Shown: positions 1 to 32,728 of the stretch, piece after piece
Numbering within the stretch: position 1 is the stretch's first letter
Layout: the number at the start of each line of letters is the position of its first letter
NCBI GenBank assembly: GCA_001001625.1
Contig: LCKU01000002.1
Span: 1-32,728, forward strand
Reading direction: 5' to 3'
DNA length: 32,728 bases
Source of the DNA: Parcubacteria group bacterium GW2011_GWA2_45_30
Lineage (GTDB): Bacteria; Patescibacteriota; Minisyncoccia; Sungbacterales; HO2-52-23
Notes under the pieces: generated by a model
Seen by the model: only the letters and a program-made list of their open reading frames with translations
Told to the model about the DNA's origin: nothing
Database searches by the model: none
Translations under genes and position numbers: made by a program

Positions 1-389
1 CCGGAGTAAAAAAGAACTCCGAGTGCGGCCACAAAAAATAAAGTGTCTGAAATACCCATAACAATTTAGAGATAACTTATAATCACCGCGCCGAGTATGG
101 CGTAGGCCAACAAACTTCCCACGCCGTCAAACAAAGCTGAAAACCAAGCCAGGGCCGCCGCATTCTCACCCAGATAGATCCTCGCGTATCCGGGCATCCG
201 ATGAACCCCGTGCGTATGCAAAACAACACCGTACAGCAGGTGCAGAAAAACCGCGATGGCGGTTAGAACAACGAGCAAGACCGTGCCAAGCCAAAAACCG
301 GAAGCGGCAAAAGCATACGGAATACCGAACATACCAACGCCTATGATCATGCCGGAGAGCATAAGAATCGCTTCTATATATCTCACCAT
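1..389 (-). pseudogene. Amino-acid permease paralog (tandem copy of the next gene) interrupted by an in-frame TAA at 66-68; runs off the window edge
   Basis: The 107-aa ORF 66..389 aligns almost residue for residue with the N-terminus of the adjacent permease (IEAxLxLSGMIIGVGMFxIPYxFAAxGFW ... LLAYxILG). After the TAA the same frame stays open to position 1 and still encodes TM-like sequence (IVMGISDTLFFVAALGVLFYS). Confidence 0.45.
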
Positions 390-1525
390 AGGGTCTTGCT
401 TAATTCATAGAAAACTCCGACGACAATCATAGCGCAAATTCCGAATTTCCATACATATGAAAAAGTAGAGAAAACACTTCCCGTATTTTGTTTTATTTTG
501 TGATACATGGCGATGGTAAGCGCCGAATCAATACCGACCGCAATTGCACCCACCGCCCCTATGATAACAATAAAATCATGCATGCCGGCAAGATACAATG
601 CGAATGGAAAAAATACCGCAATAATCCAAGCCAAAACCCGCGGGAATTTGAAATCAAGGTTAAGCAGTATCTGAAAACTTTTCCCAAGAACTATAAACGA
701 AGTAAACGCCGCCAGAAAACCGATTAAACTCCCAAAAAATATCAGATACCCCCCATCAAGAGCCCCTAAACTTGAAATTGTTTCTTCACTCACGCCGATT
801 CCGAATGTTCCAACCACCGCCAGCGCAAACAAAAAATAAAGCGCGGCTGGAATAAGGGTTCCGACAATAATCGCGCGCCGGACACTTGAACGTTCTTTGC
901 CAAGCACCATCACCAAATCAGGAATAACCGCGCCGCCGGACAAAGCAAAGAGCAACACGCCGTAGGGAATAAAAGCATTAAACGGATTAAGCCCGCCGAG
1001 GCGCGAGGCGTCAAAATGGAAAAACAGCAGGAATACAGAAAGAAGAATCGTAAAAACAATCAAAACTGCGGTGAGAATACCGTTAATCGCCGCTTCTTTG
1101 CGCAAAGGCAGAAATGTAATAAGCGCAGTGGCAAGTGTAATCACTGACGCCCAGAACAAACTACCGCCCCCCACGCCAAATTGCAGAAAAATCGTCTGCA
1201 TAAATTTTGAGCCAAGCAGGATATAGGCAAGCAAAACTCCGGTAATTCCAAATAGCGCGGAAAAGCGCGCAAGAAAAACAGCATAACGCCCAAGATAAAT
1301 TTGGGCATAACCGGGCAGACGATGAAATTCGGGAGTGGCCAACACAACCTCGCCATACAACAATTGAAAAAGCAAAATAACGCCGGTTAAAATCACAAGT
1401 TCCAAAACCCCGAACCAAAATCCCACCGCGGCAAAAGAATAAGGAATTGCAAACATCCCCACTCCGATTATCATGCCGGACAGTACAAGTACAGCTTCTA
1501 TAAATTTTGCATTGAAAAACTTCAT
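383..1525 (-). CDS. Amino-acid permease-type multi-pass membrane transporter
   Basis: Long hydrophobic ORF with many TM segments. The N-terminal GMIIGVGMFAIPYSFAAVGFW motif is typical of amino-acid (aromatic amino-acid type) permeases. Start placed at ATG 1525 (MKFFNAKF), since the longer ORF to 1573 overlaps the upstream gene. Its TGA (383-385) overlaps the ATG of the downstream paralog. Confidence 0.6.
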   Translation of the reverse strand: MKFFNAKFIEAVLVLSGMIIGVGMFAIPYSFAAVGFWFGVLELVILTGVILLFQLLYGEVVLATPEFHRLPGYAQIYLGRYAVFLARFSALFGITGVLLAYILLGSKFMQTIFLQFGVGGGSLFWASVITLATALITFLPLRKEAAINGILTAVLIVFTILLSVFLLFFHFDASRLGGLNPFNAFIPYGVLLFALSGGAVIPDLVMVLGKERSSVRRAIIVGTLIPAALYFLFALAVVGTFGIGVSEETISSLGALDGGYLIFFGSLIGFLAAFTSFIVLGKSFQILLNLDFKFPRVLAWIIAVFFPFALYLAGMHDFIVIIGAVGAIAVGIDSALTIAMYHKIKQNTGSVFSTFSYVWKFGICAMIVVGVFYELSKTLW

Positions 1526-1532
1526 ATATTTT

Positions 1533-2384
1533 TTATGCCATAATTTGCGCGGCGGCGATAGAGCCGAGTACAATCAGAAACGCGGCAAATTTTTTCCAAT
1601 GGAACGTCTCGCGCAAGAAAAAAATTGAAGCCAAATACACTAAAAATGGCATAAGGGAAAATAAAAGCACGGTATAAATTATGCCCGAGCGCTGGTAAGA
1701 GTAAAAATAAAACAACCAGGCAACGGTCGTAAGAAGGTTGGTTAAAATGAGCAGTAAAAAAACGCGCCAGGTAATTTTTTTCTCTTCTCTGAAAAATAAG
1801 GGGCCCAAAACGCAGGCGGCCACGCCATCCACCGCCAGACCCAAAACAATCGGATGCCAAACCATAAGAAGGGTTTTGTTTGCCGCCGCCTCAAGCGGAG
1901 CCGCCACGATCATCCACAAAAAATACGGCAGAGTGCGCCGCGCCATACGAAAATGGTTGCGCCCCCAATGCGACCACACAATTACCAAAGACGCTACCAG
2001 CGCTGGAATCAAAATAGAGAAGTTCTGCTCATCCGCAAACCAAATACTGGAAAATAATATAATCGGGATGTTACGAAACAAATCCAGGGTCTGAATTTCA
2101 TTCAAATGATCATGGTCCAGGGCCCGGTAAAAAAATAAATTTGTTCCCAGTGAAAGTACGATTGAAAACACAAGAAATAAAGGCAAGTTGCCGTAAAATA
2201 ACTCCTTGGATACCGGCGGACGCACGATTAAAAAAATCGCCAACGTGATAAGAAGTATAAGAGGAAAACTTACGCCGGTGTAGGTCTTATAATTCACGCG
2301 TTTAAGCGAGAGTATGGCTTTGTCCAGCGTAAAGGACGCGGCCTGCAGAACCGCTGCCAAAAATGGAAAAAGTAGCGCCATCAA
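1533..2384 (-). CDS. EamA/DMT-like drug-metabolite transporter family membrane protein
   Basis: 283-aa ORF with about ten hydrophobic segments. Size and two-halves layout are typical of EamA-domain transporters. Family call is from general sequence character only. Confidence 0.5.
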   Translation of the reverse strand: MMALLFPFLAAVLQAASFTLDKAILSLKRVNYKTYTGVSFPLILLITLAIFLIVRPPVSKELFYGNLPLFLVFSIVLSLGTNLFFYRALDHDHLNEIQTLDLFRNIPIILFSSIWFADEQNFSILIPALVASLVIVWSHWGRNHFRMARRTLPYFLWMIVAAPLEAAANKTLLMVWHPIVLGLAVDGVAACVLGPLFFREEKKITWRVFLLLILTNLLTTVAWLFYFYSYQRSGIIYTVLLFSLMPFLVYLASIFFLRETFHWKKFAAFLIVLGSIAAAQIMA

Positions 2385-2433
2385 CTATCATCATACCATT
2401 TTTATTATGCATATAACAGGAACCGCCCACACC

Positions 2434-2466
2434 ATAAATAAAAATCCGCACCGATGGATGCGGATT
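2434..2466 (-). terminator. Rho-independent terminator downstream of the 2469..3341 gene
   Basis: On the minus strand the stem AATCCGCA/TGCGGATT (2459-2466 pairs with 2443-2450) is followed by TTTTATTTAT. Confidence 0.55.
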
Positions 2467-2468
2467 TG

Positions 2469-3341
2469 TTAACGTTTTTCGAGACGGGAATTTATTTCCT
2501 GCTGCATTTTTTCCTTCCACTTGCCCGGGGTGTGTATAATTCGCTTGGCACCAAGCGCCTGCAATTCTTTGCGCGTTTTGGCTTGTTCCGAAATCGGTTT
2601 CCAGAACTCCGCAAGAATATTTTTTTGCTCCGCATCGTTAATACGCTGAGAAGACGGCAGACGAAATCGCTCGGCTTCAATCTCAATTTTACGCGGAAGA
2701 TCAAAAATAAATGCCGCGTTATCTTTTTTATCATTTTCCAATATGATGAAATTCGGAAAAATTATGCCTCGATACCCGGTAAATCCTTTAATCTTGTTTA
2801 AAAATCCGGAGATTGCCCTGGGCTGAGATTGCATGAATTCAAGCCGTTCCGGATCAGTAAGGTCCTTGCCGCCGCCCTCTCCCCGCACCGTTTTCTCGCG
2901 CGGCTCCCCCTCATCGTGATTCGGCAAAATATCAAGATTGGTCTTTTTCCAAAAACTTAGATTTACTCGCTCAATGATTTGAAGTATTTCTTTGGCAATA
3001 ACTTCTCGTGTAATATCAATACTCGAAGGCATCACGCCGTATTGCATGCCTCTTTCCGAAATAGTCCAGGTGAAACGAGCTTCTTTACCGTTCTTATTTG
3101 TATAAAATATGACTGCGTTAACACAATCCTCGGTAGCTCCATTTTCTTTCAAAAGCGGAATAAATGTCATTGAGCCAATCCCGGAAAGGCGCGAAGGGAA
3201 ATTCCCGCGCGGAACATCTTTAATATGCCCCTTCAGTACGCGCTCGAAAAGATCTCCAATCTCTTTTTCTTCAGCTTCTTTGGATGATTTTTTCCATGCG
3301 GACGGAAGGTCCGAAAAATTTTTAACTCCTTCTTTAACCAT
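2469..3341 (-). CDS. Hypothetical protein (290 aa), no family recognised
   Basis: Uninterrupted ORF with an ATG start, 6 nt downstream of the preceding gene's stop (operon-like). Charged, soluble-looking sequence. Confidence 0.6.
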   Translation of the reverse strand: MVKEGVKNFSDLPSAWKKSSKEAEEKEIGDLFERVLKGHIKDVPRGNFPSRLSGIGSMTFIPLLKENGATEDCVNAVIFYTNKNGKEARFTWTISERGMQYGVMPSSIDITREVIAKEILQIIERVNLSFWKKTNLDILPNHDEGEPREKTVRGEGGGKDLTDPERLEFMQSQPRAISGFLNKIKGFTGYRGIIFPNFIILENDKKDNAAFIFDLPRKIEIEAERFRLPSSQRINDAEQKNILAEFWKPISEQAKTRKELQALGAKRIIHTPGKWKEKMQQEINSRLEKR

Positions 3342-3347
3342 ATAAGA

Positions 3348-3593
3348 TTATCTCTTAAATATCATATCTCCTTCTTTGGCGGGTGAATCAAGTTTAACCG
3401 CGACCTCATCGCCTTTTTTGCCCGCCTCAACCGGCTTCTTATCCACCTGCATTGATCCTACTGCCTGCTCAAAATCAGACGTTTTGCCTTTCACGTTAAC
3501 CGTGTCGCCGACCTTAAGCGGCGCGTCAAGTTTTATCACCGCCACTCCGATTTTATCAAAATAATGGATTATTTTACCGAGTTTTTCTTCCAT
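3348..3593 (-). CDS. Small translation elongation factor-like protein (EF-Tu domain 2-like beta-barrel)
   Basis: The 81-aa ORF (GKIIHYFDKIGVAVIKLDAPLKVGDTVNVKGKTSDFEQAVGSMQVDKKPVEAGKKGDEVAVK) matches the pattern of the ~80-90 aa proteins annotated as elongation factor-like in archaea and small-genome bacteria (from memory). Confidence 0.6.
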   Translation of the reverse strand: MEEKLGKIIHYFDKIGVAVIKLDAPLKVGDTVNVKGKTSDFEQAVGSMQVDKKPVEAGKKGDEVAVKLDSPAKEGDMIFKR

Positions 3594-3600
3594 GGAATCG

Positions 3601-3682
3601 CGAACAGCGCTAACAGTAGCGAACAGCGCTAACAGTTTTTCTGTTCGTGCTGTTCGTGACTAATCTGTTCGTGCTGTTAGTG
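3601..3682. repeat. Composite direct plus inverted repeat cluster filling a whole intergenic spacer
   Basis: CGAACAGCGCTAACAGT occurs twice (3601-3617, 3620-3636). It is followed by two copies of the near-complementary CTGTTCGTGCTGTT(C/A)GTG (3641-3658, 3665-3682). The arrangement is A A (TTTTT) B B, giving nested hairpins. It lies exactly between the stop at 3684 and the start at 3593. Confidence 0.8.
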
Positions 3683-3683
3683 C

Positions 3684-4259
3684 TTACATCTCTACTATCT
3701 TATCTTTTTTTATTAACTCCAACAATTTTTCGACCAATTTTTTGGGATCTGAATCATATGCGATCCCGTTATGCACGCGGTGTGATTTTTCCACAATCTC
3801 CCGCATCTCATCCGCCATGCCGCCGGTGCCGGTTAAGACCCCAATGGGCTTTTGATCTTCAAAGGCAACTGTAAATTCATTTAAAGTCCCCATACGTCCG
3901 CAAGAAATAACTATGGCATCGGCCGCGCGGGTAAGCAACAAATTCCTGCCCGCGTAACCAAAGCCGGTATAAATAATGATGTCGTGATTATCCAGCGGCA
4001 ATTCGTATTTTTCCACATGCTCTTTTTCGGATCCGGCCGGCGAGACACCGACCACAAATCCACCCGCCTCTTTGGCTCCGATCGCCGCCCAATAAGGAGT
4101 TCCGGTGGTAGCGCCGGTCACCAAAACCGCGCCGTGTTTAACAATTTGCCGGCCGAGTTCTTTGGTTTTTTCCATAGCATCCGGCGCGCAATGTCCGGTT
4201 TCAGCCGCGCCGGATACGCAGATTTTTATTTTTAGATGGGGGTGAGAAATTGATTGCAT
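3684..4259 (-). CDS. TIGR00725/LOG-like (SLOG Rossmann-fold, lysine-decarboxylase-like family) protein
   Basis: KICVSGAAETG...GAVLVTGATTGTPYWAAIGAKEAGG..VGVSP...IIYTGFGYAGRNLLLTRAADAIVISCGRMGTLNEF fits the LOG/TIGR00725 pattern. Start moved to ATG 4259, because the ORF-track start at 4268 is a TTG. Confidence 0.6.
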   Translation of the reverse strand: MQSISHPHLKIKICVSGAAETGHCAPDAMEKTKELGRQIVKHGAVLVTGATTGTPYWAAIGAKEAGGFVVGVSPAGSEKEHVEKYELPLDNHDIIIYTGFGYAGRNLLLTRAADAIVISCGRMGTLNEFTVAFEDQKPIGVLTGTGGMADEMREIVEKSHRVHNGIAYDSDPKKLVEKLLELIKKDKIVEM

Positions 4260-4267
4260 AGTTATCA

Positions 4268-4307
4268 ACGAATAACGAATTTATTACGAATTTACGAATA
4301 AACGAAT
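4268..4307. repeat. ACGAAT short-period repeat cluster (intergenic copy)
   Basis: ACGAAT occurs five times at 4268, 4275, 4286, 4294 and 4302 (spacings 7, 11, 8, 8). The same motif and spacing recur at 12022-12045 and, reverse-complemented and in frame, inside recG (27493-27525). Confidence 0.75.
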
Positions 4308-4366
4308 TCCTTCATTGGGCTATTCTGATAGATTCAATATTCGTTAATGATCACATATATTATACC

Positions 4367-5713
4367 TCAAATCTCAAATTCGTCACCCAGCATCGGCGCG
4401 TCGGCCTGGATTCCCAGGCGGTCGCGGATTTCCTGCATAAAATGCAGGGCCTGGGATTGCTCTCCCTGCACCACGAATACGCGCTTTAAAGTGTCGCGGT
4501 TAGCCGCAACAAACGCATATAATTGCGGATTGTCGGCGTGCGCGGAGAACCCATTGATCTTGCGGATCTCGGCGGCAACCGAAACCTCTTCCTTGAAAAT
4601 TTTTATTTCTTTGGCGCCATCCAATAATCGCCTACCCAATGATCCTGCGGTCTGATAACCCACCACAAGTAAAATGCTGTTTTTGTCTTTTAAGTAGCGG
4701 CGCGCGTGGTGCAAAATTCTTCCGCCCTGCATCATGCCGGATCCGGCAATTATAACCTTGGGAGGAAGAACATCATTGATTGCTTTTGATTCTTCCACGC
4801 TTTCGGTAAATTGCAATTTACTGAATTTAAAAAGTTTCGGATGCTCTAAATATAATTTTTGAATCTCTTCTTTGTAATATGCGGGGTATGCTTCGTACAC
4901 CGAGGTTATACGGCTGGCCAAAGGAGAGTCCACAAAAACCGGCATTTCGGGAATACGCTTAAAATGAACCATATTGTTCAAAATATATAAAATGTCCTGC
5001 GTACGTTCAGTAGCAAACGCAGGGATCAAAAGGGTCCCCCGCCTACTGGCAATATCCTCCACCGCTCGTTCAAGTTTAAGCACACGCTCCTCCGGCATTT
5101 CATGCGCACGACCACCATAGGCTGATTCTACAATAAGATACTCAATGCCGCTTACCTTTTCCGACGGAGGCAGAAGAACCGATGGAATATTTCCCAAATC
5201 GCCGGAAAAAAGAAACTTTTTTTTCTCGGCGAATATCTCAATAAGGGCAGACCCCAAAATATGCCCGGCATCGTGAAACCGAACTTCAGTTTCTCCAAAA
5301 GAGATCTTTTCTCCGTATGATACGGTTCTCCAGCGGCCAAACGCGTCCTCAATATCTTTCGAAGAATAAAGTTCTTCTCCCCGGCGTTCGGACAAAGACA
5401 GAGCGTCCTCCAGCAGATGGCGCGCCATGTCTTTAGTGGGCGGAGTTGAATAAATAGCGCCCCCAAATCCGTATCGTACCAGCTTGGGTATTCTGCCTAT
5501 ATGGTCAACGTGCGCGTGCGTAACAAAAACCGCATCAATGGATTTAGGATCAAACTTAAACGGCCGCCCGTTTAAATCCGAACAAATATCACAGCCCTGA
5601 AACAGGCCGCAATCAATAAGAAATTTGTGGCTTTGGGTTTCAAGCAGATGGCACGCTCCGGTCACCTCTCCGGCTCCGCCGTGAAAAGAAATTTTCATGT
5701 CTATATCATACAC
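4367..5713 (-). CDS. MBL-fold beta-CASP family RNA-metabolising nuclease (CPSF/RNase J-like, COG1236 type)
   Basis: 448-aa ORF with the HxHxDH motif (THAHVDHIGRIP). Downstream region (YLIVESAYGG ... SAHAD) is beta-CASP-like, and length is typical of the family. Confidence 0.8.
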   Translation of the reverse strand: MYDIDMKISFHGGAGEVTGACHLLETQSHKFLIDCGLFQGCDICSDLNGRPFKFDPKSIDAVFVTHAHVDHIGRIPKLVRYGFGGAIYSTPPTKDMARHLLEDALSLSERRGEELYSSKDIEDAFGRWRTVSYGEKISFGETEVRFHDAGHILGSALIEIFAEKKKFLFSGDLGNIPSVLLPPSEKVSGIEYLIVESAYGGRAHEMPEERVLKLERAVEDIASRRGTLLIPAFATERTQDILYILNNMVHFKRIPEMPVFVDSPLASRITSVYEAYPAYYKEEIQKLYLEHPKLFKFSKLQFTESVEESKAINDVLPPKVIIAGSGMMQGGRILHHARRYLKDKNSILLVVGYQTAGSLGRRLLDGAKEIKIFKEEVSVAAEIRKINGFSAHADNPQLYAFVAANRDTLKRVFVVQGEQSQALHFMQEIRDRLGIQADAPMLGDEFEI

Positions 5714-5733
5714 TTTTTAATTCAAATAAAAAA

Positions 5734-5805
5734 TGCCCTCGGGCAGATTCGAACTGCCATTTCAGGCTTCGGAGGCCTGCGTCCTATCCATTGGACGACG
5801 AGGAC
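5734..5805 (-). tRNA. tRNA-Arg (anticodon CCG)
   Basis: Minus-strand sequence folds by hand into a cloverleaf: acceptor GTCCTCG/CGAGGGC, D-arm GTCC-AATGGATA-GGAC, anticodon arm CAGGC-CTCCGAA-GCCTG, T-arm GGCAG-TTCGAAT-CTGCC, discriminator A. 72 nt, with no encoded CCA. Confidence 0.85.
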
Positions 5806-5820
5806 ATATATTTTTCTTCA

Positions 5821-5852
5821 AGTGTAGCAAAATTTTCTCCAAACACAAAGGC
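5821..5852 (-). promoter_or_regulatory. Putative promoter of tRNA-Arg(CCG) with extended -10 TTTGC-TACACT
   Basis: The minus strand reads TTTGCTACACT about 10 nt upstream of the tRNA 5' end. It shares the TTTGCTAC(G/A)CT core with promoters at 20777-20805 and 24672-24700. The -35 is weak (TTTGTG/TTGTGT). Confidence 0.35.
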
Positions 5853-5989
5853 CTTGACTCATTGAAAAGCCAAGGCCCCCTGTTGCGCGGCTTTAACCGC
5901 GCTTATATCATATTCCACAAAGCCGCAGAAATCCCCTACTGAAAATTTTATTAAAACTTCGGAGATTCCTTTTGTGCCTTATGGAATCG

Positions 5990-6300
5990 GAAGGGGCGAT
6001 GATCCGGATCGGAGGACAAATGTGCGACCAATCCTCACATTTGTGATTCATCCTCCCACTTATGTATTCGTCACCATCTCATCAGAAAGAAAGACACTTG
6101 TGTAATTTTAGATCTTCTTCGTGAGAAAGCGTAGAAATAAGTGGGAGGACAAGTGAGTGTCTCTTTTTTGTCCTCCTATCCGGATCTCCATTTCCCGGAT
6201 TCGGGGCTCTTAAGTCCGGCATTTTCAGCCAAACACTTACCGAGGAGGGTCGGAAGTTTTAATCGGAGCCCCGAATCCGGGAAATGGAATATATTCCATA
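5990..6300. other. Non-coding region of nested long inverted repeats; candidate structured RNA(s) or MITE-like elements
   Basis: GATCCGGATCGGAGGACAAA (6001-6020) pairs with TTTGTCCTCCTATCCGGATC (6167-6186) at 19 of 20 positions. CCTCCCACTTA (6051-6061) pairs with TAAGTGGGAGG (6138-6148). A perfect 22-bp stem joins CCATTTCCCGGATTCGGGGCTC (6188-6209) and GAGCCCCGAATCCGGGAAATGG (6266-6287). There is a 16-nt palindrome, ATGGAATATATTCCAT, at 6284-6299. Only short, implausible ORFs are present. Confidence 0.6.
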
Positions 6301-6315
6301 TTATACACCGAAACG

Positions 6316-6345
6316 ATAAAAAAATCAAGCCATAAAATATGGCTT
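6316..6345 (-). terminator. Rho-independent terminator of the YkuK-like gene
   Basis: Minus strand: stem AAGCCAT/ATGGCTT (6339-6345 pairs with 6327-6333) followed by GATTTTTTTAT. Confidence 0.65.
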
Positions 6346-6374
6346 ATATATAATACTTTTATATGTCTCGTCAA

Positions 6375-6866
6375 CTATGTATGGCGGTCAGCCACCACTG
6401 ACGCCCCGAATGCATACGGCTTTATCACCGGAGTAAAATGATATCCCTTTATCATGCCAACCACCCCGTCAATCATCTCTTTGGTCGGGCCCCGCTCCCC
6501 GACATCCACGTGAATTTCGTTGCCATCCCAGAAAAACTCATCTCCCAAAATATTTTTCAGATGCGAACGGATTTCCTGCGCCAAAGTAATGGAACGGATT
6601 GCCTCCTGCCAAATACGATCGCGCATGGTCTTAAATTCTTGCGGTTCGGATTTGGTCCAAAAATGAATGGCGCCGTTTCCAACACGCCATATCGTAATGG
6701 CGGTCACGAGCGATACAGGATTATGGGAATCTGAATCCGTTCCGATAATGATTTTATAAAACCGTTTCGGATCTTTTTGCACAAATCGTTTAATCTCTAC
6801 CGCAACCCCCTCCCATCCTATTTTGCCGAATGTTTGACTATAAAATACGGTTTCTCCGATAGACAT
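6375..6866 (-). CDS. YkuK/DUF458 family RNase H-like protein
   Basis: Sequence (...FYKIIIGTDSDSHNPVSLVTAITIWRVGNGAIHFWTKS...IHVDVGERGPTKEMI...ADRHT) matches my recollection of the DUF458/YkuK family. Start is ambiguous: ATG at 6866 or TTG at 6881. Confidence 0.65.
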   Translation of the reverse strand: MSIGETVFYSQTFGKIGWEGVAVEIKRFVQKDPKRFYKIIIGTDSDSHNPVSLVTAITIWRVGNGAIHFWTKSEPQEFKTMRDRIWQEAIRSITLAQEIRSHLKNILGDEFFWDGNEIHVDVGERGPTKEMIDGVVGMIKGYHFTPVIKPYAFGASVVADRHT

Positions 6867-6906
6867 AATATCACTCGTCAATCATTTTTATTCAAAACTT
6901 CGGTCT

Positions 6907-6985
6907 GGATAAATGGAGCCGAAAATGTGACGGGATCCCTCCGGCAGAGCCGGCTTCCCTTGTCACATTTTCTCACCATTTATTC
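6907..6985. repeat. Intergenic long hairpin between the exonuclease-WYL gene and the YkuK-like gene
   Basis: AAAATGTGAC (6922-6931) pairs perfectly with GTCACATTTT (6962-6971). The outer pair GGATAAATGG/CCATTTATTC matches at 9 of 10 positions, and there is an inner CCGGC-AGA-GCCGG hairpin. It may terminate the upstream gene. Confidence 0.6.
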
Positions 6986-7053
6986 TCCGTTCCTGCGTTA
7001 ATTGAATAAAAAACGATTGACTCGCTCTTGGGGTTTGCTAAATGTATCCGCCA

Positions 7054-7875
7054 TTAAATAAAAAGTATCCCCTGCGCGTCAGTTGGAATCGCATACGTTT
7101 CGTCGGCAAGTTCCGCGCGCGCAATGCGATTCAGGCGAAACATACGAACGCCGTTGCGCAAATGGCAAAACGCCTCAATCTCGCCATTGGGCTTTATGCG
7201 ATAAACGTCAATCAGCCGTGATTTGCGAAATCCCAAGCCATCACTGTCGGCTGAAGATATATATTCAATGGCCAAACGCCGCCGATTGGAAAACGCCTCC
7301 GCCACCACATCCGTAACCGGACGCTTAATTTCCTTGCCCCAAGATACCGGAATTGAACGGATTGAGCCGTCGCGATTGGATTCAAAAAGCACATGCCCGT
7401 GCTTTTTCCCGTATTCATAAAGATCGCGCGTCAGGCGCACATCATCCAGACAATATTTTTTTACATCCTCAACTCGGCCCTCGCGAAACCACTGAAGCGC
7501 TTCCAATCCGTGTCCGGATTTGGATGCGCCCAGCGTAACTTTAGTTAATGCCTGCAACCCCACGCGATGCCCCAAGAATTTAGTCGCGTCCTCAAAAAGA
7601 TCCGAGACCGCGACCTTAGCAAAGGCGCCTTCGCGCAAATATGGCTCCATAACCGGAATGTCAAAATGATTAATATTGAAACCGATTATATGATTGCTTA
7701 CGGCAACCATCTCATCAAGTTTGGCAAGTTCGTGCTCCTCAAACGCAAAAAAGGCGTCCTGCGCATACGAATAGACGCCAGCCACCGAAATACCGAGTTC
7801 GCGAATATTACGCTCCCCCCCGACTTCGTCAAAGGTTTTTTTGGTTTCTACATCAATAACCAGAACATCGCTCAT
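7054..7875 (-). CDS. DEDDy-type 3'-5' exonuclease (RNase H-fold) fused to a C-terminal WYL-like domain
   Basis: Exo I is VIDVETKK, Exo II is IIGFNINHFDIPV, and Exo III is KKYCLDDVRLTRDLY (YxxxD). The C-terminal RRRLAIEYIS...SRLIDVYRIKPNGEIEAFCHLRNGVRMFRLNRIARAEL resembles the WYL-domain core, including the R.FRL.RI signature. Start placed at ATG 7875 (MSDVLVIDVE). Confidence 0.6.
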   Translation of the reverse strand: MSDVLVIDVETKKTFDEVGGERNIRELGISVAGVYSYAQDAFFAFEEHELAKLDEMVAVSNHIIGFNINHFDIPVMEPYLREGAFAKVAVSDLFEDATKFLGHRVGLQALTKVTLGASKSGHGLEALQWFREGRVEDVKKYCLDDVRLTRDLYEYGKKHGHVLFESNRDGSIRSIPVSWGKEIKRPVTDVVAEAFSNRRRLAIEYISSADSDGLGFRKSRLIDVYRIKPNGEIEAFCHLRNGVRMFRLNRIARAELADETYAIPTDAQGILFI

Positions 7876-7935
7876 ATAAAAATTAGTATATCTCGTCGGG
7901 CAATAAAAAACAACCCCGGCGCGGGATTGCAAAAA

Positions 7936-8286
7936 TTAAGGAACTAATTTGGTGAACCCTCCATCTTCCGCCATTACGCCAAATTCAGAGGCATGTAAAA
8001 CCCAATCGACTGCGTTATCGGCTTGAATATAAACAGACAGTCCAATATTTTTTCGCGCCCAATACCACAAGAATACGATTCCGTAATGCAACGACACATC
8101 CATGGCCGGCAATAATAATGGACTTTCTTTTGTCCCATCGCCGCTTACAAAATGATTTCCCTGTGATTGCCGTGCGAATGCACTATCGCCGGGTTCCGGA
8201 CGCAAAAAAAATTCTCCCTCACTTTTACTGAAAACATGGATGGGCGGAGCATTTTTCAAGACCTCGCTAAAAATCGGATCAGACAT
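7936..8286 (-). CDS. Hypothetical protein (116 aa)
   Basis: ORF with an ATG start directly upstream of the exonuclease-WYL gene on the same strand. No family recognised. Confidence 0.5.
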   Translation of the reverse strand: MSDPIFSEVLKNAPPIHVFSKSEGEFFLRPEPGDSAFARQSQGNHFVSGDGTKESPLLLPAMDVSLHYGIVFLWYWARKNIGLSVYIQADNAVDWVLHASEFGVMAEDGGFTKLVP

Positions 8287-8374
8287 ATATTTCTACCTCA
8301 CAAGAACTATTCGAAATATAACAAATGGTTAAAAAAATGCAAGAAAAAAAGTAGAGTGTGGCTCCACTTTACAG

Positions 8375-8530
8375 TCATTTAACTTCTCTTAATTCTTTGG
8401 GTATGGGATGCGTCCAGCCCTGTATGGTGCAGCGGTCATAATAAGCGGCCAAGTGCGCCAAGGAACCCCTGCCCTCATTCATATCTTTTTCGAGTTGTCG
8501 ACAAAACAAACTTAACGCACAGCCGCTCAT
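8375..8530 (-). CDS. Possible small protein (51 aa, MSGCALSLFCRQLEKDMNEGRGSLAHLAAYYDRCTIQGWTHPIPKELREVK)
   Basis: Hand-translated ORF below the 60-aa ORF-track cutoff, on the same strand as its neighbours. Composition is non-repetitive and no clear RBS was seen. Confidence 0.25.
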   Translation of the reverse strand: MSGCALSLFCRQLEKDMNEGRGSLAHLAAYYDRCTIQGWTHPIPKELREVK

Positions 8531-8804
8531 GACAACCCCCAAAAAAAATTACTAACGCAATAAAAAATCGTGTCTGCACTTTTTTCTCCCATAATAAATG
8601 TCCTACAAAAATCATAGCAAAACTAAATTGCCTGTCAACAAAAAATGCGCGTTAAGCGCTGCATTGTAAAAACCAGTTTAAGCGAGCTGAGATTTTTAAA
8701 TCGATGCGAGGTAATATACTCTTTCGCGAAATTGTGCAGGCGCACATGCAAATTCACGAAGCGAGGAGGAAGGGAAACCGGGGCTCCGCTCCCAAACTAC
8801 AAGA

Positions 8805-8827
8805 TCCTTCGCTTGGCTCAGGATGAC
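8805..8827 (+). repeat. Copy of the TCCTTCG(AC)TT(C)GCTCAGGAT repeat motif
   Basis: TCCTTCGCTTGGCTCAGGATGAC resembles TCCTTCGACTTCGCTCAGGAT at 19760-19780 and 24096-24116. Confidence 0.6.
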
Positions 8828-8933
8828 TTGCTTTTAAGATACGGAGCAAAAGACAGAGGCGGAGAACACGGTGGGTTTCTTCCGACGAGCGAGTAGAATT
8901 TGTCTGCGACGAAACTCTTGAGCGGAGAGTATA

Positions 8934-10346
8934 TTACCGAGCTGCTTTCACATATTTATCAAAAAACTGAAGCGAGCGCTCGGCGGCGATCTCCCATACG
9001 TCTCCGAATTCATGCCCCTCCCGGGGATACGAAAAAAATTCCGTTACTTTTCCCAGACGCTTTAACTCCTCAAACATTTTTTCGGAAAATGCCATCGGCA
9101 CATCTTTATCGTCCATGCCATGATGCAACTGTGCGGGCGCGGTCACGTCCTTAAAATAGGTAAACGGAGAAATTTTTCTATACGCATCCGCGCCAGCCGG
9201 GCCATACATCTGACGCAACCATAAAACCTCGTCTTTGGACAATTCATAAAAATTATCCTCCGCATCCGCGCTTATAGGCGCGAACAAAACATAGGCACGG
9301 ATCTCCGGCAACCGCACCATAACTCGCGCCGCAATGCCTCCGCCCATGGAATGCCCCCACATGCCAATGCGATTCATATCAATAAGATTAGAATTTAATT
9401 TCTGCAAAGCATCAATAAGATTTACTACATCCTCGGCATATCCTTCATAAAAATCATGATGCCGGGACGGATTGGGAGAGGATGAAGCAAACCCCCGATA
9501 ATCAGGGTGGATTGTAATATAGCCGTGACGCGCAAAAAAATCCTGCTCCCTTTTAGACCCCCTTCCGGAAAAATAAATCTCCGGCCCGATAAGTCCGTGA
9601 TTTAAAATAAGCACGGGAAACCCTTCGTTGGGCTGTACGCCGCGCGGAATATTCATAATGCCGGATATTTTAAAATCATCCGAACTATAAGTTATAGAAA
9701 ACTTTTGGTAGGCGTCGGTTTTTTCAAGCGCCTGCTCAATTTTGAAATCTCCGCCAGCGCGCTTTTTCTCGCGAATTGTTTCAATAAAATATTCTTGTCC
9801 AGGCAACGGAGGGGCATTGCCGATGACAGAAGAGTCGGATGATACTCCGCCTCCCGAAGTACCGGACTTAAAAAACAACTCGCCTTTCCCTAAAATTCTA
9901 GCCTGGCTCCCGATAATAATACGATTTTTTTCGGCAAATCCGGCCGGAATTTCAAGCACCATGTCCGCTTCGGCATCCGGCTTATATACTGGAAGCAAAA
10001 CATCCGCCAAACCGGCTGCGGGCACAGGAACATTGTCTTCCAAGTCAACAACCGTGCCGTTTTTAAGCCAAACAATATCAATAGGAAATTTCATTTCTTT
10101 CATCCAAATCGCCGGGTATCCGGGCGCTTCAAAAAGAAAAAGCATGCCGCTATATTCTACCAGCGAATCCCGGCCCGACAGACCCTGCGCCCTTGTTGCC
10201 GGATCCCGCGCCACTTCAGCAAGTATAGACGTTTCTCCAATTTCTACTCTGGTATATTCCTTTTCAAACTGATAACGGGGCAACATGAAAACCGCGCCGA
10301 GAATCAATGCGCCAATCGCCAATATTGTGATAAAGAGGAAACGCAT
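8934..10346 (-). CDS. Fusion protein: N-terminal TM anchor, DUF192-like domain, and alpha/beta-hydrolase (S9/dienelactone-hydrolase-like) domain
   Basis: An N-terminal hydrophobic helix is followed by AEVARDPATRAQGLSGRDSL..SGMLFLF...IWMKEMKFPIDIVWL...VLEIPAG (DUF192 pattern). Next comes a hydrolase with the nucleophile elbow GHSMGG and a late DD/H region (HHGMDDKDVP ... EGHEF). Confidence 0.65.
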   Translation of the reverse strand: MRFLFITILAIGALILGAVFMLPRYQFEKEYTRVEIGETSILAEVARDPATRAQGLSGRDSLVEYSGMLFLFEAPGYPAIWMKEMKFPIDIVWLKNGTVVDLEDNVPVPAAGLADVLLPVYKPDAEADMVLEIPAGFAEKNRIIIGSQARILGKGELFFKSGTSGGGVSSDSSVIGNAPPLPGQEYFIETIREKKRAGGDFKIEQALEKTDAYQKFSITYSSDDFKISGIMNIPRGVQPNEGFPVLILNHGLIGPEIYFSGRGSKREQDFFARHGYITIHPDYRGFASSSPNPSRHHDFYEGYAEDVVNLIDALQKLNSNLIDMNRIGMWGHSMGGGIAARVMVRLPEIRAYVLFAPISADAEDNFYELSKDEVLWLRQMYGPAGADAYRKISPFTYFKDVTAPAQLHHGMDDKDVPMAFSEKMFEELKRLGKVTEFFSYPREGHEFGDVWEIAAERSLQFFDKYVKAAR

Positions 10347-10361
10347 GTAAGAATTATATCA
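10347..10361 (-). promoter_or_regulatory. Extended -10 (TGATATAAT) placed 6 nt before the ATG; probable leaderless transcript
   Basis: The minus strand reads TGATATAAT-TCTTAC-ATG, with no Shine-Dalgarno sequence possible. Confidence 0.45.
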
Positions 10362-10407
10362 TAGCGCACCTACAATAAAAATAGCCGTGGAATGCGGCAT
10401 TTTTTGC

Positions 10408-10830
10408 TTATGCTTTGTCGCTTATTTCGGCTAATTTCACACGAATTTTTTCGGCTATTTCCTGCGTTTTACGCAAACCATTCTCAAATGACACACGAGA
10501 CACATTCTCTCCCAACACAAAATGTATGGTATTGTTATATGCCGGATGGCTTTTCACCGCGTCCTCGAAATCATCGTTATCGCAGGTGACAAAAAAGCAT
10601 ATATATCCTGAATATTGCTTTTGCCACAAATCGTCAACCGCCTCGAAGAGCTTCCGATCGTCTCTCTGTATTTCCTCGCTGAACAAATCACTTACATAGA
10701 TGTGTTTGGCATTAGGAAAAATGGGAATAACAGCATATTTTAGATGAGTTCTTGATACGCAACGATCATAAAATATCACTAGTGATTTATTATCTTCCAC
10801 GCTACGCGTCTCCAAAAAATAAAAGAACAA
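10408..10830 (-). CDS. Hypothetical protein (about 130-140 aa), start uncertain
   Basis: The ORF has only non-ATG start candidates near its 5' end (TTG 10830, TTG 10815, GTG 10800). No family recognised. Confidence 0.4.
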   Translation of the reverse strand: MFFYFLETRSVEDNKSLVIFYDRCVSRTHLKYAVIPIFPNAKHIYVSDLFSEEIQRDDRKLFEAVDDLWQKQYSGYICFFVTCDNDDFEDAVKSHPAYNNTIHFVLGENVSRVSFENGLRKTQEIAEKIRVKLAEISDKA

Positions 10831-11059
10831 TTCCTATCCTACTCCTATACGAGAAAAAGTAAAACCAACCGTGATTATGCTTCCTTCTGACGGCGCTTCA
10901 TTATTTCACTGACAAGTTCCGAGATTTTTTTCTCCGCCCCTATAGAATCCAAAGAATCCCGCCGGATACGGGCTTTTTCGCGGCGCAAAAACTTGCGGAT
11001 TGAATTCGGCAAACCGAATTTAGCCATAGAAACCACGATACGCACTCATACGCACAAAG

Positions 11060-12007
11060 TCAACATGTTGATGTATTTTTGGAGATCGCTTCATCTAATT
11101 TTAAGACGATATCATCCGTTGGAAATCCATAGGTCTCGTAATCGCCAAGGGTACGCGCGGAATGAAGACCGGATACCGGATCCGCCGGATGATCGCCTTT
11201 TTCATGGAAATCCGAACCGGCAGTACGCAATAAATTATATTTAACCGCCGTGCTCTGCAAAAATTCCATATCATCTTCAGTGTGAGACGGATTAAAAACT
11301 TCAACACCCGCAAGACCCCAGTTGATCAGTTCTTTCAAAAAGTTTTCCAGCGCATCATAATCGGTTTGCGATATTGACGCCGCACCCCGCGTCTCTTTTC
11401 CCCGGAAATGAATCGCCGGATGCGACCAGACCGCTATTCCTCCGGCTCCACGAATTAAAGCAATGGCGTCTTTCGCGGAAATGTGGGTCCTTTTTACGTA
11501 ATTCGGGTTATCATCGGTTAAATATTTTGCAAAAAAATCATGCATGGTTGACGCTGCCCCTAATTTCTCTTTATTTTCCGGACGATTCATTATGGCGCGA
11601 ACCAAATGCGGACGCGCCACCAAGCCGCCCGTGGCTTCTTTCAGAACATCTTCCCATTCCACGACAAATCCTTCGTTCTTTTTTAAATTTTCCAGCATGG
11701 CGCGCGCGCCTTCAATCCTACCCTGCCTGAATTTTTCAAGTTCCTCCAAAAGGCGCTCATTCTTATAATCAACGCCATAGCCCAAAATATGGGCATTGTG
11801 TTCTTCCACCGACATCTCAATTCCAGGAATTACGCGAACCTCCATTTCTCCTCCGGCCATAAGCGCCTCGCTAACGCCGCCTATGGTGTCATGATCCGTA
11901 ATAGCAATTACTTGAAGCCCCAATTCTTGGGCCATCTTAACAATCTCGCGAGGGCTGTGCTTGCCGTCGGAGGCGGTGGATTGAATTTGTAAGTCAAATG
12001 TATTCAT
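11060..12007 (-). CDS. PHP-domain phosphoesterase (TrpH/YciV-like) with motif I changed from HxH to QxQ
   Basis: DLQIQSTASDG...AITDHDTIGG...GIEMSV..HILGYG...WSHP...GSDFH follows the PHP-domain motif order. The first HxH is replaced by QIQ. Confidence 0.7.
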   Translation of the reverse strand: MNTFDLQIQSTASDGKHSPREIVKMAQELGLQVIAITDHDTIGGVSEALMAGGEMEVRVIPGIEMSVEEHNAHILGYGVDYKNERLLEELEKFRQGRIEGARAMLENLKKNEGFVVEWEDVLKEATGGLVARPHLVRAIMNRPENKEKLGAASTMHDFFAKYLTDDNPNYVKRTHISAKDAIALIRGAGGIAVWSHPAIHFRGKETRGAASISQTDYDALENFLKELINWGLAGVEVFNPSHTEDDMEFLQSTAVKYNLLRTAGSDFHEKGDHPADPVSGLHSARTLGDYETYGFPTDDIVLKLDEAISKNTSTC

Positions 12008-12010
12008 TAT

Positions 12011-12078
12011 CTTTACGAAATGCGAATATCCGCGAATTTACGAATTCGTACATTCGTACTGATTGGTATTTCGTAAAG
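12011..12078. repeat. Intergenic hairpin containing a CGAAT repeat cluster and a 12-nt palindrome
   Basis: CTTTACGAAAT (12011-12021) pairs perfectly with ATTTCGTAAAG (12068-12078). Inside are GCGAAT-N4-GCGAAT-N2-ACGAAT and the palindrome TACGAATTCGTA (12039-12050). It fills the spacer between the archease-like stop and the PHP gene start. Confidence 0.75.
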
Positions 12079-12540
12079 TCAAACATCAAATACAAGTATT
12101 GTCTCATACATTCCCGTCGCAGGGTTCTTCTTTATATCCACTTCACTGTCGGAAATCGCTTTTATGTCATTCGCAAATTCTCCAGCTTTAAACCCCGACA
12201 AAGTGCCTTTTAAAAAATTGTCGCCAAAATCCTTAAACGATACCGCATGAAAAAGCGCGCCGTGGATATCGGATTGAGTAAGCGATTCGGATAAAAACTC
12301 AATGAGCAGTGAATTTAAATCAACTGCTTTAACCTCTATTTTCTGGCGAATTGGTTTTTCTTTCTTTTCCGCCTCCAAAATTTCCGGCTTCAAAAACGCA
12401 GCCACGCCGGAAAGCGCGTTCAAAAAAAGATCTTTAACGCTATTCCCCCATACCCGCATTCGGGTTCCGGTATCACCGCCGATTATCTCAAATCTCTGTT
12501 CCATAAGCTCATTATACACCGCCGGATGAAGAGTAAACAT
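12079..12540 (-). CDS. Archease-like protein (divergent)
   Basis: The N-terminal FEIIGGDTGTRMRVWGNSVKDLFLNA and the C-terminal IKAISDSEVDIKKNPATGMYETILVFDV resemble archease termini (FE.L.HTAD...G......LF and .KA.TYH......W.A.V..DV). The canonical HTAD is not conserved. Confidence 0.5.
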   Translation of the reverse strand: MFTLHPAVYNELMEQRFEIIGGDTGTRMRVWGNSVKDLFLNALSGVAAFLKPEILEAEKKEKPIRQKIEVKAVDLNSLLIEFLSESLTQSDIHGALFHAVSFKDFGDNFLKGTLSGFKAGEFANDIKAISDSEVDIKKNPATGMYETILVFDV

Positions 12541-12620
12541 ATCTATCCTATTTGACTAATCCGGGCGGCAGATATATTTTAAATCCAGAAAGGACCTTGA
12601 CAAAATACCCGAGGAATCTC

Positions 12621-14807
12621 ATGAATATGCTGCAATATCTTGATGAAAATGGGCACATAAAAAATCCCGAAGGTTTCAAACGGTTGGGGCTTACGACAGA
12701 CGATATCAAAAAGTGGTATCGCTGGATGCTGACTTTACGCATTTTTGGCGAACACGCCAACCGCGCAGCCGCCCTTGCGGTAGATGACAGCGATCCGCAC
12801 AACAAATTAGTGCCGCTCTATGTGTCGCCGCGCGGACAGGAAGCCGCCCAAATCGCCAGCGCCTATGCTCTGGGAAAAGACGATTGGCTTTTCTGGTATA
12901 TGCGTTCGCACGGCGGACTGCTTGTTAAGGGGATTGATTTGCAGCTCATGTGGAAAATATTTATGGGCATACTAACGCCGGATGATATGCAACATCTGCT
13001 CACGCTCGGGATCATGCCTTACTATATCATAGTAGGCGGACATCTCATGCATGCGGTCGGAAAATCATGGGGAAACAAACTTTCGGGAAAAACAAATGCG
13101 ATCAGTATGGCCTGTTTTGGCGACGGCACAGTAGCAACCGGCAGTTTTCATTCTACGCTTAATTTTTCAGGTATTCATAAAATCCCGACCATACTTTTTT
13201 GTGAAAATAACGGTATAGCGCTTAGTACTCCGAACGAACTGGAGAGCGCTACGCCTATTTTCAAAAAGGCCTTGGCTTATGGCATAACCGGAGAACGGGT
13301 AGATGGTAGGGATCCCTTTGCCGTGTATGACGCTGTAAAACGTCATACCGCCAATGCGCGTCTGACCGGATACCCGGCTCTTATTGAGGCCGTAGTCGAT
13401 CGGCTGGATGACCATACCAGCGCCATGCCGGCAAAAACCAAAGCGTGGGAACAAAAACTGGCAGAAGCGGCACAAAGAGATCCCCTACCTCGATTTAAAA
13501 AATTTTTACAGCACGAAGCGCAAGAATACTTCGGATTTACCTGGACCGAAGAAGATGACGCGAATTTGCGGGATAAGGTTGAAGCCGAGGTTAAATTAGG
13601 CGCCGAAATTGCCTTAGAAAAAAGAAAAGGGATGAGCGGGGCGGCGGTAGTTGCTCAAGAAGAAGTTCAAGCCCGAGAAGAACAAACCGACGAATTATAC
13701 CGCAACCTGGAATCAATATCGTTTGCCCCTCCGGAAATCCCAGATGCTCGGGGAATCACGGCTCTGAATTTTGCCCTGCATGATATTATGCAAACCGATC
13801 CGCGGGTTATAATTTTGGGCGAGGACGTGGCCGCAGTGGGTTCCGTATTCCAGCAAACTTCTCTGCCGGTGAAATTTGTAAAGAAGTATCTGCCCGAACA
13901 AATTGAAAATTTGACTTCGCATTGCCTGCCGCTTCTGAACATTTTTGGAAAAAACAGGGTCATTGATACGCCCCTGGATGAGAATGGAATTGTGGGGTCT
14001 GCCATAGGACTTGTCCTGGCGGGATATCGTCCTATTGTGGAAATTCAATTTGGCGGATTTATCTGGGCGTGTATGGAACAAATCGTCACCCAACTTTCTC
14101 AACTGCGCCATCGTAGCAAATACGTCCTTAAACTGCCCATAGTTATACGCGTACCCTACGGAGGAGGTCCGTGGTTGCCTCATCACCGTGAATTCGAGGC
14201 GCCGGCCCTGGCCAACCTACCGGATTTAATCCTGATGTGTCCTTCAACCGCGCAGGATTGGTATGACATTATGTGGGCTGCCATTGCCTGCGATAAACCA
14301 GTAATTATCTTTGAAGATAAAAATCTGCACCGCGATGATATCCTAAAAGATATTCTACTGCGCCGCCCGCCCCATGTTCAAATTGAAGAAATCGGCATAC
14401 GCGTGGCGCGTCCGGGCACGGATGTAACCCTGGTTTCCTACGGACGACTGGTGTATCAATGCCTGGACATGGCCGAGGTTTTACAAAAAGAAAATATTTC
14501 GGTTGAGGTTCTGGATATGCGACGGCTTGCCCCCCTAGACCAACAAACCCTCATTAAATCGGTCCAGAAGACCGGCCGCATTATGTATATGGGAGAAGAA
14601 CCTAAAGAATATGGATTGGGCGCCGAAGTTATATCTACGGCAGCATTATCCGATACTTATGATTATCTACAGGCGCGTCCAGCGAGAATCGGCCCCGAGC
14701 GCGTAAATCAACCCGATCCTCCGTTTTGGAAATACTACTTTCCGCGAAACGAGGAAATAATTAAAAAAATACGCGGATTAGTAAAATATGAATTTATACA
14801 AAAATAG
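12621..14807 (+). CDS. Fused E1 alpha-beta component of a TPP-dependent 2-oxoacid (pyruvate/branched-chain type) dehydrogenase
   Basis: The N-terminal half carries the TPP motif GDGTVATGSFHSTLNFSGIHKIPTILFCENNG. The C-terminal half is E1-beta-like (ILGEDV...RVIDTPLDENGIVGSAIGLVLAGYRPIVEIQFGGF...). Start placed at ATG 12621, preceded by GAGGA (12611-12615). Confidence 0.8.
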   Translation: MNMLQYLDENGHIKNPEGFKRLGLTTDDIKKWYRWMLTLRIFGEHANRAAALAVDDSDPHNKLVPLYVSPRGQEAAQIASAYALGKDDWLFWYMRSHGGLLVKGIDLQLMWKIFMGILTPDDMQHLLTLGIMPYYIIVGGHLMHAVGKSWGNKLSGKTNAISMACFGDGTVATGSFHSTLNFSGIHKIPTILFCENNGIALSTPNELESATPIFKKALAYGITGERVDGRDPFAVYDAVKRHTANARLTGYPALIEAVVDRLDDHTSAMPAKTKAWEQKLAEAAQRDPLPRFKKFLQHEAQEYFGFTWTEEDDANLRDKVEAEVKLGAEIALEKRKGMSGAAVVAQEEVQAREEQTDELYRNLESISFAPPEIPDARGITALNFALHDIMQTDPRVIILGEDVAAVGSVFQQTSLPVKFVKKYLPEQIENLTSHCLPLLNIFGKNRVIDTPLDENGIVGSAIGLVLAGYRPIVEIQFGGFIWACMEQIVTQLSQLRHRSKYVLKLPIVIRVPYGGGPWLPHHREFEAPALANLPDLILMCPSTAQDWYDIMWAAIACDKPVIIFEDKNLHRDDILKDILLRRPPHVQIEEIGIRVARPGTDVTLVSYGRLVYQCLDMAEVLQKENISVEVLDMRRLAPLDQQTLIKSVQKTGRIMYMGEEPKEYGLGAEVISTAALSDTYDYLQARPARIGPERVNQPDPPFWKYYFPRNEEIIKKIRGLVKYEFIQK

Positions 14808-14836
14808 CTGTTTGGCGTCTGCTAAACAGTTTTTTG
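14808..14836 (+). terminator. Rho-independent terminator after the E1 fusion gene
   Basis: Stem CTGTTTGG/CTAAACAG (one G-U pair) followed by TTTTTT (14830-14835), immediately after the TAG stop. Confidence 0.6.
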
Positions 14837-14840
14837 TTAG

Positions 14841-14869
14841 TTGCATTTTATGATAAATCGTGCTACGCA
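14841..14869 (+). promoter_or_regulatory. Putative promoter of the oxidoreductase operon
   Basis: TTGCAT, then 17 nt ending GTGC, then TACGCA. It shares the TGCTACGC core with the minus-strand promoters at 20777 and 24672. Confidence 0.3.
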
Positions 14870-14943
14870 TAAAAACGTAGACGGTCTTTGAAAAGGCGTA
14901 TGAAGCGGCAATTTAACACAAATTTTCCCGAAAAGAGGGCTCT

Positions 14944-15792
14944 ATGAAGACAATAGTCATGGTAGGCCGAGGCGGTTTGGGAACTATGCGGGCCGCGTTG
15001 ATACTTGTAAACGCGGCCGTAAAAAACGATTTCTTTGGCCAGGCAATGCCGGAATTCGGCGCTGAACGCCGCGGAGCAAAAATTCACTCCTGCGTGCGCA
15101 TATCCGAAAACCCGATATATCAGCGATATAAAATACAAGGCGAGGCCGACATTCTTGTGTGTTTTGAGGGATCCCTGATCAACGCCGGACTTATCAAAGA
15201 TGGGGGCCTACTGGTAACAAATTCTTCGGAGACAAAAGCTACGGCAAAATATAATACGGTTTTTATAAGCGCCGCAAATATTGCTGCGGAGTTGAGAATT
15301 TTATCTCCCGAGGGCTTCCCGCTTGGCAACATGGCGATACTGGGCGCTCTTTTGACCCGACTGCCGGAGGTTCCGCTCGCAACGCTTTTACAAAGCATAA
15401 CAGAAGAATTCGGACCGGATGTTGGCCGTCTTAATGCCGAAGCCGCAAAACGCGGATTTGCCGAAGCGTACTTTGTGGAAAGAGACGCTTCACTGGACGG
15501 CGAAAAAGTAGAAACGGCACACAAGACGCGCCGCCATAGATTTGCGATTTCTTCGGAGTCCACGCTCCAAAATAAAACAGGATCATGGCGGGCTTCAAGG
15601 CCGGTTTTTACAGAAAACTGCACGGATTGCGAAGTATGTGTTTTGTTTTGCCCGGAAAATGCCATTGAAAAAAATTCGGCAGGGAAAATGGAGATTATTT
15701 ACGATTACTGCAAGGGGTGCGATCTTTGCTTTGCCGAATGCCCTTTAAAAAATAAAGGTATTGTAATCGTGCCGGAAAAGGGGAGTAAATAA
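14944..15792 (+). CDS. 2-oxoacid:ferredoxin oxidoreductase gamma subunit fused to delta (2x[4Fe-4S] ferredoxin) subunit
   Basis: The N-terminal gamma-like domain reads GRGGLGTMRAALILVNA...GAERRGA. The C-terminus has two cluster motifs, CTDCEVCVLFCP and CKGCDLCFAECP. Confidence 0.8.
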   Translation: MKTIVMVGRGGLGTMRAALILVNAAVKNDFFGQAMPEFGAERRGAKIHSCVRISENPIYQRYKIQGEADILVCFEGSLINAGLIKDGGLLVTNSSETKATAKYNTVFISAANIAAELRILSPEGFPLGNMAILGALLTRLPEVPLATLLQSITEEFGPDVGRLNAEAAKRGFAEAYFVERDASLDGEKVETAHKTRRHRFAISSESTLQNKTGSWRASRPVFTENCTDCEVCVLFCPENAIEKNSAGKMEIIYDYCKGCDLCFAECPLKNKGIVIVPEKGSK

Positions 15793-15793
15793 C

Positions 15794-16942
15794 ATGAAAA
15801 AGGAACTTCCGGAAGGACGCACTGTTGTCGCAACCGGCAATGAGGCCGCTGCTTATGCCGCACTTCTTTCACGAGTGCAAGTTATTCCGGCCTACCCCAT
15901 TACGCCGCAAACGGTTGTGGTGGAGCGTCTGGCCGAAATGACGGCCGGGGATGAACATATAATCTATAAAAACATGGAGAGCGAACACGCCATGCTGGGA
16001 TATGCATCGCGGGCATCGAAGCTGGGTATGCGCGTATTTACAGCCACAAGCTCGCAGGGCCTGCTTTATGCGGACGAACAGCTCCACCGCATCGGGCGCG
16101 AACGAATACCCATGGTTATAGCCGTAGCCAATCGAAGTGTTGCCGCCCCGTTAAATCTCGGACCCGATCTTAACGACTCCATGTCAAAACGCGACTGCGG
16201 GTGTTTGCAATTTTATTGCAGTAATGTGCAGGAAATTCTGGACACCATAATCCTGGGTTTCAAAGTTGCCGAAAAAGTTCTTCTGCCTGCCATGATAAAT
16301 TATGAAGGATTTATACTCTCTCATGCCGCCTCCGGCTTTGAAATCCCCTCACAGGCAACAGTAGATCGCTTTTTGCCGGCCTTCTCTCCCCCCAAAGAAT
16401 GGATAATTGATCCGGACCGGCCGCGTTCCTATTCCCAAATACCCGCGGCCCCGGCTTACGCCCGATTCCAGCTCGAAGTAGAACGGGCAATGAATCGTGC
16501 ACGAGAAGTTATTGAAAAGGAGGCGCGCGAATTTTCCAAAATTTTTGGCAGAGAAAAAGTCGGCCTTCTCGAGATAACCGGAAACAGAAACGCCAAAATC
16601 GGAATGGTTGCCGTGGGATCCATCGGAGATACGGCCAAATGCCTGGTTAAAAATAACGACTTACTTCTGATGCGCATCCATACGTTTAGGCCATTTCCCG
16701 CCACAGAGCTCCGCCGTGCCCTTAAAAACGTAAAAAAAATCGCAGTTATAGATCGCGCCACGTCTTTTGGCGGAACAGCGCCGCTAGCGGCCGAAGTAAT
16801 CGCAGCCGCCGGCCCACGAGTCAGAGGTTTCATAGCCGGCATAGGAGGATGCAATGTTACCGAGACCACCCTGGAAAATATCATCCGCAAACTCGATACC
16901 GCAAAACCGGATAGACCCACCTGGATAATCGAGGAGAATTAG
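15794..16942 (+). CDS. 2-oxoacid:ferredoxin oxidoreductase alpha subunit (PorA/VorA-like)
   Basis: 382-aa ORF starting 2 nt after the previous stop. GNEAAAYAALLSRVQVIPAYPITPQT is the typical alpha-subunit N-terminus. Confidence 0.85.
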   Translation: MKKELPEGRTVVATGNEAAAYAALLSRVQVIPAYPITPQTVVVERLAEMTAGDEHIIYKNMESEHAMLGYASRASKLGMRVFTATSSQGLLYADEQLHRIGRERIPMVIAVANRSVAAPLNLGPDLNDSMSKRDCGCLQFYCSNVQEILDTIILGFKVAEKVLLPAMINYEGFILSHAASGFEIPSQATVDRFLPAFSPPKEWIIDPDRPRSYSQIPAAPAYARFQLEVERAMNRAREVIEKEAREFSKIFGREKVGLLEITGNRNAKIGMVAVGSIGDTAKCLVKNNDLLLMRIHTFRPFPATELRRALKNVKKIAVIDRATSFGGTAPLAAEVIAAAGPRVRGFIAGIGGCNVTETTLENIIRKLDTAKPDRPTWIIEEN

Positions 16943-16958
16943 AAAGGAGAAATGACCA

Positions 16959-17873
16959 ATGGCACGGAAACTATTACCCCTGATTCGCGACGCAAAGGAA
17001 TTAGATCCGGGAAACGGAGCATGCCCCGGCTGCGGATCCACTCTTGTGCTTTCGCATCTCGTGCATATTATTTTAAGCGCGGGACGAATACCATTTTTTG
17101 TAATTCCGGCGTCATGCTGGACAATCAACATCGGACGCTTCCCGCAGTCCATAGGACATAATAAAATTTCTTTTGACGCCACCCTTTTTGCGTCGGCGCC
17201 GGCTGAGGCCGCGGCCTACGCGGATGTATTCGGAAGAATAAAAAAACGGGAGGATGTCATAGTTGTTGCTTTTTGCGGAGACGGATCTACCTATGATATT
17301 GCTTTTGGCGGAGTATCGGCCGCGGCTGAGCGAAACGACAACTTCTTATATATTTTGAATGACAACGAGGCATACATGAACACGGGCATCCAGAAATCCG
17401 GCGCCACACCCTTTGGCGCCGTAACAACCACCACGCCCGCCTCCTCCCCTAAGCAGGGCGAAAAAAAAGATATTGATTTTATTCTGGCAGAACATAAAAT
17501 ACCCTATCTGGCGACCGCTACCCTGGGATCAGTACCCATGCTTAAAGATTTTTATGCCAAAGTTGAAAAGGCGGTGTTTAAAAAGGGGTTCCGGTTTATT
17601 CATACCCTGAATCCCTGTCCACCGGGCTGGAAATCCAAGTCCGAAGACACTGTGCGGATTTCAGAACTGGCGGTTATGAGCAATATTTTTCCGCTGGTTG
17701 AGTTTGAAAACGGAGCCTGGCGCATAACCCATATGCCGCTCAAAACAGTTCCGGTTACGGAATATCTGACTCTTCAGGAACGTTTCGCACGCTTAACTGA
17801 AAAAGACGTTGCGTTCATCCAATCCTCAACGGATGAACGGTTTGAACGATTTAAACAGCTGTCAAAAAAATAA
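16959..17873 (+). CDS. 2-oxoacid:ferredoxin oxidoreductase beta subunit (TPP-binding, PorB/VorB-like)
   Basis: CPGCGS motif near the N-terminus and TPP motif GDGSTYDIAFGGVSAAAERNDNFLYILNDNEAYMNTG. AGGAG lies upstream at 16945-16949. Confidence 0.85.
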   Translation: MARKLLPLIRDAKELDPGNGACPGCGSTLVLSHLVHIILSAGRIPFFVIPASCWTINIGRFPQSIGHNKISFDATLFASAPAEAAAYADVFGRIKKREDVIVVAFCGDGSTYDIAFGGVSAAAERNDNFLYILNDNEAYMNTGIQKSGATPFGAVTTTTPASSPKQGEKKDIDFILAEHKIPYLATATLGSVPMLKDFYAKVEKAVFKKGFRFIHTLNPCPPGWKSKSEDTVRISELAVMSNIFPLVEFENGAWRITHMPLKTVPVTEYLTLQERFARLTEKDVAFIQSSTDERFERFKQLSKK

Positions 17874-17901
17874 CCGTTTGGTACTGACCAAACGGCTTTT
17901 C
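17874..17901. terminator. Bidirectional terminator between convergent operons
   Basis: Perfect 9-bp stem CCGTTTGGT/ACCAAACGG with a 4-nt loop, flanked by CTTTT on the plus strand and TTATTTTTT on the minus strand. Confidence 0.7.
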
Positions 17902-17903
17902 TA

Positions 17904-18479
17904 TTAAAATATCCCATGACTCTTACCCAGGTACTTAAGTATTTTAAAAGTCAGGGCCATCTTCTCAAACCAAGGCGAAGGATGAAGCAACAAATCCATC
18001 ATTTCTTGGCTTGGTTTAGTGCTGACAGCGACCACGCGACCAAATACTTTTTCCTCGCCGTGCAACATAATGCGCGCCTCAACAATTGCCTTATGATCAT
18101 CCATCTCTACCGCCTTAGCTAAAATCTCCAGATGCCCCTGATCAGTCGGAACTTTTTTCATAAGATCAATGGAGAAATTACGCGTCACATCCCACCAAAG
18201 ATACGGCGGACTGCCGAACGCCCTATTCTCCCGCTTATATCGGGTGGCCATGGCGGTCCAGATGGCATGGCAATCTATAAGCGAGCCGGAAGTTCCGCCA
18301 TGCAGAATATCCGGTGTGGCAGCCGCAAACCAGAGCTGTGGCTGCCAAATACACACGGTTATCTCCTTAAGTTCGTCATACCAAAAACTTTTTATGCGAT
18401 GCCCGATGGGATTTGAAGGACCGCACCCGAAACACCTGTTTCCCGGAAAATAATCCTGGAATGCTTTAGTTTTAAGCAT
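17904..18479 (-). CDS. PaaI-family (hotdog-fold) thioesterase
   Basis: The CFGCGPSNPIGHRIK motif and a following HGG segment are typical of PaaI/4HBT-type thioesterases. Start placed at ATG 18479, because the GTG at 18494 would overlap the upstream gene. Confidence 0.6.
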   Translation of the reverse strand: MLKTKAFQDYFPGNRCFGCGPSNPIGHRIKSFWYDELKEITVCIWQPQLWFAAATPDILHGGTSGSLIDCHAIWTAMATRYKRENRAFGSPPYLWWDVTRNFSIDLMKKVPTDQGHLEILAKAVEMDDHKAIVEARIMLHGEEKVFGRVVAVSTKPSQEMMDLLLHPSPWFEKMALTFKILKYLGKSHGIF

Positions 18480-18483
18480 TTGT

Positions 18484-19650
18484 TCACCCGCCACTCTTCT
18501 GAAGAATTCTTCGAGCTATAATAAGACGCTGAATTTCCGATGCCCCTTCATAAATCGGGATGGCCAGCGCATCGAATAAAAGCCGGGAAGAGAGCGAATG
18601 AAGTATATAGCTCATAGCGCCACATTTCTGGAAAAACAGAAGAGTTGATTTAAGCGCCGCTTCCGCTCCGGCAAGTTTAGCCAAGGAAGCGGCCTCGGCA
18701 GATTGCGGATGAGACCGGGTTTCAAAATCAGCCGCCGTATAGGCGAGTACTCGAGCCGCCTGAATTTCGCAATGCATTTCAGCAATCTCCGGCATACTCT
18801 GCTTAAATATGGACTCTCCGAACACTACGCGCCCCTTTGTATATACAGCCATTTCGTTAAACGCATGCTGGGCAAGCCCTACCCCCTGTATACCAATTGC
18901 GCAACGCGAGTGCTGAAATGTCCGGTTAAACACCGGCCATCCCCCGTGAAGTTTTCCCAAAATATTTTTTTCGGTTGCCTCATAATCCATGAGAGTAACC
19001 TGGCAAAGCGGCGCGCCGTGCTGGCCGATCTTTTCTTCAACCCGATCAAGATAATACCCTGGGACATCCGAACCAATATCAATTAGAAAGGCGGTGGTTC
19101 CGGGTTTTCCGGACTGACGCCTGGCAGTACGCGCCGACACGACTGCGGCGCCCGCAACTGAAGCGCTCGTGATAAAACATTTGGTGCCGTTTAAAATCCA
19201 TTTGTCTCCGCGGCGTTCGGCTTTAAGCTTAATATTTTTAGCATCGGATCCTACGCCTGGTTCGGTATTAGCCACGCATCCGAAAAATTCTCCCTTTATC
19301 GCGCGCGGCAGATATTTTTGTTTCTGATCCTCGCGCCCGAATGTTTCCACAGCAAAATTAAAAAGGGTATTTTGCACCAGAACGCAAAGCGCAAGTGCGC
19401 AGGACTCGCGCGCAATTTCTCCGAACACAAGCAGTGCGTCTAAAAAATTGAGTCCGGATCCGCCATATTTAGGATTAGTGCTCATGCCCAGATAGCCCTG
19501 CGCCGCCGCTTCACGCATAAACGCATGCGGAAATTCCTTGGTCTGATACGCCTCTTCAATCCAGGCCTGAACCTTAACGCTTCGCATGAATTTACGAGCG
19601 TTTTCGTGCAGCAAAACCTGCTCTTCGGAAAAACTGAAATCCATAGCCAA
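18484..19650 (-). CDS. Acyl-CoA dehydrogenase
   Basis: 388-aa ORF with the family-typical segments GCVANTEPGVGSDA and the C-terminal IYEGASEIQRLIIAR. AAGGA RBS lies 4 nt before the ATG. Confidence 0.85.
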   Translation of the reverse strand: MAMDFSFSEEQVLLHENARKFMRSVKVQAWIEEAYQTKEFPHAFMREAAAQGYLGMSTNPKYGGSGLNFLDALLVFGEIARESCALALCVLVQNTLFNFAVETFGREDQKQKYLPRAIKGEFFGCVANTEPGVGSDAKNIKLKAERRGDKWILNGTKCFITSASVAGAAVVSARTARRQSGKPGTTAFLIDIGSDVPGYYLDRVEEKIGQHGAPLCQVTLMDYEATEKNILGKLHGGWPVFNRTFQHSRCAIGIQGVGLAQHAFNEMAVYTKGRVVFGESIFKQSMPEIAEMHCEIQAARVLAYTAADFETRSHPQSAEAASLAKLAGAEAALKSTLLFFQKCGAMSYILHSLSSRLLFDALAIPIYEGASEIQRLIIARRILQKSGG

Positions 19651-19717
19651 TCCTTTAATGTTAAAATAACCGCTTTCATGGTTGCATAATGGCGAGAAAA
19701 GTCAAGCACATGTGGAC

Positions 19718-19863
19718 GAGGCCGTTGAATAATTACCGGAGGATTATTTTTCGAGCAAGTCCTTCGACTTCGCTCAGGATAAACTGAGCGCGTCGAGAAA
19801 TACAATAAGATGTTAGCTTCTCGACTCCACTTCGTTTCGCTCGAAGAATAATTCAACGGTCTC
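19718..19863. other. Multi-stem structured intergenic element (candidate ncRNA or MITE-like repeat) containing a TCCTTCGACTTCGCTCAGGAT copy
   Basis: The closing stem GAGGCCGTTGAATAATT/AATAATTCAACGGTCTC has one mismatch and one wobble pair. Inner pairs are TTCGAGC/GCTCGAA, the hairpin CGCTCAG-GATAAA-CTGAGCG, and the hairpin GTCGAGAA...TTCTCGAC (8 bp). Confidence 0.6.
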
Positions 19864-19867
19864 GGGG

Positions 19868-19897
19868 ACAAAAACATCCACGAAAACTTCGTGGATT
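19868..19897 (-). terminator. Rho-independent terminator of the SDR gene
   Basis: Perfect 9-bp stem ATCCACGAA/TTCGTGGAT with a 4-nt loop, followed on the minus strand by GTTTTTG. Confidence 0.65.
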
Positions 19898-19911
19898 TTA
19901 AAATTGCGTAT

Positions 19912-20742
19912 TTAAGACGCGCTCCAGCCGCCGTCAACAGACAATACGACGCCGTTTAAATATTGGGGGGCATCCAAGGCAAGATATCGTATGACGTTGG
20001 CAATTTCCTCCGGCTCGCCCCAACGCTTAAACGGCACACGCGCTTTTACTTCCTCAAAAAAACCTATGGGCAAGGTCTTAATCATCGGCGTATCGGTTCC
20101 GCCGGGCGCCACCGCATTTACCGTAATGTCCAATGGTTCCCCGTCTTTATTATGCGGCGCCTCCAGGGCTAGGGTTTTTGTAATACTCTCTACACCGGCC
20201 TTAGAAACGGCATAGGCGGAATTCCCCGGATCTCCGCGATGTCCGGCAACAGATGAAGTGTTTATGACTCGTCCGAATTTCTGCGATCGCATATGGGGTA
20301 AAACGGCGTGACACCAGTTTAACGTTCCCAGAAGGTTTACGTTAATAACCGCTTGTACTTGCTCCATCGGGGTGCGCACAAAAGCGCCAAATTTTTGCGG
20401 AGGAATTCCAGCCAGATGCACCAATACATCTATCCGTCCGCAAAAAGATATGATGGCTTCTGCCACGTCATGAACATCCTGCGTGTCAGCAACATCATTC
20501 ACGTAATATATGTGACCTGCCGTAAATTTGGCATTGACATTGAGCTGATTTACAAAAAGACCAAGCTGCAAAACCTTTTCCGGCTGATCAACGAGCACAA
20601 GTTTTACGCCCGGCACTTCGGCAAGCAACTTGGCTGTTGCCCGCCCAATCCCGCCATTGGCACCCGTGATTACCACAACTTTTTTAGGAACGTCCCGGGC
20701 GTCAACAACCACTTTTGTTTCTTCCGTTGCTTTCAGATCCAT
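19912..20742 (-). CDS. Short-chain dehydrogenase/reductase (FabG / 3-hydroxyacyl-CoA dehydrogenase-like)
   Basis: Has the cofactor motif TGANGGIGRA, an NxxG-like segment, and the catalytic S...YAVSK motif. Confidence 0.8.
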   Translation of the reverse strand: MDLKATEETKVVVDARDVPKKVVVITGANGGIGRATAKLLAEVPGVKLVLVDQPEKVLQLGLFVNQLNVNAKFTAGHIYYVNDVADTQDVHDVAEAIISFCGRIDVLVHLAGIPPQKFGAFVRTPMEQVQAVINVNLLGTLNWCHAVLPHMRSQKFGRVINTSSVAGHRGDPGNSAYAVSKAGVESITKTLALEAPHNKDGEPLDITVNAVAPGGTDTPMIKTLPIGFFEEVKARVPFKRWGEPEEIANVIRYLALDAPQYLNGVVLSVDGGWSAS

Positions 20743-20776
20743 CTTTTTTGCCTCGCGTTTTTAAATATCCAAAAGA

Positions 20777-20805
20777 AGCGTAGCAAATGAGAATAAAGAG
20801 GTCAA
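20777..20805 (-). promoter_or_regulatory. Promoter of the SDR gene: TTGACC-N17-TACGCT with TG-extended -10
   Basis: The minus strand reads TTGACC-TCTTTATTCTCATTTGC-TACGCT. The architecture and TTTGCTACGCTT core are identical to the promoter at 24672-24700. The -35 overlaps the murE stop codon. Confidence 0.45.
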
Positions 20806-22124
20806 GTTTTAATTTTCTTTAGCTCTTCTCGTACCACATCCCTGTCGTCCCATGGAATTTTGCTTCCATCGGGACCCATGATCCAGGGCTCTGCGCCTTT
20901 ACCCGTTATCACCACCGCATCGCCGGATTTGGCGAGTTTTAACGCCTCCCGTATAGCTTCGCGTCTATCTAGAATCTTTCTAAAATTTAGGATTTCGGAT
21001 TTAGGATTTCGAATTTGCGAAAGTCCGTTTTCTATATCATCTAAAATTGACTGCGGATTTTCGTCATATGGATCTTCGTTGGTCAAAATTATTTCACCAC
21101 AGAACTGTGATGCGATTCTGCCGAATTCCGGCCTTTTCCATTTGTCTCTCCCGCCTCCGGCCGCACCCAAAACGCAGATCAAATTTTGGCTTTTGGCTTT
21201 TGACTTTTGACTTAATTCCTTAAGAAATGCATAAACATTTTTAAGGGATTGAGGCGTATGCGCATAATCAACCACCACCACAAATGGCTTTTTCTGCACA
21301 AATTCCATCCTTCCCGGAATACCGGAAATGTGCGCCAGCGCCTCGGATATTTTTTCCAATGAAATATGCTGTAATAATCCTACCGAAACCGCCGCCAGAA
21401 TATTATATAAATTAAACTCGCCGCAAAGCGACACCGTAAAATTCTGCCCCCCGACTTCAAAAGAAATATTTTCGCTGCCAACCCTCACATCTCGTATTAA
21501 ATATGTCCTACCTAGAAATTTTATTTCGTCTTTCCCATAAAATATTTTTCGTGCTCCGGTCGCGGCACAGAATCTATCCATATACGGGTCATGACGATTA
21601 ATAACCGCAACGGCAGACATGGGCAGACGCCAAAATAGATCCAGCTTTGCCCGCAAATATCGTTCAAAGCTTCCGTGCGATTCAATATGCTCGCGCTCCA
21701 TGTTTGTCATAACTGCCGCGGAAAAATTAATAAAACGGTGCCGGAACTGTTTAATTCCCTCGGAGGTGACTTCCAGCACAACATAGCGGCATCCGGATTT
21801 CACAGCGCGATGCAAAAACCGCTGTAGGAAAAATCTGCCCGGCATAGTTATTTTTTTTTCATTTATTTCCGTATCACCGCCCACGCGGAACCGCAACGAA
21901 GAGACGGATGCTGTTTTTTCGCCTCCGGCTTGTAAAATTTCGTGAATTAATTCTACAACCGTTGTTTTGCCTTTAGTGCCGGTGATGCCTATAACAAAGA
22001 GCTTGCGCGACGGGAACCAAAACCATAACGCCGCCGAAAACGCGAGTAAAAAATGATACGGCAACTGGAGTGCCATAAAAAAGCGGAGAGGAATTATTTT
22101 TTTAAGAAAAGGGAGTATCGGCAT
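20802..22124 (-). CDS. murE: Mur ligase, MurE-like (UDP-MurNAc-L-Ala-D-Glu:diamino acid ligase)
   Basis: Has the P-loop GITGTKGKTT, a DYAHTP motif, and the C-terminal ILTNEDPYDENP, where DAP-type MurE carries DNPR. The N-terminal domain is replaced by a hydrophobic segment. Two short-period repeat tracts lie in frame. Confidence 0.7.
   Translation of the reverse strand: MPILPFLKKIIPLRFFMALQLPYHFLLAFSAALWFWFPSRKLFVIGITGTKGKTTVVELIHEILQAGGEKTASVSSLRFRVGGDTEINEKKITMPGRFFLQRFLHRAVKSGCRYVVLEVTSEGIKQFRHRFINFSAAVMTNMEREHIESHGSFERYLRAKLDLFWRLPMSAVAVINRHDPYMDRFCAATGARKIFYGKDEIKFLGRTYLIRDVRVGSENISFEVGGQNFTVSLCGEFNLYNILAAVSVGLLQHISLEKISEALAHISGIPGRMEFVQKKPFVVVVDYAHTPQSLKNVYAFLKELSQKSKAKSQNLICVLGAAGGGRDKWKRPEFGRIASQFCGEIILTNEDPYDENPQSILDDIENGLSQIRNPKSEILNFRKILDRREAIREALKLAKSGDAVVITGKGAEPWIMGPDGSKIPWDDRDVVREELKKIKT
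20985..21019. repeat. Five tandem heptamers (ATTTAGG ATTTCGG ATTTAGG ATTTCGA ATTTGCG) inside murE
   Basis: Read directly from the sequence. Translated on the minus strand they give SQIRNPKSEILNF. Confidence 0.8.
21184..21211. repeat. Four tandem heptamers (TTTTGGC x2, TTTTGAC x2) inside murE
   Basis: Read directly from the sequence. Translated on the minus strand they give the SQKSKAKSQN segment. Confidence 0.8.
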
Positions 22125-22125
22125 T

Positions 22126-22605
22126 TCAGGGTCGATTTATTATGCTACCGAGAAAAATAATAAGGGCCGCGGCGCTGTTGGTGAAAATAATGCGATACGT
22201 ATTGCCGAATTGAAAATTGTCCGAAAGCAAAACTGCAAGAGTCGCCATAAAAACAATTGCGGCCCAAAGTACCACAAAGAGTTCGCCAAAATATATGGAC
22301 GGATAGGCGCGGCGGCGCTTGCGGACCTCTTTCAAAAGGACATACACGCCCAACGCCCCAAGATATGGTTCCTGCAGAGCATCTAAGAAAATAAATATCA
22401 CGGGATATACGCGATCCAATCCGAAAAAGAAAAAAACCGCTAAAACGGCCAGATAACAATAAGTAAAAATACCGAGTATTCTATAAAGCCAGTCAACTGC
22501 TTCTCGGCGTAGCATTTCCTCGCATATCACCTCATCAAATTCAGCTCCTCTTCCAGAGGAAAAAACAATTAGACGGCAGAGAATTTTTCTGGGATAACTG
22601 AACAC
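22126..22605 (-). CDS. Hypothetical multi-pass membrane protein; start uncertain
   Basis: Hydrophobic ORF whose stop is 1 nt from the murE ATG (operon). The ORF-track start is a GTG, and an internal ATG (MLRREAVDW) is an alternative. Confidence 0.5.
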   Translation of the reverse strand: MFSYPRKILCRLIVFSSGRGAEFDEVICEEMLRREAVDWLYRILGIFTYCYLAVLAVFFFFGLDRVYPVIFIFLDALQEPYLGALGVYVLLKEVRKRRRAYPSIYFGELFVVLWAAIVFMATLAVLLSDNFQFGNTYRIIFTNSAAALIIFLGSIINRP

Positions 22606-22622
22606 TCGCTATAGCGATTTTC

Positions 22623-22752
22623 ATCCATTTAGTTTTCAGACACGACTCACGCGCTCCTACGGCGCGTTCGCTAAGGGTTGGACGAAACTTTTCCGCGTCA
22701 TTGCGGAAAACCAAGCAGTTTCGTCCTCCCATTGTCTGAAAACTAAACGGAT
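22623..22752. other. 130-nt multi-stem structured intergenic element (candidate ncRNA or MITE-like repeat)
   Basis: The 20-bp closing stem ATCCATTTAGTTTTCAGACA/TGTCTGAAAACTAAACGGAT has one mismatch. Inside are the hairpin ACGCGC-TCCTACG-GCGCGT and a perfect 10-bp stem GGACGAAACT/AGTTTCGTCC enclosing TTTCCGC-GTCATT-GCGGAAA. Confidence 0.6.
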
Positions 22753-22789
22753 TCAACCGCGTGTATACTCACTTATAAATTTTCCTTTT

Positions 22790-23644
22790 TTATCTGAACA
22801 GACGGGCCAAATAATATAATCCATATAACACGGGGCGATAAATTATATCAACTGACGCCGGATATTCTACTTGTTCTCCTCCAAATCCAAGTTTAAATCG
22901 CGTAAGGCCGGGCCAGCGCGCCTCATCAATTCCCCAAAAATCATAAGATTTGAATCCGCGTACTTTGGCTTCTTGAATCGCTCGCCAATACAACAAATGC
23001 GGAGCCATAACTTCGCGATGTTCGCTTGACGATGCGCCGTGAAGATAGGTTGCGGTTTGCGAGGGTTTATAAAAATTTACCAATACGACCGCAATTATTT
23101 TGTTCTGATATTTTGCGAAAAAAATCTCATTGGAAAAATCATTATCGCGCGCGGCAAGAAGTTTTTCATAATGTTCCCGCGAATGAACCGAAAATTTATC
23201 GCGCTTAGCGGTTTCTGCCAACAAACCCCAAAACGCCTCAAAGTCCCCTCCTTTCTCCACCAAGGATCCTTTGCGCTCGGCCAGCCGGATGTTATAACGT
23301 GTTTTTTCATGCATCCCGGAAAGTAATTCCGCCTCGGATTTTGTTAAATCAAGAATAACGGTTTTTTGTGGCTGAATTGGATTTGACGCCTGACGCCTAA
23401 CATCTGACATTTGAACGCGTCTAGCCGGATCGATTTTTAAAAAGACGGATTTCTCCCCTTGGGCTATTTTCTTAACACCCGATAATAAGTTGTCAGTTAA
23501 TAATTCCGGGTGCGGAGTATATAAATAATTAAACCCCGCCGGGAGTTTATGCTGAATAACAAGTTGTCCCTCTGCTCTCCAAGTTTTTCGACCAAGACCC
23601 TGCTGAAATTTTTCCCAAGCGGAAGATTGTAAAAAAGAATTCAT
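22790..23644 (-). CDS. FemAB-family peptidoglycan interpeptide-bridge aminoacyltransferase (FemX/MurM-like)
   Basis: The N-terminus FLQSSAWEKFQ and the overall pattern are typical of the FemAB family. Its ATG overlaps the ruvA stop (ATGA). Confidence 0.7.
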   Translation of the reverse strand: MNSFLQSSAWEKFQQGLGRKTWRAEGQLVIQHKLPAGFNYLYTPHPELLTDNLLSGVKKIAQGEKSVFLKIDPARRVQMSDVRRQASNPIQPQKTVILDLTKSEAELLSGMHEKTRYNIRLAERKGSLVEKGGDFEAFWGLLAETAKRDKFSVHSREHYEKLLAARDNDFSNEIFFAKYQNKIIAVVLVNFYKPSQTATYLHGASSSEHREVMAPHLLYWRAIQEAKVRGFKSYDFWGIDEARWPGLTRFKLGFGGEQVEYPASVDIIYRPVLYGLYYLARLFR

Positions 23645-24207
23645 CGTTTTCTACCCAATTTCTTTAACGCCTCTTTTACCCGTTTCTCGGCACTGGCAAT
23701 TTCGCGGGGTACGGTCTGCAATGCCTCCCGGGCCTCACGCTGGGAATAGCCAAGTGAGACCAGTGCCTCCAACGCATCCGCTTCCTCTTTTAATTCGGGC
23801 GCGTCAACCTCAATTCCTTTGCCTGCCATTTTGTCGCGGAGCTCCAAAACAATTTTTTCCGCGGTTTTTTTACCTATACCCGAGACCCGCGTCAAATAAG
23901 AAGTGTCGCCCGCGGCAATGGCTTTTTTGATGGTATCCACCGGCGCGATATTCATAACCCCCAAGGCGCTTTTGGGGCCTATGCCGGAGATGCTATTTAG
24001 CGTTTGAAAAAGGTCAAGCTCGGCGAAATTTAAGAATCCGTACAATTCCAACGCATCTTCACGAACCTGAAGATGAGTCCACATTTTAATTGTGCTCCTT
24101 CGACTTCGCTCAGGATTGACTTCGTCAACTTTTTCTGGTATTTTATTTAAGGTCCCTTCGGAACAAAACACTTTATACCCAACCCCGCCGTCGGTTTTTA
24201 TAACCAC
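23641..24207 (-). CDS. ruvA: Holliday junction DNA helicase subunit RuvA (the real N-terminus probably extends to about 24255)
   Basis: GGVGYKV, THLQVREDALELYGF and the HhH motifs GIGPKSA and GIGKKTAEKI are present. The frame upstream of GTG 24207 stays open and encodes IISFLEGTIEFKGAKF, which matches the canonical RuvA N-terminus but has no ATG, GTG or TTG. Confidence 0.85.
   Translation of the reverse strand: MVIKTDGGVGYKVFCSEGTLNKIPEKVDEVNPERSRRSTIKMWTHLQVREDALELYGFLNFAELDLFQTLNSISGIGPKSALGVMNIAPVDTIKKAIAAGDTSYLTRVSGIGKKTAEKIVLELRDKMAGKGIEVDAPELKEEADALEALVSLGYSQREAREALQTVPREIASAEKRVKEALKKLGRKR
24096..24120 (+). repeat. In-frame copy of the TCCTTCGACTTCGCTCAGGAT repeat inside ruvA
   Basis: 21 of 21 nt identical to 19760-19780. 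On the coding strand it translates as NPERSRRS. Confidence 0.75.
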
Positions 24208-24314
24208 GAATTTAGCGCCTTTGAATTCAATTGTGCCTTCTAAAAATGAGATTATACATTCATAATAGCCCGATTAGAAGAAATAAAAAAGCCGGAGTAA
24301 TTCCAGCTTCCTGA

Positions 24315-24638
24315 TTACGCGCGAACAACAATATTATCAATTACCTGTGCACTGTATTCCCCGTAAAAAGGACTCCCATGAGCACTATTTCCAGGGATAG
24401 TTTCCAGATAATATGTCGGGGCGTGGGTTTCCTTTTGGATGGCGCGAGAAACAATCTGTACCCGGAATACTACACCGTGAACCTCTAACGTAACCACGTC
24501 GCCAACATTATGTCCGAAACAGTACGCGCCCTGATCTTCGCATTCTTTCGTCTTTTTCTGAACCTCCATAACATCGGATGAGGAGAACTGATTCCCACAG
24601 ATTTCGCACGTTCCAAGCGCGATTATCTCTAATTTCAT
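24315..24638 (-). CDS. Hypothetical small protein (107 aa) with an N-terminal CxxC
   Basis: ATG 24638 is preceded by AAGGAAAGG. The longer ORF-track version (to 24902) would overlap uvrB and its own promoter. Confidence 0.5.
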   Translation of the reverse strand: MKLEIIALGTCEICGNQFSSSDVMEVQKKTKECEDQGAYCFGHNVGDVVTLEVHGVVFRVQIVSRAIQKETHAPTYYLETIPGNSAHGSPFYGEYSAQVIDNIVVRA

Positions 24639-24671
24639 GTTTTTATGCCTTTCCTTAAAAATGCTTAAGAA

Positions 24672-24700
24672 AGCGTAGCAAACTATCATAAAAATGTCAA
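24672..24700 (-). promoter_or_regulatory. Promoter of the 107-aa gene: TTGACA-N17-TACGCT with TG-extended -10
   Basis: The minus strand reads TTGACA-TTTTTATGATAGTTTGC-TACGCT. The -35 hexamer overlaps the uvrB ATG on the other strand. Confidence 0.5.
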
Positions 24701-26778
24701 CCTTTCGTCTAATCTCAAAATTCAACCCCACCGGAGACCAACCAGTCGCAATCGAAAAACTTGCGGCGAATTTGGATGCCGGTATACGGCACCAAACGCT
24801 TCTCGGCGTTACCGGCTCGGGAAAAACATTCACCATGGCCAATGTGATTGAACGAGTGCAGAAACCGACTCTTGTAATTTCCCATAATAAAACTCTGGCC
24901 ATGCAGCTTTACCAGGAGTTCAAAGAATTTTTCCCGGAAAACGCGGTGCACTATTTTGTTTCCTATTACGACTACTACCAGCCCGAAGCATATATTCCCC
25001 AAACCGACACCTACATCGAAAAGGACACCAAAATCAATGAAATGATTGACGCCCTGCGCCACGCCGCCACTGCATCACTCCTTACTCGGCGCGACGTAAT
25101 CATTGTCGCCTCGGTTTCCTGCATTTACGGCCTGGGCAGTCCGGAAGAATATCAAAAAGCATCTATTGAATTAAAAATGGGCCAGAAAATTTCTCGCCGC
25201 GAATTGCTTCACAATCTTGTAATGCTCCGATACGCGCGCAACCCCATTGATCCGTGCCAAGGGCATTTCCGTACCAGAGAAAATGCTATAGAAATATATC
25301 TGCCGTCTGGAGAAAATAAAATCGCGGTGGAAATCGAAAAAGGCAGAATCACGAATTTACACGAATCAAAAACAAAAACCAACGAATCGCGAAAACTTAA
25401 TCAATTTAGAGTTTATCCGGCCAAGCACTTCGTAACCCCGCAAAACAGCTTAAATCTTGCTATATCCAATATACGGCAAGAACTAAAAGAACGCCTAGCA
25501 GAGTTAAAAAAACGCGGGAAAGTGCTGGAGGCCGCGCGCCTGCGCCAGCGCACCAATTTTGATCTGGAGATGCTTGAAAAAATCGGATACATGAACGGCA
25601 TTGAAAATTATTCCCGGCAACTGGATTTCCGCAAGTCCGGAACCCCTCCACATACGCTTATTGACTACTTCAATTACGCCTTTCAGCACAGACCGTCCGA
25701 AAACTCTAAACACCGGGTGTTTTTTCGTTCAACACCCGGTGTTGACGGACAGTTTTCGGACGGTCTGTACGTATCAAAATGGCTATGCATAATTGACGAA
25801 TCGCATGTAAGCATTCCCCAAATCCGCGGGATGTATGCCGGAGACCACTCGCGCAAAGAAACTCTGATCGAATACGGGTTCCGTCTGCCCTCGGCGCTTG
25901 ATAACCGACCACTCATGTTTAAAGAATTTAACCAAAAAGTTGAACAAATTATATACGCTTCCGCAACTCCAACTGAATATGAGTTGCAGATGAGTAAACA
26001 GTCATACAGGGATCCGATCCCTGTAACACAGGGATCGGATCCATGTATTGTGGAGCAATTAATAAGGCCCACAGGAATTTTAGACCCCAGGATCGAAGTC
26101 CGACCTACAAAAAATCAGATCCACGCTGTTATAGCCGAGATTAAAAAACGGATTGCCAAAAACGAACGCTCGCTTGTTATGGCGCTAACCAAACGCCTAG
26201 CGGAAGACATTGCAGAATACCTTGAAGAGGCGGGAATAAAAGCCAAATATCTTCATTCGGAAGTAAAAACCCTGGAGAGGCCAGAAACACTAAAAAAACT
26301 CCGCACCGGAGAACATGACGTAATTGTCGGAATCAATCTGCTGCGGGAAGGGCTTGATTTACCCGAAGTTTCTTTTATCGCCATATTGGATGCCGACAAA
26401 GAAGGATTTTTGCGAAACATTACCACGCTTTTACAAATCATAGGCCGCGCCGCGCGGCACATAGACGGGAAAGTAACTCTTTATGCTGATACCATGACCG
26501 GCTCCATGCGCGCGGCAATCAATGAAACAAACCGTCGCCGCAAAATTCAGGAAGATTATAACCGAGCACACGGCATTACACCCGCGCAGATAAAAAAAGA
26601 AATAAGAAAATCGCTTCTGGAAGAAACTGCAGCAAAAGATGAATTTCCTATGCCCGATGGCCCCACAGAAAAAATTGTAAAATCCCTGGAGCGCGAAATG
26701 AAAAAGGCGTCGCGCGAAATGAATTTTGAACTGGCCGCCAAAATACGGGATCGGATAATCAGGCAAACTGATCCATAG
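24694..26778 (+). CDS. uvrB: Excinuclease ABC subunit B (UvrB) with two in-frame palindromic insertions
   Basis: Walker A GVTGSGKTFTMA, the DESHVSIPQIRGMY motif, YGFRLPSALDNRPL, helicase C-terminal motifs and a C-terminal UVR domain (EMKKASREMNFELAAKIRDRI). Confidence 0.9.
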   Translation: MSTFRLISKFNPTGDQPVAIEKLAANLDAGIRHQTLLGVTGSGKTFTMANVIERVQKPTLVISHNKTLAMQLYQEFKEFFPENAVHYFVSYYDYYQPEAYIPQTDTYIEKDTKINEMIDALRHAATASLLTRRDVIIVASVSCIYGLGSPEEYQKASIELKMGQKISRRELLHNLVMLRYARNPIDPCQGHFRTRENAIEIYLPSGENKIAVEIEKGRITNLHESKTKTNESRKLNQFRVYPAKHFVTPQNSLNLAISNIRQELKERLAELKKRGKVLEAARLRQRTNFDLEMLEKIGYMNGIENYSRQLDFRKSGTPPHTLIDYFNYAFQHRPSENSKHRVFFRSTPGVDGQFSDGLYVSKWLCIIDESHVSIPQIRGMYAGDHSRKETLIEYGFRLPSALDNRPLMFKEFNQKVEQIIYASATPTEYELQMSKQSYRDPIPVTQGSDPCIVEQLIRPTGILDPRIEVRPTKNQIHAVIAEIKKRIAKNERSLVMALTKRLAEDIAEYLEEAGIKAKYLHSEVKTLERPETLKKLRTGEHDVIVGINLLREGLDLPEVSFIAILDADKEGFLRNITTLLQIIGRAARHIDGKVTLYADTMTGSMRAAINETNRRRKIQEDYNRAHGITPAQIKKEIRKSLLEETAAKDEFPMPDGPTEKIVKSLEREMKKASREMNFELAAKIRDRIIRQTDP
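25688..25768. repeat. 81-nt double-stem palindromic element inserted in frame in uvrB
   Basis: Perfect 18-bp outer inverted repeat (25688-25705 with 25751-25768) and perfect 13-bp inner inverted repeat (25709-21 with 25731-43). Confidence 0.85.
26010..26042. repeat. 33-nt hairpin (perfect 15-bp stem) inserted in frame in uvrB
   Basis: GGATCCGATCCCTGT (26010-26024), loop AAC, then ACAGGGATCGGATCC (26028-26042). Confidence 0.8.
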
Positions 26779-29047
26779 TTTTCCAGCTTGTGCTTATACG
26801 CGATCGCATATAGAGACCCACGGGCAAGCCCGTGGTACTCCGCACCTTCCAGTAATTTTGCAAAATGCGTATATGCTTTGCAAAATTACTGGGTCTATAT
26901 AATCCCCTTTTCTCCATTTCCTCAAGTTTGCGTTTTAACTCCGGAGCGCAAGAAAGTGCTGGATCTTCACGCGCAAATTCCAACGCGGCCAAGCGCACTT
27001 CGCGCACCAAGACCGGGTCGGTGATTGCAGTAAGAGCCATATCGGACACGCCCCATTGTTCCGTGCCGAACATATTGCCCGGACCGCGGATTTTTAAATC
27101 CTGTTCTGCCAGTTCAAAACCGTTTTTGGCATCCACCACCGCGCGCAAACGACGCGTAACCATCCCGTCTTCGGTAGGAAAAAGGAAACAGTAGGACTGC
27201 TCAATACCTCTTCCGATCCTGCCACGAAACTGGTGCAATTGCGCCAGGCCGAACCGTTCCGCCCCCTCAATCATCATGATAGTGGCATTAGGTATATCCA
27301 CCCCGACTTCCACCACGGACGTTGATACTAGAATATCTATTTCTCCGCTTTTGAATTCTTTCATCACCGCTTCTTTTTCTTTGGATTTTAATTTGCCGTG
27401 AAGCATTCCTATTTTAAATTCCGGAAAAATAATTTCGGAAAGTTTTTTATATTCATCTTTTACCGCCCTCACCTCCCACGAACGAAACGCTGATTCGTTT
27501 ATTCGTTTATTCGCGCCGGATTCGCTATTAGTTAATGGTGGTTCTATACGCGGACATATCACGAAAACTTGTCTTCCTGTTCTTACTTCTGATCGAATAA
27601 GTTGGTATGTCTCATTCCGTTTCCCCGGCTCTATGATTCTCGTAATAACCCGCTTCCGCGATTTGGGCATTTCATCTAGTATGGAAAGATCGAGATCGCC
27701 ATAAATTGTAAGGGCTAGAGTTCGGGGAATTGGAGTTGCAGACATAGATAAGAAATGGGGTAACCAACCCGAATATCCACGAGCCAGGGCCGCACGTTGT
27801 GCAACACCAAATCTATGTTGTTCATCTACTATGACCAGGCCTAAATTTTTGAAGACGACATCTTTTTGTATCAAGGCATGGGTTCCAACGATGATATCAG
27901 ATCCTTCCGCAATTTTTTTAGAAGAAGTAAGTACTCCGATTTTTATATTAAACGATTTAAGAATTTTTTGCAGGGTCTCATAATGCTGATGTGCCAAAAT
28001 TTCCGTCGGTGCCATAAAAACCGTCTTAAATCCGGCTCGCGAGGCAAGTAACGCGGCCGCGGCCGCAACCACGGTCTTGCCGGATCCCACATCTCCTTCC
28101 AGCAGCCGATTCATGGGTTTTGATTTTTCTATGTCTTTTACGATCTCCCAGATAGAACGGCGCTGGGCATCGGTCAGCGCAAACGGCAGGGAATTTACGA
28201 ATTTTTTGAGGAGTTCAAGATCCAGCAGAATTTCCGGCGCTTGGTGCTGTTTTAATTCCGCGCGCGCGTGTAGGGCGCGAAGCTGAATCAAAAGCAATTC
28301 CTCAAACACGAAGCGCCGCCGCGCTTCAACCGGCTCCTTTTTGCTTTGCGGGAAATGAATTATTTTAATCGCGGCCTGTATATCTTGTAAATTATGCTTT
28401 TTTCGCAAATCGGCGGGCAGGGGATCGACAATAAATTTTCGCTGGTCAATAAATGTTTTTACTAAAAAACGGAACCAGCGCGAAGTAAGGCCGCGGGTTT
28501 CCGGATAAATTGCGACCAGTCCTCCAGTATGTATGCCGCCACCATTCGCCATTTGCCATTTGTTATTTGTTATCTTTTCATACGCCGGGCCTTGCAAATA
28601 AATTCCTTTGGGGCCGCGGGCAATTTTCCCGGACAAATTTACCACATCACCAACCCTCAAATTCCTTGCTAAAAACGGCTGGTTAAACCAAATCGCCTTA
28701 AGCGATCCGCTATCATCCGAGATTACCGCCTCCACCAGCGCCATGTGCTTGCGCGCCGTGCGATGCAGAGAAATTTTTTTAATCGCGCCGGATATGGTTA
28801 CCGTATCGCCAATTTTCACATCAGATATTTTTTGTAAATTTGAAAAGTCATCGTAACGCGCAGGAAAATGAAATAAAATATCGCGAATGGTTTTTATCCC
28901 AAGGTGTTTAAGCGCCGGAACAATCCGGCGGCTTATGCGTGGCGCATTTTCAATTGGGGTGTCTAAAAGAGACATGAGATGTCCTATTGAAGTCGGACTT
29001 CGATACTTCTCTTCCAAAGTCGATAAACCCAGAGGATGATTCAACAT
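26759..29047 (-). CDS. recG: ATP-dependent DNA helicase RecG, with in-frame repeat tracts and a C-terminal extension
   Basis: Wedge-domain region, Walker A GDVGSGKT, DEQHRFG, a helicase C domain, and KIRGPGNMFG near the end. ATG 29047 follows TAAAAT-N6, and ATG 28975 is an alternative start. The 3' end overlaps the uvrB 3' end by 20 nt. Confidence 0.85.
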   Translation of the reverse strand: MLNHPLGLSTLEEKYRSPTSIGHLMSLLDTPIENAPRISRRIVPALKHLGIKTIRDILFHFPARYDDFSNLQKISDVKIGDTVTISGAIKKISLHRTARKHMALVEAVISDDSGSLKAIWFNQPFLARNLRVGDVVNLSGKIARGPKGIYLQGPAYEKITNNKWQMANGGGIHTGGLVAIYPETRGLTSRWFRFLVKTFIDQRKFIVDPLPADLRKKHNLQDIQAAIKIIHFPQSKKEPVEARRRFVFEELLLIQLRALHARAELKQHQAPEILLDLELLKKFVNSLPFALTDAQRRSIWEIVKDIEKSKPMNRLLEGDVGSGKTVVAAAAALLASRAGFKTVFMAPTEILAHQHYETLQKILKSFNIKIGVLTSSKKIAEGSDIIVGTHALIQKDVVFKNLGLVIVDEQHRFGVAQRAALARGYSGWLPHFLSMSATPIPRTLALTIYGDLDLSILDEMPKSRKRVITRIIEPGKRNETYQLIRSEVRTGRQVFVICPRIEPPLTNSESGANKRINESAFRSWEVRAVKDEYKKLSEIIFPEFKIGMLHGKLKSKEKEAVMKEFKSGEIDILVSTSVVEVGVDIPNATIMMIEGAERFGLAQLHQFRGRIGRGIEQSYCFLFPTEDGMVTRRLRAVVDAKNGFELAEQDLKIRGPGNMFGTEQWGVSDMALTAITDPVLVREVRLAALEFAREDPALSCAPELKRKLEEMEKRGLYRPSNFAKHIRILQNYWKVRSTTGLPVGLYMRSRISTSWKTMDQFA
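26808..26903. repeat. Composite palindromic element within the recG 3' coding end
   Basis: Perfect 16-bp stem CCAGTAATTTTGCAAA (26849-64) with TTTGCAAAATTACTGG (26877-92), the hairpin CCACGGG-CAAG-CCCGTGG (26818-35), and an imperfect outer pair ATATAGAGACCC/GGGTCTATATAAT. Confidence 0.8.
27493..27525. repeat. CGAAT repeat cluster inserted in frame in recG
   Basis: ATTCG occurs at 27493, 27501, 27509 and 27520 (spacings 8, 8, 11). The reverse complement, GCGAAT-N5-GCGAAT-AA-ACGAAT-AA-ACGAAT, matches the motif and spacing of the intergenic cluster at 4275-4307. Confidence 0.75.
28543..28570. repeat. Four tandem heptamers (CATTCGC CATTTGC CATTTGT TATTTGT) inside recG
   Basis: Read directly from the sequence. 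The coding strand translates them as NNKWQMANG. Confidence 0.8.
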
Positions 29048-29095
29048 TCTCTTATTTTAATGGAGGGGGTTAAGAGTACTTCGATCGCCCCCTAA

Positions 29096-29458
29096 TTACG
29101 AATATAAATTACTATGAGAATCTATAGCAATAAAATAGGCCGTATCAATACCACAAAGTTGATAAATCGCTCGAATATCACCGGTGATGTTTATACTGCG
29201 ACATCCCGCATATTTTCCGTACAAGGCGTGATTATTCAAAAGAGGCAAAAACGGGTCTTGCATAAACATTTTAAACCGCTCATTAAACTTTTCGCGTTCG
29301 CTGGGACGCAAATTTTTATAGCACTTCTTAAAGTTAGCGTGAAAACGCGCTTTCATCCCGTTGCATTTGTAAAACCCGCGATTTTGTCGCAGATTTATAG
29401 CAACAAAATTCAACATTTCTGCGGGTTTGATACGACGCCGAAATGTAACGGGATTCAT
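29096..29458 (-). CDS. Type II toxin, RelE/YafQ-family mRNA interferase-like
   Basis: The C-terminal 86 aa (MKARFHANFKKCYKNL...FMQDPFLPLLNNHALYGKYAGCRSINITGDIRAIY....FIAIDSHSNLY) fit the YafQ/RelE pattern. ATG 29458 directly abuts the antitoxin stop (TAAATG), and ATG 29356 is an alternative start. Confidence 0.65.
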   Translation of the reverse strand: MNPVTFRRRIKPAEMLNFVAINLRQNRGFYKCNGMKARFHANFKKCYKNLRPSEREKFNERFKMFMQDPFLPLLNNHALYGKYAGCRSINITGDIRAIYQLCGIDTAYFIAIDSHSNLYS

Positions 29459-29731
29459 TTACGAATTTAGATGGCGTATAGCATCTACGGCTGAACTGAA
29501 TATTGGTGAGATATTCTTGCCTTTTCTTAAATCTTTTTCGGCGCGCCCCACCAATTCTTCCAAAGCGCTTGTCATCCGCGGAACGGCAGATATATAAACC
29601 TCTCGGCTGCGAATGAACTGCTTCAGATAGGCATTTATCACCGTACTCAAAGGCAGTCCCAAATCTTTGGCTACCCGTTGAGCCATATCTTTTGTTTCTC
29701 TGTCGGCCTTTATATTGATAATCGTCTTCAT
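29459..29731 (-). CDS. Type II antitoxin, RelB/DinJ-family (ribbon-helix-helix)
   Basis: The N-terminus KTIINIKADRETKDMAQRVAKDLGLPLSTVINAYLKQFIR matches the DinJ/RelB pattern, and the gene is immediately upstream of the toxin. Start placed at ATG 29731. Confidence 0.65.
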   Translation of the reverse strand: MKTIINIKADRETKDMAQRVAKDLGLPLSTVINAYLKQFIRSREVYISAVPRMTSALEELVGRAEKDLRKGKNISPIFSSAVDAIRHLNS

Positions 29732-29739
29732 ATCCAAAG

Positions 29740-29767
29740 TATATACAAGGGTTAGAGTTTATGTCAA
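29740..29767 (-). promoter_or_regulatory. Putative promoter of the toxin-antitoxin operon
   Basis: The minus strand reads TTGACA-N16-TATATA, then 8 nt, then ATG. The leader is very short or absent, with no SD. Confidence 0.4.
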
Positions 29768-29788
29768 GCGGAGCCGCACCGATGCCTG

Positions 29789-29898
29789 CCCCGTACCAAT
29801 TCTTGGTATAAATATGGATTTAAGAAGTCGTAAGCCGAAGGCGATGCCGCGGGATAGACTTCCTACTACGATAGAGTTAGTTCGGAATTGGTACGGGG
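29789..29898. other. 110-nt element closed by a perfect 14-bp stem; candidate ncRNA or repeat
   Basis: CCCCGTACCAATTC (29789-29802) pairs with GAATTGGTACGGGG (29885-29898). Inner pairs include GAAGTC/GACTTC and GCC-GAA-GGC. The ORF-track ORF 29715..30002 runs through it but looks spurious. Confidence 0.5.
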
Positions 29899-29939
29899 AC
29901 AATTTCAAGTTTTCGAATGATTTAAGCATAAATCATTCC

Positions 29940-29978
29940 AGTAAATTTTTCAATTTGAAATTGATTGAAAAATTTACT
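29940..29978. repeat. AT-rich perfect 15-bp hairpin
   Basis: AGTAAATTTTTCAAT pairs with ATTGAAAAATTTACT across a 9-nt loop. It is preceded by a 9-bp hairpin, GAATGATTT/AAATCATTC (29915-29938). Confidence 0.75.
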
Positions 29979-30107
29979 TCTTCGGCGGCAAATTATAGAT
30001 AACATCCGGTGAGATTATTTTCAGTTACATTGTGGTTTTTTTCTCTACAAAAAGTGTTGAAAGAATCCTTGTGTCTAAAATGTGATGTCGCGACAAGGAC
30101 ATTCAAA

Positions 30108-30479
30108 TCATAAATTGAATAGTTCACAGCCAAATGCCGCAATTCTTTGAAATATATTTAGTTGACCCGCGGCTTCCCATGCTTGATACTTGTCGGGGTA
30201 ATATTTTTCACAGAATCCCATATTTGAAGGTATGTATATCAAAACAAATAAAATCAAAAGGACGCTTACCCAAAAATATAGTGTGGTTTTGAAAAGATGA
30301 ACCTGTTCTTTCTTATAGATTCTGAAAAACAAATTAATTCCGACAAGTACCAAAAATTCAAGAATTATCAATGCACTCGCACCCAATATTTCTTCTCCTC
30401 TTGGTCTTTCATAAAAAGCAAAAACATTTATTGCTACAAATAAAGTGAGAAGAATAAAATTTATTTTTTGATTACTCAT
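30108..30479 (-). CDS. Hypothetical small membrane protein (123 aa), AT-rich gene
   Basis: Three to four hydrophobic helices follow MSNQKINFILLTLFVAINVF. Composition is visibly more AT-rich than the neighbours. The ORF-track version adds a GC-rich 64-aa N-terminal extension that I regard as doubtful. Confidence 0.5.
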   Translation of the reverse strand: MSNQKINFILLTLFVAINVFAFYERPRGEEILGASALIILEFLVLVGINLFFRIYKKEQVHLFKTTLYFWVSVLLILFVLIYIPSNMGFCEKYYPDKYQAWEAAGQLNIFQRIAAFGCELFNL

Positions 30480-30679
30480 ATTATTGATCCGGACTGCTTT
30501 ATGAAAAAAATTTTCTTTTCCCAAAATTAAATATGGTTCCCCGCCAGCAACGCTTGAAGCGTAGCTTCTGCGGACCGGGAGCCGACCCGCCTGCCAGTCG
30601 CTATCGCTCCAGGCGATTGCGGACAGGTGTTTTTCTCCAGGTTCTTCTTGTGGTGAGCGAAGTCGCACCATGGCGGTTT

Positions 30680-30916
30680 TTATCGGTGTGAAGTTGTAAT
30701 CAATCCTTGAGAAAATTGTTTTAATACCGAGCGTTGAGATCGAAATTCGTCAAAGCTAAAATCGTAGAGATTGATCCGAACAATCTCCCCCTTTTTGTCA
30801 TGGTCGAGTACCATGTTTCCCTGAATATCGGAATCAACGCTTTTTTTCTTTCCTATTTCAACGATAAGTACCCGACTATTTTTATCATATGAAATTTTTA
30901 TATTTTTTTTACTCAT
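30680..30916 (-). CDS. DUF2283-family protein (putative antitoxin-like partner)
   Basis: KISYDKNSRVLIVEIGKKKSVDS....VLDHDKKGEIVRINLYD fits the DUF2283 pattern, and the gene has a 4-nt overlap with the upstream DUF4258-like gene. Confidence 0.6.
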   Translation of the reverse strand: MSKKNIKISYDKNSRVLIVEIGKKKSVDSDIQGNMVLDHDKKGEIVRINLYDFSFDEFRSQRSVLKQFSQGLITTSHR

Positions 30917-31161
30917 AAATATTTCTTCACTTTGGAGGTGTCGATAATAGTTATAATTTCGAGGATGTCATCTTTTTCTTCGCCCACAATTAACAGTAAT
31001 CTTGCTTTGCCGTTCTTGCGATAGAGTTTCTTTATGAGCATTCTGCCCTTTTGATCATAACCAATTCGGGTTGGATTAGCAATCGCATCTTTAATAGTCC
31101 TTTCAGAAATACGCCGTTCATGCATTCGTTCCCTGACGTGTGGCTTGACAATGTATTTCAT
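30913..31161 (-). CDS. DUF4258-family protein (putative toxin-like partner)
   Basis: The N-terminal HVRERMHERRISERTIKDAI is typical of DUF4258. It is small, basic, and has an ATGA overlap with the downstream DUF2283-like gene. Confidence 0.6.
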   Translation of the reverse strand: MKYIVKPHVRERMHERRISERTIKDAIANPTRIGYDQKGRMLIKKLYRKNGKARLLLIVGEEKDDILEIITIIDTSKVKKYL

Positions 31162-31197
31162 AAAAAAATAATATGAATTTCACCCCGTTAGATATAA

Positions 31198-31269
31198 TCC
31201 CCTCGGGAGGAATTGAACCTCCATCAAGGGCTTAGAAGACCCCTACTCTATCCATTGAGCTACGAGGGG
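31198..31269 (-). tRNA. tRNA-Arg (anticodon TCT)
   Basis: Hand-folded cloverleaf: acceptor CCCCTCG/CGAGGGG, D-arm GCTC-AATGGATA-GAGT, anticodon arm GGGGT-CTTCTAA-GCCCT, T-arm GGAGG-TTCAATT-CCTCC, discriminator A. It has an unusual C1-G72 pair and no encoded CCA. Confidence 0.8.
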
Positions 31270-31304
31270 GCTATACCTAACGGGGCAAGTTGAATCACGA
31301 GGGC

Positions 31305-32642
31305 TTATCGTTTGAAATATTCCACAATTTTTTCTTTAGGAATTTCTTTCTGCTCGCGCGTAACCAAATTTTTCACCGTAACCGTGCTTCTTTTGCTTTC
31401 ATTTTCGCCCAAAATGACGACATACGGAATTTCTTTTTTTACGGCATAAGCCAACTGGGCCTGGAACGCGCGGTCATCCCCAAGATAAAAAGATGTATTG
31501 ATATTTGCCGCGCGCATAACTTGCGCAAGTTCCAGATATTCTTTTTTTAGTTCAGGCAAAAGATTTAAGATTAGGACTTTTACGGAGGTCTGCTTTTTTT
31601 TAAGCAAATTCAATTTCTCAAACACAGCGTACAATCTATCCACTCCGATTGATCCGCCTACGGTCGGCAATTTTTGTCCGGTAAATGGAACGGTGAGAAA
31701 ATCATATCTGCCACCGGATGCCACACTGCCAAACTCTTTGGCGTCGGTCAAATACGTCTCAAATACCGATCCGGTATAATATCCGAGTCCGCGCGCCACC
31801 GAATAATCAATCTCCCAGTTTTCCGGTAAAACCCCGGCTGTATTCAGATTTCTGGCAATTTCAATAAGTTCGTTAATGCCTTCCTCGGCCGCCGCATTCC
31901 CCCGCAACGTTTCCCGCGCTTTTATAAGCCGGGTTTTGGTATCTCCGGAAATAGCGATAATTTCCCAAATTTTTGCCGCAACTTTTTCTTTAAATACTTT
32001 TTTCAATTCTTTTTTCAACGCCTCCTCCCCGATTTTTTCTTTTTTATCAACCAAGCGCAAAAGTTCCGGCAATTTTTTTTCAGGAAATCCGGCATACTGC
32101 GGCAACCCGTTCAGAACCTTACGATTATTAATTTTTATAATGAATTTGCTAAGCCCGAGGTTTTTGAATGTTTTCCAGATCACGGCAATAATTTCCGCGT
32201 CCGCGTCCGTAGAGGATGCGCCCGCAATATCAAGGTCGGCCTGCAAAAACTCGCGGTATCGTCCGGCTTGTGGCGATTCGCCCCGCCACACGTTCCCAAT
32301 CTGATATCGCTTAAATGGTTTGGGAATTTCGGGATTAACCGCCAGAAATCTGGCCAGCGGCACGGTTAAATCAAAGCGAAGCGACAGGTCCGATTTTTTT
32401 TCTTTTGATCCGCGAACGTTAAATATAATTTTCCCTGATTCTTTCTCCCCGCCGAGCAAAACTTCAGTCCGCTCCACCGCAGGCGTTTCCATGGGATCAA
32501 ATCCGAAATCCTCAAAGGTCTTATGGATCTTTTCAAGCAGTCGCTGACGTAGAATTGCGTCTCCGCTGCCATAGTCGCGAAAACCGCCCCCAAGTTCGGG
32601 TTTTATGCGTTTTTCTTGGGTTTTCTTCCTTAATTTCGGCAT
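31305..32642 (-). CDS. hisS: Histidine--tRNA ligase
   Basis: Class II aaRS motif 2 (WRGESPQAGRYREFLQADLD), a HisRS-type motif 3 region (GGGRYD-like SGGRYDF ... GGSIGVDR), and a C-terminal anticodon-binding domain (VVILGENE...VTVKNL). Confidence 0.9.
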   Translation of the reverse strand: MPKLRKKTQEKRIKPELGGGFRDYGSGDAILRQRLLEKIHKTFEDFGFDPMETPAVERTEVLLGGEKESGKIIFNVRGSKEKKSDLSLRFDLTVPLARFLAVNPEIPKPFKRYQIGNVWRGESPQAGRYREFLQADLDIAGASSTDADAEIIAVIWKTFKNLGLSKFIIKINNRKVLNGLPQYAGFPEKKLPELLRLVDKKEKIGEEALKKELKKVFKEKVAAKIWEIIAISGDTKTRLIKARETLRGNAAAEEGINELIEIARNLNTAGVLPENWEIDYSVARGLGYYTGSVFETYLTDAKEFGSVASGGRYDFLTVPFTGQKLPTVGGSIGVDRLYAVFEKLNLLKKKQTSVKVLILNLLPELKKEYLELAQVMRAANINTSFYLGDDRAFQAQLAYAVKKEIPYVVILGENESKRSTVTVKNLVTREQKEIPKEKIVEYFKR

Positions 32643-32657
32643 TTGATGATTATAGCA
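32643..32657 (-). promoter_or_regulatory. Extended -10 (TGCTATAAT) placed 6 nt before the hisS ATG; probable leaderless transcript
   Basis: The minus strand reads TGCTATAAT-CATCAA-ATG, leaving no room for an SD. Confidence 0.45.
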
Positions 32658-32664
32658 TAAAAAA

Positions 32665-32693
32665 TTGATTTTTGGAAGTTTTTACAGTATAAT
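32665..32693 (+). promoter_or_regulatory. Promoter of the downstream tRNA gene
   Basis: TTGATT (32665-70), a 17-nt spacer, then TATAAT (32688-93), about 11 nt before the tRNA 5' end. Confidence 0.5.
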
Positions 32694-32704
32694 TTGATAG
32701 GTTG

Positions 32705-32728
32705 GCGGCTATGGTGTAGTGGCAGTCA
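32705..32728 (+). tRNA. Partial tRNA (5' acceptor stem and D-arm only); identity cannot be determined
   Basis: GCGGCTA-TG-GTGT-AGTGGCAG-TCA fits an acceptor stem, U8, a D-stem and a GG-containing D-loop. It is truncated by the window end. Confidence 0.4.

Follow-up and report, generated by a model that had tools for sequence, protein, structure and literature searches.

Small stand-alone RNA genes whose hairpins display C-rich loops are represented by 6C sRNA in the Actinobacteria and by RsaE/RoxS-type sRNAs in the Firmicutes. In 6C sRNA, base-pairing between the C-rich loops and G-rich mRNA segments is direct and requires neither Hfq nor ProQ (PMC6486639). Among non-coding DNA, MITEs and Rickettsia-type palindromic elements of 100-190 nt are bounded by long near-perfect inverted repeats, and RNase P RNA, SRP RNA, tmRNA, and 6S RNA combine a strong promoter and linkage to tRNA genes with a conserved core and lineage-specific peripheral hairpins. 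To our knowledge, the non-coding RNAs of the candidate phyla radiation have hardly been explored, and its members cannot yet be cultivated alone.

We analyzed a 32,728-nucleotide stretch of DNA from Parcubacteria group bacterium GW2011_GWA2_45_30 (LCKU01000002.1), hereafter the window. A preliminary description of this DNA had recorded two adjacent large hairpins at 5990-6300 and had taken them for either a structured RNA or tandem MITEs. Both hairpins are real, but instead of independent elements they appear to be two domains of one transcription unit. The predicted RNA resembles 6C and RsaE-type sRNAs in being a small stand-alone gene with a hairpin that displays a C-rich loop. It differs from them in that it belongs to a different phylum, gives no covariance-model match, carries one invariant C-rich loop within a three-way junction whose closing helix measures 20-25 bp and is conserved in its inner part, and has an optional second, rod-like domain. 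With the palindromic elements it shares the size, the non-coding nature, and the long near-perfect arms, and a further likeness is that the window has palindromic insertions in frame in uvrB and that the RNA itself carries an inserted hairpin. In contrast to MITEs, it is present as a single copy at a fixed site behind a conserved promoter, its arms show compensatory changes and wobble pairs, and no target-site duplication was seen. The promoter strength, the tRNA linkage, and the core with variable peripheral hairpins are shared with RNase P, SRP, tmRNA, and 6S RNAs, whereas the defining motifs of these RNAs are absent and Rfam gave no match to them at permissive thresholds. Promoter-driven small structured RNAs are a familiar kind of bacterial gene; the family is new as far as Rfam 15 and the literature searched show, and its clade is unfamiliar in this respect. 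Literature searches yielded nothing relevant on Sungbacteria or candidate-phyla-radiation RNA of this kind, or on YkuK-linked RNA.

Genomic setting and transcription signals

The neighbors of the block are all encoded on the minus strand of the window. In the direction of transcription, a WYL-domain protein (7932-7054) is followed by a YkuK-type RNase H-like protein (PF04308; 6866-6375), which lies directly upstream of the block. The next gene after the block is tRNA-Arg(CCG) (5806-5733; ARAGORN and Rfam), and a beta-CASP metallo-beta-lactamase-fold protein (PF10996/PF00753/PF07521; 5698-4367) is located downstream of this tRNA. Metagenome contigs with 99.9-100% identity to the window also encode the beta-CASP protein. 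A terminator scan detected the intrinsic terminator of the YkuK-type gene at 6326-6346 (minus strand), which is composed of a 9-bp stem and then ATTTTTTTAT. Read along the transcript, this terminator (6346-6326) shares positions with the -35 box of a predicted sigma-70-type promoter, TTGATT-17-TATAAT with TG before the -10 box (6328-6300, minus strand; 10/12 matches in the promoter scan). The promoter is directly upstream of the block on the RNA strand, as in the relatives described below, and the predicted RNA start at ~6293 is about 5 nt ahead of the first arm. The 16-nt perfect palindrome ATGGAATATATTCCAT (6284-6299), read from the sequence and present as noted earlier, spans the predicted start and the first bases of this arm. 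A TACGCT hexamer on the minus strand had been regarded as a degenerate promoter core. The hexamer exists, one base off at 6128-6133, but it is not upheld as a promoter element and is within a lineage-specific insertion; the promoter found by the scan is that at 6328-6300.

Two long inverted repeats dominate the block. The first (I1; 6187-6209/6266-6288) has arms of 23 nt that are 100% complementary and 56 nt apart. The preliminary description was right as to the perfect arms and the spacing, but the stem given there as 22 bp (6188-6287) is actually 23 bp (6187-6288). The second (I2; 6001-6020/6167-6186) has arms of 20 nt with one mismatch and GATCCGGATC as the first letters, in agreement with the closing stem described previously. 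Inside I2, the repeat search also recovered the inner pair noted before, now as a 20-nt repeat at 85% with a perfect 13-bp core (I4; 6051-6070/6130-6149), and two local hairpins that compete with the long stem (I11, 6016-6024/6036-6044; I8, 6144-6152/6168-6176). Neither the long arm of I1 nor that of I2 occurred in any of 100 shuffled versions of the window when up to three mismatches were allowed. The fold energy of the 311-nt block was -132 kcal/mol (z = -9.1) for the plus strand and -142 kcal/mol (z = -11.4) for the minus strand, which was unmatched by any shuffle on either strand.

Relatives of the block

Homologous loci were collected by synteny: contigs encoding YkuK-type proteins 72-79% identical to that of the window were selected, and the DNA downstream was read. 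The source records of the close homologues carry the names Candidatus Sungbacteria / Sungiibacteriota or Parcubacteria, which places the organism in the candidate phyla radiation. The motifs common to the homologues are UUCGGGG…CCCUCCUYGG…GCCYCGAA, followed by GACACUCA…GGAGUG…UCCUCCGAYCCGGG. Searching metagenomes with the first three of these motifs provided a second route and gave 25 loci, six of which were true homologues with an AT-rich context, the promoter, and the hairpin; the others were chance matches in GC-rich coding DNA, about as many as expected. In total, genomes and metagenomes of Ca. Sungbacteria/Parcubacteria yielded 13 distinct loci, designated here by L numbers, and one of them sits in the complete 923-kb genome CP066690.1.

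The domain order, the promoter, and the syntenic position are kept in the relatives, and the stems have diverged by compensatory changes. The promoter TTGACT-17-TGTATAAT, which can also be written TTGACT-17-(T)GTATAAT, was found in the same place in 12/13 distinct loci, and an equivalent hairpin with a T-run lies ahead of it. The synteny with the YkuK-type gene is broken in L015, L045, and L047. The first transcribed domain (domain 1, about 70-100 nt) is the universal core of the family, because domain 2 is missing in some loci while domain 1 is present throughout. L017 has domain 1 only, followed by a U-run. L045 has domain 1 with an insertion of ~190 nt in P3, which contains a 24-bp perfect hairpin and matched itself alone by BLAST against the DNA compared here, and a terminator lies after the domain. 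In L037 the motif of domain 2 was not found. Extra hairpins between or within the domains were observed in L009, L012, L015, L019, and L047. Such peripheral hairpin insertions recur in P3, between the domains, and in the loop of domain 2, and they vary by lineage, whereas the core of domain 1 is constant.

A three-way junction with an invariant C-rich loop

Domain 1, the second hairpin of the preliminary description, occupies 6187-6288 on the minus strand, and was defined as a three-way junction by the folds of the homologues, covariation, and a leave-one-out model. It comprises the 23-bp P1 helix (6266-6288 with 6187-6209), the P2 hairpin (6235-6257) with the CCCUCCU loop at 6243-6249, and the variable P3 hairpin (6214-6234). 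Every homologue folded alone gave a P1 of 20-25 bp, the junction, a P2 with the loop (N)CCCUCCU, and a variable P3. The CCCUCCU sequence was unchanged in 13/13 sequences and formed the P2 loop in each individual fold.

The 13 sequences were aligned with MAFFT (alignment A1). RNAalifold detected P1 with 14 compensatory pairs, and P2 and P3 were added by hand. In the resulting structure, 93.0% of 417 cells were standard pairs, and 17/33 pairs were changed on both sides. The covariation score was 0.415 versus 0.204 in shuffles, and none of 500 shuffles was as high; this control is not a true probability, and the alignments rest on ~13 distinct sequences from one related clade. When the 3' partners were slid by 1-3 columns, the pairing dropped to 28-61%. 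Two pairs of P1 are U·G in 11/13 and 10/13 sequences, and these would be C·A mismatches on the opposite strand, which indicates that the RNA strand is the minus strand of the window. The outer half of P1 is wholly different between lineages and is still paired (UCCAUUUCCCGGA in the window, CGUUUUUUAA in L009, and GUUUCUCCGA in L028). The inner part, UUCGGGGCUCU/GGGGCCCCGAA, is conserved in sequence over 11 bp across the family.

A covariance model that included the window found one site per true locus (in the window, 85.8 bits on the minus strand versus 48.5 on the plus strand) and nothing in the GC-rich chance loci, L003, L008, and L046. A leave-one-out model built from 11 other loci recognized the window at 6182-6293 on the minus strand with 72.9 bits and an E value of about 1e-15 (46.8 bits on the plus strand), with no other convincing match in the 32.7-kb window. 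The window carries the features that characterize domain 1 in the family: the long P1, the UUCGGGG.../...CCYCGAA inner helix, and the CCCUCCU loop.

A rod-like second domain enlarged in the window

Domain 2, the first hairpin of the preliminary description, is a rod-like hairpin at 6001-6186 on the minus strand, closed by the helices 6178-6186/6001-6009 and 6167-6176/6011-6020. In the relatives, this domain is a rod with conserved GAGACACUCAC and UUGUCCUCCGAYCCGG, and a rod-like second hairpin was obtained in 10 loci by individual folds. Alignment A2 contained 10 sequences including the window, for which a four-helix structure from L030 served as the reference. It was revealed that 86.1% of the cells were paired, with 14 compensatory pairs and frequent G·U pairs, and 0/500 shuffles reached the covariation score. 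Covariation in homologous loci, named in the preliminary description as a way to examine the block, was thus confirmed in both domains, with 17 compensatory pairs in domain 1 and 14 in domain 2.

Between the window and L030, four exact blocks are collinear, GGAGGACAAA, GAGACACUCACU, AAUCACAAAU, and UUGUCCUCCGAUCCGG, and the last three are family-conserved blocks of domain 2 (6163-6152, 6048-6039, and 6019-6004, respectively, minus strand). The second and third blocks are parted by a lineage-specific insertion of ~103 nt in the apical loop (6049-6151, minus strand), which includes the hairpin 6051-6070/6130-6149 and corresponds to a gap of 102 columns in 9/9 other sequences of A2. BLAST of this segment against all DNA compared here gave the self-match alone. 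The insertion opens with a second copy of the 3' arm of domain 2 (UUGUCCUCC) and closes with GGGAGGA, which resembles the 5' arm. Because the arms are duplicated, two folds are possible, one long rod or two successive hairpins, in line with the competing local hairpins noted at the outset. This inner segment may be an inserted or duplicated palindromic segment, and would then be a possible exception to which the tandem-MITE idea could apply.

A leave-one-out model of domain 2 built from the nine other sequences gave fragments of 8.2 and 5.9 bits in the window; domain 2 was missed as a unit because of the ~103-nt insertion. The canonical form of this domain is an uninterrupted rod with GAGACACUCAC, a loop of 12-16 nt, and an apical GGAGUG, whereas in the window the apex is split and the inner helices are altered. 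The conserved blocks of the window are collinear, and the closing helices are intact. Judged from these alignments, domain 2 of the window is a rearranged derivative and not the canonical form, and it may be decaying rather than functional. No target-site duplication was recognizable by reading at 6001, 6186, and 6288 or around 6049-6151.

Proposed RNA and its possible roles

From the promoter, the covariation, and the wobble pairs, we regard the block as very probably a conserved gene for a structured RNA, encoded on the minus strand, and as probably a member of a non-coding RNA family of Candidatus Sungbacteria and close Parcubacteria that is absent from Rfam 15. Of the two readings in the preliminary description, the structured RNA is retained on these grounds, whereas MITEs as an account of the whole block are abandoned in view of the synteny and of the single copy in the collections searched. 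In the mechanism that we propose, transcription would start from the sigma-70 promoter at 6328-6300, just after the terminator of the YkuK-type gene, and the RNA would fold into the three-way junction of domain 1 (6288-6187) and then the rod of domain 2 (6186-6001), which in this lineage is enlarged by the ~103-nt hairpin duplicating its arms. The 3' end would be formed either at a weak terminator (5877-5841) or by an RNase P cut where the downstream tRNA begins; the latter is considered because a tRNA directly follows in relatives. The RNA would be abundant, stable, and trans-acting, either as an RNA or as an RNP, and its functional site would be the junction of domain 1 with the C-rich loop.

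By analogy with 6C and RsaE-type sRNAs, the CCCUCCU loop might pair with G-rich (GGAGG-type) RNA, which we put forward tentatively as one of two roles. An intramolecular partner of the loop was considered and rejected: G-rich leader elements are present in L009, L013, L028, and L044 but absent from the window, L012, L017, L019, L037, and L045. Shine-Dalgarno (SD) sequences are almost never found ahead of the genes called in five loci, and a -10-like box is often located 6-10 nt from the ATG, suggesting that the mRNAs are leaderless. Many leaderless mRNAs are likewise found in mycobacteria. AGGAGGG sites were not enriched in the window. A simple role in SD sequestration is weakened by the near absence of SD sequences in the five loci and this lack of enrichment, and for the same reasons a natural target of an anti-SD-like loop is hard to name. 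Near-perfect helices of 20-25 bp are also unusual among functional RNAs, which counts against the explanation proposed here. In L013, L015, and L030, several SD-bearing small ORFs are situated immediately after the RNA.

A role as a protein-binding platform is about equally likely, and we advance it with the same reserve. The RNA would then be a protein-binding scaffold or a subunit of a housekeeping-type RNP, in which the inner helix of P1, the junction, and the loop form the recognition surface and the variable hairpins are tolerated expansion segments. This role better explains the sequence-conserved helix with fixed wobble pairs, since the invariant 11-bp stretch and the conserved tandem wobbles represent more constraint than pairing needs. 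It is also favored by the restriction of the insertions to peripheral loops, the strong near-consensus promoter, a position adjoining tRNA genes, as is often the case for stable-RNA genes, and the rarity of SD sequences as pairing targets. The genomes are small (923 kb for the complete one), so that retained RNAs are likely to matter. On the other hand, the motifs of known RNP RNAs were absent in the Rfam scans, and the neighboring YkuK-type and WYL/exonuclease-like genes are linked to the RNA by general synteny only, which is broken in three loci as mentioned above.

A more specific version of these ideas, which seems rather unlikely, is that domain 1 is the core of a regulatory RNA or RNP specific to the candidate phyla radiation and serving an unusual translation regime: in genomes where leaderless genes lacking SD sequences dominate, an abundant RNA with the anti-SD-like CCCUCCU loop would selectively capture the few SD-bearing mRNAs or act on the ribosome.

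Downstream genes and the tail

The genes downstream of the RNA vary among the loci and include tRNAs, a small membrane protein, a histidine kinase, a response regulator, and an ABC transporter. A riboswitch or cis-regulatory leader was rejected as a candidate on account of these differing downstream genes and the terminators after the RNA in L017 and L045. In the window, domain 2 and the tRNA are separated by a tail of 194 nt, which is structured (z = -5.4). Repeat search and folding identified a third hairpin in this tail (5913-5990, minus strand), which occurs in this lineage only and has an 11-nt exact inverted match. Its segment 5950-5970 is complementary at 17/21 positions to 6243-6263, which covers the junction, the 5' strand of P2, and the C-rich loop of domain 1. 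This complement was rejected as a general partner of the loop, being specific to the window with no counterpart elsewhere. BLAST of the tail against the DNA compared here found itself alone, and no counterpart was seen in the relatives. The two further hairpins in the preliminary description were recovered at 5850-5877 and 5887-5904. The latter is a short GC hairpin, GCGCGGUUAAAGCCGCGC (minus strand), read from the sequence and folded. The former (inverted repeat I10; 5850-5859/5868-5877) belongs to a terminator-like structure at 5841-5877 on the minus strand, which has a 10-bp stem with one G·U and then UUUGUGUUU and is a candidate for the 3' end or for a leaky stop before the tRNA. Owing to the G·U, the stem pairs on the minus strand alone. 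This hairpin was not called by the terminator scan and was recognized by reading the sequence. The sole ORF of the tail (5908-6051, 47 aa) shows no relationship to the small hydrophobic ORFs that come after the RNA in L009, L028, and L044, and reading of the leaders of the relatives gave no conserved short ORF. The block was thus ruled out as a coding region, as no ORF is conserved.

The adjacency to tRNA genes raises the possibility that the block acts in cis as the leader of a tRNA unit, which guides processing, stability, or read-through of the tRNA and serves no separate purpose. In both L013 and L030, domain 2 is followed ~30 nt later by a tRNA gene without a terminator between them, and in L009 and L013 the RNA is followed by tRNA clusters ending in tRNA-Arg(CCG). 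The tRNA-Arg of the window, which likewise follows the RNA, has no convincing promoter of its own between 5840 and 5806 as judged by reading. However, the RNA ends in a U-run or terminator in L017 and L045, where the next genes are leaderless protein-coding genes with their own -10 boxes, and the next gene is also protein-coding in L012, L015, L028, and L047. The contig L003 matches positions 1-5806 of the window with 99.98% identity, and precisely where the tRNA begins the two sequences part completely. In L003, only 42 nt, occupied by a terminator, separate the tRNA from the gene of a YkuK-type protein 59% identical to that of the window, and 11 kb of sequence contained no copy of the block. 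The block is thus not obligatory at this site, which also counts against the RNA gene proposed above, and the same tRNA-Arg is carried without it. A tRNA leader is quite improbable in comparison with the trans-acting RNA proposed above.

Known families and further copies

Rfam 15 was scanned at gathering thresholds with the window, at E values up to 10 with the block, and at E values up to 5 with five homologous loci. The whole window gave only two tRNAs, the block gave generic long-hairpin (miRNA-type) noise far below threshold, and the five loci likewise gave no known non-tRNA family. ARAGORN found no tmRNA in the window. These results agree with the earlier failure to match the region to RNase P RNA, tmRNA, SRP RNA, or 6S RNA. 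RNAs of the candidate phyla radiation are often atypical, and the strong promoter, the tRNA adjacency, and the conserved core with variable peripheral hairpins might be expected of a highly divergent universal RNA (6S, SRP/4.5S, RNase P, tmRNA, or Y RNA) undetected by the Rfam models. Such an identity is very improbable, given the scans of the block and of the five loci and the negative ARAGORN result. By inspection, the GNRA loop with AGCA of SRP RNA, P4 of RNase P RNA, the central bubble of 6S RNA, and a tRNA-like T-arm are absent, and the only universal part of the family is domain 1 with its 70-100 nt or so.

The arms of the block have no second copy in the 32.7-kb window at up to three mismatches. 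In 185,579 species-representative genomes, the arms gave only two chance single-arm matches, and neither the arms nor the family motif were found in viral contigs; the source genome itself is absent from the collections searched. The multicopy behavior expected of tandem MITEs was therefore not borne out. Pfam searches of 27 larger ORFs of the window, including all genes flanking the block, detected no transposase, integrase, or reverse transcriptase, and a retron msr-msd was rejected because of the lack of a reverse transcriptase in these ORFs. The window has other long hairpins, two of which are in frame inside uvrB. A single family of palindromic elements in the window was considered and rejected, as an all-against-all comparison of the long hairpins gave no shared sequence. 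Two neighboring mobile palindromes of the MITE type, lacking any function as RNA, are extremely improbable and, for the whole block, largely refuted: the long near-perfect terminal inverted repeats, the sizes of 102 and 186 nt typical of MITEs, the other long hairpins including those within uvrB, the inner ~103 nt of the first hairpin inserted relative to the family, and the missing block at the equivalent site of L003 would suit them, but searches of the window, of viral contigs, and of the species-representative genomes gave no second copy, Pfam found no transposase among the larger ORFs nearby, the relatives keep the domain order, promoter, and syntenic site with arms that differ by compensatory changes and retain their wobbles, and L003 does not represent a clean empty site because its flank is non-homologous.

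Significance

The family provides an annotation for an otherwise empty intergenic region of 0.5 kb in Sungbacteria genomes. The junction of domain 1 with its invariant C-rich loop is a defined, testable core for which a search model is ready, and the family as a whole offers a natural set of variants that differ by hairpin 'expansion'. In genomes of this kind, long perfect inverted repeats should not be assumed to be MITEs. An RNA with a strong promoter and covariation support that has been retained in genomes of ~0.9 Mb probably has an important role, and if the reading of domain 1 as part of an unusual translation regime were true, this RNA would be a global translational selector without a described counterpart.

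Boundary at tRNA-Arg(CCG) and genes around the two-domain RNA

The window was compared with L003, a closely related contig that lacks the two-domain RNA. Positions 1-5806 of the window are 99.98% identical to L003, and the two cease to be alignable precisely where tRNA-Arg(CCG) has its 5' end (window 5806; L003:5526). Past this point the gene content differs, with HicAB, ParE, SpoU, and others present in L003, and the YkuK-type protein, which is common to both, shows only 59% identity. Window 5806/L003:5526 thereby marks an abrupt boundary of recombination or exchange, placed at a tRNA gene.

In three relatives (L009, L028, and L044), the gene just 3' of the RNA encodes a small, hydrophobic protein with a length of 55-77 aa (L009:3905-4138; ~55 aa on the minus strand of the L028 locus; L044:3474-3662). 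Its first ~36 residues are 46-53% identical between these loci, and the window contains no counterpart.

Gene starts in the window and in loci L001, L003, L009, L013, and L017 almost completely lack a Shine-Dalgarno sequence, which was found at only 4 of the 48 called starts. Because many of the called genes carry a -10-like box (TATGATATA, TATAAT or TATACT) 6-10 nt upstream of the ATG, it is suggested from sequence that the mRNAs of these loci are mostly leaderless. The few strong Shine-Dalgarno sequences noticed by eye precede small ORFs in tRNA clusters 3' of the RNA in its homologous loci L013, L015, and L030.

A second intergenic structure and other palindromes

A second structured element lies on the minus strand at 22606-22789, flanked by a FemAB-family gene and an ORF of 159 aa. 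Two inner hairpins are enclosed by a closing stem of 20 bp (22623-22642/22733-22752), and the folding energy is -78 kcal/mol (z = -7.8). The general build is the same as that of the two-domain RNA, with which it shares no sequence similarity, and no match was obtained in Rfam. This structure may be another uncatalogued RNA.

The gap between the PHP-domain and archease genes is filled by a 68-nt imperfect palindrome (12011-12078), whose 34-nt arms are 76% complementary and have no spacer. Upstream of a YafQ-type toxin operon, the non-coding DNA contains two further hairpins, at 29789-29898 (14-bp perfect arms spaced by 82 nt) and 29940-29978 (15-bp perfect arms spaced by 9 nt).

Hairpins within uvrB and within the RNA homologues

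The plus-strand uvrB gene (24694-26778) holds two long palindromic hairpins in frame (25675-25780 and 25996-26056). The first has an 18-bp perfect stem (25688-25705/25751-25768, spanning 81 nt) and the second a 21-nt palindrome (26004-26048). Their positions match those of ~35- and ~15-residue insertions (query 328-362 and ~435-449) relative to solved UvrB structures, and they are reminiscent of the Rickettsia palindromic elements.

Among homologues of the two-domain RNA, peripheral hairpin insertions differ by lineage and are often perfect. L045 carries a 24-bp perfect stem in P3, the variable hairpin of domain 1 (L045:3846-4020), L012 a 13-bp perfect stem between the two domains (L012:3672-3705), and L009 and L015 have hairpins inserted between and within the domains. 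These genomes seem to change repeatedly by the insertion or duplication of hairpins.

Follow-up and report, generated by a model that had tools for sequence, protein, structure and literature searches.

The closest described systems to the exonuclease analysed here are the MrfB/YprB class and the MrfA(YprA)-exonuclease fusions, which share with it a DnaQ-fold 3'-5' exonuclease core; theirs is of the RNase_H_2 (PF13482) type, as its own probably is. In the fusions, the exonuclease is located C-terminal to a DEAD+WHD+MZB helicase, and the partner of the MrfB class is also a helicase. A similar layout is found in DnaQ (epsilon): in both, the flexible region after the DEDD exonuclease core (~180 aa in our protein) carries a short Qxx(L/M)xF-type peptide; the QTSMAF motif of epsilon binds the beta clamp. 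Bacillus subtilis MrfB is a DEDDh enzyme whose catalytic histidine is His258, and its C-terminus is a TPR domain. The WYL fold, together with the arginines of an R-x-F-R-x-x-R-I pattern involved in single-stranded DNA (ssDNA) binding, is present in PafBC, DriD, CapW and BrxR, regulators with a wHTH-WYL-WCX architecture; in PafC, R201 and R204 are required for ssDNA binding. In a WYL-bearing PIF1 helicase, the domain is fused to a DNA-acting enzyme instead of an HTH. The YkuK/DUF458 family (PF04308, COG1978) was predicted to be a relative of RNase H in 2005 and was placed among the RNase H1-like endonucleases by Majorek et al. (2014). Our literature search found neither a function nor a conserved partner for this family, and yielded nothing specific on exonuclease-WYL fusions or on WYL domains in Patescibacteria.

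Our study analysed a window of 32,728 nucleotides from a Parcubacteria group bacterium, in which an exonuclease-WYL gene and a YkuK gene lie within a flagged region at positions 6375-8530. As the initial annotation had described, this region contains four same-strand genes, that is, four ORFs on the minus strand, on which all the features given below are also located. The exonuclease and YkuK constitute a conserved chromosomal pair in Sungbacteria and related bacteria with tiny genomes, and this pair looks like a housekeeping DNA maintenance element and not an anti-phage defence cassette.

Exonuclease core, WYL domain and C-terminal tail

The exonuclease-WYL protein of 273 aa is encoded at 7054-7875, with an ATG start at 7875. 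This start Met is common to over 1,000 homologues with a length of about 272 aa; a TTG-initiated ORF of 292 aa for the same gene was rejected as an over-extension, given that homologues begin at the Met of the 273-aa form. Residues 1-180 (7336-7875) form a DEDDy 3'-5' exonuclease core, identified by invariant catalytic residues, homology and fold. The motifs DVET, GFNINHFD and YCLDD are all present, and none of D8, E10, D72, Y141 and D145 varies among 24 homologues; these residues supply the D-x-E of ExoI, the D of ExoII and the Y-x3-D of ExoIII, so the complete core proposed by the initial annotation is confirmed. By its sequence, the protein is a member of the DEDDy subgroup of DnaQ-like 3'-5' exonucleases, with a predicted activity of that type.

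Along its whole length, the core shares 40% identity (E=6e-43) with the exonuclease that forms the C-terminal part of a DEAD/MZB (MrfA/YprA-type) helicase. Its fold resembles the proofreading domains of PolB in Foldseek comparisons, and the PHROG family 'DNA polymerase exonuclease subunit' matches it at 1e-10. The Pfam RNase_H_2 profile (PF13482) scores 19.3 bits for this exonuclease, under the cut-off of 22, and 28-42 bits for its relatives, while NCBIfam gave zero matches for any of the four ORF proteins. When the exonuclease-WYL alignment was run as a profile against the PDB, it returned a weak match to NrnC (E=0.44) and did not reach B. subtilis MrfB, with which this exonuclease has no detectable sequence similarity. 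The differences from these relatives are also structural: whereas MrfB is DEDDh with a TPR domain, our protein is DEDDy (Y141-x3-D145), with a WYL domain and a Qx(S/A)LF tail in place of the TPR domain, and its partner gene is YkuK instead of a helicase. Unlike the MrfA(YprA) fusions, it is stand-alone; a MrfA/YprA helicase (DEAD + MZB/DUF1998), adjacent or fused, was found neither in the 32-kb window, where UvrB and RecG are the sole helicases, nor among the neighbours at three related loci (L001, L003 and L005).

The C-terminal domain spans residues ~187-255 (7111-7317). PF13280 (WYL) scores 34.0 bits on residues 187-255, above its cut-off of 21.8, and aligns from position 2 to position 69 of its 70; the domain also matches PafC by sequence (E=9e-6) as well as PafBC. 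In the AF2 model (pLDDT 88), its Sm-like beta-barrel was compared by Foldseek, and the best matches were CapW (7tb5), PafBC (9fnd and 6sj9) and BrxR (7qfz), with E values from 3e-6 to 5e-5. Judged by profile and predicted fold, this is a genuine WYL domain, as the initial annotation had suggested from its WYL-like beta-barrel. The accompanying claim that it is fused directly to a nuclease, without an HTH, also stood: no HTH was matched in Pfam or NCBIfam, and the N-terminal 180 residues are exonuclease. The architecture therefore differs from that of the wHTH-WYL-WCX regulators in having no winged HTH, no recognisable WCX and an exonuclease fusion, and it is similar in kind to the WYL-bearing PIF1 helicase. 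The arginines of the R-x-F-R-x-x-R-I pattern are shared with PafBC, DriD, CapW and BrxR; two of them, R247 and R250, are invariant in the 24 homologues and align with R201 and R204 of PafC, which suggests that this WYL may likewise bind ssDNA.

The protein ends in a pentapeptide, QGILF (residues 268-272 of 273; 7060-7074), with the family consensus Qx(S/A)LF, in which Q268, L271 and F272 are invariant in the 24 homologues. This tail resembles the beta-clamp-binding motif Qx(S/A)L(F/L/I), of the QL[SD]LF type at a flexible terminus (pLDDT 49-68 in the AF2 model), and might bind the clamp. Nearly all close homologues carry the motif (113 of 120). Among distant representatives it occurs in 8/30 exonuclease-WYL and 12/33 exonuclease-only proteins, where 0.15 and 0.10 were expected, an enrichment of more than 50-fold over shuffles among stand-alone forms, and it is absent from the helicase-fused forms, with none among the 47 forms in which the protein stops after the exonuclease core. 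It is important to note that only about a third of the distant representatives meet the strict pattern, and that such a short linear pattern could serve a binding partner other than the clamp. The order of core and peptide is that of epsilon, but our exonuclease is a DEDDy, PolB-like enzyme, its predicted motif is at the very C-terminus, and no alpha-subunit-binding tail is evident.

Conservation and genomic context of the exonuclease-YkuK pair

The next gene, at 6375-6866, encodes a protein of 163 aa that the initial annotation had correctly assigned to the DUF458/YkuK proteins with an RNase H fold: PF04308 (YkuK/RNaseH_like) matches it with 140 bits over profile positions 2-144 of 145, making it a clear member of the family. 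Its predicted RNase H-like catalytic residues, D44, E88, D121, D160 and H162, are invariant across homologues. In the AF2 model (pLDDT 81), D44, E88 and D121 are located on confident elements (beta1, alpha1 and beta4), and D160 is in a C-terminal segment with pLDDT <50. The model is nearest to endonuclease folds of PIWI (the best match), UvrC-C and EndoV, by weak Foldseek matches (E about 3e-3), and a PDB sequence search returned chance matches only.

What sets this protein apart from the YkuK/DUF458 family at large is its conserved exonuclease partner. At 31 of the 34 assessable exonuclease-WYL species loci, the gene immediately after the exonuclease is YkuK; the remaining three (L023, L029 and L039) have no YkuK nearby. 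The spacing is 5-251 nt between profile matches and goes down to 2 nt between called genes (L001). In addition, eight exonuclease-only loci, without WYL, are also paired with YkuK; the pair is kept in this form in Ryanbacteria-type loci (L043-L047 and L060) and in L035, a Sungbacteria-like WYL-less variant that retains a QLSLF tail. As exonuclease-only orthologues still pair with YkuK, the WYL domain is an accessory module rather than the sensor by which a system would be defined, in contrast to the ssDNA-sensing WYL proteins; among the orthologues of this exonuclease it is optional. YkuK was also considered as a general partner of this exonuclease class, and this was rejected because the helicase-exonuclease fusion loci L062 and L064 have no YkuK nearby.

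The initial annotation treated the four genes as one unit, but only the exonuclease and YkuK are co-conserved across relatives. The ORF of 116 aa (7936-8286), which has its own terminator-like hairpin at 7910-7930, has only two homologues (97% and 83% identity) and a dN/dS of 0.38. The ORF of 51 aa (8375-8530) is probably not a conserved gene: it is identical in a contig of the same species (L066), and L065 has an unrelated ORF of 113 aa instead. Neither ORF gave a tblastn match in 60 related loci or a family match in profile searches including Pfam, NCBIfam and PADLOC. With only strain-level relatives, both were excluded from the unit. The long hairpin reported between the exonuclease and YkuK (6907-6985) is real, with a fold z of -4.35; it is part of a ~130-nt strain-specific insertion that is missing in the 94%-identical L065 and in L007, and no further copies were found in the window or in related loci. 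It was rejected as a conserved regulatory element in view of these close relatives without it and its single copy.

The surroundings of the pair bear directly on the defence reading, in which a WYL-sensor-coupled nuclease cassette would act against phages in an accessory genomic context. WYL domains are common among defence regulators and effectors, the WYL and Cas3c-WYL models of PADLOC match the domain, and the surroundings of the exonuclease gene include a tRNA gene and variable spacers in which orphan ORFs lie. However, the PADLOC match is limited to the WYL domain itself: YkuK and the 116-aa and 51-aa ORFs gave none, and no system-specific effector was found. Nor are there defence genes among the neighbours in the window, the rest of which consists of core genes (HisRS, RecG, UvrB, RuvA, Mur ligase and PFOR). 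The exonuclease is 64-72% identical across Sungbacteria, is under purifying selection (dN/dS 0.14) and, at the relatives examined, occupies with YkuK one syntenic core-genome position, with a DUF192-peptidase upstream of the exonuclease; on the downstream side lie tRNA-Arg and a beta-CASP nuclease. No relatives turned up in phages or plasmids, and the WYL domain is dispensable among the orthologues. The gene-neighbourhood check proposed in the initial annotation thus identified the exonuclease as a conserved gene at a syntenic position, which that annotation, as with a lack of co-conservation of the four genes, had named as evidence against its own proposal. Of the defence or repair role that it offered for a sensor-coupled module, repair is still plausible and the defence part, with its accessory context, did not hold; we consider an anti-phage cassette very unlikely. 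A WYL domain, nucleases and a tRNA gene are not sufficient to call a defence island, and a tempting defence annotation is corrected here.

Structured RNA, the tRNA gene and RNA-based readings

The initial annotation placed structured non-coding regions on both flanks and a tRNA gene beside them. The downstream part was borne out: the spacer at 5807-6374 is extremely structured (z = -13), and a tRNA-Arg(CCG) gene at 5733-5806 serves as a syntenic landmark. The upstream part was not, as structure in the spacer at 8543-8933 does not rise above shuffles (z = -0.9). YkuK is followed by a terminator-like hairpin at 6326-6346 and an overlapping promoter-like site (TTGATT-17-TATAAT) at 6300-6328, the two together covering 6300-6346. 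Between the RNA motif described below and the tRNA lies further highly structured non-coding RNA or DNA (5807-6184, z = -8.5); the corresponding region has z values from -2.9 to -9.7 in 11 of 12 other loci.

An incidental find in our study is a covarying RNA motif of ~100 nt just downstream of YkuK (6185-6289), with an invariant CCCUCCU loop and compensatory changes in 24 of 34 pairs (alignments A4 and A6). No Rfam family was matched by this motif or by any spacer, at gathering or E<=1 thresholds. A covariance model detected it in 13 related loci and 3 metagenome contigs, always on the same strand after YkuK; inversion of the tRNA does not alter this, and it also holds for 3 loci that the RNA pattern alone had brought up. 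The metagenome DNA-pattern scan was itself too loose, with 3 true instances in 80 returned loci.

The constant orientation of the motif in these 16 loci, even with an inverted tRNA, and the PIWI domain as the best structural match of YkuK could point to a three-part system in which the RNA is a cofactor, guide or substrate of a PIWI/RNase H-like YkuK and the exonuclease. We find this reading scarcely credible. Roughly half of the Sungbacteria loci gave no detected copy of the motif (L012 has its tRNA 54 nt after YkuK), and it is missing outside Sungbacteria, where the protein pair is still found; it lies anywhere between 86 and 1400 nt from YkuK, and the terminator-like and promoter-like sites intervene.

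Another RNA-based reading would be that of an RNA-processing pair, in which a DEDDy exoribonuclease similar to RNase D, RNase T or NrnC trims the 3' ends of tRNA or stable RNA; jointly with this, the WYL would serve to bind ssRNA, and YkuK would cut RNA or RNA-DNA as an endonuclease. WYL domains can bind RNA, as does the WYL1 of Cas13d systems with ssRNA, and DEDDy enzymes include RNases (RNase D and NrnC). The locus adjoins tRNA-Arg(CCG), a tRNA cluster in some genomes, structured RNA and a beta-CASP RNase-type protein, which counts against a DNA-repair reading; the weak NrnC profile match and the grouping of YkuK with RNase H1 by Majorek et al. agree with RNA processing. On the other side, L027 and L031 have their tRNA-Arg gene on the other strand, so its linkage is positional only. 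DNA-repair helicases carry the nearest relatives of the exonuclease core as fusions, its fold and PHROG matches are proofreading domains of DNA polymerases, and the Qx(S/A)LF tail suits a tether to the DNA clamp. We judge RNA processing, with its three parts taken together, to be unlikely.

A proposed DNA maintenance pair

The DNA-repair reading is based on the closest relatives of the core, fused to repair helicases, and on fold and PHROG matches that are DNA-polymerase proofreading exonucleases, together with the tight and conserved pairing (also where WYL is missing), the core synteny and purifying selection, the invariant WYL arginines, the enrichment of the tail motif in stand-alone forms, and, for YkuK, the invariant catalytic residues, the endonuclease-like model and the placement by Majorek et al. 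Counting against it are the three exonuclease-WYL loci with no YkuK nearby, the weakness of the structural matches of YkuK, the short tail pattern, the RNA-binding WYL domains and DEDDy RNases known elsewhere, and the dissimilarity of Bacillus MrfB. Under this reading, the first gene would encode a stand-alone DEDDy 3'-5' exonuclease, of a class fused elsewhere to MrfA/YprA repair helicases, that removes nucleotides from DNA 3' ends and is docked on the beta sliding clamp through its C-terminal peptide. In Sungbacteria, as in some further lineages, the WYL domain that separates the core from the tail would bind ssDNA and either hold or recruit the exonuclease at 3' ends containing it or gate its activity. 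YkuK, whose D-E-D-D/H site is intact, would be an endonuclease of the RNase H fold that either provides or processes the substrate of the exonuclease, a nick or an RNA-DNA junction. We put the chances at about even that this is a usually co-transcribed two-gene housekeeping pair of Patescibacteria, combining a clamp-tethered, ssDNA-binding repair or editing exonuclease with a YkuK endonuclease. That it constitutes an unrecognised housekeeping pathway of DNA editing or repair in this group, with the clamp-tethered exonuclease gated or recruited by ssDNA via WYL and working with YkuK, is a possible but doubtful extension, to which the neighbouring RNA with its CCUCC loop might be linked.

If the proposed DNA maintenance role is correct, YkuK/DUF458 would gain its first functional context, and its conserved operon partner would provide a concrete, testable hypothesis. 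The WYL domain would be a module that a housekeeping exonuclease can take up or do without, and not a transcriptional or defence sensor; it would also exemplify a WYL with a direct effect on an exonuclease rather than one exerted through transcription. It would also give a hint of how bacteria with very small genomes may organise the editing or repair of 3' ends on the sliding clamp.

Conservation of the exonuclease-WYL/YkuK pair

All features of this finding lie on the minus strand of the window. In 5' to 3' order, a strong promoter-like site (TTGACA-16-TATGAT, 8638-8611) comes first, followed by an ORF of 51 or 55 aa (8530/8542-8375) with a terminator-like hairpin after it, a 116-aa ORF (8286-7936) with a terminator-like hairpin and T-run at 7930-7910, the gene for the 273-aa exonuclease-WYL protein (7875-7054), a spacer of 187 nt that contains a long hairpin, and the gene for the 163-aa protein YkuK (6866-6375), which has its own terminator-like hairpin (6346-6326). 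Beyond it are a promoter-like site (6328-6300), a highly structured non-coding region of about 480 nt and tRNA-Arg(CCG) (5806-5733).

Our tblastn and profile HMM searches covered 55 species-representative genome loci, plus some ten other contigs. In 31 of the 34 species loci that could be assessed, the exonuclease-WYL gene is followed directly by YkuK on the same strand, with 5-251 nt between the profile matches, and the exonuclease and YkuK are also paired in eight loci without WYL, including Ryanbacteria-type loci and the related locus L035. The L035 gene (6001-6640) is a natural WYL-less variant: a Sungbacteria-like orthologue with a 69% identical core that lacks the whole WYL domain and retains the downstream YkuK.

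The initial annotation had proposed a four-gene cassette, of which this operon-like pair stands and the two small ORFs do not. The 116-aa ORF has only two, strain-level relatives among 5.8 billion proteins (97% and 83% identity) and evolves faster than its neighbours (dN/dS 0.38 vs 0.14-0.17), and the 51-aa ORF is replaced by an unrelated 113-aa ORF in the sister strain contig L065. The hairpin at 6907-6985 sits in an insertion of about 130 nt that is absent from L065, whose genes are 94% identical, and from the related locus L007. The upstream spacer, said to be structured, shows no significant excess of structure (z = -0.9). Since these elements are variable or unstructured, the cassette reduces to a conserved two-gene pair between variable spacers. 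The spacer between the DUF192-peptidase and exonuclease genes is a variable spot (7936-8933 in the window, 1852-3002 in L065, 5430-6000 in locus L003), where unrelated orphan ORFs (51 and 116 aa in the window, 113 and 116 aa in L065, 125 aa in L003) are gained or lost between close relatives.

Domains, relatives and C-terminal tail

The domain assignments made from the sequence were confirmed, and the catalytic and ligand residues are intact. The exonuclease-WYL protein carries the DEDDy motifs, with D8, E10, D72, Y141 and D145 invariant in 24 homologues (64-72% identity), and the N-terminal half of its AF2 model (pLDDT 88) resembles the proofreading domains of B-family DNA polymerases. At the C-terminus lies a genuine WYL domain, as shown by Pfam (34 bits, cut-off 21.8), by a sequence match to PafC (E=9e-6) and by the best PDB matches of that half of the model (CapW, PafBC and BrxR); as had been noted, no HTH was found in the protein. 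R247 and R250, invariant in the family, align with PafC R201 and R204; PafBC no longer binds ssDNA when these two arginines are mutated (PMC11804915). YkuK is likewise a full-length member of PF04308 (DUF458; 140 bits), with D44, E88, D121, D160 and H162 invariant. A PDB sequence search with YkuK found no YkuK structure, and its AF2 model (pLDDT 81) weakly resembles PIWI, UvrC C-terminal and EndoV endonuclease folds; the family has been grouped with RNase H1-like endonucleases as single-domain proteins with no stated function (Majorek et al. 2014).

Searched exhaustively, the representatives at 50% identity yielded 1,686 exonuclease relatives at E<=0.001. The best 150 fall into four architectures, with the exonuclease joined to WYL (about 260-275 aa), standing alone (about 180-200 aa), extended at its N-terminus, or placed at the C-terminal end of helicases (roughly 920-1180 aa) that carry DEAD, Helicase_C, WHD_HRQ1 and MrfA Zn-binding (MZB/DUF1998) domains. 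The window core aligns over its entire length with the helicase-fused domain (40% identity, E=6e-43). Published work demonstrates Mg-dependent 3'-5' exonuclease activity on DNA for B. subtilis MrfB (PMC11194089). Strict MrfB orthology was rejected: MrfB is a DEDDh enzyme with a TPR domain, whereas the window protein is DEDDy, lacks the TPR domain and has no helicase nearby, and a profile search with the exonuclease-WYL alignment did not reach the MrfB structure. DNA repair is nevertheless its nearest characterised context.

Close homologues all carry Q-x-x-L-F or Q-x-x-L-L at their very C-terminal end (QGILF in the window protein), with Q268, L271 and F272 invariant, in a tail predicted by the AF2 model to be poorly ordered. 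A strict Qxx[LIM][FL] ending is present in 113 of 120 close homologues, in 8 of 30 distant exonuclease-WYL representatives (35-49% identity; 0.15 expected), in 12 of 33 distant stand-alone exonucleases with a tail (0.10 expected), and in none of 47 proteins that end at the core, helicase fusions included; expectations, from shuffling the tail, were computed for the two distant sets. Near-variants (xSLF, QxSLI, LTLPF) occur in many more proteins. Since QLSLF is still present in the L035 protein, which lacks WYL, 14 residues past the core, core plus tail is the ancestral layout, with WYL inserted between them. The pattern matches the bacterial beta-clamp-binding consensus, QL[SD]LF. Chief among what we newly infer is that this tail, with its putative clamp binding, favours a DNA-bound, clamp-tethered enzyme.

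A structured RNA motif downstream of YkuK

The spacer that follows YkuK is much more strongly folded than shuffled sequences (z = -13). Its first part, by alignment and covariance model, is a conserved RNA motif of about 100 nt (6289-6185, minus strand), composed of a sequence-variable outer stem, a conserved stem (UUCGGGGCUCU / GGGGCCCCGAA), an inner hairpin whose loop, ACCCUCCU, is invariant and anti-Shine-Dalgarno-like, and a small third hairpin. Compensatory changes affect 24 of the 34 predicted pairs in a 13-sequence MAFFT alignment, and G-U pairs and covariance-model scores indicate the gene-sense strand. The model detects the motif in 13 related loci (among others L027 7453-7549, L031 4729-4825 and L009 5877-5973). 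The RNA pattern alone retrieved three further metagenome contigs, in each of which the motif precedes tRNA-Arg(CCG); the two that are long enough (L068 and L096, the latter with the motif at 3485-3582 on the minus strand) carry exonuclease-WYL, then YkuK, then the motif, and the third (L128) starts at the motif. In every motif locus containing YkuK the motif lies downstream of it in the same orientation, including L027 and L031, where the tRNA is inverted. No Rfam family matches the motif, which is a new candidate beside the nuclease pair. Roughly half of the Sungbacteria loci gave no match to it, and a functional link to the nucleases is therefore no more than possible.

Past the motif, the next 380 nt likewise show unusual structure in 11 of 12 other loci. 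Between the motif and tRNA-Arg, 5807-6184 (minus strand) contains nested long near-perfect hairpins (z = -8.5; for example 6001-6020/6167-6186 and 6051-6070/6130-6149), the equivalent region of related loci being structured and dissimilar in sequence; 5950-5970 could pair at long range with the motif interior (6243-6263). Elsewhere, intergenic 22606-22789 has nested inverted repeats (22623-22642/22733-22752 and 22673-22689/22717-22733), with GTCCTCCC within one arm, and may be another structured RNA. tRNA-Arg(TCT) (31198-31269) lies within a 23-nt inverted repeat, 87% complementary (31183-31285), that prolongs its acceptor stem into the two flanks by about 15 bp and points to a precursor helix of an unusual kind.

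In the chief rival reading the pair would act in RNA maturation; its main support is the tRNA, structured RNA and beta-CASP gene nearby, together with the fact that DEDDy RNases exist. It stands against the clamp-motif-like tail and the DNA-repair context of the exonuclease.

Genomic context and proposed role

The names of homologues assign the source organism to Candidatus Sungbacteria (Patescibacteria/CPR). The window otherwise encodes core functions: HisRS, RecG, UvrB, RuvA, FemAB, Mur ligase, PFOR subunits, acyl-CoA dehydrogenase, archease, beta-CASP nuclease, a PHP protein and a fusion of DUF192 with a peptidase. The uvrB coding region has two long near-perfect hairpins (25688-25768, 18 nt at 100%; 26004-26048, 21 nt at 95% with a 3-nt loop), in the stretch that separates the UvrB interaction domain from Helicase_C. 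The archease gene adjoins the PHP-domain gene in several Sungbacteria loci (window 11060-12540; L003 959-2299; L005 2739-4117); RtcB ligase, the usual partner of archease, was not observed here. A 68-nt imperfect palindrome (12011-12078; 34-nt arms, 76% complementary) fills the PHP/archease spacer.

A defence module had been suggested for the nuclease genes. PADLOC returns generic WYL models alone, no relative is encoded in phage or plasmid records, and the annotated ORFs of the window include no integrase, toxin or defence gene. The exonuclease gene is highly conserved, under purifying selection and syntenic in Sungbacteria, where the pair has the DUF192-peptidase upstream and tRNA-Arg(CCG) and the beta-CASP nuclease downstream. 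A conserved exonuclease at a syntenic position is an outcome that the initial annotation had itself named as refuting its reading. This evidence favours housekeeping over defence, and a defence role is unlikely; the initial annotation was largely correct in what it observed, and its defence-cassette interpretation is not supported.

In the DNA-bound reading that we prefer, the clamp-tethered exonuclease would trim DNA 3' ends, the WYL domain would bind ssDNA and thereby recruit, hold or activate it, and YkuK may make or process an endonucleolytic cut at a nick or RNA-DNA junction, providing the exonuclease substrate. The two genes are a widespread, uncharacterised pair of housekeeping nucleases with three moderately novel features: WYL as an optional insertion, a tail resembling a clamp motif, and a conserved partner for YkuK, its first.

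Follow-up and report, generated by a model that had tools for sequence, protein, structure and literature searches.

What is a 21-nucleotide (nt) sequence that also occurs between genes doing inside the reading frame of ruvA, and how could it have come there? The window, that is, the whole stretch of 32,728 nt that was analyzed, is one contig (C2) of a Patescibacteria genome (G000; 760 kb in 56 contigs, 45% G+C, 72% estimated completeness). The original prediction named two identical 21-mers, at 19760-19780 and 24096-24116, and both proved to be exact for TCCTTCGACTTCGCTCAGGAT; none of 100 dinucleotide-preserving shuffles contained a match, even with up to three mismatches permitted. The 12-nt core placed on the opposite strand at 30654-30665 was found there without a mismatch (CGACTTCGCTCA, minus strand). 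The diverged copy assigned to 8805-8825 is indeed a relative, but it is 20 nt long and not 21, and, on the minus strand, has the form of a canonical unit with a GTCA head (agtcaTCCTGAGCCAAGCGAAGGAtct). Across the 760-kb genome we counted six exact 21-mers, nine with at most one mismatch and 19 with at most four. These results support the 21-mer as a genuine dispersed repeat, with one copy in frame in ruvA (Table 1).

Table 1 Features of the window related to the 21-mer and to ruvA.
Feature	Position	Strand
Canonical GTCA-headed unit (GTCA TCCTGAGCCAAGCGAAGGA TC), intergenic	8803..8827	-
Family B composite with the second exact 21-mer (19760-19780) and partner arm	19744..19801	+
ruvA, 204 codons plus stop, RuvA_N, HHH_5 and RuvA_C domains intact	23641..24255	-
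30-nt in-frame insert GTCAATCCTGAGCGAAGTCGAAGGAGCACA (VNPERSRRST), solo REP-like unit with GTCA(A) head	24091..24120	-
Possible full element of 39 nt (GTTGACGAAGTCAA plus the unit), with a second mini-hairpin TTGAC-GAA-GTCAA	24091..24129	-
21-mer TCCTTCGACTTCGCTCAGGAT inside ruvA	24096..24116	+
Core GAGCGAAGTCG in another 5-bp stem (TGGTG/CACCA), repeat-rich spacer	30651..30670	-

The coding strand of ruvA reads GTC AAT CCT GAG CGA AGT CGA AGG AGC ACA at this site, giving VNPERSRRST, in agreement with the translation proposed before. An insertion of about 30 nt (10 amino acids) had been suspected between GGVGYKV and THLQVRED, and these 10 residues are indeed missing both from the RuvA of G001 and from the solved RuvA structures; alignment with the PDB sequences opens a 10-residue gap precisely at VNPERSRRST. 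The RuvA of G001, which belongs to the same genus and is 91% identical, is encoded over this region by GAA AAA AAT GAA AAA ATC AAA CTC TGG, 30 nt shorter than the GAA AAA GTT GAC GAA GTC AAT CCT GAG CGA AGT CGA AGG AGC ACA ATT AAA ATG TGG of G000, and the RuvA of P0005 likewise lacks the 10 insert residues. When RuvA was aligned across relatives, the loop was short in 25 of 29 sequences, three others having inserts of their own and one being truncated before the loop; in the order as a whole, the 10 residues are absent from 50 of the 56 other RuvAs. Coincidence had been held to follow if the motif were absent elsewhere in the genome and the loop equally long in relatives lacking it. Instead, the motif is abundant elsewhere, and relatives without it at the ruvA site have the short loop.

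An AlphaFold model of RuvA (27 sequences, mean pLDDT 79.8) places the insert between the helix at residues 33-38 and the strand at 55-64, at the beta-hairpin end opposite to that of the acidic pin (RED, residues 65-67). The pLDDT drops below 50 only at residues 47-52, within the insert, and in the linker between domains II and III; the 10 added residues are accordingly modelled as a disordered surface loop. Between G000 and G001, ruvA has a dN/dS of 0.067 with a dS of 0.89, which indicates purifying selection on the gene. Because the 21-mer in ruvA is still identical to five other copies despite this dS of 0.89, the insert must be much younger than the split between G000 and G001. The first codon of ruvA is ATA in G000 and ATG in G001, which makes the expression level of the gene uncertain. 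The closest named RuvA proteins belong to Candidatus Sungbacteria (Patescibacteria).

The repeat behind the insert follows a common plan, shared by about 35 units of 17-29 nt in the G000 genome. Read on the CTGAG strand, a unit begins with the head (C)GTCA, continues with an outer stem TYCT...AGRA that encloses GA on both sides of an inner stem, and ends with the tail TC. The inner stem has 2-6 bp and closes on a short loop, often GAA, and a tandem G.A/A.G internal loop lies between the two stems. The majority of the units form inverted pairs 30-40 nt apart, located on contigs C5, C9, C10, C18, C24, C31, C46 and C50. The stems covary: at the second outer pair, 25 units have C-G, seven T-A and one T.G, with no mismatch, and the inner two pairs occur in five fully paired combinations (GC/GC, AC/GT, AT/AT, GT/AC and CA/TG). 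For the longer units, the predicted DNA fold has an energy of -8.6 kcal/mol (z = -3.0). The centre of the canonical unit is GCGAAGC, which Hirao and colleagues are said to have established as a classic, very stable DNA mini-hairpin.

The exact 21-mers fall into a subfamily of these units, in which TCGAAGG replaces GCGAAGG, one T is added and the GTCA head is usually absent. They are found as modules in two longer composite repeats (families A and B), at nested sites and in ruvA; most of those in the composites have aaata or gttta as their head. Family A is a 125-nt composite with five or six copies, each after a stop codon, and a genome search for family A copies without the 21-mer, which would represent empty sites in the composite, returned none. 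Family B measures about 100 nt and has three copies in the genome, including the one in the window. There, the intergenic hairpin CGCTCAG-GATAAA-CTGAGCG pointed out in the original prediction is predicted at -11.6 kcal/mol (z = -2.1) and is extended by TCGAC/GTCGA. The idea that copies always go with a partner half-site turned out to be wrong, since neither the family A copies nor the ruvA copy has one. At C4:33496 and C44:2663, the loop of a GTCA-headed unit harbours a nested 21-mer. On its own, the ruvA unit folds at -1 kcal/mol (z = +0.6), no better than shuffles as DNA or as RNA, and we therefore claim no RNA-structure role for this copy. An Rfam search at the gathering threshold returned only two tRNAs in the window, and the family A copies had no Rfam match at E ≤ 1, so the composites were not treated as known RNAs. 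The 15-mers of the repeat did not occur in the literature searched.

Units also lie in frame in other genes of this genome. The mfd gene (C24) carries a head-out inverted pair, CGTCA-TCCTAAACTCCATGAAGGA-TCTC gaaaa GA-TTCTTCGCCTGCGGCTCAGAA-TGACA, which is translated as SDRHPKLHEGSRKDSSPAAQND, while leuS (C44) contains a pair of units with a third unit nested in it. Units occur too on C46, in the gene of a large surface protein, and on C42, in that of a small membrane protein. The equivalent Mfd loop holds a different, perfect 36-nt palindrome in G001 and yet another repeat in G036.

The comparison with the repeats of related genomes that had been proposed found the motif in 22 of 41 relatives (18-mer with at most one mismatch), with a maximum of 17 copies in G019; the reversed control gave zero in all 41. 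In a collection of species-representative genomes, the exact 18-mer occurred at at least 120 loci, against 13 for the reversed control. The matches listed came from Acidobacteriota, Bacteroidota, Alpha- and Gammaproteobacteria, Chloroflexota, Verrucomicrobiota, Planctomycetota, Cyanobacteria, Spirochaetota and Patescibacteria.

Two small genes of the G000 genome (C6:18004-18249 and C43:3635-3904) encode Pfam GIY-YIG proteins; among solved structures (PDB), the local GIY-YIG protein is closest to UPF0213 proteins. The C6 gene has two units upstream. Across 80 loci with homologues of this gene, the density of units is 1.27 per kb up to 300 nt from the homologue and 0.04 per kb beyond, an enrichment of about 30-fold; 37 of the 80 loci have units, often 7-40 nt ahead of the start codon. 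At locus L111, units of 24 nt form a tandem array ahead of the GIY-YIG gene, with inverted units behind it, and at L057 the 18-mer lies about 20 nt upstream of such a gene; at both loci, the 18-mer directly brackets the GIY-YIG gene.

In-frame REPs inside genes are already in print, and the ruvA unit is one more such case. Di Nocera, De Gregorio and Rocco (2013, PMC3733652) described intragenic CGTC and GTAG REPs, with an excess in DNA-repair and tRNA-synthetase genes and one case where two species were hit at about one recB site; Neisseria dRS3 and Rickettsia RPE-4 and RPE-6 are members of the CGTC-tagged group (PMC3733652). Like the CGTC-tagged REPs (PMC3733652), the units described here are 20-40 nt long, have a short tail, occur mostly as head-to-head dimers and are found in frame in genes (here ruvA, mfd and leuS). 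They differ in their stem, which consists of 5 bp, a 2x2 G.A loop and a further 2-6 bp with a loop of 3-5 nt, where the published REPs have a plain stem of 8-9 bp with a loop of 4-5 nt. They also form a sequence family outside the four described, in a host phylum, Patescibacteria, outside the coverage of that work. The unpaired CGTC (or TGTC/CCTC) head of those REPs, combined with A-T at stem positions one and two, has a counterpart in part of the family: the GTCA subfamily has cGTCA, tGTCA or aGTCA followed by T..A, the ruvA copy has GTCAA, and the TCGAAGG subfamily is usually without a CGTC head.

A second likeness is to the Ssn system of Neisseria, in which CGTC-type hairpin repeats (NTS/SRM) flank ssnA (Chenal et al. 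2025, PMC11893778). The ssnA product, of the GIY-YIG clade cd10448, has 94 residues and cleaves single-stranded DNA next to the motif, and the role shown for the system is the control of transformation, not insertion into genes (PMC11893778). The units share the layout of SRM/NTS repeats, with CGTCAT, an arm, a short loop, an arm and ATC (compare the NTS CGTCATTCCCGCG..CGGGAATC), and, like SRMs, they cluster beside and bracket small single-domain GIY-YIG genes. By analogy, the unit family may thus be SRM-like in its working. SRMs as defined by the published pattern, HGTCWYN(0-2)YYVSBRHN(0-5)WNVSBRGN(0-2)RNCYNB, were rejected as an identification; the pattern gave five matches in the genome against 0-4 in simulated sequences, and none of the five is one of these units.

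The Rickettsia palindromic elements (RPE), reportedly described by Ogata et al. in 2000 and 2002, are the classic in-frame case. RPEs are selfish palindromes in a reduced genome, lying in frame where essential proteins expose surface regions, and the proteins still function (PMC10969869, PMC3733652). The ruvA unit is likewise in frame, at the exposed surface of a protein that is otherwise conserved. However, RPE-1 measures 100-150 nt and is specific to Rickettsia, whereas the unit described here measures 21-39 nt and has a core that is letter-identical across many phyla. A further comparison is with the Nostoc repeats SDR1-8, which Elhai et al. reportedly described in 2008 (Genome Res 18:1484, cited in PMC4390886) as sequences of 21-27 nt with no encoded protein. 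The units resemble them in nesting within other repeats (C4:33496, C44:2663 and composites A and B) and within genes, but their sequences and the phylum are others. We know of no GIY-YIG link described for the Nostoc SDRs.

With REPIN/RAYT systems (Bertels and Rainey 2011, PMC3116915; Nunvar 2010), the family shares inverted hairpin pairs, and the genome contains Y1 (RAYT-like) genes. Unlike in those systems, the two RAYT-like genes of this genome are flanked by other palindromes. They were considered as the mobiliser and set aside, as each of the two Y1 transposase-like genes is flanked by its own palindrome (TTTGGACATCCGATGTCCAAAG and GTTAAACACTCGGTGTTTAAC, at C47 and C14) and not by the unit. 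A MITE was rejected as well: there is no parent IS, and the junctions repeat only AA, while MITEs measure 100-400 nt and have a clear target-site duplication.

The same position of RuvA has been used repeatedly. In a survey of the order, RuvA was matched in 57 of 62 genomes, and five carried inserts: 30 nt in G000, 24 nt in G034, where the 18-mer CCTTCGACTTCGCTCAGG stands in the opposite orientation and is read NPSTSLR, 48 nt in G026, 24 nt in G060 and 24 nt of a different sequence in G057. Beyond this survey, protein and metagenome collections yielded PERSRR-type inserts in the G000 orientation in P0004/L275, P0012/L276 and species YZ (L280), and the RuvA loops of P0052 and G203 contain an SPSFAKASEG-type repeat, five copies of which are present in G203. 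Small repeat inserts, in both orientations, are present at one codon in eight or more RuvA lineages. All RuvA inserts fall within 5 nt of a single Lys codon, xTC AA|...AA|R (about ten cases), and only the AA dinucleotide is consistently repeated at their junctions. A 5-nt target duplication (xTCAA/xTxAA) was for this reason considered as no more than a possibility.

Every gene with an insert has a near relative whose site is empty, such as G001 and P0005 for G000 (support 100/99) and G059 for G060 (support 100/99). On a RuvA tree with the loop masked, the eight insert-bearing genes require seven changes, at least four of which are forced by well-supported branches alone. In AU tests, a single clade was rejected for the four family-f3 genes (p = 1e-9) and likewise for the four PERSRR-type genes (p = 6e-6). 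As no second copy of the G057 and G060 inserts was found in the respective genomes, part of the seven changes may reflect old inserts with precise loss elsewhere. These two inserts may be old or decayed, and some of the apparent gains in RuvA could be precise losses.

The agreement between distant genes is concentrated at the insert. The ruvA genes of G000 and the distant P0004/L275 have 64% DNA identity overall and 93% over 45 nt spanning the insert. Over GTTGACGAAGTCAATCCTGAGCGAAGTCGAAGGAGCAC, 36 of 38 nt agree between G000 and P0004, which would mean that the element is possibly 39 nt long and replaced 9 nt of the old loop. An alignment of L275, L277, L278 and L280 shows about 38 nt to be nearly letter-identical in distant RuvA genes. 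A 27-mer made of flank and unit had two matches in JGI metagenomes and none in the species-representative genomes. Two ENA contigs, L277 and L278, are reciprocal swaps of G000 and species YZ at the shared insert stretch; since the JGI contigs L279 and L280 represent the unswapped forms, these swaps are most likely assembly chimeras. We have not found described the repeated use of one ruvA codon, in both orientations and in lineages outside one clade, nor a near-identical 38-nt ruvA insert in distant species.

It is highly probable, in one joint judgement, that the 21-mer is one unit of a very small REP-type hairpin family, with a design akin to that of CGTC-tagged REPs and Ssn-related motifs, and that such a unit was inserted into the RuvA turn as a tolerated passenger. 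A solo unit would have entered RuvA domain I within the codons for the turn that precedes the acidic-pin beta-hairpin, adding 30 nt or perhaps bringing 39 nt in place of nine. As the length of the insert is a multiple of three and it contains no stop codon, it is translated as a 10-residue, presumably disordered surface loop. RuvA would stay functional, the insert being tolerated and not an adaptation. As for the movement, we infer that the units spread as single-stranded DNA hairpins, perhaps aided in trans by an Ssn-like GIY-YIG single-strand nuclease, for which two candidates are encoded here; template switching during replication or repair might be the helper instead. The RuvA turn would be both a permissive and a preferred site.

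It is a real possibility that units insert nearly at random and persist only in the few loops that tolerate them, the RuvA turn and the Mfd loop among them, so that recurrence says nothing on targeting. The Mfd loops of G000, G001 and G036 point this way, with three unrelated repeats at slightly different positions, as do the unrelated repeats of the RuvA loop itself (SPSFAKASEG type, G203 and P0052) and the disorder of the insert in the AlphaFold model. Such a filter fits poorly with the restriction of all RuvA inserts to 5 nt or less from one Lys codon, with the common site and orientation of four PERSRR-type inserts from lineages outside a single clade, and with the island of 93% identity, which takes in 9 nt of flank outside the unit. 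The insert could also have a single origin, a short stretch of ruvA having then passed between co-resident species through homologous recombination or gene conversion. G000 and species YZ were indeed present in one sample and have 35 identical nt at the insert in genes that are about 66% identical, and L277 and L278 exchange partners exactly there. We consider this copying unlikely, however: the flanking homology spans only some 15 nt to the left and about 8 nt to the right, short for a RecA-type exchange, the swaps are best read as chimeras given the unswapped JGI contigs, and neither the opposite orientation in G034 nor the different inserts of G026, G060 and G057 would be explained.

Selection for the peptide itself, for example through contact with a partner, is very improbable. 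The purifying selection on ruvA would agree with it, as would the fact that the insert region is the best-conserved part between this genome and P0004, but the conservation is at the level of the DNA and matches intergenic copies. The peptides differ by lineage (NPERSRRS; NPSTSLR, from the same DNA on the other strand; NLSAPPRL; NRSNPPT; SPSFAKASEG), the closest relatives have none of them, and the pLDDT of the insert is below 50. A chance resemblance or an assembly artefact has a probability close to nil. Assemblers can be misled by short repeats, and two ENA contigs are chimeric at this very insert; yet the independent JGI contig L279 is 100% identical to the locus over 2778 nt including the insert, and the RuvA protein cluster is recorded on 10 contigs, so the insert is not an assembly artefact. 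The shuffles without a match, the intact reading frame and the similar inserts in independent MAGs likewise speak against this explanation. Insertion of a REP-type unit, carried along as a passenger, best explains the whole.

A stronger version of this reading, which we regard as doubtful, would make the RuvA turn codon xTC AA|R a true integration hot spot for GIY-YIG-linked modules of 22-39 nt, which would insert site-specifically, in either orientation, keep the frame and perhaps leave precisely. If true, it would explain why nearly the same 38 nt occupy one site in unrelated lineages, and CGTC-REP/SRM elements would gain a target rule and evidence of homing-like spread, both for the first time. 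That one ruvA codon was hit repeatedly, and that a distant species carries a near-identical insert, offers a testable handle on the movement of gene-less elements of 20-40 nt.

The unit family links the CGTC-tagged REPs, the Ssn-related motifs with their nucleases and the very small dispersed repeats, none of which is known to have been described in Patescibacteria. Through intragenic repeats, proteins encoded by the very reduced genomes of candidate phyla gain small insertions, and repeats in essential genes measure how much extra sequence a protein loop tolerates. On the practical side, the units probably lead to chimeric joins in metagenome assemblies, as in L277 and L278, and gene callers make spurious peptides from them.

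At the in-frame insert of ruvA, two contigs of the ENA assembly ERZ27254763 (L277 and L278) were compared with two JGI contigs, L279, which matches the ruvA of the Parcubacteria genome GW2011_GWA2_45_30 (G000), and L280, from species YZ. Both ENA contigs are reciprocal swaps between two species, and their junction is a stretch of 35 nt within the insert that is common to both. The swaps are most likely assembly chimeras and, joined as they are at the shared 35 nt, they would mean that tiny repeats of such kind are able to mislead metagenome assembly.

The first codon of ruvA is ATA, where the same-genus relative G001 has an ATG start codon. No in-frame ATG, GTG or TTG is present upstream of it. 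The same ATA was found in L279, which is an independent contig, and a mini-ORF of three codons (ATG AAT GTA TAA) overlaps the site.

The 21-mer carried by ruvA is also a module of family A, a composite repeat of 125 nt in which three hairpins surround the 21-mer, two of the three with a GCAAGC loop. Family A starts directly behind a stop codon in every case, and an Rfam search of its copies (E ≤ 1) gave no match. The family could represent either a small RNA or a mosaic of terminator-like character.

Positions of the features described (C, contig of G000; L, individual locus; G036, another relative genome)
Feature	Locus	Position	Repeat or remark
ruvA first codon		window 24253-24255, minus strand	ATA
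Family A copy		C3:11860-11975	
Family A copy		C3:15198	
Family A copy		C25:8649	
Family A copy		C31:5704	
Family A copy		C33:361	
Family A copy		C22:9440	
Mfd loop, G000	L171	C24:8698-8760	REP pair
Mfd loop, G001	L177		perfect 36-nt palindrome GAAACTAAGTTTCCAAGCGCTTGGAAACTTAGTTTC
Mfd loop, G036	L178		palindrome + CAC-word repeat
leuS, G000	L170	C44:2600-2700	in-frame REP pair
RAYT-like Y1 transposase gene	L031	1217-2200 (C47)	own flanking palindrome TTTGGACATCCGATGTCCAAAG
RAYT-like Y1 transposase gene	L032	1280-2020 (C14)	own flanking palindrome GTTAAACACTCGGTGTTTAAC
Small GIY-YIG gene	L166	C6:18004-18249	adjoins tRNA gene(s)
Small GIY-YIG gene	L167	C43:3635-3904	adjoins tRNA gene(s)

Other protein genes carry in-frame repeats as well, and a single Mfd loop holds three unrelated ones in three genomes. 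The loop of one arm of the leuS REP pair (REP, here a unit of the REP-like hairpin family) holds a further nested unit, TCCTTCGATCACGCTCAGGATAAACTCC, a nesting also seen at C4:33496. Both RAYT-like genes contain their own palindrome in frame, at the equivalent position directly ahead of the HUH motif.

Directly behind the GIY-YIG gene of C6 stands a nested palindrome; the AACACCGGGTGTT family, to which it belongs, numbers 13 copies in G000. In a Sphingobacteriales MAG, the 24-nt unit GAATGTCACCCTGAGCGRAGTCGAAGG forms tandem arrays upstream of a GIY-YIG gene (L111:1300-1560), and three 24-nt units stand in tandem within a long open frame of an alphaproteobacterial MAG (L047:358-423).

All nine copies of the 18-mer, part of the same repeat unit as the 21-mer, lie on the forward strand of the seven G000 contigs that carry them, which may result from contig orientation or reflect a tie to gene direction. 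Besides REP units, the whole genome is rich in further short repeats. The heptamer CGAAATC (with as many as 26 hits for a 12-mer) and GAACAGCGCGAACAGCACGAAC are repeated in tandem, and two palindromes recur, GAAGTCGGACTTC in 15 copies and GGGATCGGATCCC in 12.

Follow-up and report, generated by a model that had tools for sequence, protein, structure and literature searches.

An 81-bp hairpin-forming repeat dispersed in a Parcubacteria genome and carried in frame within uvrB

Rickettsia palindromic elements (RPEs) have inserted into many genes of Rickettsia while preserving the reading frame (Ogata et al. 2000 Science 290:347; Ogata et al. 2002 Genome Res 12:808; as cited in PMC10969869). They are dispersed palindromic repeats with many in-frame copies in unrelated housekeeping genes, adding a short peptide where the fold permits, and several families share a small, gene-dense genome. 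Intragenic repeats of the GTAG and CGTC types (REPs) are known from several phyla and have been found inside uvrA, uvrB and uvrC (Di Nocera et al. 2013, PMC3733652). These REPs are short palindromic repeats, often inverted dimers that can be folded into a larger hairpin; most are intergenic, some lie wholly within ORFs and encode 20-30 residues, and the CGTC type is without a known dedicated transposase (PMC3733652). REPINs, in which two inverted REPs are joined by a spacer, are by definition extragenic, bear the GTAG tag and number tens to hundreds of copies, alongside a RAYT gene present once (Bertels and Rainey 2011, PMC3116915). MITEs such as Correia/NEMIS, ERIC, BOX and Nezha (PMC10969869) are small, have terminal inverted repeats, code for no transposase, and can form in-frame fusions and fold as RNA; they usually make target-site duplications and share their ends with resident IS.

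The window, the whole stretch of 32,728 nucleotides analysed here, comes from Parcubacteria bacterium GW2011_GWA2_45_30, a very small groundwater organism whose nearest relatives are Sungbacteria. It contains a uvrB gene with two palindromic insertions (Table 1). The ORF matches UvrB in the PDB with an E of about 1e-231, contains the Pfam domains UvrB, UvrB_inter, Helicase_C and UVR, and encodes a protein identical to GenBank KKU06377.1 (P0121).

The larger insertion, element A, is built of two nested perfect inverted repeats, an outer stem of 18 bp and an inner stem of 13 bp closed by a 9-nt loop. The original prediction, made from the letters of the sequence, had placed both pairs of arms correctly, and it was also right that the outer palindrome spans 27 codons and preserves the frame of the 694-residue protein; the inner arms, which it called complements, do pair perfectly, but their relation is that of reverse complements. 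Chance alone would yield about 3e-5 perfect inverted repeats of 18 nt in the window. The RNA of 25660-25800 folds at -59.2 kcal/mol, compared with -30.4 +/- 3.5 for shuffled sequences (z = -8.3), and none of 200 shuffles equals it. Rfam gives just sub-threshold, miRNA-like hairpin matches. On the minus strand, CGTC stands immediately before the inner 3' arm. Element A combines small size (81 bp) with an 18-bp perfect terminal inverted repeat; it contains no transposase ORF and is free of stops in three of the six reading frames (+0, +2 and -2).

Alignment to B. caldotenax UvrB (PDB 2fdc) places the insertion just ahead of helicase motif II, as had been claimed: residues 328-362 (35 aa), bounded by ...LLDYFP and FLIIVDESH (motif II), replace two residues of the B. 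caldotenax protein. Element A is read here in its own frame +2, adding ...RPSENSKHRVFFRSTPGVDGQFSDGL..., a segment preceded by helix 322-330 and followed by the strand of motif II. In the AlphaFold model, residues 333-358, which fall between that helix and strand 364-368, and residues 440-447 have a pLDDT below 50 and no secondary structure, and both stretches are flanked by well-modelled core elements. Both inserts are accordingly predicted to be unstructured, low-confidence loops, in line with the loop of extra residues that the prediction had raised. The position of element A, in a predicted surface loop, appears compatible with the UvrB fold, and the site is an indel hotspot of the family. 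As the remainder of uvrB is intact, UvrB is most likely produced with the extra loop and probably still functional.

Table 1. Coordinates of uvrB, of the two palindromic elements within it and of the copies of element A. Positions are those of the window, except for copies marked with a locus (L), where they are those of that locus.
Feature	Position	Strand	Context or basis
uvrB gene, 694 aa, two in-frame palindromic insertions	24694..26778	+	ORF
Element A, 81-nt (27-codon) double-stem palindromic repeat in uvrB	25688..25768	+	inverted repeats, fold, eight copies
Element A, outer stem 5' arm ACAGACCGTCCGAAAACT	25688..25705	+	perfect inverted repeat, terminal-inverted-repeat-like
Element A, outer stem 3' arm AGTTTTCGGACGGTCTGT	25751..25768	+	perfect inverted repeat
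Element A, inner stem 5' arm AACACCGGGTGTT	25709..25721	+	itself a 6+1+6 palindrome
Element A, inner stem 3' arm AACACCCGGTGTT	25731..25743	+	itself a 6+1+6 palindrome
Element B, 45-nt (15-codon) palindrome in uvrB, encodes roughly KQSYRDPIPVTQGSD	26004..26048	+	unrelated to element A
Copy of element A, window	25688-25768		in frame, uvrB
Copy of element A, L001/L002	21654-21734		intergenic
Copy of element A, L117	154-234		in frame, split-transketolase C chain
Copy of element A, L140	1691-1771		in frame, uvrC
Copy of element A, L167	6122-6202		intergenic
Copy of element A, L137 (= L132)	1173-1253		intergenic
Copy of element A, L207	1635-1715		rpoB-rpoC spacer
Copy of element A, L208	612-692		intergenic

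A search of other loci shows that further copies exist, as the original prediction supposed. Element A occupies at least eight distinct sites, each copy being exactly 81 nt long and 92-100% identical; three lie in frame in conserved, essential genes and five are intergenic, which supports the proposal of a selfish palindromic element colonising coding sequence. The coding hosts were identified against PDB structures of UvrC (3c65, 2nrr) and of a split transketolase (6yaj); the aligned blocks lie on either side of the insert. The element is read in frame +2 in uvrB and transketolase and in frame +0 in uvrC, where the encoded peptide is therefore unrelated to that in uvrB. In an alignment of the eight copies, homology is confined exactly to the 81 nt, with sharp ends and unrelated flanks; no copy has a direct repeat beside it that would mark a target-site duplication, and the eight sites share no target motif. 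The intergenic copies lie in varied contexts and in both orientations. Two more repeat families of the window recur, 93-100% identical, on the contigs carrying copies, which places these contigs in this genome or in one very close to it. One protein, P0129, is an assembly chimera in which the left flank of the transketolase and the right flank of uvrC are fused via element A, as expected of a repeat within one population.

This set of copies was found starting from uvrB. The metagenome pattern CCGGGTGTTN{7,11}AACACCCGG proved too generic, and the matches listed, mostly unrelated terminator-like hairpins, include at least five true copies; a search with the three open-frame peptides returned only three proteins, missed UvrB itself and is not a census. 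The invariant 20-mer of the element has no match in viral contigs. BLAST against the loci examined returned 81-nt copies alone, with no longer element sharing their ends. The genes near the copies are housekeeping genes only, and across about 110 kb of the genome neither gene tables nor Pfam scans reveal a transposase or other mobilising gene, nor is a RAYT (Y1 transposase) present among the genes. In the protein clusters, neither uvrB nor uvrC has an allele with an empty site (P0131, although 19 unrelated residues shorter, keeps element A), and the insertion event is inferred from comparison of sequences rather than seen as a polymorphism. Within the stems, the eight copies show two double changes, which 27 of 500 shuffles match, a weak and non-significant signal of covariation; thus the hairpin is probably intact mainly because the copies are young, with no sign that the structure is needed. 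Four one-sided substitutions all yield G-U pairs on the plus strand.

The same position varies among relatives. UvrB across Parcubacteria has three insertion hotspots, and in a set of 81 Parcubacteria loci 12 of 37 UvrB inserts form the most stable fold of their gene. Most relatives have an empty site where this uvrB carries element A, reading DYF..A-xG-xN-FLTxIDESH, and the closest clade has other, unrelated inserts; the closest relative of all, with an 81% identical UvrB, differs in sequence there. The lack of the same segment in relatives is what the prediction of a mobile element had anticipated. The inserts of relatives at the same UvrB loops are unrelated in sequence and many have decayed, and those of L044 and L071 each have a second copy inside their own locus. 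UvrC behaves similarly, with two loops repeatedly colonised. A scan for CGTC-type REP units found 16 in the relatives' loci, compared with none in shuffled sequences, and the uvrB genes of L020 and L040 contain a CGTC-type REP dimer whose encoded peptide, SFPRKRES..., is also that of R. conorii RC0382. That insertions are concentrated at three UvrB loops in many lineages is best attributed to selection against those that land elsewhere. Perfect hairpins in long ORFs number 94.8/Mb in Parcubacteria loci, compared with 117/Mb in unrelated metagenome contigs (a biased control set), and exceed the shuffled expectation in both; because there is no excess specific to the Candidate Phyla Radiation (CPR), we claim no general enrichment.

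The second palindrome in uvrB, element B, was overlooked by the original prediction. Its 21-nt arms are 95% complementary, and it is an in-frame 15-aa insertion relative to 2fdc. GCA_016180435.1, whose UvrB is 81% identical, also has element B in its uvrB, there as a perfect 22+1+22 palindrome. The two versions differ at 2 of 45 nt, compared with 22.4% in the rest of uvrB (p = 0.0017), so that element B is about five times more conserved than its surroundings, which pure selfish-DNA decay does not predict. The loci examined hold no second copy of it. Three elements of this lineage share a design but not a sequence: in the inner part of element A, in element B and in the insert that GCA_016180435.1 has at site 1, two short palindromes with complementary central bases have their centres 22 nt apart. 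We considered this 'palindrome of palindromes' spacing as a rule, but it takes a looser form in the L020/L040 REP dimer and is absent from the other inserts; we regard it as unexplained.

Other repeats lie nearby. The uvrB-recG spacer contains part of a different dispersed repeat, a cluster of hairpins of about 163 nt in full, which occupies 26809..26908 and breaks off in the window at 26908; copies occur in L140 (7799-7961, 98%) and L208 (8026-8133, 100%). At 26908, L001-L004 have 110 nt more than the window, and the L005 and L006 contigs stop. Another dispersed repeat of nested palindromes, about 169 nt long and intergenic, lies at 22606..22774, with a second copy, 93-96% identical, in L117 (3305-3473). 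Within ruvA, on the minus strand, 24096..24116 is a 21-nt exact repeat that encodes ...NPERSRRS... and is identical to intergenic 19760-19780. Strong folds elsewhere in the window's coding regions were considered as candidate insertions but are mostly ordinary imperfect structure in conserved sequence. The genome holds several dispersed palindromic repeat families.

We propose, with a probability of about 0.85, that element A is one member of a family of small dispersed repeats, non-autonomous and able to form hairpins, of the same kind as RPEs, intragenic REPs and MITEs. The unit is exactly 81 bp long, with its 18-bp outer stem and its 13-bp inner stem, the arms of which are short palindromes. 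Because 81 is divisible by three and half of the six frames are free of stops, a copy landing in a compatible phase in a permissive surface loop only adds 27 residues and can persist; in uvrB, the element occupies the predicted loop immediately before the motif II (DESH) strand. The copies, at 92-100% identity, are probably recent, and the element is probably translated and tolerated. By analogy with REP/RAYT or IS200/IS605-type elements, which likewise leave no duplication, an enzyme supplied in trans may move the element by way of a hairpin or of single-stranded DNA.

The comparison with described systems is one of shared form. Element A resembles the RPEs in being a dispersed palindrome that adds a short peptide to housekeeping proteins in a genome with several such families, whereas it differs in its host, a member of the CPR (Parcubacteria/Sungbacteria), and in size and number, being 81 bp long compared with about 100-150 bp for RPE-1 and having at least eight copies, three of them coding. 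With its CPR host it is at most an analogue of the RPEs and not a member. Like REPs it is a short palindromic repeat, mostly intergenic and in part inside ORFs, with excision-repair genes among its hosts. However, the published CGTC unit has an 8-9 bp stem beginning with two A/T pairs, a 4-5 nt loop and a CCA tail; a scan finds no such unit in element A on either strand, and its own CGTC is internal, abutting the inner hairpin on the minus strand and recurring within each outer arm, rather than terminal. Like REPINs and their RAYT partners it appears non-autonomous and makes no target-site duplication, as with IS200/IS605-type chemistry (PMC3116915, PMC3337134), and its inner part consists of two inverted 13-nt palindromes with a 9-nt spacer, units much shorter than described REPs; in contrast to REPINs, neither GTAG nor CTAC occurs in its 81 nt, and three of its eight copies are inside genes. 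It has the small size, terminal inverted repeats and lack of transposase coding of MITEs, but neither the target-site duplications at its eight sites nor, among the loci examined, the ends shared with a resident IS were found. Double-hairpin and repetitive hairpin elements of fungal and sponge mitochondria are likewise compact multi-stem hairpin repeats that spread in small, gene-dense genomes and can lie in coding or rRNA genes; they are organellar and unrelated in sequence, and resemble element A in form only.

Could the palindrome instead be an artefact of assembly or amplification, such as a chimeric fold-back? Repeats do disturb assemblies here, as seen in the 110 nt that four others have and the window lacks, in the two contigs that stop at the same point and in the chimeric P0129. 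However, the identical 694-aa UvrB is found on at least 24 contigs (38 collection blocks) drawn from JGI, ENA and NCBI, from different samples and assemblers, with the element in frame, its length a multiple of three and its flanks collinear in all assemblies; given so many independent assemblies, an artefact is scarcely conceivable. Only slightly less improbable, and still very much so, is that the segment is a genuine lineage-specific UvrB loop with a function at the protein level and incidental palindromy in its DNA. The variability of the loop in the family, the extra residues in many relatives and the intact reading frame would fit this, but the intergenic copies (five of the seven other sites are non-coding) and the use of two frames, giving unrelated peptides in uvrB and uvrC, contradict it; moreover, the closest relative differs at the site and the insert is predicted to be unstructured. 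Formation in place, by template switching during replication or hairpin-templated repair at fragile loop-coding sites, would account for unrelated palindromes at the same three UvrB sites in different lineages, for the design shared without sequence by elements A (inner part) and B and the GCA_016180435.1 insert, and for the single copy of element B. Yet eight near-identical 81-nt copies at unrelated sites exclude it as the main process for element A, the L044 and L071 inserts have second copies and the L020/L040 insert is a REP dimer of a dispersed family, so that this origin is quite improbable.

Beyond being tolerated selfish DNA, the hairpins might have taken on a role as cis-acting structures, in DNA or RNA, of nucleotide-excision-repair genes. 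They could, for example, give the uvrB and uvrC mRNAs a common binding site or RNase target and so co-regulate them, or they could modulate repair capacity or mutation rate; such recruitment would be compatible with a mobile-element origin. Excision-repair genes host two of element A's three coding copies, uvrB and uvrC hold two palindromes apiece, element B is conserved as DNA between two genomes, and all four one-sided stem substitutions retain pairing as G-U on the plus strand. Intragenic REPs, too, cluster in uvrABC, recBCD and polA in a manner argued not to be fortuitous (Di Nocera et al., PMC3733652). On the other hand, five of the eight copies are intergenic, in assorted contexts and both orientations, the third coding host is a transketolase, the copies (at least eight) were ascertained through uvrB, the stem covariation is not significant, and the unrelated, often decayed inserts of relatives at the same loops fit tolerance over function. 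On balance we consider recruitment unlikely and favour a dispersed, tolerated repeat.

Element A is of a known kind, that of RPEs and intragenic REPs, in a new phylum. Our literature search agrees with the original prediction in finding no report of an in-frame palindromic element for CPR/Patescibacteria, but the phenomenon is documented well beyond Rickettsia, and since intragenic REPs were already known in uvrA, uvrB and uvrC, the element is less novel than had been implied. Its presence in uvrB and uvrC, in loops reused in many lineages, provides an independent, cross-phylum data point on whether hairpin repeats and repair genes are associated non-randomly. It seems doubtful, though suggested by the element in both genes, their two palindromes each, repeated colonisation of the loops in dozens of Parcubacteria lineages and the conservation of element B, that a function explains the targeting of hairpins to CPR excision-repair genes or their retention there, as opposed to random survival. 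If true, this would make the link between hairpin repeats and repair genes a general one across phyla, joining the bias noted in Proteobacteria, Opitutus and Rickettsia. Its basis could be how the elements insert, for instance through single-stranded or hairpin DNA intermediates meeting the repair machinery, or else a role of the hairpin in regulation or in setting the mutation rate. The known range of protein-coding palindromes, tied for 25 years mainly to Rickettsia, is here extended to the CPR, whose genomes of about 1 Mb have scarcely any intergenic space for selfish DNA. The contigs of GW2011_GWA2_45_30 break or fuse at such repeats, and some of the puzzling insertions that single lineages show in conserved CPR proteins are not adaptive features but DNA of repeat elements, which matters to annotation, phylogenetic alignments and structure prediction.

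The uvrB gene contains an 81-nt palindromic unit (element A) built of two nested, perfect inverted repeats, and the original prediction was right about their lengths and positions, the preserved reading frame and the extra residues next to helicase motif II. By chance, a 32.7-kb window would hold only ~3e-5 perfect 18-nt inverted repeats, and the region folds at -59.2 kcal/mol, far more stably than its shuffles (-30.4 +/- 3.5 kcal/mol; z = -8.3). In an alignment to 2fdc, UvrB residues 328-362 stand for two residues of B. caldotenax UvrB, between DYFP and FLIIVDESH. Residues 435-449, also extra relative to 2fdc, coincide with a second, unrelated palindrome (element B).

Coordinates of palindromic elements and related features (window positions unless a collected locus, L-number, is named)
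Feature	Coordinates	Strand	Remarks
uvrB ORF	24694-26778	+	694 aa; contains the 81-nt unit
Element A	25688-25768	+	81 nt, in uvrB
Outer inverted repeat, element A	25688-25705/25751-25768		perfect, 18 nt
Inner inverted repeat, element A	25709-25721/25731-25743		perfect, 13 nt; nested in outer pair
Element B	26004-26048	+	45 nt = 15 codons; 21-nt arms, 95% complementary; not listed in the original prediction
Element A, intergenic			beside HSP20 gene
Element A, intergenic	within L167 5725-6202 (copy plus neighbouring gene)		14 nt downstream of stand-alone GIY-YIG nuclease gene (128 aa)
Element A, intergenic			flanked by two glycan-related genes
Element A, intergenic			rpoB-rpoC spacer
Element A, intergenic			between convergent genes
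CGTC-type REP dimer	L020 6639-6710; L040 10677-10748		in uvrB, in frame
Inverted repeat	6001-6020/6167-6186		beside tRNA-Arg
Inverted repeat	6051-6070/6130-6149		beside tRNA-Arg
Inverted repeat	6187-6209/6266-6288		perfect, 23 nt; beside tRNA-Arg

An AlphaFold model of UvrB, computed from 43 sequences (mean pLDDT 75), renders the extra residues as low-confidence stretches (333-358 and 440-447, pLDDT < 50) devoid of secondary structure. Helix 322-330 precedes the first stretch and the motif II strand 364-368 follows it; the second is bounded by helix 428-436 and strand 452-455. None of the helicase motifs is disrupted, and the protein would probably tolerate both inserts.

Element A in uvrB is real and not an assembly artefact, as the identical UvrB occurs on at least 24 contigs (38 collection blocks) in JGI, ENA and NCBI assemblies from different aquifer samples. 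The protein is identical to GenBank KKU06377.1 of Parcubacteria group bacterium GW2011_GWA2_45_30, and its closest homologues are annotated as Candidatus Sungbacteria. The assemblies differ elsewhere. At window 26908, in the uvrB-recG spacer, 110 nt present in four other assemblies of the locus (L001 12216-12325) are missing, including the recG stop codon, so that the recG ORF of the window is 762 aa, not the called 694. Two further contigs terminate exactly at this position; since the junction lies within a ~163-nt dispersed hairpin repeat, the window probably suffered a repeat-induced collapse. Another assembly of the locus, L003, departs from the others 3' of window position 29994 (compared with L001); its stretch 15412-19403 holds a weak resolvase match, L10/L12 genes and several palindromes of its own, which suggests strain-level rearrangement at repeat-rich DNA.

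Element A is present at no fewer than eight distinct sites, with 92-100% identity. A second copy lies 9.6 kb downstream in another assembly of the locus (L001 21654-21734). A metagenome scan, although its pattern was too generic, gave full-length copies on at least four further contigs of these aquifer samples, and a peptide search gave two more sites. Five copies are intergenic and three are in frame within genes: uvrB, uvrC (on L140) and, on L117, the gene for the C-terminal chain of a split transketolase. Across the eight aligned copies, homology starts and stops exactly where the unit does; the flanking sequences are unrelated, and no target-site duplication is seen. Element A is multi-copy, 81 bp long and sharp-ended, with terminal inverted repeats of 18 bp.

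The other copies are assigned to the genome of the window or one very close to it on three grounds: two further repeat families (a ~169-nt nested palindrome and a ~163-nt hairpin cluster, 93-100% identity) are common to the window and the copy-bearing contigs; the UvrC homologues are likewise Sungbacteria; and P0129, a protein in the database, is a chimera of assembly that runs from the left flank of the transketolase (read in another frame) through element A into the right flank of uvrC. Such repeats evidently produce mis-joins in public assemblies.

Three frames of element A are stop-free. Frame +2 is read in uvrB and transketolase (RPSENSKHRVFFRSTPGVDGQFSDGL) and frame +0 in uvrC (TDRPKTLNTGCFSVQHPVLTDSFRTVC). 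Because two frames are used and non-coding copies exist, a protein-level origin is ruled out. In the uvrC and transketolase hosts, verified against solved structures, the insert falls between aligned blocks; in coding DNA the unit survives solely in phases free of stop codons, at loops variable in the family.

When 118 UvrB homologues (base length ~650 aa) are aligned with MAFFT, two main insertion hotspots stand out at query residues ~331 and ~440, with a minor one at ~229. Relatives share no conserved segment of the same length at the element A position (site 1), which is empty in most of them (DYF..A-xG-xN-FLTxIDESH); the closest clade carries assorted unrelated inserts, among them, in GCA_016180435.1, a hairpin different from element A. 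The 81 Parcubacteria uvrB loci compared carry 37 inserts that are 6 aa or longer. Of these, 12 are the single most stable fold among all same-length windows of their own gene (z -2.6 to -9.6), the remainder appear decayed, and those of L044 and L071 have second copies inside their own 20-kb locus. UvrC behaves likewise, with hotspots at residues ~198 and 392-410, each filled in 16 of 120 homologues. Intein and homing-endonuclease domains (Pfam PF14528, PF14890) are present in Parcubacteria UvrB homologues of almost double length (P0107 and P0120, 1194-1214 aa); uvrB of Parcubacteria therefore hosts inteins too.

At residue ~229, the uvrB insert of L020 and L040 has the textbook form of a CGTC-type REP dimer, TGTC-ATTCCCGC-GAAA-GCGGGAAT-CCA. 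The relatives' loci hold 16 units of this type versus 0 in shuffles. Bona fide CGTC-type REPs placed head to head ([C/T]GTC, a stem of 8-9 bp beginning AT, a loop of 4-5 nt, then CCA or CTA as tail) are also present in Parcubacteria loci L022, L041, L042 and L071. The L020/L040 insert begins SFPRKRES, the peptide given for an R. conorii CGTC-1 REP in the supplement of Di Nocera et al. (PMC3733652). These authors described GTAG- and CGTC-tagged REPs inside genes of several phyla, with uvrA, uvrB, uvrC, recBCD, polA and dnaE as notable hosts, which they considered not fortuitous; their supplement includes uvrC of R. conorii and X. autotrophicus.

Element B recurs at site 2 in the 81% identical UvrB of GCA_016180435.1. 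Between the two genomes 2 of its 45 nt differ, versus 22.4% in the rest of uvrB (p = 0.0017), and no second copy was found in the loci compared. The inner part of element A, element B and the site-1 insert of GCA_016180435.1 are built alike, each from a pair of short palindromes whose central bases are complementary and which lie exactly 22 nt apart. This shared 22-nt design, the conservation of element B and the fact that excision-repair genes host two of element A's three coding copies leave room for a link, in function or in mechanism, of hairpin repeats with repair genes; we nevertheless regard such a link as unlikely.

Other repeats were observed in this genome. The ~169-nt palindrome is intergenic (window 22606-22774; copy at L117 3305-3473), with outer 20-bp and inner 17-bp stems, and a 25-nt piece of it adjoins the L001 copy of element A. 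A long intergenic region near tRNA-Arg (5880-6290) contains three long inverted repeats and, at the gathering threshold, matches nothing in Rfam; an unannotated structured RNA or further repeat elements may account for it. An exact 21-nt repeat shared by ruvA, in frame (24096-24116, ...NPERSRRS...), and an intergenic hairpin (19760-19780) may be the remnant of another small element in a repair/recombination gene. Two intergenic hairpins of very high stability also lie at 3585-3690 (-45 kcal/mol, built of repeated GCGAACAGCGCTAACAGT-like units) and 6905-7003 (-38 kcal/mol, with a ~80% diverged copy at L167 4538-4632). On L140, uvrC holds a second palindrome near hotspot residue ~198 (1115-1156; 42 nt, 14 codons, 95% complementary), and a perfect 46-nt palindrome lies at 8590-8635.

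REP/RAYT and IS200/IS605 elements likewise leave no target-site duplication. By analogy with them, a trans-acting enzyme would make the copies, probably through a hairpin or single-stranded intermediate, and selection would then purge insertions outside intergenic DNA and permissive loops. No candidate for the mobilising enzyme was found among genes on ~110 kb, and no viral contig searched carries element A. The GIY-YIG gene beside the L167 copy may be a lead to a mobilising nuclease, though coincidence is likely enough; uvrC, itself a host, also encodes a GIY-YIG domain. Stem covariation across the eight copies is weak (97.6% of cells paired, two double changes, equalled in 27 of 500 shuffles), so the hairpin is intact mostly through the youth of the copies.

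Element A works like the intragenic REPs and the Rickettsia RPEs, the latter having in-frame palindromic repeats as their hallmark (Ogata 2000, 2002, as cited in PMC10969869). It departs from the published CGTC unit definition (PMC3733652), lacks GTAG and, unlike REPINs, is not confined to extragenic DNA; MITEs have target-site duplications, whereas element A has none. The proposal of a Rickettsia-like selfish palindromic element in coding sequence is supported, as the unit is multi-copy, inserted in frame, read in two frames and missing from relatives. We conclude that element A, a palindromic repeat of RPE/REP-like kind, is genuine, was active recently and entered uvrB in frame. No description of such elements in CPR/Patescibacteria was found in the literature searched, which gave incomplete coverage. 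The phenomenon is already known; the new data concern the phylum, the repeated occupation of fixed loops in many lineages and the pairing of uvrB with uvrC.

What the first reader, a model, noticed from the sequence alone, without database searches (positions are those of the whole stretch)
27478..27530. CGAAT short-period repeat cluster shared by intergenic spacers and the recG coding sequence
On the recG coding strand, 27525-27493 reads GCGAAT-CCGGC-GCGAAT-AA-ACGAAT-AA-ACGAAT. The intergenic cluster at 4275-4307 reads ACGAAT-TTATT-ACGAAT-TT-ACGAAT-AA-ACGAAT, with the same motif and the same 11/8/8 spacing. A third copy (GCGAAT-ATCC-GCGAAT-TT-ACGAAT) lies in the hairpin at 12011-12078.

In recG the cluster encodes TNSESGANKRINES, in a region where other RecG proteins are about 12 residues shorter (from memory).

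A looser cluster, ACGAAT-N4-ACGAAT-N16-ACGAAT, lies in uvrB at 25361-25398.

The same ~35-nt element therefore appears in non-coding spacers and in frame in a repair helicase.
Basis: partly seen in the sequence, partly recalled or inferred. Interest (0 to 1): 0.6.

Follow-up and report, generated by a model that had tools for sequence, protein, structure and literature searches.

The report
Dispersed hexamer-array repeat inside recG
The CGAAT cluster in recG is one arm of a small palindromic repeat that is scattered between genes in this tiny groundwater bacterium and its relatives. The repeat has been absorbed in frame into a floppy loop of the repair helicase, and the same repeat arms flank a family of small nuclease genes (GxxExxY) that may be what spreads them.

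Summary
The genome (Candidatus Sungbacteria, 760 kb) has 21 clusters of at least 3 RCGAAT hexamers, against 0.3 expected. Eighteen are intergenic. Every mixed cluster runs direct-then-inverted.

They form two classes of 60-90-nt palindromes with fixed hexamer spacing (7, 10-11, 8, 8). The recG site (27493-27536, minus strand) is one class-B arm. A profile built from 18 intergenic arms hits it at E = 5.5e-7. It encodes residues 506-519, a low-confidence coil.

It is not a private insertion. The loop has similar length in all Parcubacteria RecG. The same arm sits in the same frame in at least six other lineages. There, synonymous-codon identity is 0.88, against 0.40-0.52 in flanking sequence.

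A second arm lies in frame in fpg (+9 aa, this genus only). The uvrB cluster is not significant.

The elements behave like REP, MITE or RPE repeats:
- copy number ranges from 0 to 104 matches per genome;
- some copies are near-identical;
- the dnaE insertion is lineage-specific.

Y1 transposases do not track them. Stand-alone GxxExxY PD-(D/E)XK nuclease genes are flanked by the same convergent arms across the class.

Verdict: a new variant of a known kind. This scan has reported in-frame repeats in CPR repair genes before, on other DNA.

The parts
27493..27536 (-). In-frame class-B arm in recG. It reads ATTA (for ATCA), ACTAAT (a decayed hexamer), then GCGAAT, GCGAAT, ACGAAT, ACGAAT at spacing 7/11/8/8. 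It encodes residues about 505-519 (LTNSESGANKRINES) of the 762-aa ORF.
   Evidence: Sequence. nhmmer profile of 18 intergenic arms: E = 5.5e-7, 28.4 bits, fourth-best hit in the genome. No hairpin potential: z = +0.42. Residues 507-514 have pLDDT below 50, and 499-517 are coil.
26759..29047 (-). recG (762-aa ORF; the public gene call is 718 aa). The arm lies between the DEAD domain (aa 297-444) and the Helicase_C domain (aa 533-613).
4264..4351 (.). Intergenic class-B element. The left arm is intact: ATCA plus five ACGAAT at 4268, 4275, 4286, 4294 and 4302. The right arm is decayed: ATTCTG, ATTCAA, ATTCGT, TAATGAT. It lies between the stop of an RNase J-like gene (4367) and the start of a LOG/TIGR00725-like gene.
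   Evidence: E = 1.4e-10. Folds with z = -3.4.
12011..12078 (.). Intergenic class-A element: CTTTACGAAATGCGAAT-N4-GCGAAT-N2-ACGAATTCGT...TATTTCGTAAAG. On the minus strand it starts directly after the stop of the archease-like gene. It ends 3 nt before the ATG (12007) of a PHP-domain gene.
   Evidence: RNA fold -28.9 kcal/mol, z = -7.0. The same element sits at the orthologous site in the congener G001.
25351..25387 (+). Loose cluster of three ACGAAT in a variable uvrB loop (spacing 10 and 21). Membership in the family is not shown.
   Evidence: nhmmer E = 5.9. Loop length is 56 aa against 57-60 in relatives. G023 has five hexamers in the same loop, and G022 shares ACGAATCAAAA.

Best explanation
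The recG cluster is one arm of a dispersed palindromic repeat family. Each arm is a fixed array of RCGAAT hexamers. Class B reads ATCA-RCGAAT-N1-RCGAAT-N5-RCGAAT-N2-ACGAAT(-N2-ACGAAT). Two arms face each other around a short loop.

The family has multiplied in intergenic DNA of Sungbacteria and many other members of the class. Occasionally a copy has become fixed in frame in permissive, disordered loops of proteins (recG and fpg here). There it is translated as a low-complexity peptide and tolerated, as Rickettsia palindromic elements and intragenic REPs are.

The short ORF-less palindromes are, I infer, the MITE-like derivatives or empty sites of cassettes. In those cassettes the same two arms enclose a small GxxExxY PD-(D/E)XK nuclease gene (TIGR04256/PF13366). 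I infer that this nuclease is the trans-acting protein that recognises the hexamer arrays and propagates or maintains them.

Shown:
- family membership of the recG site;
- in-frame position in a low-confidence loop;
- sharing by divergent RecG lineages;
- DNA-level conservation of the hexamers;
- repeat-like dynamics;
- physical flanking of GxxExxY genes by the arms.

Inferred:
- that GxxExxY binds or cuts the arrays;
- the route by which the arm entered recG;
- that it has no role in RecG function.
For: Clustering is far beyond chance: 21 clusters against 0.30 expected, with all 15 orientation switches convergent. Eighteen of 21 clusters are intergenic in a genome that is 88% coding.

The two classes have conserved termini that were not part of the search pattern: 17 of 18 arms are preceded by ATCA and one by ATCT. 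The recG site scores E = 5.5e-7 against the arm profile. Full elements fold with z from -3.4 to -9.6 (-6 to -9.6 for the four with both arms intact), whereas the recG arm gives z = +0.4.

The same arm sits in the same frame in recG of G001, G009 and four metagenomic homologs. It is decayed in a fifth homolog, P0006. The encoded residues are a coil with pLDDT below 50.

The fpg arm adds 9 aa in this genus only. The stretch from MPELPEVE to R.GK is 59-60 aa in 11 of the 16 genomes read.

Repeat-like dynamics:
- 0-104 triple-hexamer matches per genome among 41 relatives and 201 class members.
- Only about 8 of 52 G001 clusters sit at sites where G000 also has one.
- Some copies are near-identical, loops included.
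- The class-A element between the TGnTATAAT box and the ATG of dnaE occurs only in this genus.

GxxExxY link:
- 9 of 20 stand-alone PF13366 ORFs among relatives have at least 2 RCGAAT upstream and at least 2 ATTCGY downstream.
- 9 of 12 more from other families of the class show the same.
- Chance expectation is about 1e-4 per gene.
- Array counts correlate with PF13366 counts: Spearman 0.51. Fisher odds ratios are 4-10, with p between 6e-5 and 2e-3, although related genomes are not independent.
- In other classes of the phylum, about 10 of 29 GxxExxY genes are flanked by convergent arrays of other motifs, including ACAGAT, TACGGA and TTGATT.
Against: - No GxxExxY gene or remnant was found in this genome, which is 72% complete.
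- 9 of 21 array-rich genomes of the class lack a detectable PF13366 gene, and 18 of 48 PF13366-positive genomes lack RCGAAT arrays.
- No target-site duplication was seen.
- No nuclease of this family is known to mobilise DNA, and the library search found nothing on it.
- The arm-bearing RecG loops are no longer than arm-free loops. This is not a plain insertion.
- The hexamers in recG are conserved far above the synonymous background across lineages only 52-68% identical in protein (0.88 against 0.40-0.52). A tolerated relic does not predict this. It needs either selection on the DNA or repeated rewriting.
- Array-bearing RecGs lie in at least two well-separated clades.
Confidence: 0.68

Rival explanations
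1. The arrays are operator sites for a conserved host transcription factor that oligomerises on short repeats, as RHH proteins do (MetJ on 8-bp metboxes, omega on 7-bp heptads). This factor would control a regulon of replication, repair and division genes. The recG and fpg copies would be intragenic sites kept by selection.
For: The hexamer and its spacing are conserved class-wide. Class-A elements end 2-4 nt before start codons. Start-adjacent genes include dnaE, recR, smc, mreB, ftsZ, rsmH and nusG. Synonymous-site conservation is confined to the recG array. There is no sense/antisense folding bias, which points to DNA rather than RNA.
Against: - The site upstream of dnaE is present only in this genus.
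- Most sites differ between two species of one genus.
- Counts range from 0 to 104 per genome, and 13 of 41 relatives have none.
- Some copies are near-identical, loops included.
- Other genera carry unrelated palindromes at the same places.
- The fpg arm decays differently in G000 and G001.
- The arms enclose GxxExxY genes.
Confidence: 0.14
2. The elements act as RNA. They would be intercistronic hairpins that stabilise or process polycistronic mRNA, or couple translation of neighbouring genes. The recG copy would be an inert fragment.
For: Full elements form very stable hairpins. They sit exactly between a stop codon and the next start codon of co-directional genes. The dnaE copy lies downstream of a promoter-like TGnTATAAT box, so it should be transcribed.
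Against: - There is no folding advantage of the sense strand: sense is more stable in 16 cases and antisense in 23, p = 0.30.
- Spacers are not complementary, while the hexamer sequence is fixed.
- Single arms that cannot fold are common and are conserved in recG.
- No Rfam family matches in the window.
Confidence: 0.1
3. The recG cluster arose locally by replication slippage in a low-complexity loop. It would resemble the intergenic clusters only by chance.
For: AAACGAAT is tandemly repeated 2.6 times. The same loop holds unrelated 7-nt tandem repeats in G002, G029, G023 and G010. The nearby CPRIE motif can itself be encoded with GCGAAT (G022).
Against: - The profile match is E = 5.5e-7 and includes the terminus and the 7/11/8/8 spacing.
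- Seven lineages share the full class-B architecture.
- Clusters of at least 4 hexamers never appeared in simulations.
Confidence: 0.03

Closest known systems
Rickettsia palindromic elements (RPE-1 and others; Ogata et al. 2000, cited from memory) and intragenic REPs (Di Nocera et al. 2013, PMC3733652)
   Same: Both are short palindromic repeats that are mostly intergenic. Some copies are fixed in frame in known proteins, often DNA synthesis and repair genes such as uvrA and uvrB. They add a short peptide in loops or linkers.
   Different: The sequence family and host phylum differ. The arms here are arrays of a 6-nt motif at fixed spacing, not a simple stem. The recG copy is a single arm with no hairpin. 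It is shared by divergent lineages, with DNA-level conservation.
REP elements and REPtrons (RAYT Y1 transposase flanked by REPs)
   Same: The logic is the same: a small gene flanked by inverted copies of a repeat, which also occurs in many ORF-less copies between co-directional genes. Copy number varies greatly between relatives.
   Different: There is no GTAG or CGTC tag. PF01797 genes do not track the arrays (Spearman 0.01). The flanked gene is a PD-(D/E)XK GxxExxY nuclease, not an HUH transposase.
MITEs (for example Correia elements, and QMITEs of Coxiella; PMC5896051)
   Same: Both are non-coding elements under 100 nt with inverted ends. Both insert next to genes and sometimes give in-frame fusions.
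   Different: No target-site duplication was found. No DDE transposase partner was identified.
Operator and centromere arrays of ribbon-helix-helix proteins (MetJ metboxes, omega heptads, ParG and ParR iterons; from memory)
   Same: Both consist of very short motifs repeated at 7-11-bp spacing, in direct and convergent orientation, and read by cooperating small proteins.
   Different: No such protein is identified here. The sites are not conserved at orthologous genes between genera.
Free-standing homing endonuclease genes of the PD-(D/E)XK type (from memory)
   Same: Both involve a small nuclease gene with patchy presence at conserved sites. The GxxExxY cassette lies between rpsG and fusA in four families. 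GxxExxY domains are inserted in frame in RecG.
   Different: No cleavage activity or homing site is known for GxxExxY. The ORF-less palindromes are far more numerous than the genes.

Membership tests
RCGAAT-array palindromic elements of this genome (class B) | Arm architecture: ATCA, then four or five RCGAAT hexamers at spacing 7/11/8(/8). | tested here: met
   The recG site matches the profile of 18 intergenic arms at E = 5.5e-7. The first hexamer and the terminus are each decayed by one base.
RCGAAT-array palindromic elements of this genome (class B) | A second, inverted arm that gives a hairpin. | tested here: not met
   The recG arm has only a weak TTCGTT remnant downstream. The fold gives z = +0.42. 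It is a half element.
REP (GTAG/CGTC super-families) with RAYT | A GTAG or CGTC tetranucleotide tag at one end of a 20-40-bp stem-loop. | tested here: not met
   The termini are CTTTACGAAATA (class A) and ATCARCGAAT (class B).
REP (GTAG/CGTC super-families) with RAYT | Association with a Y1 (RAYT) transposase. | tested here: not met
   PF01797 is absent from the array-richest genomes G001 and G034 and present in array-free ones. Spearman 0.01.
MITE | Terminal inverted repeats, small size and no ORF. | tested here: met
   The elements are 60-90 nt with inverted arms.
MITE | Target-site duplication. | tested here: not met
   No duplication was seen at five filled sites that I inspected.
MITE | An autonomous partner with the same ends. 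| tested here: inconclusive
   GxxExxY genes carry the same arms, but this protein is not a known transposase.
Rickettsia palindromic elements | Sequence membership in an RPE family. | not tested
   No RPE sequences were compared. The resemblance is in behaviour only.
Rickettsia palindromic elements | An in-frame copy in a known protein at a surface or disordered site. | tested here: met
   recG residues 506-519 are coil, and 507-514 have pLDDT below 50. fpg is 9 aa longer than in relatives.
Transcription-factor operator array | Conservation of the site at orthologous genes across genera. | tested here: not met
   Class A lies upstream of dnaE only in G000 and G001, among the 25 genomes whose dnaE upstream region could be read.
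Transcription-factor operator array | A cognate DNA-binding protein. | not testable with these tools
   This needs binding assays.

The most novel reading that the evidence does not exclude
GxxExxY proteins (TIGR04256, function unknown) would be sequence-specific nucleases that recognise arrays of a cassette-specific hexamer on both flanks. They would copy or maintain these arrays, making this an undescribed type of bacterial mobile or self-maintaining element across Patescibacteria. The recG and fpg arms would stay intact across lineages because they are still live substrates or binding sites, not dead relics.
Probability: 0.33. Interest if true: 0.75.

Novelty: new variant of a known kind. 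Interest (0 to 1): 0.55.

Why it matters
Ultra-small CPR genomes are usually described as streamlined. This one and its relatives instead carry several proliferating repeat families that reach into essential repair genes.

The finding gives a defined, class-wide element with a simple architecture. It also gives a concrete candidate partner, the GxxExxY nuclease family, which is widespread and has no assigned function. That makes a bench test straightforward.

The sharp, array-limited conservation of synonymous sites in recG is a clean case of DNA-level constraint inside a coding loop, and it needs an explanation.

For annotation, these arrays explain odd low-complexity inserts in RecG and Fpg, and probably in MurF.

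Tried and rejected
- Y1/RAYT transposase as the mobiliser: no association.
- LexA/SOS-box reading: the dyad spacing is variable (-2 to +6) and the literature search gave nothing relevant.
- Intrinsic terminator: the T run lies 5' of the hairpin and A's lie 3' of it on both strands.
- Sense-strand RNA structure: no folding bias.
- Extra DNA-level constraint read from the G000-G001 pair alone: uninformative, because the whole neighbourhood of recG is unusually similar between these two genomes. I replaced it with a five-lineage test.
- Single origin of the recG arm: the tree leaves it open. My label regex also failed, so the groups were read off the printed tree by eye.
- A GxxExxY remnant in this genome: none found by tblastn.
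- Rfam: only two tRNAs in the window.
- PDB sequence search for GxxExxY: no hit.
- Literature on ACGAAT arrays and on GxxExxY: nothing relevant.
- My first simulation script timed out, and I rewrote it.
Full report
**Observation.**
- On the recG coding strand: ACTAAT-A-GCGAAT-CCGGC-GCGAAT-AA-ACGAAT-AA-ACGAAT (27532 down to 27493).
- The spacer at 4268-4307 has five ACGAAT at spacing 7/11/8/8.
- 12011-12078 is a hairpin-forming element.
- uvrB has three ACGAAT at 25351-25387.

Single hexamers are not enriched in the window (31 against 25.8 expected). The signal lies in the clustering.

**The genome and the statistics.** The window is contig C2 of a 760-kb, 56-contig, 45% G+C genome, 72% complete. 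Its RecG relatives are named Candidatus Sungbacteria, of the Parcubacteria.
- Genome-wide there are 21 clusters of at least 3 RCGAAT/ATTCGY hexamers and 17 of at least 4.
- Thirty third-order Markov simulations gave means of 0.30 and 0.00.
- Eighteen of the 21 clusters are intergenic, although about 88% of the genome is coding by my rough ORF call.
- All 15 changes of orientation inside clusters run RCGAAT and then ATTCGY. None runs the other way.

**Anatomy.** Aligned by eye and by pattern, the clusters fall mainly into two classes.
- Class A: CTTTACGAAATA-CGAAT-N4-ACGAAT-N2-ACGAAT, a loop, then the mirror image ending TATTTCGTAAAG.
- Class B: ATCA-RCGAAT-N1-RCGAAT-N5-RCGAAT-N2-ACGAAT(-N2-ACGAAT), a loop, then the mirror image ending TGAT.

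Seventeen of the 18 class-B arms picked by a hexamer-only pattern are preceded by ATCA and one by ATCT, neither of which was in the pattern. Spacers between hexamers differ between the two arms of one element, while the hexamers and their spacing are kept.

Four full elements with both arms intact fold as long hairpins (-27 to -34 kcal/mol, z -6 to -9.6). The 4264-4351 element, whose right arm has decayed, gives -20 kcal/mol and z -3.4. There is no advantage of the sense strand over the antisense strand (16 against 23, p = 0.30). That argues against selection on a sense RNA.

Class-A elements begin at or right after the upstream stop codon. They end 2-4 nt before the next ATG.

**The recG site.** A profile of the 18 intergenic arms hits window 27531-27500 (minus strand) at E = 5.5e-7. 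This is the fourth-best hit in the genome and the best that was not used to build the profile. It is a single arm and does not fold (z = +0.42). It encodes residues 506-519, between the DEAD and Helicase_C domains. In an AlphaFold model (mean pLDDT 80.5), residues 499-517 are coil and 507-514 fall below pLDDT 50.

**RecG relatives.** In 120 homologs, the stretch between CPRIE and EVKAVKEEY is variable in sequence and of similar length everywhere. The arm is therefore not a private 12-residue insertion.

DNA from relatives shows the same class-B arm, with its ATCA terminus, in the same frame in these sources:
- G001 (same genus);
- G009 (another genus, six hexamers);
- the contigs encoding P0093, P0005, P0032 and P0004.

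P0006 has a decayed copy with the same spacing.

Amino-acid differences between these loops fall in the spacers and leave the hexamers intact. Examples are K/L/M/I before R, I/M after it, and N/S/G before E.

Synonymous-codon identity at conserved residues is 0.88 in the array and 0.43 in the rest of recG. No other block of nine conserved columns exceeds 0.68. With five lineages only 52-68% identical in protein, the values are:
- 0.88 in the array;
- 0.40 in the 40 columns upstream;
- 0.52 in the 40 columns downstream.

The excess is therefore confined to the array and is not a transferred segment.

On a RecG tree the array-bearing proteins lie in at least four places. One of these is a clade separated from the others by fully supported branches. 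One old origin with many losses, or repeated acquisition, both remain possible.

**Other coding copies.**
- *fpg/mutM* (G000 C41 7493-8314) carries a class-B arm in a different frame in G000 and G001. The stretch from MPELPEVE to R.GK is 69 aa there and 59-60 aa in 11 of the 16 genomes where it could be read. G006, G004 and G003 have other insertions at the same loop, clearly palindromic in G006 and G004. The two congeners have lost different hexamers. This is a clear filled-versus-empty comparison, and it shows decay.
- *murF* has four hexamers in frame (not followed up).
- *uvrB*: the cluster scores E = 5.9 and adds no length compared with 27 relatives. G023 has five hexamers in the same loop. 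I treat it as unproven.

**Dynamics.**
- The triple-hexamer pattern occurs in 28 of 41 relatives and 75 of 201 genomes sampled across the class. Counts range from 0 to 104. The reversed control is almost always 0.
- Between G000 and G001, about eight sites are shared: dnaE, mraZ-rsmH, PHP, NYN, M50 peptidase, rpsH, sodN and HIT. Most are not shared.
- Some copies within G001 are near-identical, loops included.
- Upstream of dnaE, the class-A element lies between a TGnTATAAT box and the ATG in G000 and G001 only. Most other genera have a TATAAT- or TATGAT-like box 6-8 nt before the ATG and no element.
- At other orthologous sites, G000 has different repeat families.

This is the behaviour of proliferating repeats, not of a conserved regulon.

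**The partner.** Y1 (RAYT-type) transposase genes are common but do not track the arrays.

In G001, a class-A element encloses a 133-aa ORF. It is a GxxExxY protein: TIGR04256 at 1e-29 and PF13366, of the PD-(D/E)XK superfamily, at 3e-30.
- Among relatives, 9 of 20 stand-alone PF13366 ORFs have at least two RCGAAT upstream and at least two ATTCGY downstream. Most of the rest have partial arms, or arms built from other motifs such as RCGGAT, ACGAAA and ACGCAA.
- Nine of twelve further cassettes from other families of the class show the same, including perfect class-A and class-B arms.
- From the hexamer density, the chance expectation is about 1e-4 per gene.
- Array counts correlate with PF13366 counts: Spearman 0.51, with Fisher odds ratios of 4 to 10. 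Related genomes are not independent.
- In other classes of the phylum, about 10 of 29 cassettes are flanked by convergent arrays of cassette-specific motifs, including ACAGAT x4, TACGGA x3 and TTGATT x4. Controls displaced by 700 nt rarely show this.
- The class-B cassette lies between rpsG and fusA in four families.

This genome itself has no GxxExxY gene or remnant in its 72%.

**Reading.** The recG cluster is a half copy of this element family, held in frame in a disordered loop. In behaviour the family is close to RPEs, intragenic REPs and MITEs. Those are known to sit in repair genes (PMC3733652; PMC5896051).

It differs from them in three ways:
- the arms are hexamer arrays;
- there is no link to RAYT;
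- the arms enclose GxxExxY nuclease genes.

I infer that GxxExxY is the protein that reads the arrays. Nothing here shows binding or cutting.

The strong, array-limited synonymous conservation in recG is not predicted by a tolerated relic and remains unexplained. Selection on a DNA site, or repeated rewriting from other copies, would both fit.

**Earlier notes.** Earlier notes of this scan report other palindromic repeats in frame in uvrB, uvrC, ruvA and the recG tail of this genome, and in uvrC of another CPR genome. My results agree with that picture, but I did not re-test those sites.

Noticed in passing
window 22640-22780; also G000 C13 ~1060-1130, C30 6550-6700, C3 46750-46950: A second, unrelated repeat family: a roughly 170-nt palindrome starting tttcagacaatgggaggacg and ending cgtgtctgaaa. 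It sits in intergenic spacers, one of them upstream of mraZ. No Rfam family matches at gathering score.
   Followed up: no
window 26759-26900 (RecG residues 716-762): The C-terminal tail of the recG ORF has pLDDT below 50. Parts of it recur elsewhere in the genome (C30:1-108 at 92% identity, and C32:2603-2668). It therefore looks repeat-encoded. The public gene call is 718 aa, not 762.
   Followed up: partly
L161 (G022:C6), L163 (G024:C87), L164 (G009:C90), L153 (G010:C39), L146 (G030:C6), L143 (G034:C8); proteins P0004, P0009, P0015, P0016, P0020, P0089: A whole GxxExxY PD-(D/E)XK domain is inserted in frame in RecG between helicase motifs II and III in several relatives. It lies about 100 residues before the array loop. 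The same domain also sits inside other 630-890-aa ORFs.
   Followed up: partly
L027, L014, L016, L030 (RecG loop); L116, L118, L122, L133 (UvrB loop): The same variable loops of RecG and UvrB hold tandem repeats of 7-8 nt in other genomes. Examples are AGGAATC x4, GGAAATG x5, AATTTCC x3, and CTACAA(A/G)C arrays shared by several genera. These periods are not multiples of three.
   Followed up: no
L063-L092 (dnaE upstream regions): In many relatives a TATAAT- or TATGAT-like box lies 6-8 nt before the dnaE ATG. This suggests leaderless or near-leaderless transcripts in this clade.
   Followed up: no
G000 C41 7493-8314 (fpg); L096 (G006), L100 (G004): The Fpg loop after residue about 35 has been hit by three different palindromic repeats in three genera. 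It is a shared permissive site.
   Followed up: partly
G000 C30 2774-2813 (murF): Four GCGAAT/ACGAAT hexamers at spacing 12/10/12 lie in frame in murF. They encode a hydrophobic stretch, VFAWIFVLIRTLIRMIF.
   Followed up: no
L166 (G001), L150 (G029), L176 (G218), L172 (G080): A GxxExxY cassette with class-B arms lies between rpsG (ending ANKAFAHFAW) and fusA in four different families of the class. In G080 two elements are nested.
   Followed up: partly
G000 C43 400-560: Upstream of groES there is a CIRCE-like inverted repeat (TTAGCAGTC-N9-GAGTGCTAA). It is followed by a palindromic array of CACGAACAG/CTGTTCG motifs, another array-type element.
   Followed up: no
G000 C30 6113-6508: A class-A element sits between mraZ and rsmH, not upstream of mraZ. 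G001 has the same arrangement.
   Followed up: partly
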